Part shown: positions 1 to 4,480 of the stretch, piece by piece
Numbering within the stretch: position 1 is the first letter of the stretch
Layout: the number at the start of each line of letters is the position of its first letter
Origin: Naegleria gruberi
Taxonomy: Eukaryota
DNA: 4,480 nt
NCBI GenBank assembly: GCA_000004985.1
Contig: GG739184.1
Reading direction: 5' to 3' (one strand)
Made by a program: the position numbers and the translations under genes
The notes under the pieces: model-generated
Databases searched by the model: none
What the model saw: the letters and a program-made list of their open reading frames with translations, nothing else
Told to the model about the DNA's origin: nothing

Positions 1-328
1 TCAAAGTGATTACGTTAAAAATTGAATTTTGGCAACCCAGCACCTAATAATCCAAATAGGAACATGGTTACACCATAATAATCCTTACTCATGAACATGA
101 ACAATTTCTTCTAAATTCATACATTTTTTTGAATCACCTTGTTTAGAACCATAGCACACACGCAAGCCTCATTGTTATTTGCAAGCTATAACACAGCGTA
201 GCTCTCCTTAATCCACATACGCAGCATTGTCCACTAATTTGTTGTGATTTGAAGTTTGATCGTAAATTGTTGAAAATTATTCAACACTCAAAAACAAATA
301 ACGACAAACAAATACACTCAACACTGGG
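1..328 (+). promoter_or_regulatory. Non-coding 5' flank of the downstream gene (presumed promoter plus 5' UTR)
   Basis: No ORF of meaningful length on either strand; on the minus strand all three frames hit stops before position 1. It directly precedes the ATG at 329, which follows an in-frame TAA at 299..301. A TATAA-like element sits at 187..191, a T7 run at 124..130, and an imperfect palindrome TTGAAAATTATTCAA at 270..284. The transcription start is not determinable from sequence. Confidence 0.3.
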
Positions 329-400
329 ATGCAAAAGTCTTTCTTATTGATCTCTCTTCTCTGTGTGATTGCGTTCTTGCACTTGTTCCCTGTTGAGGGA
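329..400 (+). other. Predicted N-terminal signal peptide (about 24 aa)
   Basis: MQKS followed by an uninterrupted hydrophobic stretch FLLISLLCVIAFLHLF, then PVEG-G (small residues at -3/-1, a plausible signal-peptidase site). The cleavage position is approximate. Confidence 0.55.
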
Positions 401-663
401 GGCACTGGACAAACTATTGTTGGTGATTTGAACATTGATCCTGTATTGGGATTAGATGCTAGTGAGACCAGATTTAGGTACCTCAGTTCCTTCTGTTTAG
501 ATCCAAGAAATGGCGATATGTACGTAGCTGATGACCATTTCAACAAGGTTTTCAAGATTGATCATCAAACCAATGTTGTCTCTTGGTTTGCTGGTAATGG
601 TGTTGAAACCAAATGTGCTAGAACTGGACCAAACTATTGCAACGACAAAACAGACAAATTATC
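329..663 (+). CDS. 5' end (N-terminus) of a large secreted NHL-repeat / EGF-repeat protein; the coding sequence runs into the N-run
   Basis: ATG 329 is the first ATG after the in-frame stop TAA at 299..301 (frame 2). The translation MQKSFLLISLLCVIAFLHLFPVEGG... is a classic signal peptide. It is followed by an NHL-blade-like segment (...LDPRNGDMYVADDHFNKVFKIDHQTNVVSWFAGNG) and then VETKCARTGPNYCNDKTDKL. This second segment has the same AG-x-G...C...C...KL linker architecture seen repeatedly after the gap (e.g. VAGSAGNCASGTCATFSASATDSTAKL). The ORF is still open at 663, where the Ns begin. The ORF-track entry 329..2143 is real only up to 663. Confidence 0.75.
470..661 (+). repeat. First NHL-type beta-propeller blade plus the Cys-pair linker of the next blade (pre-gap)
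   Basis: The GDMYVADDHFNKVFKID motif (Tyr codon at 521) matches the G-x-[IV]-Y-[VF]-A-D-x-x-N/H-x-[IV]-R-K-I blade core repeated after the gap. The following segment KCARTGPNYC (Cys codons at 614 and 638) matches the C-x(4-7)-C linker found ahead of later blades. Confidence 0.55.
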
Positions 664-2110
664 NNNNNNNNNNNNNNNNNNNNNNNNNNNNNNNNNNNNN
701 NNNNNNNNNNNNNNNNNNNNNNNNNNNNNNNNNNNNNNNNNNNNNNNNNNNNNNNNNNNNNNNNNNNNNNNNNNNNNNNNNNNNNNNNNNNNNNNNNNNN
801 NNNNNNNNNNNNNNNNNNNNNNNNNNNNNNNNNNNNNNNNNNNNNNNNNNNNNNNNNNNNNNNNNNNNNNNNNNNNNNNNNNNNNNNNNNNNNNNNNNNN
901 NNNNNNNNNNNNNNNNNNNNNNNNNNNNNNNNNNNNNNNNNNNNNNNNNNNNNNNNNNNNNNNNNNNNNNNNNNNNNNNNNNNNNNNNNNNNNNNNNNNN
1001 NNNNNNNNNNNNNNNNNNNNNNNNNNNNNNNNNNNNNNNNNNNNNNNNNNNNNNNNNNNNNNNNNNNNNNNNNNNNNNNNNNNNNNNNNNNNNNNNNNNN
1101 NNNNNNNNNNNNNNNNNNNNNNNNNNNNNNNNNNNNNNNNNNNNNNNNNNNNNNNNNNNNNNNNNNNNNNNNNNNNNNNNNNNNNNNNNNNNNNNNNNNN
1201 NNNNNNNNNNNNNNNNNNNNNNNNNNNNNNNNNNNNNNNNNNNNNNNNNNNNNNNNNNNNNNNNNNNNNNNNNNNNNNNNNNNNNNNNNNNNNNNNNNNN
1301 NNNNNNNNNNNNNNNNNNNNNNNNNNNNNNNNNNNNNNNNNNNNNNNNNNNNNNNNNNNNNNNNNNNNNNNNNNNNNNNNNNNNNNNNNNNNNNNNNNNN
1401 NNNNNNNNNNNNNNNNNNNNNNNNNNNNNNNNNNNNNNNNNNNNNNNNNNNNNNNNNNNNNNNNNNNNNNNNNNNNNNNNNNNNNNNNNNNNNNNNNNNN
1501 NNNNNNNNNNNNNNNNNNNNNNNNNNNNNNNNNNNNNNNNNNNNNNNNNNNNNNNNNNNNNNNNNNNNNNNNNNNNNNNNNNNNNNNNNNNNNNNNNNNN
1601 NNNNNNNNNNNNNNNNNNNNNNNNNNNNNNNNNNNNNNNNNNNNNNNNNNNNNNNNNNNNNNNNNNNNNNNNNNNNNNNNNNNNNNNNNNNNNNNNNNNN
1701 NNNNNNNNNNNNNNNNNNNNNNNNNNNNNNNNNNNNNNNNNNNNNNNNNNNNNNNNNNNNNNNNNNNNNNNNNNNNNNNNNNNNNNNNNNNNNNNNNNNN
1801 NNNNNNNNNNNNNNNNNNNNNNNNNNNNNNNNNNNNNNNNNNNNNNNNNNNNNNNNNNNNNNNNNNNNNNNNNNNNNNNNNNNNNNNNNNNNNNNNNNNN
1901 NNNNNNNNNNNNNNNNNNNNNNNNNNNNNNNNNNNNNNNNNNNNNNNNNNNNNNNNNNNNNNNNNNNNNNNNNNNNNNNNNNNNNNNNNNNNNNNNNNNN
2001 NNNNNNNNNNNNNNNNNNNNNNNNNNNNNNNNNNNNNNNNNNNNNNNNNNNNNNNNNNNNNNNNNNNNNNNNNNNNNNNNNNNNNNNNNNNNNNNNNNNN
2101 NNNNNNNNNN
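664..2110. other. Run of 1447 N (assembly gap or hard-masked sequence) interrupting the gene
   Basis: Directly visible. The non-round length (1447) suggests masked real sequence or a size-estimated gap rather than a conventional fixed spacer. Nothing inside can be annotated. Confidence 0.99.
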
Positions 2111-2111
2111 G

Positions 2112-4480
2112 AGGTGGTCAGCTACTGCAGCAACGTTCTCTAATTCTATCATAGTTGCAGTTGACAGCAATGACAACATCTACGTTATGGACAATGGTGT
2201 ATATGTTTTAAGAATGATTAGAGCTAGCAATGGAAATATAGAAAGAGTGGCAGGTACCTATACCACTATCTGTTCTGACGGCAATTGTGGAGATGGAGGA
2301 AGTGCACTCAGTGCCAAATTGACAGCTGTAAAGAATATTGAAATTCATCCAATTACTGGTGACATTTACTTGGCGGAAGCTAACAGAATCAGAAAAATTA
2401 GTGGTGGTATTATCAGTACAGTTGTTGGTGCTTTTGGAAGAAATTATGATTCTTTAGTCACTGGTGCCTGGGCAAATCCGTTGGATGTTGGTATTGCCCC
2501 AACAAGAATTTCCTTCTCACCTACTGGTCAATTGTATTTCAATGATGGTAGTTCTTATTGGTCAATGCGTACTTTGAAAGATGGATTGGTTAGACCTGTC
2601 TCTGGATTTTTAATTTCCACAACAGACAGGTTTAATTACAATGGAGAAGACTTGCTACCAACTAAGGTAAAACTCTCAAATCCAACTTCAGTGTTTTTGG
2701 ACTCGAATGGCAATGTTTTTGTTGGTTGTTCTGGAACCTCAAGTACAACTGGAGGTGAAAATGATGCCAGAATTGTAAAGGTTGATGTCAATTCCAATAC
2801 TGCTTCCACATTCATTGGAACTTTAACTGAGGCTTCAGCAATTTCTGAAAACACAATTAGAACCAAAACTTCACTCAAACCATATGCTTCAATCTATACA
2901 GGTCTTTATACACCCTTCGGAATTCATGTAACTCCAAACGGAGATGTATACTTTGCAGATCCAAGTCGTTATGTAATCAGAATGTACAATGCAACCCTGG
3001 GAACTGTTAGTACAATTGCAGGTACTATGAACACAGTTTGTACCGATAGTATTTGTGATAATGGTCAACCAGCACTAAGTGCTCATTTCAAACTCCCGAC
3101 CTCAATATTCGTCACCGACGATGGAACTATTTATGTCTCTGATACTCAATTGCATCAAATTAGAAAAATTCAGAATGGAATTATTACAGCAATTGCTGGA
3201 ACTGGAACTCAATGCACCACTGCAGGATCTAATACTTGCGATCATGGTTCTACATCTCCATTGCGCGTTGACTTGTATACTCCAATGGGTATTTATGTTA
3301 CCAAGAGTGGTGAAGTATATTTTGCAGATACTTCCAACCATAAGGTTAGAAAAATCTCAAGTGATGGCCTCACCATAACTACAGTGGCCGGATCAGCTGG
3401 AAATTGTGCCTCTGGAACTTGTGCCACTTTCAGTGCATCCGCTACAGACTCAACTGCAAAACTCTTCTATCCAACTGGAGTTGTTGTCAATGAAACATCC
3501 GGTTCAATTTACATTGCAGATCAAGGAACTCACACCATTAGAGTAGTTTCTTCAAATGGTTCAATGAGTGTTTATGCTGGTACTTTCCCAGGCATGGCGT
3601 TCAATGATGCTGGAGCCACTCAATTCAGTGCAGAAGGATCATCAAAGTACCTTAATTTACCAACAAGTATTTTCCTTAAAGATAACTCAATTTATGTGAC
3701 AGAGCCAGTTTTTGGAAGAGTTAGACGTGTGACTCAAAACTGTAGAGCTGGATATGGTGGCGATAATTGTGAAACTCCTATTTGTTTTGAAATTCTGGCA
3801 ACTTATTCAACCGTTTGTTCAGGAAATGGTGCATGTATTGAAAGTGACACTTGTCAATGTAATGCTGGAAGTTCAGGAAGTAATTGTTCTCAAACAACTT
3901 CCAATTGTAGATCTGGTTTCTATGGAAGTAATTGTGAAATTTCCAATTGTTATGGAAAGTTTTCAAATGATTCATCTGTTTGCAGTGGGCATGGCCGTTG
4001 CAATTCAACTGATTCCTGCTCTTGTTCACCTAACTATTTTGGAGGAAATTGTCAAATTACAACATGTTTCAATACTCAAAGTAATGACAGCTCAGTATGT
4101 TCTGGACATGGTGTATGCTCATCCTATGATCAATGTTCATGTAATTCTAATTATTATGGATACAATTGTAATATTACAACATGTGGAGGAGTATTTTCAA
4201 ATGACTCTAGTGTCTGTAGTGGTAATGGAAATTGTGTTGATTTTAACCAATGTAATTGTGTACAAAACTCTGGTTCCAATTGTGCTGAACCAATAATCCC
4301 AACAATCTACTGTTTTGGAATTCTTGCCAATGATTCAAATATTTGTTCTGGAAATGGTCAATGTAATGCAACTGATATCTGTATTTGTGATTCTCTATTC
4401 TCTGGTTTCGATTGTTCGAATGATACCTCTAATGCTAACAATAACAGTACTTTTAATAACAATACCAACACTGACAATAG
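2112..4480 (+). CDS. Continuation of the same secreted protein: NHL beta-propeller blades, then tenascin-type EGF-like repeats, then an Asn/Thr-rich tail. It is open at both ends (5' into the N-run, 3' past the window edge)
   Basis: I translated frame 0 by hand codon by codon from 2112 to 4480. That gives 789 sense codons and no stop. The product shows strongly periodic, recognisable domain content: nine blades with a Y-[VIF]-x-[DE] core, then CSG[HN]GxC...CxC...GxxC EGF repeats. Every other long ORF the track lists in this span is in frame +1 or antisense. The track omits this ORF, presumably because it contains no in-window stop and its start is upstream. Confidence 0.85.
2163..3737 (+). 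repeat. Array of nine NHL-type beta-propeller blade repeats (183-192 nt, i.e. about 62-aa, period)
   Basis: Blade-core Tyr/Phe codons fall at 2181, 2367, 2535, 2718, 2949, 3132, 3318, 3510 and 3693. The corresponding motifs are DNIYVMD, GDIYLAE, GQLYFND, GNVFVGC, GDVYFAD, GTIYVSD, GEVYFAD, GSIYIAD and NSIYVTE. Most are followed by x-x-[IV]-R-K-I and G-x-I-[ST]-T-[IV]-A-G. Several are preceded by A-L-S-A-x-[LF]-x-x-P, which is the GDGG-x-A-x-x-A-x-L-type NHL consensus. The Pfam NHL (PF01436) assignment comes from motif recognition and has not been computed. Confidence 0.7.
3741..4415 (+). repeat. Tenascin-type EGF-like repeat array: five six-cysteine repeats plus two two-cysteine half-motifs
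   Basis: The translation reads CRAGYGGDNCETPI, then CFEILATYSTVCSGNGACIESDTCQCNAGSSGSNCSQTTSN, then CRSGFYGSNCEISN. Three 39-aa units follow, beginning at 3948, 4065 and 4182 (CYGKFSNDSSVCSGHGRCNSTDSCSCSPNYFGGNCQITT, CFNTQSNDSSVCSGHGVCSSYDQCSCNSNYYGYNCNITT and CGGVFSNDSSVCSGNGNCVDFNQCNCVQNSGSNC...). A fifth unit starts at 4311 (CFGILANDSNICSGNGQCNATDICICDSLFSGFDC). This is the C-x(n)-C-S-G-x-G-x-C-x(4,5)-C-x-C-x(5,8)-G-x-x-C spacing typical of tenascin/teneurin-type EGF. Confidence 0.8.
4416..4480 (+). other. Asn/Thr/Ser-rich low-complexity segment. The coding sequence continues past the window edge
   Basis: Frame-0 translation SNDTSNANNNSTFNNNTNTDN with no stop before 4480. The sequence is built from aat/aac/act codons and contains several N-x-[ST] sequons. 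Confidence 0.6.

What the first reader, a model, noticed from the sequence alone, without database searches (positions are those of the whole stretch)
329..4480. Pre-gap and post-gap coding pieces are one gene; the blade spacing predicts about 18 NHL blades (three six-bladed propellers), with a 1-nt frame discrepancy across the N-run
The N-terminal piece (329..663, frame 2) carries a signal peptide, one blade (Tyr codon at 521), and the start of a C-x-C linker ending ...DKTDKL. The post-gap ORF is open from the N edge and begins mid-blade (ATAATFSNSIIVAVDSNDNIYVMD, Tyr codon at 2181), so both pieces are cut inside the same repeat type. The distance from 521 to 2181 is 1660 nt, which at the observed 183-192 nt period is 9 intervals. 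If the masked length is real and all coding, about 8 more blades are hidden, giving 1 + 8 + 9 = 18, a multiple of the canonical six-blade NHL propeller. However 1660 is congruent to 1 (mod 3), and the frames differ (2 before the gap, 0 after). Continuing frame 2 after the gap hits TAA at 2141..2143 within 11 codons. So one of the following must be true: the N-run length is wrong by ±1 (mod 3), the hidden sequence carries a 1-nt indel (a sequencing error or a genuine frameshift/pseudogenisation), or there is an intron of length congruent to 1 (mod 3) inside the gap.
Basis: partly seen in the sequence, partly recalled or inferred. Interest (0 to 1): 0.55.

Follow-up and report, generated by a model that had tools for sequence, protein, structure and literature searches.

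The report
One amoeba gene split by assembly gap
The two coding pieces are parts of one Naegleria gruberi surface-protein gene broken by a draft-assembly gap; a separate small scaffold of the same assembly supplies most of the missing part, and the 1-nt frame mismatch most likely comes from the estimated gap length.

Summary
The window is a complete 4480-nt Naegleria gruberi scaffold. It carries the RefSeq partial protein XP_002668244.1 and a 1447-N gap (664..2110).

- the ORF starting at 329 in frame 2
- the ORF open from 2112 in frame 0
- TAA at 2141
- anchor codons at 521 and 2181
- nine blades after the gap

New evidence: another N. gruberi partial protein, XP_002667977.1 (366 aa, on a 1151-nt scaffold), begins with KCARTGPNYCNDKTDKL. 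That is exactly the last 17 residues before the gap. It then runs 349 residues further and adds six NHL blades. AlphaFold gives 24 strands at pLDDT 86.

So the ORF continues into the gap, and 16 blades are now seen directly. About 400 N remain, which fits two more blades. The implied gap for 18 blades is about 1466 nt, against 1447 N. Full-length Naegleria paralogues carry 6, 12 or 18 blades, so three six-bladed propellers is the best estimate (about 0.75).

The frame offset most likely carries no information, because scaffold gap lengths are normally estimates. The RefSeq model hides the offset with a false intron (594..2153) that deletes coding sequence.

Verdict: the gene is an ordinary member of a Naegleria family with NHL propellers followed by EGF repeats. 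Interest is low.

The parts
329..400 (+). Start codon and predicted signal peptide (MQKSFLLISLLCVIAFLHLFPVEG)
   Evidence: It is the first ATG after the in-frame stop at 299. The n-region contains Lys and is followed by a 17-residue hydrophobic core. The signal peptide is read from the sequence; no predictor was run.
401..448 (+). N-terminal strand-like motif (GTGQTIVGD) before blade 1, possibly the clasp strand that closes the first propeller
   Evidence: It resembles the fourth-strand motif I-x-T-[IV]-[AV]-G. The Naegleria paralogues carry an equivalent motif directly after their N-terminal hydrophobic stretch, or near the N-terminus in P0006. The ring-closing role is an inference.
449..598 (+). 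NHL-type blade 1 (anchor Tyr codon at 521)
   Evidence: The blade HMM envelope covers residues 41-90 at 31 bits.
599..663 (+). Cys-pair linker (GNGVETKCARTGPNYCNDKTDKL plus 'tc'). Positions 611..663 overlap the start of XP_002667977.1.
   Evidence: P0141 begins KCARTGPNYCNDKTDKL-S. That is 17 of 17 identical residues, and TCN codes for Ser.
664..2110 (.). Assembly gap of 1447 N. About 1045 nt of it is covered, at protein level, by the unplaced 1151-nt scaffold encoding XP_002667977.1 (blades 2-7). About 400 nt remain unknown, inferred to hold blades 8-9.
594..2153 (+). False 'intron' (GT..AG, phase 1) of RefSeq model XP_002668244.1, drawn across the gap
   Evidence: P0001 joins ...VVSWFA to VAVDSNDNIY. 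That join deletes 23 pre-gap and 14 post-gap in-frame codons, and P0141 reads through the deleted pre-gap codons.
2111..3761 (+). Nine NHL-type blades (frame 0 from 2112), with anchor codons 2181, 2367, 2535, 2718, 2949, 3132, 3318, 3510 and 3693. The first blade begins right at the gap edge.
   Evidence: Pfam TEN_NHL 98 bits and NHL 64.7 bits. Blade HMM. AlphaFold2 pLDDT 78 with nine strand groups. Foldseek matches to six-bladed NHL propellers.
3750..4421 (+). At least five teneurin-type EGF-like repeats (six Cys each, recurring SNDSSVCSGxGxC motif)
   Evidence: Pfam EGF_Teneurin 61.1 bits and EGF_2 58.8 bits, both above cut-off. EGF_TEN scores 46.2 bits, below its cut-off of 65. Translation.
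4422..4480 (+). Asn/Thr-rich low-complexity tail. The ORF runs off the scaffold end, so the C-terminus is missing.
   Evidence: The paralogues continue to a C-terminal hydrophobic anchor.

Best explanation
The window is a whole small scaffold of the Naegleria gruberi NEG-M Sanger draft assembly. It holds the 5' end and the middle of one gene for a secreted, probably membrane-anchored, surface protein. The protein consists of a signal peptide, a long array of NHL-type beta-propeller blades, at least five teneurin-type EGF repeats, and an Asn/Thr-rich stalk; its C-terminus lies beyond the scaffold.

The N-run is an assembly gap whose length is most likely a mate-pair estimate. On that reading the 1-nt frame offset carries no biological information: two of every three arbitrary gap lengths would give an offset. 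With no intron, the true gap must be 1047+3m nt.

Most of the hidden sequence exists in the same assembly, on an unplaced 1151-nt scaffold that encodes XP_002667977.1. That scaffold overlaps the left gap edge and adds six blades. Sixteen blades are therefore seen directly. Two more are inferred in the remaining ~400 nt, giving 18 blades, or three six-bladed propellers.

Shown: the coordinates, the frames, the protein-level overlap, 16 blades, the six-blade fold of the recovered segment, and the domain families.

Inferred: that the 1151-nt scaffold is the same locus at nucleotide level, the last two blades, the propeller register, the membrane anchoring, and an adhesion or ligand-binding role.
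For: - Identity of the window: P0001 is 100% identical, named 'predicted protein, partial [Naegleria gruberi]', and sits on a contig of exactly 4480 nt.
- Continuation into the gap: P0141 starts with the 17 terminal pre-gap residues and then Ser, which matches 'tc'. It lies on a 1151-nt contig.
- Fold of the recovered segment: the AlphaFold2 model of P0141 has pLDDT 86.4, pTM 0.89 and 24 strands, which is six four-stranded blades. It aligns with TM 0.76-0.80 to the six-bladed NHL domains of NHLRC2 and SOQ1.
- Post-gap part: nine blades. Pizza6 and PknD align at TMt 0.81-0.86.
- Blade counts: paralogues have 6, 12, 12, 18 and 18. Homologue counts peak at 12 (50), 13 (20), 18 (16) and 19 (8), and 16 is rare (3).
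- Gap arithmetic: 14 known intervals average 187.7 +/- 15.4 nt. The implied gap is 1091, 1278, 1466 or 1654 nt for 16, 17, 18 or 19 blades, against an N-run of 1447.
- Assembly type: the N. gruberi assembly is Sanger, with 1,977 scaffolds and 35% GC (PMC9928731). The window's coding GC is 0.33-0.43.
Against: - The DNA of the 1151-nt scaffold could not be fetched. The overlap is shown only at protein level (17 aa plus 2 nt), so an allele or a very recent paralogue cannot be excluded.
- About 53 nt of that scaffold are not in its protein model. If they are coding and abut the right edge, the true gap would be about 1.09 kb and the protein would have 16 blades.
- A scaffold this small probably rests on few mate pairs, so its gap estimate could be wrong by a few hundred nt.
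- A test of the propeller register by blade-to-blade similarity was inconclusive.
- The AlphaFold2 coordinates could not be inspected. Which six of the nine post-gap blades close a ring was therefore not seen.
- That the N-run length is an estimate rests on my own knowledge of Sanger scaffolding, not on the record's gap annotation.
Confidence: 0.75

Rival explanations
1. It is one gene, but with 16 blades. The 1151-nt scaffold nearly bridges the gap: its last modelled residues (...VKRLAG) are followed by about 10-15 linker residues and then RWSATAATF... The true gap would be about 1.08-1.09 kb, and the 1447 estimate would be about 360 nt too long.
For: P0141 ends at the end of a blade and the post-gap ORF starts at the beginning of one, so only a linker need be missing. 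53 nt of the 1151-nt contig are not used by its protein model (366 aa on 1151 nt). Gap estimates for tiny scaffolds are imprecise (general knowledge).
Against: Sixteen is not a multiple of six. The full-length paralogues have 6, 12 or 18 blades, and a count of 16 is rare among 120 homologues. With the first six and last six blades forming propellers, a four-bladed NHL ring would be left in the middle. The N-run length fits 18 blades to within 19 nt and misses 16 by 356 nt.
Confidence: 0.13
2. The frame offset is real. The unrecovered ~400 nt contain a short spliceosomal intron of length 1 mod 3, or a true 1-nt indel (a pseudogene or a programmed frameshift).
For: N. gruberi genes can contain introns (general knowledge). 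The last ~400 nt are unseen. The offset is there in the record.
Against: The offset is expected by chance for two of every three estimated gap lengths. The 1098 coding nt on the 1151-nt scaffold leave no room for an intron longer than 53 nt in the first ~1045 nt. Both flanks are long, intact, conserved ORFs with zero stops in 789 codons, which argues against a pseudogene. An intron would also take space needed for two blades.
Confidence: 0.08
3. The RefSeq/JGI gene model is right. A 1560-nt intron (594..2153) spans the gap and the mature protein has only 10 blades.
For: GT at 594 and AG at 2152-2153 exist, and the join restores the frame.
Against: The ORF reads straight through the supposed donor and is continued by P0141 for 349 residues. 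The model deletes 23+14 in-frame codons that carry the family's conserved Cys-pair linker and the first strand of a blade. It fuses two blade halves. The same model also stops at a GTATGT at 4095 inside an open EGF-coding ORF, so pseudo-donor calls are a habit of this model.
Confidence: 0.02
4. There are two genes. The first ends inside the gap and a second paralogue begins there.
For: Family members occur as neighbours in N. lovaniensis: locus tags C9374_011612 and C9374_011613 lie on one contig.
Against: After P0141, at most about 400 nt of the estimated gap remain. The post-gap ORF is open from the very gap edge and starts at the beginning of a blade, with no signal peptide. All paralogues place an EGF array and an anchor after the last blade, and neither would fit.
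Confidence: 0.02

Closest known systems
Naegleria paralogues with NHL propellers followed by EGF repeats (N. gruberi P0032 and P0108, N. lovaniensis C9374_003885 = P0003, N. fowleri P0006; P0016 has the propellers only)
   Same: They share the order of parts: an N-terminal hydrophobic signal, a strand-like motif, an array of ~57-62-aa NHL blades and an array of teneurin-type EGF repeats. The paralogues then end in a C-terminal hydrophobic anchor. Identity is 28-31% over 87-97% of the post-gap query.
   Different: There is no close orthologue; the best non-self hit is about 30% identical. Many inter-blade loops here carry Cys pairs. The C-terminus is not in the window. None of these proteins has a tested function, and no paper in the searchable library describes the family.
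Teneurins and bacterial teneurin-like proteins (PDB 9IFO/9PT5, Bacillus inaquosorum TLP; Ten2 6FB3)
   Same: These give the best sequence and fold matches among solved structures: 9ifo at E 1.5e-29 and as Foldseek top hit. The teneurin NHL domain is a six-bladed propeller whose top-face loops are stabilised by disulphides (PMC5851990). The EGF repeats here hit Pfam's teneurin EGF models.
   Different: There is no FN-plug and no YD/RHS shell. The orientation is opposite: a signal peptide at the N-terminus, with NHL before EGF. There are three tandem propellers rather than one. The protein shares domain types with teneurins but is not one.
Single six-bladed NHL domains: NHLRC2 (6G7W), SOQ1 lumenal domain (7DJJ), PknD sensor (1RWI), designed Pizza6
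   Same: The fold of one propeller unit matches, with TM 0.76-0.86.
   Different: Those proteins have one propeller in other domain contexts (thioredoxin-like domain, kinase). Sequence identity is 17-24%.
Bacterial multi-propeller NHL proteins annotated 'sugar lactone lactonase YvrE' or 'NHL repeat-containing' (for example P0004 Kofleriaceae, P0008 Spirosoma)
   Same: They carry tandem arrays of 12-24 NHL blades with the same ~57-aa unit, at 27-31% identity over about 68% of the query.
   Different: They have no EGF array. They are prokaryotic and have other C-terminal domains.

Membership tests
NHL-repeat beta-propeller (Pfam PF01436, PF25021) | Sequence match to the NHL or TEN_NHL profiles above the curated cut-off | tested here: met
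   Post-gap part: TEN_NHL 98 bits (cut-off 27.1) and NHL 64.7 bits (cut-off 20). Joined N-terminal part: TEN_NHL 72.8 bits and NHL 49.9 bits. The pre-gap piece alone gives no hit.
NHL-repeat beta-propeller (Pfam PF01436, PF25021) | Blades are four-stranded antiparallel sheets | tested here: met
   AlphaFold2 secondary structure shows 6 x 4 strands in P0141. The post-gap part shows 8 x 4 strands plus a last blade of 3.
NHL-repeat beta-propeller (Pfam PF01436, PF25021) | Six blades close into one ring | tested here: inconclusive
   The P0141 model is compact (pTM 0.89) and superposes on six-bladed NHLRC2 and SOQ1 at TM 0.76-0.80. Any six consecutive blades might be modelled that way, however. 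The model coordinates could not be inspected, so the real register in the full protein is unknown.
Three-propeller (18-blade) architecture | Total blade number is 18 | tested here: inconclusive
   Sixteen blades are seen (1+6+9). Two more are inferred from the 402 remaining N and the multiple-of-six counts in paralogues.
Teneurin / teneurin-like protein | Superfold of FN-plug + NHL + YD (RHS) shell | tested here: not met
   Only NHL-type and EGF-type families were found at E <= 0.1, with no YD/RHS or FN-plug. The definition of the superfold is from PMC13018210. The unseen C-terminus cannot be excluded, but the paralogues have none (Pfam lists).
Teneurin / teneurin-like protein | Type II orientation, with EGF repeats N-terminal to the NHL domain | tested here: not met
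   The protein has an N-terminal signal peptide, and the NHL blades precede the EGF repeats.
Teneurin-type EGF repeats (PF23106) | Profile match above the cut-off, with the six-Cys pattern | tested here: met
   EGF_Teneurin scores 61.1 bits (cut-off 24.3) over four stretches. EGF_TEN scores 46.2 bits, below its cut-off of 65.
Naegleria NHL-EGF surface-protein family | C-terminal hydrophobic anchor (transmembrane or GPI-like) after the EGF array | not testable with these tools
   The ORF runs off the scaffold at 4480. P0006 and P0032 have a transmembrane stretch followed by a basic tail. P0003, P0108, P0016 and P0002 end in a hydrophobic stretch.
Spliceosomal intron across the gap (RefSeq model) | The sequence between donor and acceptor is non-coding and is removed | tested here: not met
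   GT and AG are present. The frame stays open through the donor, and P0141 continues it for 349 residues. No cDNA was available.

The most novel reading that the evidence does not exclude
Naegleria carries an undescribed, expanded family of surface proteins. They pair bacterial-like tandem NHL propellers (6, 12 or 18 blades; the nearest non-Naegleria relatives of the blade array are bacterial at about 30% identity) with teneurin-type EGF arrays. These are the same two extracellular module types that teneurins combine, but here they are assembled in the opposite order and without the YD shell. That could reflect an independent acquisition of bacterial NHL arrays by a heterolobosean, parallel to the bacterial origin of teneurins.
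Probability: 0.25. Interest if true: 0.4.

Novelty: new member of a known kind. Interest (0 to 1): 0.15.

Why it matters
The result is mainly a curation fix.

- Two RefSeq 'partial' proteins of N. gruberi, XP_002668244.1 and XP_002667977.1, are fragments of one gene.
- The deposited model of the first contains a false intron drawn over an assembly gap, and a false 3' end.
- An unplaced 1151-nt scaffold belongs in the gap of this scaffold.

It also shows that frame offsets across N-runs in draft scaffolds should not be read as frameshifts, introns or pseudogenes.

Biologically it adds one more large member, about 18 blades, to an uncharacterised Naegleria family with NHL propellers followed by EGF repeats. 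No open question becomes testable through it.

Tried and rejected
1. Fetching the DNA of the scaffolds that encode P0001 and P0141. Neither protein is on record in the contig index.
2. An exact 30-mer from the left gap edge against metagenome contigs gave 0 hits.
3. A protein-guided scan of metagenome contigs with P0141 gave only distant relatives, mostly 27-37% identity (one short segment at 49%), and no orthologue with a closed gene.
4. A third protein search with the P0141 C-terminus plus the post-gap N-terminus, to walk further into the gap, returned only P0141 and two distant hits.
6. A register test asked whether blades of the N-terminal part resemble post-gap blades best at an offset of 2 mod 6. 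Offsets 2 and 3 tie, with permutation p 0.08-0.29, so the test is inconclusive.
7. DNA-level tandem repeats as a cause of the assembly break: none were found.
8. Literature on Naegleria NHL/EGF proteins: none in the searchable library. The N. gruberi genome paper itself is not held, so the statement that gap sizes are mate-pair estimates rests on general knowledge of Sanger scaffolding.
9. The JGI intron model and the two-gene model were considered and rejected (see the rival explanations).

Full report
**What the window is.** The 4480-nt window has a single N-run, 664..2110 (1447 N). The post-gap translation is 100% identical to P0001, 'predicted protein, partial [Naegleria gruberi]' (EFC35500.1 / XP_002668244.1). 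The only contig carrying P0001 is 4480 nt long. The window is therefore a complete small scaffold of the N. gruberi NEG-M draft assembly. That assembly was made from Sanger reads and has 40.9 Mb, 1,977 scaffolds and 35% GC (PMC9928731 Table 1). The window's coding GC of 0.33-0.43 fits.

**Check of the observation.**
- ATG 329 is the first ATG after the in-frame stop at 299. Frame 2 stays open to the gap, giving 111 codons plus 'tc'.
- After the gap, the frame starting at 2112 has no stop in 789 codons. The other two frames have 81 and 22 stops.
- Frame 2 continued over the N-run meets TAA at 2141..2143.
- The blade anchor codons are at 521 and then at 2181, 2367, 2535, 2718, 2949, 3132, 3318, 3510 and 3693. 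That makes one blade before the gap and nine after it.
- The distance from 521 to 2181 is 1660 nt, which is 1 mod 3.
- Pfam gives TEN_NHL (98 bits) and NHL (64.7 bits) for the post-gap part, followed by teneurin-type EGF repeats.
- The pre-gap piece has no Pfam hit by itself. A blade HMM built from the homologues scores it at 31 bits.
- The repeat is a protein-level repeat only. No DNA tandem repeat is present.

**The deposited gene model.** P0001 (735 aa) joins ...HQTNVVSWFA to VAVDSNDNIY....
- The model uses exon 329..593, an 'intron' from GT 594 to AG 2153 across the gap, and exon 2154..4094.
- That phase-1 intron hides the frame offset.
- It removes 23 in-frame pre-gap codons (GNGVETKCARTGPNYCNDKTDKL) and 14 post-gap codons (RWSATAATFSNSII).
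- These deleted codons carry the family's Cys-pair loop and the first strand of a blade.
- The model also stops at GTATGT (4095), although the EGF-coding frame stays open to 4480. Both splice calls look like artefacts.

**Key new evidence.** I searched with the two gap edges joined together. This found P0141, another 'predicted protein, partial [Naegleria gruberi]' (EFC35233.1 / XP_002667977.1), 366 aa long, on a separate 1151-nt contig.
- It begins KCARTGPNYCNDKTDKL, exactly the last 17 residues before the gap (window 611..661).
- Its next residue is Ser, which fits the dangling 'tc' at 662-663.
- It then continues for 349 residues.
- AlphaFold2 models it with pLDDT 86.4, pTM 0.89 and 24 strands, which is six four-stranded blades.
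- The model superposes on the six-bladed NHL domains of NHLRC2 and SOQ1 with TM 0.76-0.80.

The reading frame therefore does not end after 663, and six of the hidden blades are seen. What remains is too short for a second gene start.

**How many blades.** With no intron, the true gap length must be 1047+3m nt.
- The 14 known blade intervals average 187.7 +/- 15.4 nt.
- From the last P0141 anchor (virtual position 1637) to 2181 is 544 nt, against 563 +/- 27 nt for three intervals.
- The implied gap lengths for 16, 17, 18 and 19 blades are 1091, 1278, 1466 and 1654 nt. The N-run is 1447.
- Independently, full-length Naegleria paralogues have 6 (P0003), 12 (P0002, P0108) and 18 (P0006, P0016) blades.
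- Counts over the 120 best homologues peak at 12 (50) and 18 (16). The side peaks at 13 and 19 are explained by a partial hit to an N-terminal strand. A count of 16 is rare (3).
- Solved NHL domains, including the teneurin one, are six-bladed (PMC5851990; PMC13018210).
- The post-gap AlphaFold model (pLDDT 78, pTM 0.66) contains a unit that matches six-bladed Pizza6 and PknD at TMt 0.81-0.86.
- That model has a low-confidence linker between blades 3 and 4 (residues 165-184). This is compatible with a 3+6 split, but a second dip lies at 242-261.

Together these favour 1+6+2+9 = 18 blades, or three propellers, at about 0.75. The main alternative is 16 blades. In that case the 53 nt of the small scaffold that lie outside its protein model would reach the right edge, and the gap estimate would be about 360 nt too long.

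A direct test of the propeller register by blade-to-blade similarity was inconclusive. The model coordinates could not be inspected.

**The frame discrepancy.** N-run lengths in Sanger draft scaffolds are normally estimated from clone-mate distances. This is established practice and my own knowledge; the genome paper is not held. On that basis a 1-nt offset is what two of every three such estimates would give.
- The long, intact, conserved ORFs on both sides argue against a pseudogene.
- The 1098 coding nt on an 1151-nt contig leave no room for a sizeable intron in the recovered part.
- A short intron or an indel in the last ~400 nt cannot be formally excluded (about 0.08).

**What the gene encodes and how it probably works.**
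- Shown: a signal-peptide-like N-terminus, NHL blades, at least five six-Cys EGF repeats with a recurring SNDSSVCSGxGxC motif, and an Asn/Thr-rich tail that runs off the scaffold.
- Inferred from paralogues that end in a transmembrane or hydrophobic anchor: a cell-surface protein. The EGF stalk would hold three ligand-binding propellers away from the membrane.
- Also inferred: many inter-blade loops are stabilised by Cys pairs, as in the teneurin NHL top face.
- The N-terminal QTIVGD motif and the lack of a fourth strand in the last blade suggest that each ring is closed by a clasp strand (inference).
- No member of this family has a tested function, and no paper on it was found.

**Comparison with known families.**
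- It is not a teneurin. There is no FN-plug or YD shell, the orientation is opposite, and there are three propellers.
- It shares the NHL and EGF module types with teneurins. Its best solved relative is the bacterial teneurin-like protein 9IFO.
- The closest non-Naegleria relatives of the blade array are bacterial multi-propeller proteins at about 30% identity.

**Verdict.** The frame offset most likely reflects the estimated gap length rather than biology. The gene is an ordinary new member of a known kind. The useful outcome is a curation fix: two RefSeq partial proteins and two scaffolds belong together, and the deposited intron is false.

Noticed in passing
window 4095..4480: The RefSeq model XP_002668244.1 ends at 4094, just before a GTATGT. 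The same frame stays open to the scaffold end and encodes two more EGF repeats and an Asn/Thr-rich tail. The 3' end of the model is therefore probably a false donor call.
   Followed up: partly
window 4422..4480: An Asn/Thr-rich low-complexity tail (DTSNANNNSTFNNNTNTDN) follows the EGF array. It may be a glycosylated stalk before a membrane anchor that lies beyond the scaffold.
   Followed up: no
window 2718..2949 (post-gap blade 4 and the 4->5 linker): Blade 4 carries an insertion (GCSGTSSTTGGENDA) between its second and third strands. The following linker is unusually long, giving a 231-nt interval. Both have low confidence in the AlphaFold model (residues 212-215 and 242-261).
   Followed up: partly
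window 599..663, 2250..2290, 3030..3060, 3210..3245, 3395..3430; P0141 residues about 180-197: Cys-pair loops occur only between some blades. Under 18-blade numbering, the transitions 4->5, 10->11 and 16->17 all have one. That is the same position in each putative propeller, a weak hint in favour of the 18-blade register.
   Followed up: partly
P0002, P0003, P0006, P0016, P0108 N-termini: Every full-length paralogue has a fourth-strand-like motif (ISTVGG, ISTLIG, SSFAG, ETAAG, STFAG) ahead of its first blade, directly after the N-terminal hydrophobic stretch or near the N-terminus. Its last blade lacks that strand. This suggests clasp closure of the ring and explains the blade counts of 13 and 19 in the HMM census.
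   Followed up: partly
window 15..104, minus strand: A small ORF (MSKDYYGVTMFLFGLLGAGLPKFNF from its internal ATG) with a hydrophobic stretch lies at the scaffold start. There is no evidence that it is a gene.
   Followed up: no
P0002 (ENA metagenome contig of 5947 nt): A metagenome protein of unknown organism has the same architecture of 12 NHL blades and a long teneurin-type EGF array, and is the best non-self hit (30% identity). The family therefore occurs in environmental sequence data as well as in the three sequenced Naegleria species; the source organism is unknown.
   Followed up: no
P0012 and P0028 (N. lovaniensis C9374_011612 and C9374_011613, same 253,725-nt contig): Two family members carry adjacent locus tags in N. 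lovaniensis. One has 10 detectable blades starting at residue 445. They may be tandem paralogues or another split gene model.
   Followed up: no

Follow-up and report, generated by a model that had tools for sequence, protein, structure and literature searches.

Gene content of the scaffold

The window, which is the whole stretch of DNA analysed here (4480 bp), is an entire small scaffold of Naegleria gruberi with an assembly gap of 1447 N. It carries one uncharacterised cell-surface glycoprotein gene, most of whose length is encoded in the window. A predicted protein of N. gruberi (P0001) was 100% identical to it. The coding sequence is interrupted by the gap and was therefore read as fragment A (329-663) and fragment B (ORF 2112-4480). 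The following features were delineated, with the basis of each given in parentheses:

1..328, plus strand: 5′ flank, presumed promoter and 5′ UTR (GC 0.34)
329..400, plus strand: start codon and hydrophobic leader, a predicted cleavable signal peptide of aa 1-24, MQKSFLLISLLCVIAFLHLFPVEG (hydropathy, -3/-1 rule)
455..592, plus strand: first NHL blade, fragment A aa 43-88 (blade HMM, 17.8 bits)
593..663, plus strand: start of the second blade, with the Cys-pair loop GNGVETKCARTGPNYC... (G-x-C-x(4-8)-C pattern)
664..2110, no strand: assembly gap of 1447 N (run of N)
2112..2603, plus strand: three NHL blades, fragment B aa 1-164 (blade HMM, 13.2, 61.5 and 52.5 bits)
2604..3749, plus strand: six NHL blades, aa 165-546, putative membrane-proximal six-bladed propeller (blade HMM, 63-81 bits)
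3741..3770, plus strand: two-Cys half-EGF linker at the propeller-EGF junction, C544...C553, NCRAGYGGDNC (read from sequence)
3783..4415, plus strand: EGF stalk of five six-Cys units (regex delineation, Cys count, Pfam)
3783-3887, 3948-4052, 4065-4169, 4182-4283 and 4311-4415, plus strand: the complete EGF units (six Cys each)
aa 599-608, plus strand: second two-Cys half unit (Cys count)
4416..4480, plus strand: Asn/Ser/Thr-rich low-complexity tail, SNDTSNANNNSTFNNNTNTDN (composition; the ORF runs off the scaffold end)

Fragment B is an open frame of 789 codons without a single stop, for which base composition gives P = 1.6e-24; 81 and 22 stops were counted in the other two frames over 2112-4480. 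This long ORF is intron-free and has a GC3 of 0.23, both of which fit N. gruberi as its source. At the 5′ end, the ATG at 329 is the first start following an in-frame stop, and several stops lie upstream of it in the same frame. The 5′ flank had no Rfam match and does not fully contain any ORF of at least 40 aa. A minus-strand ORF of 92 aa (277-555) overlaps the 3′ end of this flank and is antisense to coding sequence.

A preliminary description of the locus had proposed a signal peptide at the N-terminus. The ATG at 329 and the hydrophobic leader are present, and the 19-residue Kyte-Doolittle maximum of the segment was 2.45 (aa 1-26). The putative cleavage site, read from the sequence, lies between MQKSFLLISLLCVIAFLHLFPVEG and the G that follows, with V at -3 and G at -1. 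By these heuristics the leader is signal-peptide-like, and cleavage at this site is predicted. Equivalent N-terminal hydrophobic segments were found in paralogs P0002, P0003, P0028 and P0108.

NHL blades and propellers

A blade HMM built from fragment B identified nine blades in 2112-3749, with 13-81 bits each. The blade of fragment A scored 17.8 bits, compared with a maximum of 4.7 over 200 shuffles. Two Pfam models were well above their cut-offs: TEN_NHL (7.3e-28, 98 bits vs 27.1), whose best stretch was aa 358-545 of fragment B, and NHL (4.5e-18, 64.7 bits vs 20). In the AlphaFold model (mean pLDDT 73.6, with low-confidence linkers) the nine blades are four-stranded, and those at 2112..2603 have a core pLDDT of 87-94. 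A Foldseek search matched six-bladed NHL propellers, with about 360 columns aligned to the six-bladed Pizza6 and PknD at a TM(target) of 0.80-0.84. NHL propellers were also matched in a PDB sequence search. The NHL score, the four-stranded blades and the six-bladed fold matches place this region in the NHL-repeat beta-propeller superfamily. Pfam, the blade HMM, the model and the fold search thus agree on the NHL propeller(s) of the preliminary description.

Because positions 664-2110 are N, the number of propellers was estimated from blade arithmetic. The gap spans 482 codons; with blades averaging 62 aa, this is room for approximately 7.7 of them. Blade 2 beyond its start, blades 3-9 and the first part of blade 10 are predicted to lie within it. 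Blade counts in the paralogs were 6, 6, 12, ~12, 16 and 18, i.e., about 6, 12 or 18. By this arithmetic the protein probably has 18 blades forming three six-bladed propellers, a point absent from the preliminary description. The blades at 2112..2603 are then presumed to be the last three of the middle propeller, and exactly the six blades of 2604..3749 would close one ring. The length of the gap is only estimated and there is a one-base frame offset between the two ORF pieces, so a protein of two propellers, or an intron inside the gap, could also account for the sequence.

EGF stalk and Asn-rich tail

The preliminary description had also recognised a tenascin-type EGF stalk. This stalk comprises five six-Cys units and was detected by the Pfam models EGF_Teneurin (6.5e-9, 36.2 bits vs a cut-off of 24.3) and EGF_2 (9e-9, 36 bits vs 22.1). 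The multi-repeat model EGF_TEN reached 42 bits in the window, below its 65-bit cut-off, and was above it in paralogs P0002, P0003 and P0032. Each unit shows the C1..C6 pattern with C4-x-C5, which together with the Pfam scores identifies EGF-like domains; EGF-like beta-hairpins are visible in the AlphaFold model. The half-EGF linker at the propeller-EGF junction has a similar counterpart in paralog P0028 (CQSGYGGANC).

The Asn-rich tail is real, though it covers 21 aa only and is ended by the scaffold edge: over nt 4416-4478, 10 of the 21 residues are Asn, against a background of 8.2% (binomial P = 2e-6). It contains four N-x-S/T sequons, and its pLDDT is below 50. An N-D-S sequon occupies the long C1-C2 loop in 4/5 EGF units, and altogether 12 of the 15 N-x-S/T sequons fall in the EGF and tail region. 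From this distribution we infer that the stalk and tail are N-glycosylated. The tail is probably where a glycosylated juxtamembrane linker begins; S/T/P/N-rich linkers precede the anchors of the paralogs.

A probable single gene across the assembly gap

The public gene model places an intron donor within 593..663 and splices across the gap. The ORF, however, stays open to the gap. The splice is an artefact, which is a new observation, and 593..663 is coding sequence despite the annotated donor.

If the nominal gap length is taken at face value, the two ORF pieces are one base out of frame. This offset is what would be expected if fragments A and B were the 5′ end and the 3′ part of two tandem paralogous genes with their boundary inside the gap. 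Such tandems exist in the family: on one N. lovaniensis contig the locus tags of P0012 and P0028 follow each other directly, and locus L003 carries two members. Nevertheless, we consider a two-gene arrangement unlikely. Gap sizes in draft scaffolds are generally estimates, as this one is, and the frame offset is therefore uninformative. Moreover, completing the propeller of fragment A would take about five blades and that of fragment B about three, which amounts to ~1.4 kb of the 1.45-kb gap and leaves no room for a stalk, an anchor, an intergenic region and a second leader. Finally, the second blade of fragment A and four blades of fragment B carry the G-x-C-x(4-8)-C Cys-pair loop, which none of the 7 eukaryotic paralogs has. 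Since NHL blade sequence flanks the gap on both sides, the Cys-pair loop is common to both fragments and the gap fits the 7.7 missing blades, a single gene across the gap is the better reading.

Domain order and heterolobosean relatives

According to the preliminary description, the NHL blades lie N-terminal to the EGF repeats. This order is genuine, because no gap interrupts the sequence around the NHL-EGF junction, which is ~1.6 kb away from the N run. It is also kept in six full-length paralogs (P0002, P0003, P0006, P0028, P0032, P0108). The heterolobosean NHL-EGF family is defined here by a leader, NHL propellers in multiples of six blades, an EGF array and a C-terminal anchor. Of these elements, the leader, blades and EGF array were seen in the window protein, whose blade total depends on the gap, and the anchor in the paralogs only: P0006 and P0032 have a C-terminal TM helix with a basic tail, while P0108, P0002, P0016 and P0003 have a terminal hydrophobic segment. 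Based on these paralog C-termini, the candidate membrane anchor that had been suggested beyond the window end is a reasonable expectation. As the C-terminus lies outside the window, the product could instead be secreted.

In Naegleria, Acrasis and environmental relatives the same EGF array also follows other heads, among them RCC1 propellers, kinases and papain. This supports the view that the EGF stalk is a generic, shuffled heterolobosean module, and upholds the domain shuffling proposed earlier. A protein homology search found no ortholog of the window protein at >31% identity.

Proposed function

Taken together, the locus is probably best explained as an N. gruberi gene for a surface glycoprotein with an NHL head, an EGF stalk, an anchor and a role in binding. 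A cleavable signal peptide would direct a large secretory-pathway protein into the ER. The ligand-binding head would consist of six-bladed NHL beta-propellers in tandem, most likely three of them with 18 blades in all. Five N-glycosylated, disulfide-rich EGF modules and the Asn/Ser/Thr-rich linker would form a rigid stalk keeping the head at a distance from the membrane, to which the protein would be attached by a TM helix or a GPI-type hydrophobic signal past the scaffold end, by analogy with the paralogs. The head would probably bind an extracellular ligand such as a substrate, another cell or bacterial prey. The gene would belong to a heterolobosean multigene family made by shuffling a generic EGF stalk onto varied heads.

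NHL propellers are known in enzymes too, and the protein might instead be a propeller enzyme, secreted or tethered to the membrane, of the lactonase, lyase or strictosidine-synthase-like kind. Weak Pfam matches to SGL (0.0025) and Vgb_lyase (0.006), Str_synth/SGL matches in paralogs and the label 'sugar lactone lactonase YvrE' on many bacterial homologues point in this direction. However, SGL scored 17.9 against a cut-off of 26.3 and Vgb_lyase 15.9 against 50, the matches covered single blades, and the 'YvrE' labels are automatic. In addition, several propellers arrayed on an EGF stalk are characteristic of binding receptors, for example teneurins and the LRP family, both of them among the fold-search matches. 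We therefore give the enzyme only a small chance, and an adhesion or recognition receptor is the likely function. The adhesion or self/non-self role of the preliminary description would be purely inferential.

Origin of the gene

The preliminary description called the codon usage amoebozoan or protist-like and pointed to a non-metazoan eukaryote. The 100% match to N. gruberi establishes a non-metazoan eukaryote, but one that belongs to Heterolobosea and not to Amoebozoa. Its doubts about a viral source were justified, as no relatives were found among 2.9 M viral contigs. A bacterial origin, likewise, is contradicted by the heterolobosean affinity both of the EGF part and of those relatives that are closest over the full architecture. 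Nonetheless, the scaffold is a tiny orphan of only 4.5 kb, and the propellers are about as similar to bacterial NHL proteins (31-33% identity) as to the Naegleria paralogs (32-36%), so that bacterial contamination, or a very recent and unassimilated bacterial transfer, has to be weighed. It is highly improbable: the EGF array is of a eukaryotic type, with named relatives in Heterolobosea only; paralogs built in the same way are present in N. lovaniensis, in N. fowleri and on N. gruberi scaffolds of 138-696 kb; and the GC3 of 0.23 fits an AT-rich eukaryote.

The preliminary description further read the domains as a teneurin-like parts list. The building blocks are indeed common to both, but the label says little that is specific: the blades are of a generic bacterial type, and the EGF stalk is a shuffled module. 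TEN_NHL is not discriminating here, because the model matches thousands of bacterial NHL proteins, including nearly all of the bacterial NHL matches to the window protein. Animal teneurin (Ten-m, 6.5e-13) is a more distant match to the window blades than are bacterial NHL arrays and a bacterial teneurin-like protein (1.5e-29). Searched against PDB, the EGF region did not match teneurin or tenascin EGFs significantly at the sequence level. In agreement with the earlier reading that YD/Rhs repeats are missing from the visible sequence, no RHS/YD Pfam match was obtained at E <= 1 in the 789-aa fragment, and none of the six full-length paralogs has an RHS/YD shell by Pfam. Nor did the visible window sequence or the paralogs match Pfam models of FN-plug, TTR or the C-terminal ABD/Tox-GHH.

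A genuine teneurin relative, whose YD shell and remaining core domains would lie concealed in the gap or past the window end and whose inverted order would be artefactual, is scarcely credible. The names of the matching Pfam models ('Teneurin NHL', 'Teneurin EGF') and of the best PDB sequence match ('Teneurin-like protein') suggest it, but the latter entries, 9ifo and 9pt5, are a bacterial protein that was matched via its NHL domain alone. The continuous junction lies well away from a gap that has NHL blades on both flanks, and 482 codons are too few for a YD shell plus the missing blades. Full-length paralogs carry NHL, EGF and anchor only, and their N-terminal leader and C-terminal TM make them type I rather than type II. 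A metazoan teneurin whose order was misread across the gap was rejected, given the continuous junction and the Ten-m match at only 6.5e-13.

Comparison with known systems

Teneurins are type II proteins with the order TM, EGF, Cys-rich, TTR, FN-plug, one NHL, YD shell and toxin-like C-terminus (PMC13018210), and are thought to join a bacterial-type module with a eukaryotic EGF/TM part (PMC3278476, PMC13018210). Metazoan and choanoflagellate teneurins, and bacterial teneurin-like proteins such as the B. inaquosorum TLP (PDB 9ifo/9pt5; PMC13018210), share a six-bladed NHL propeller with the window protein, and the EGF array of the eukaryotic members is matched by the same Pfam models. Whereas the EGF repeats of teneurins are N-terminal to NHL, the window protein has a leader, several NHL propellers and then EGF.

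Bacterial multi-propeller NHL surface proteins (e.g. P0007 from Elusimicrobia, P0008 from Spirosoma, P0004 from Kofleriaceae) have the same blade consensus. Their single-propeller identity to the window protein is 29-33%, with E down to 3e-39, equal to that of the Naegleria paralogs; Cys-pair loops occur in bacterial P0026 too, and the PknD sensor domain matches the model at a TM(target) of 0.80. Judged by sequence, the window protein has an NHL head of generic bacterial type. These bacterial proteins lack EGF stalks and carry bacterial sorting or anchoring domains, for instance T9SS (PF18962), Big or FN3.

The LDL-receptor family (LRP4, LRP6, megalin) was recovered by the whole-model fold search (8s9p, 8jxh, 9i3v, 8ffe). 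Its members are type I surface receptors in which ligand-binding tandem six-bladed propellers are followed by EGF modules. The superposition was poor, with an rmsd of 20-35 A, and there is no relationship at the sequence level; their propellers are of the YWTD/LDL-B type, as opposed to NHL. In this family the EGF modules alternate with the propellers instead of forming one C-terminal stalk.

The closest counterparts are the Naegleria NHL-EGF proteins (N. gruberi P0032 and P0108, N. lovaniensis P0003 and P0028, N. fowleri P0006), all uncharacterised. They have the same order of leader, one to three six-bladed NHL propellers, EGF_Teneurin/EGF_2 array and anchor, and their identity to the window protein is 29-34% (25-36% in MAFFT rows). 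The window protein differs in having Cys-pair loops that replace the 'GDGGPA' loop in several blades, only five EGF units and an Asn-rich tail. It is a divergent paralog of these proteins, and the NHL-EGF architecture is ordinary for the Naegleria lineage.

The scaffold encodes a leader, NHL blades and an EGF stalk

The window is a complete small Naegleria gruberi scaffold of 4480 bases. Its best database match, 100% identical, is P0001, the public model of the gene ("predicted protein, partial [Naegleria gruberi]", 735 aa).

Features of the window (nucleotide positions)
664-2110: assembly gap, 1447 Ns
2112 to scaffold end, plus strand: open frame of fragment B, 789 codons without a stop (P = 1.6e-24, base composition)
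2112-3749, plus strand: nine NHL blades of fragment B, 57-71 aa each
593-640, 2253-2288, 3021-3056, 3198-3239, 3390-3422: Cys-pair loops, G-x-C-x(4-8)-C

The reading frame before the gap (fragment A) starts at ATG 329 on the plus strand, the earliest start following an in-frame stop. This ATG opens MQKSFLLISLLCVIAFLHLFPVEGG, in which a short n-region with Lys leads into a hydrophobic core of 17 residues; V stands at -3 and G at -1, and the Kyte-Doolittle maximum is 2.45. Over the span of the open frame after the gap (fragment B), the other two frames contain 81 and 22 stops. At the left scaffold edge, a short minus-strand ORF (window 15-104) encodes a hydrophobic peptide (…MSKDYYGVTMFLFGLLGAGLPKFNF); a gene next door, transcribed divergently, might begin with this ORF as its first exon, or the ORF may be due to chance. 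Inspection of the small minus-strand ORFs in 1-330 revealed nothing persuasive, and an Rfam scan of the window found no RNA family.

Pfam identified TEN_NHL (7.3e-28) and NHL (4.5e-18) in fragment B. A blade HMM built from eight of its nine blades recovered all nine, with scores of 13-81 bits, and detected a further blade at residues 43-88 of fragment A (17.8 bits; none of 200 shuffles exceeded 4.7). The AlphaFold2 model of fragment B (mean pLDDT 73.6, blade cores mostly >90) comprised nine four-stranded blades and then EGF-type hairpins, with linkers and tail that were low-confidence or disordered. When the model was compared with the PDB by Foldseek, about 360 columns aligned to the six-bladed NHL propellers Pizza6 (designed) and M. 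tuberculosis PknD, with a TM(target) of 0.80-0.84. The next matches were NHLRC2, SOQ1 and teneurin NHL domains, and the propeller-plus-EGF receptors LRP4, LRP6 and megalin were also recovered. An NCBIfam search returned nothing beyond ScyF/ScyE propeller matches, which were far sub-threshold.

At the start of several blades, the usual "GFSGDGGPA" loop is replaced by the Cys pair G-x-C-x(4-8)-C, probably a loop-stapling disulfide. The loop occurred in none of seven eukaryotic paralogs and was absent from 58 of the 60 homologues examined; a bacterial NHL protein with a multihaem-cytochrome neighbourhood (P0026) has it in three blades. One unpaired Cys lies in blade 4 (C206, "VGCSG").

Behind the blades, Pfam recognized EGF_Teneurin (6.5e-9) and EGF_2 (9e-9), and the long EGF_TEN model reached 42 bits, under its 65-bit cut-off. 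The region holds 34 Cys including C544 (33 from residue 547), which make up five EGF units with all six Cys and two half units with 2 Cys each (NCRAGYGGDNC, NCRSGFYGSNC). In four of the five complete units, an unusually long C1-C2 loop contains an N-D-S sequon. Since the sole result of a tandem-repeat scan of the window was a trivial 15-bp repeat of 1.9 copies, the EGF units are old duplications rather than recent DNA repeats. Stalk and tail together hold 12 of the 15 N-x-S/T sequons, four of them in the last 21 residues, which are 48% Asn (P = 2e-6) and from which the ORF runs off the scaffold. The NHL-to-EGF junction (residues 541-558 of the fragment, approximately nt 3735-3785) lies in unbroken sequence far from the gap, and thus the order of the two modules is not an assembly artefact. 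The preliminary description had proposed a leader, NHL propellers, EGF stalk and Asn-rich tail in this order; Pfam, hydropathy, the Asn count and the continuous junction bore out each element and its place.

Probably one gene across the assembly gap

P0001 reads "...SWFA|VAVDSND..." and so jumps the gap from a donor at 594 (GTAATG) to an acceptor at 2152 (CATAG). Between 594 and the gap, and again between 2112 and 2152, no stop interrupts the ORF, and the two stretches resemble NHL-blade sequence. Moreover, the last residues of fragment A (GNGVETKCARTGPNYC) carry the Cys-pair loop that opens four blades of fragment B. Because the ORF is open on both sides and this rare loop is common to both fragments, the annotated 594-2152 "intron" is very probably a gene-caller device bridging the gap. 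Fragments A and B very probably form one gene.

The size of the gap was then compared with the blade counts of paralogs, which come in multiples of about six: 6 in P0003 and P0028, 12 in P0108, 11 detected in P0002, 16 detected in P0016 and 18 in P0006. The gap of 482 codons equals 7.7 mean blades, almost exactly the rest of blade 2, blades 3-9 and the start of blade 10. By this arithmetic the protein would have 18 blades in total, forming three propellers. A gene boundary hidden in the gap, which would place the two fragments in different genes, is unlikely, since finishing both partial propellers uses nearly the whole gap. At the nominal gap length the fragments are offset by one base in frame, as is expected if that length is a mere estimate. 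An attempt to bridge the gap by exact match of the 35 nt before it to metagenome contigs found none. If the fragments are one gene, the true protein is probably about 480 residues longer than P0001, plus a missing C-terminus; the public 735-aa partial model of the locus is wrong in that it splices over an assembly gap.

A heterolobosean family of NHL-EGF proteins

The leader-NHL-EGF order is common to P0032 and P0108 of N. gruberi, P0003 and P0028 of N. lovaniensis, P0006 of N. fowleri, and P0002, whose gene neighbours a eukaryotic exostosin gene on a contig of environmental origin. With the last two blades and the stalk as query, named matches were confined to Heterolobosea (N. gruberi, N. 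lovaniensis and Acrasis kona). The C-termini of P0006 and P0032 have a TM helix and a basic cytoplasmic tail; P0108, P0002, P0016 and P0003 end in a hydrophobic segment that would suit either a GPI signal or a terminal TM. S/T/P/N-rich linkers stand before these anchors. By analogy, the Asn-rich tail of the window protein is expected to be the start of such a linker, with an anchor downstream.

The EGF_TEN/EGF_Teneurin stalk is also found behind RCC1-type propellers, Ser/Thr receptor kinases, a papain domain and others, and in Heterolobosea the array seems to serve as an all-purpose ectodomain stalk. Examples with RCC1-type or kinase heads are P0138, P0161, P0171, P0179, P0185 and P0209; the kinase type is named "kinase/receptor" in Acrasis kona.

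In the N. lovaniensis protein P0012 (C9374_011612), which adjoins P0028 (C9374_011613), an unrelated basic N-terminus precedes EGF and then NHL, the opposite of the family order. This gene model appears chimeric, with the tail of one tandem member fused to the head of the next, and not a true inversion. The highly fragmented, unannotated assembly GCA_037189345.1 (GC ~44%) contains many NHL-EGF genes, two or more per 4-6 kb contig, which suggests that the family was tandemly expanded in another eukaryote.

Loci with related NHL-EGF genes in GCA_037189345.1
L002: contig JBBCKJ010003460.1
L003: contig JBBCKJ010012907.1

P0032 (1362 aa) has an unannotated region of ~200 aa between EGF array and TM helix, ending "FTCMFFDANINSWSDTGV...QCLTTHLTTFSVIDI". 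Residues ~1237-1285 aligned over the full length of the Pfam GPS model (GPCR proteolysis site) with E = 9e-4; the score of 20.1 bits falls narrowly short of the 22.5 cut-off. HL|T is kept; of the two Cys pairs, one is missing. Judged by this alignment, P0032 may carry a GAIN/GPS-like module.

Origin, function and relation to teneurins

One blade consensus, GDGGPAT.A.L..P.GVAVD..GN.YIAD..N.RIRKV...G.ITT.AG, is common to the Naegleria proteins and to NHL proteins of bacteria in their hundreds. In single-propeller BLAST, Naegleria paralogs (32-36% identity) were no closer than bacterial proteins, which reached 31-33% with E down to 3e-39. As the blades are of bacterial type and no closer eukaryotic relatives outside Heterolobosea appeared among the top matches, the NHL array could have come from bacteria in the distant past. 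The non-metazoan eukaryotic source put forward earlier holds, with Heterolobosea as the lineage instead of Amoebozoa. A giant-virus origin, already judged less likely, was rejected when a scan of the viral collection found no relatives.

We propose that the signal peptide would direct secretion, that the EGF stalk would be N-glycosylated and disulfide-bonded, that a three-propeller NHL head would be displayed to bind ligand, and that a downstream TM or GPI signal would anchor the protein. Binding (adhesion, or recognition of prey or cells) is a likelier role than catalysis, since the propeller-enzyme matches were single blades and far sub-threshold, and multi-propeller-plus-EGF ectodomains are typical of binding receptors. 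Tucker et al. (PMC3278476) suggested, for the first teneurin, a part in the binding of prokaryotic prey by a choanoflagellate; by analogy, a similar role is plausible in a bacterivorous amoeba.

It is conceivable, if rather unlikely, that Heterolobosea independently repeated the step proposed for teneurins, joining a bacterial-type NHL array, possibly from prey, to an EGF stalk and anchor and expanding the product into receptors recognizing prey, substrate or cells, to which at least one member (P0032) may add a GAIN/GPS-like autoproteolytic juxtamembrane module. If so, these receptors would be adhesion-receptor analogues outside the animal lineage.

Literature searches turned up no publication on NHL or NHL-EGF proteins as a family in Naegleria, and none relevant linking Naegleria and teneurin. 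The window protein is already public as an unnamed partial prediction; what is novel is the lineage-specific arrangement of familiar modules into a putative propeller-plus-EGF surface receptor. If our reading is right, Naegleria and its relatives own a lineage-specific receptor family with multi-propeller NHL heads on EGF stalks, a candidate adhesion or prey-recognition toolkit of bacterivorous amoebae with a member in the pathogen N. fowleri (P0006).

The proposed likeness to teneurins proved generic. At 1.5e-29, the best PDB sequence matches were two entries named "Teneurin-like protein", 9ifo and 9pt5. Both represent the bacterial TLP of Bacillus inaquosorum, matched solely via its NHL domain, and Drosophila Ten-m (6.5e-13) scored no better than NHLRC2. 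The EGF region alone had no significant teneurin or tenascin match among PDB sequences; its best matches, both weak, were a mastigoneme protein (1e-3) and reelin. The full-length paralogs contain no YD/RHS, FN-plug, TTR or toxin domains, consistent with the earlier remark that YD/Rhs-like repeats were not visible. The "parts list" shared with teneurins is two generic extracellular modules, combined more than once, and indicates no specific kinship; co-occurrence of NHL and EGF is no safe sign of teneurin ancestry. As far as its sequence is visible, the window protein lacks the YD shell, the FN-plug/TTR/toxin domains and the type II order of teneurins. Its closest functional analogies are the propeller-on-EGF surface receptors, namely the LDL-receptor family and the teneurins.

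Follow-up and report, generated by a model that had tools for sequence, protein, structure and literature searches.

The extracellular domain of PknD is a ligand-sensing head, and the origin of the teneurins lies in the fusion of a bacterial toxin scaffold with EGF repeats. PknD and the designed protein Pizza6 differ from the gene analyzed here by their more compact blades (~42 aa per blade), their single propeller and the lack of EGF modules; PknD is also linked to a kinase. Teneurins and bacterial TLPs (PDB 6fb3, 9g2f, 9ifo) resemble it in the six-bladed NHL propeller and the compact six-Cys EGF modules. They are defined by a superfold of FN-plug, NHL and YD (RHS) shell (PMC13018210). The closest relatives of the NHL part outside Naegleria are bacterial multi-propeller NHL proteins (27-31% identity, E to 1e-131), which show the same organisation with 12 or 18 blades but are prokaryotic, contain no EGF array and carry other C-terminal modules. 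These bacterial proteins are often named automatically as 'sugar lactone lactonase YvrE' or 'NHL repeat-containing protein'.

Within Naegleria an NHL-EGF family includes P0032 and P0108 of N. gruberi, C9374_003885 (P0003) of N. lovaniensis and P0006 of N. fowleri, together with the metagenomic homologue P0002. The paralogues and the metagenomic homologue share with our gene a layout of a hydrophobic N-terminus, NHL blades (6, 12 or 18 in these relatives) and an EGF_2/EGF_Teneurin array. In addition, these relatives possess a C-terminal hydrophobic segment, an anchor of the TM or GPI type located after the EGF array in P0003, P0006, P0016, P0032 and P0108, whereas the corresponding region of our gene lies off the end of the scaffold. 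Identity to the nearest Naegleria paralogues is only 28-34%, and details may differ. No member of the NHL-EGF family has an experimentally known function, and a literature search for Naegleria NHL, EGF, teneurin or NHL-repeat proteins revealed nothing relevant; the mentions of Naegleria in PMC3482391 refer to toxin and immunity domains of other kinds. An 'EGF-like domain-containing protein' is listed in a secretome paper on N. fowleri.

The analyzed window is a whole scaffold of Naegleria gruberi with a length of 4480 bp, one third of which is N. As the run of N extends from 664 to 2110, the first complete codon of frame 0 after this gap starts at position 2112. Translation confirmed the earlier claim that no stop codon is present in the 789 codons of this frame from 2112 to 4478 (+). 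The other two plus frames contain 81 and 22 stops after the gap, and the three minus frames 39-60. With a per-codon stop probability of 0.067, calculated from the local base composition, 789 stop-free codons are expected by chance with P ~1.5e-24. We consider it very probable that this frame makes up the large 3' portion of one Naegleria gruberi gene that occupies 329-4480 on the plus strand. The frame is absent from the mechanical ORF list because it leaves the window at the 3' end without a stop; the sequence-only reading had correctly named the missing stop, but its second reason, a missing ATG, did not hold.

Coordinates of the features on the 4480-bp scaffold
Feature	Position	Residues	Strand	Remarks
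In-frame TAA upstream of start	299..301		+	
Gene 5' end	329..663		+	Met, signal-peptide-like segment, first NHL blade, start of next loop; cut by gap
Hydrophobic signal-peptide-like segment	~335-388	aa 3-20	+	
First NHL blade, before gap	449-595	aa 41-89	+	blade HMM
'Intron' of XP_002668244.1	594..2154		+	GT 594-595, AG 2153-2154
Assembly gap	664..2110		.	1447 N (~482 codons)
NHL blades 1-3 after gap	2112..2606	aa 1-165	+	
NHL blades 4-9	2607..3740	aa 166-543	+	complete closed six-bladed NHL beta-propeller (predicted)
EGF array	3741..4415		+	five complete six-Cys modules, two half modules
CxxG[FY]xGxxC half module	3741-3770		+	Cys pattern
EGF1, six-Cys	3783-3887		+	Cys pattern
CxxG[FY]xGxxC half module	3906-3935		+	Cys pattern
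EGF2, six-Cys	3948-4052		+	Cys pattern
EGF3, six-Cys	4065-4169		+	Cys pattern
GTATGT after last codon of XP_002668244.1	4095..4100		+	
EGF4, six-Cys	4182-4283		+	Cys pattern
EGF5, six-Cys	4311-4415		+	Cys pattern
Asn/Thr/Ser-rich low-complexity tail (SNDTSNANNNSTFNNNTNTDN)	4416..4480		+	

The dominant gene had been described as missing, which is true for the mechanical ORF list but not for the public annotation. The same locus is deposited as XP_002668244.1/EFC35500.1 ("predicted protein, partial", Naegleria gruberi, 735 aa; P0001 in our protein collection), which matches 647 of the 789 codons (82% of the frame) with 100% identity and also takes in the start of the gene before the gap (aa 1-88). 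This model joins position 593 to 2155 and thereby drops the coding sequences 593-663 and 2112-2154; its intron is likely an artefact that bridges the N gap. At the other end the model stops at 4094, and the last 128 codons with part of EGF3, EGF4, EGF5 and the Asn-rich tail are absent. The GTATGT that follows was probably taken as a splice donor, and this donor is probably false: read-through at 4095 gives VCSGHG, which is conserved in the adjoining EGF modules, and the sequence is therefore coding. The finding is thus an ordinary one, a gene already deposited and imperfectly modelled. The public model is distorted by a pseudo-intron bridging the gap and by a 3' splice donor, probably a false one, at the cost of 128 coding codons. 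For annotation the lesson is that the only real gene of the scaffold is lost from a mechanical ORF list when edge-open frames are left out.

The part of the product directly after the gap consists of nine NHL-type blades. A blade HMM built in this analysis detected eight of them, and an AlphaFold2 model showed all nine as sheets, four-stranded except for the last, which is three-stranded; the nine blades proposed from the sequence were thereby upheld together with their coordinates. With the single blade before the gap, ten units align on the NHL motif. The expected match of NHL PF01436 over the blade region was obtained with 64.7 bits (cut-off 20), and TEN_NHL PF25021 scored 98 bits (cut-off 27.1); in both cases the match extends over the first ~545 residues. 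NCBIfam returned only NHL-type matches far below threshold (ScyF, ScyE), as expected for a prokaryote-oriented library. In the predicted structure, blades 4-9 close into a six-bladed NHL propeller, and modelling of aa 166-557 alone resulted in a pTM of 0.81. Using Foldseek, the best overall fold matches of these blades were the PknD sensor domain and Pizza6 (PDB 1rwi, 3ww9), with target-normalised TM-scores of 0.80-0.82 and 0.82-0.87, respectively; the NHL domains of teneurins and TLPs followed with query-normalised values of 0.67-0.70 (E 1e-16 to 1e-18). The region is therefore of NHL type both by its Pfam scores above cut-off and by its tandem blades, which according to AlphaFold2 and Foldseek close as a six-bladed propeller. 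We interpret blades 1-3 as the C-terminal half of a further propeller whose first half is located inside the gap. In comparison with the paralogues the blades of our gene are more divergent and have longer loops (mean 60 aa vs ~52), and loops with a Cys pair were seen in our gene but in none of the paralogues.

The blades are followed by the EGF array. Five modules fit the pattern C-x(6-12)-C-x(3-6)-C-x(4-6)-C-x-C-x(6-10)-C, and in the AlphaFold2 model five small beta-hairpin modules with a pLDDT of 65-83 are visible. Array and tail together contain 34 Cys and 12 N-glycosylation sequons. Pfam matches above cut-off were found in the C-terminal part for EGF_2 PF07974 (36 bits, cut-off 22.1) and EGF_Teneurin PF23106 (36.2 bits, cut-off 24.3), and PF25024 EGF_TEN reached only 42.2 bits and stayed under its cut-off of 65. 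The modules are EGF-like by these profile scores and by six Cys with C-x-C in ~35 residues. The sequence-only reading had counted at least five EGF repeats of the tenascin type and predicted matches to EGF_2, hEGF and tenascin-type EGF over 3741-4415. Count, coordinates and the EGF_2 match proved right, whereas neither hEGF (PF12661) nor tenascin-type EGF (PF18720) was listed by Pfam at E <= 1 for the 789-codon product, and the modules therefore belong to the EGF_2/teneurin-like type. No stop codon is reached before the scaffold ends, and the gene is therefore incomplete on its 3' side; by analogy, the paralogues suggest that a stalk and a membrane anchor would follow the tail.

The gene had been taken to comprise only the sequence from 2112 onward, but its start, the signal-peptide-like segment and the first blade are located before the gap. 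Between the upstream TAA and 329 there is no ATG, GTG or TTG, and ATG 329 is therefore the first possible start. The N-terminus of this pre-gap ORF (MQKSFLLISLLCVIAFLHLFPVEG) shows a hydropathy of 2.2-3.2 over aa 3-13 and, judged from its sequence, would be a cleaved signal peptide; it is followed by the first blade, the same succession of signal peptide and blades as in the Naegleria NHL-EGF family. BLASTP connected the pre-gap ORF with blades of the paralogues (E 5e-7) and with the blades after the gap (E 2e-6), and the start of the inter-blade loop before the gap holds a Cys pair (KCARTGPNYC). The pre-gap ORF and the 789-codon frame are located on the same strand. However, the reading frame shifts across the gap (329 is in frame 2, 2112 in frame 0), so the number of N cannot be exact; since the two sides differ in frame at the literal N count, we infer continuity across the gap rather than read it. 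The remaining blades would be hidden in the gap; provided that its size is estimated correctly, their number would be about eight.

The difference in frame is also consistent with two genes, a first one starting at 329 and ending in the gap, and a tandem duplicate that begins there and has the 789-codon frame as its 3' part. Family members are sometimes adjacent, as C9374_011612 and C9374_011613 of N. lovaniensis demonstrate. On the other hand, even the smallest members comprise EGF modules and an anchor besides six blades and take up ~500 aa or more. For the second gene, a signal peptide and the three further blades that complete the propeller begun before aa 1 would add ~200 aa, and intergenic DNA has to be included, which together is well over the ~482 codons estimated for the gap. 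Eight blades with the local mean of 60 aa fill the same gap almost exactly and, with the one and nine visible blades, suggest a total of 18, a number known from relatives, which carry 6, 12, 18 or 24. Two genes are therefore unlikely, and a single gene interrupted by the gap is preferred.

Still less probable is an origin as pseudogene or by faulty assembly, in which the sequence would be a small unplaced scaffold, a chimeric or collapsed repeat or a haplotig and would not stand for a functional gene. The small size of the scaffold, its high proportion of N and the lack of a close orthologue (the best non-self match is ~30% identical) are in line with such an origin. Against it, the 789-codon frame is intact, every EGF Cys is in register and the blades are predicted to fold well. 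In the DNA encoding the NHL and EGF arrays, Tandem Repeats Finder detected no tandem repeats that could promote a collapse; the repeats are therefore old and diverged and do not result from recent expansion or assembly collapse. The protein collection contained neither a second near-identical copy nor a version spanning the gap, and the P0001 cluster has a single member.

Membership in the teneurins was considered on account of the names of the best Pfam and PDB matches (TEN_NHL, EGF_Teneurin, 9ifo TLP, Teneurin-2), with FN-plug and YD shell assumed to be off the scaffold or in the gap, but was rejected because of the architecture and is highly improbable. The order signal peptide, NHL, EGF is the reverse of that in teneurins, which are type II TM proteins with EGF N-terminal to FN-plug, NHL and YD. 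Only the NHL part of the superfold is present: within the 900 visible residues Pfam and NCBIfam gave no match to RHS/YD, FN-plug, TTR, ABD or Tox-GHH, and such matches were also absent from full-length paralogues, in which the anchor follows soon after the EGF array without a YD shell. Arrays of several propellers, in place of one, are foreign to teneurins by their definition (PMC13018210). The probability that one of the listed ORFs (3079-3378 +, 3754-4296 +, 2636-2878 -, 3102-3341 -, 3778-4029 -) is the real gene is practically negligible: they are the sole entries of the mechanical list in 2112-4480, but they encode only 79-180 aa, are out of frame or antisense as had been noted before, reach at best E = 0.02 in Pfam, far under cut-off in every case, and each is embedded in the 789-codon frame with its strong domain matches.

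Taken together, 329-4480 (+) represents with high probability one incompletely assembled gene for a secreted and probably membrane-anchored surface glycoprotein. It would consist of a signal peptide, NHL blades arranged as six-bladed beta-propellers (one blade before the gap, more within it, then three blades and a complete propeller), at least five EGF modules that form a stalk rich in disulfides, and finally a linker rich in Asn and Thr, which runs off the scaffold. The propellers could act as ligand-binding heads held off the membrane by the rigid, glycosylated EGF array, and a transmembrane or GPI-type anchor beyond the scaffold, as in the paralogues, would attach the protein to the cell surface; there it may serve to adhere to substrate, prey or other cells or to recognise them. 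We infer the gap blades, the anchor and this function as surface receptor or adhesin.

The nearest relatives of the NHL array are bacterial proteins with 12 or 18 blades and not eukaryotic NHL proteins. A more far-reaching possibility, which we regard as doubtful, is that the heterolobosean NHL-EGF family represents lineage-specific surface receptors in which bacterial-type multi-propeller NHL arrays were joined to a eukaryotic EGF stalk; our gene would then be a three-propeller form with 18 blades and disulfide-stapled loops, possibly tuned to prey or substrate. If true, this fusion of an NHL array with EGF modules would independently parallel the origin of the teneurins. The gene adds one more divergent member to an uncharacterised and expanded Naegleria family of surface proteins with NHL propellers and an EGF stalk, which could bear on adhesion, prey recognition and, in N. 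fowleri, on host interaction.

Downstream of a run of 1447 N (664-2110), translation of the window yielded an uninterrupted reading frame of 789 codons (2112-4478, +), as the sequence-only reading had stated; residue 1 is the codon at 2112. With a per-codon stop probability of 0.067, calculated from the local base composition, the chance of such a stop-free stretch is about 1.5e-24. The remaining frames after the gap contain 81 and 22 stops (the two plus frames) and 39-60 stops (the three minus frames). Inspection of the mechanical ORF list demonstrated that the frame is missing from it. This omission had been attributed to the lack of both an ATG and a stop codon in the window. Only the second point held, because the list excludes ORFs running off either end and the frame reaches base 4480 without a stop, which is sufficient alone. 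The listed ORFs at 329-2143 (+), 637-2154 (+) and 659-2179 (-), with lengths of 505-604 aa, are artefacts in which N codons were read as X. At the extreme 5' end there is a hydrophobic mini-ORF of 29 aa, MFMFMSKDYYGVTMFLFGLLGAGLPKFNF (15-104, -), whose size precludes assessment; it could be a chance ORF or the edge of a neighboring gene.

A Pfam search with the 789-residue translation revealed matches to TEN_NHL (E 7e-28, 98 bits, cut-off 27.1), NHL (E 4.5e-18, 64.7 bits, cut-off 20), EGF_Teneurin (36.2 bits, cut-off 24.3) and EGF_2 (36 bits, cut-off 22.1). EGF_TEN stayed under its cut-off, and hEGF and EGF_Tenascin were absent from this frame; thus the NHL and EGF_2 hits that had been predicted were obtained and those to hEGF and tenascin-type models were not. 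Using recurring "...AG" strand ends as cutting points, residues 1-543 could be divided into nine units. Alignment of these units together with one unit located before the gap showed a shared NHL core, hydrophobic-x-V-D-x-x-G-x-[IV]-[YF]-[VI]-x-D ... R-[IKV]. A blade HMM made from the ten aligned units and iterated on relatives recovered eight of the nine post-gap units and the pre-gap one.

Modeling of the whole translated frame by AlphaFold2 with 49 homologues (mean pLDDT 74) also predicted nine blades in series, eight four-stranded and the final one three-stranded, followed by five small helix/hairpin EGF modules; the nine NHL-like blades originally proposed are therefore found by unit cutting and modeling alike. 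In a Foldseek search of the PDB this model matched only NHL propellers: 9ifo (a bacterial teneurin-like protein, TLP), SOQ1, NHLRC2, Pizza6, PknD and teneurins. Residues 166-557 (blades 4-9), modeled separately, reached a pTM of 0.81, with Foldseek TM-scores of 0.82-0.87 to Pizza6 and 0.80-0.82 to PknD (normalized by target) and of 0.67-0.70 to the NHL domains of teneurin-2 and Bacillus TLP (normalized by query). On the basis of the pTM and the similarity to solved NHL propellers, the six blades adjoining the EGF array are predicted to form one closed six-bladed propeller. According to the model, blades 1-3 must then complete a preceding propeller as its C-terminal half, with the remainder cut off by the gap.

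Cysteine pairs (C-x3-8-C) occupy the inter-blade loop before four of the nine post-gap blades (2271-2288, 3039-3056, 3213-3239 and 3405-3422) and once before the gap (KCARTGPNYC, about 611-640). No such pairs were present in the Naegleria paralogues examined, and only 4 of 41 bacterial relatives have any. The pairs may staple small loops by disulfide bonds on one propeller face.

The C-terminal 246 residues contain 34 of the 43 cysteines. Five complete six-cysteine modules and two half modules were located here, in agreement, both in number and in position, with the at least five EGF repeats reported before, and an Asn/Thr-rich tail follows downstream.

EGF modules in the post-gap frame and segments of the deposited protein P0001 mapped to the window
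Feature	Position	Strand	Basis
EGF module, six-Cys, complete	3783-3887	+	Cys pattern
EGF module, six-Cys, complete	3948-4052	+	Cys pattern
EGF module, six-Cys, complete	4065-4169	+	Cys pattern
EGF module, six-Cys, complete	4182-4283	+	Cys pattern
EGF module, six-Cys, complete	4311-4415	+	Cys pattern
Half module CxxG[FY]xGxxC	3741-3770	+	Cys pattern
Half module CxxG[FY]xGxxC	3906-3935	+	Cys pattern
P0001 segment, start MQKSF...WFA	329-593	+	P0001 mapped to window
P0001 sole "intron", GT..AG, spanning the N gap	594-2154	+	P0001 mapped to window
P0001 segment	2155-4094	+	P0001 mapped to window

The 5' end of the gene lies outside the stretch originally described. ATG 329 is the earliest start codon following an in-frame TAA at 299 and opens MQKSFLLISLLCVIAFLHLFPVEG, which resembles a signal peptide (mean Kyte-Doolittle hydropathy of residues 3-13, 2.2-3.2). 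Behind this hydrophobic N-terminus the blade HMM detected the pre-gap NHL blade at aa 41-89, which matches paralogue blades with E 5e-7 and the post-gap blades with E 2e-6. At the literal 1447 N, ATG 329 is in frame 2 and the post-gap coding sequence in frame 0; the N count therefore differs from the true gap length, which an estimated gap size would explain, and we infer that the gene continues across it. Two genes with a boundary inside the gap are a less likely alternative, as they would exceed the roughly 1.45 kb available. A pseudogene or an assembly artefact is unlikely in view of the intact frame, cysteines in register, folding blades in the AlphaFold2 model and the absence of tandem repeats at the DNA level. 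The listed out-of-frame and antisense ORFs, whose translations had been called featureless, hydrophobic or odd, are without Pfam support and are very unlikely to be the real gene. For a single continuous gene, 1 + 9 blades are visible and, with a mean blade length of 60 residues in this protein, the 482 gap codons would accommodate about eight more; 18 blades in total, or three propellers, may thus be present.

The top database match, P0001 (EFC35500.1, XP_002668244.1; "predicted protein, partial [Naegleria gruberi]", 735 aa, a cluster with one member), is 100% identical. The window thus corresponds to a complete, small scaffold of N. gruberi, and its gene had been deposited before. The intron of P0001 is a GT..AG pair picked on either side of the gap and conceals several hundred unsequenced codons; since it bridges the gap, 594-663 and 2112-2154 are lost although both are real coding sequence. 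Immediately 3' of the P0001 end (4094) is a consensus-like donor, GTATGT (4095-4100), which the P0001 model most likely read as a splice site. Read-through gives ...NDSS|VCSGHGVC..., and neighboring EGF modules carry the same NDSSVCSG[HN]G motif. Because this conserved motif is restored, 4095-4478 appears to be coding; the donor is probably false and the public protein lacks 128 codons.

The closest relatives share 28-34% identity: P0032, P0108 and P0016 (N. gruberi), P0003 and P0028 (N. lovaniensis), P0006 (N. fowleri) and the metagenomic P0002, the best non-self match. In all of them a hydrophobic N-terminus leads into NHL blades and EGF_2/EGF_Teneurin modules, and the C-terminal hydrophobic segment carries a tail of either 0-6 or 24-29 residues. 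P0002, presumably from an environmental heterolobosean, is an intronless full-length homologue of 1155 aa (L001 2108-5575; ENA ERZ27315067, 5.9-kb metagenome contig k141_1186492); about 12 NHL blades and about 13 EGF modules lie between its signal peptide and its hydrophobic C-terminus. Across the 49 relatives the number of blades clusters at multiples of six (12 in 28 relatives, 18 in 5, also 6 and 24). Outside Naegleria, the NHL part is closest to bacterial multi-propeller proteins; because repeats inflate scores and most of the database is prokaryotic, horizontal transfer is neither claimed nor rejected on this basis. P0012 and P0028 (N. lovaniensis C9374_011612 and C9374_011613) are adjacent family genes on one contig; in P0012 the EGF modules precede the blades and the hydrophobic N-terminus is missing, a pattern suggesting that its gene model joins the last part of one tandem copy to the beginning of the following one. 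In N. fowleri, an "EGF-like domain-containing protein" (A0A6A5BKQ4, 105 kDa) is reported as one of the excretion/secretion products of clinical isolates (PMC12089049).

The superfold defining teneurins and bacterial TLPs consists of FN-plug, NHL and YD-shell, and animal teneurins are type II membrane proteins with EGF repeats N-terminal to it (PMC13018210). In contrast, the order here is signal peptide, NHL, EGF, with several propellers, and profile searches detected no FN-plug, YD/RHS, TTR or toxin domains in this protein or in full-length paralogues. Teneurin identity was rejected on these grounds; the teneurin-named Pfam models match solely as models of NHL and EGF domains.

Taken together, the observation is confirmed and its original interpretation supported. 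As the gene was already deposited and its domain families are known, the finding is ordinary; it improves the deposited 3' end, and its practical yield consists of two corrections of the public model and a gene start placed at 329. The EGF array and tail (3741-4478) hold 12 of the 15 N-x-S/T sequons, which suggests a heavily N-glycosylated stalk. From one module to the next, many sequons recur at the equivalent position (SNDSS; NxT between modules). The signal peptide, the disulfide modules of extracellular type, the density of sequons and the anchored paralogues all argue for a cell-surface glycoprotein. Searches of the literature yielded nothing relevant on Naegleria NHL/EGF family members. 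In PknD, teneurins, SOQ1 and NHLRC2, NHL propellers are extracellular or lumenal binding modules. The propellers would here be ligand-binding heads on an EGF stalk, most likely for adhering to or recognizing substrate, prey or other cells.
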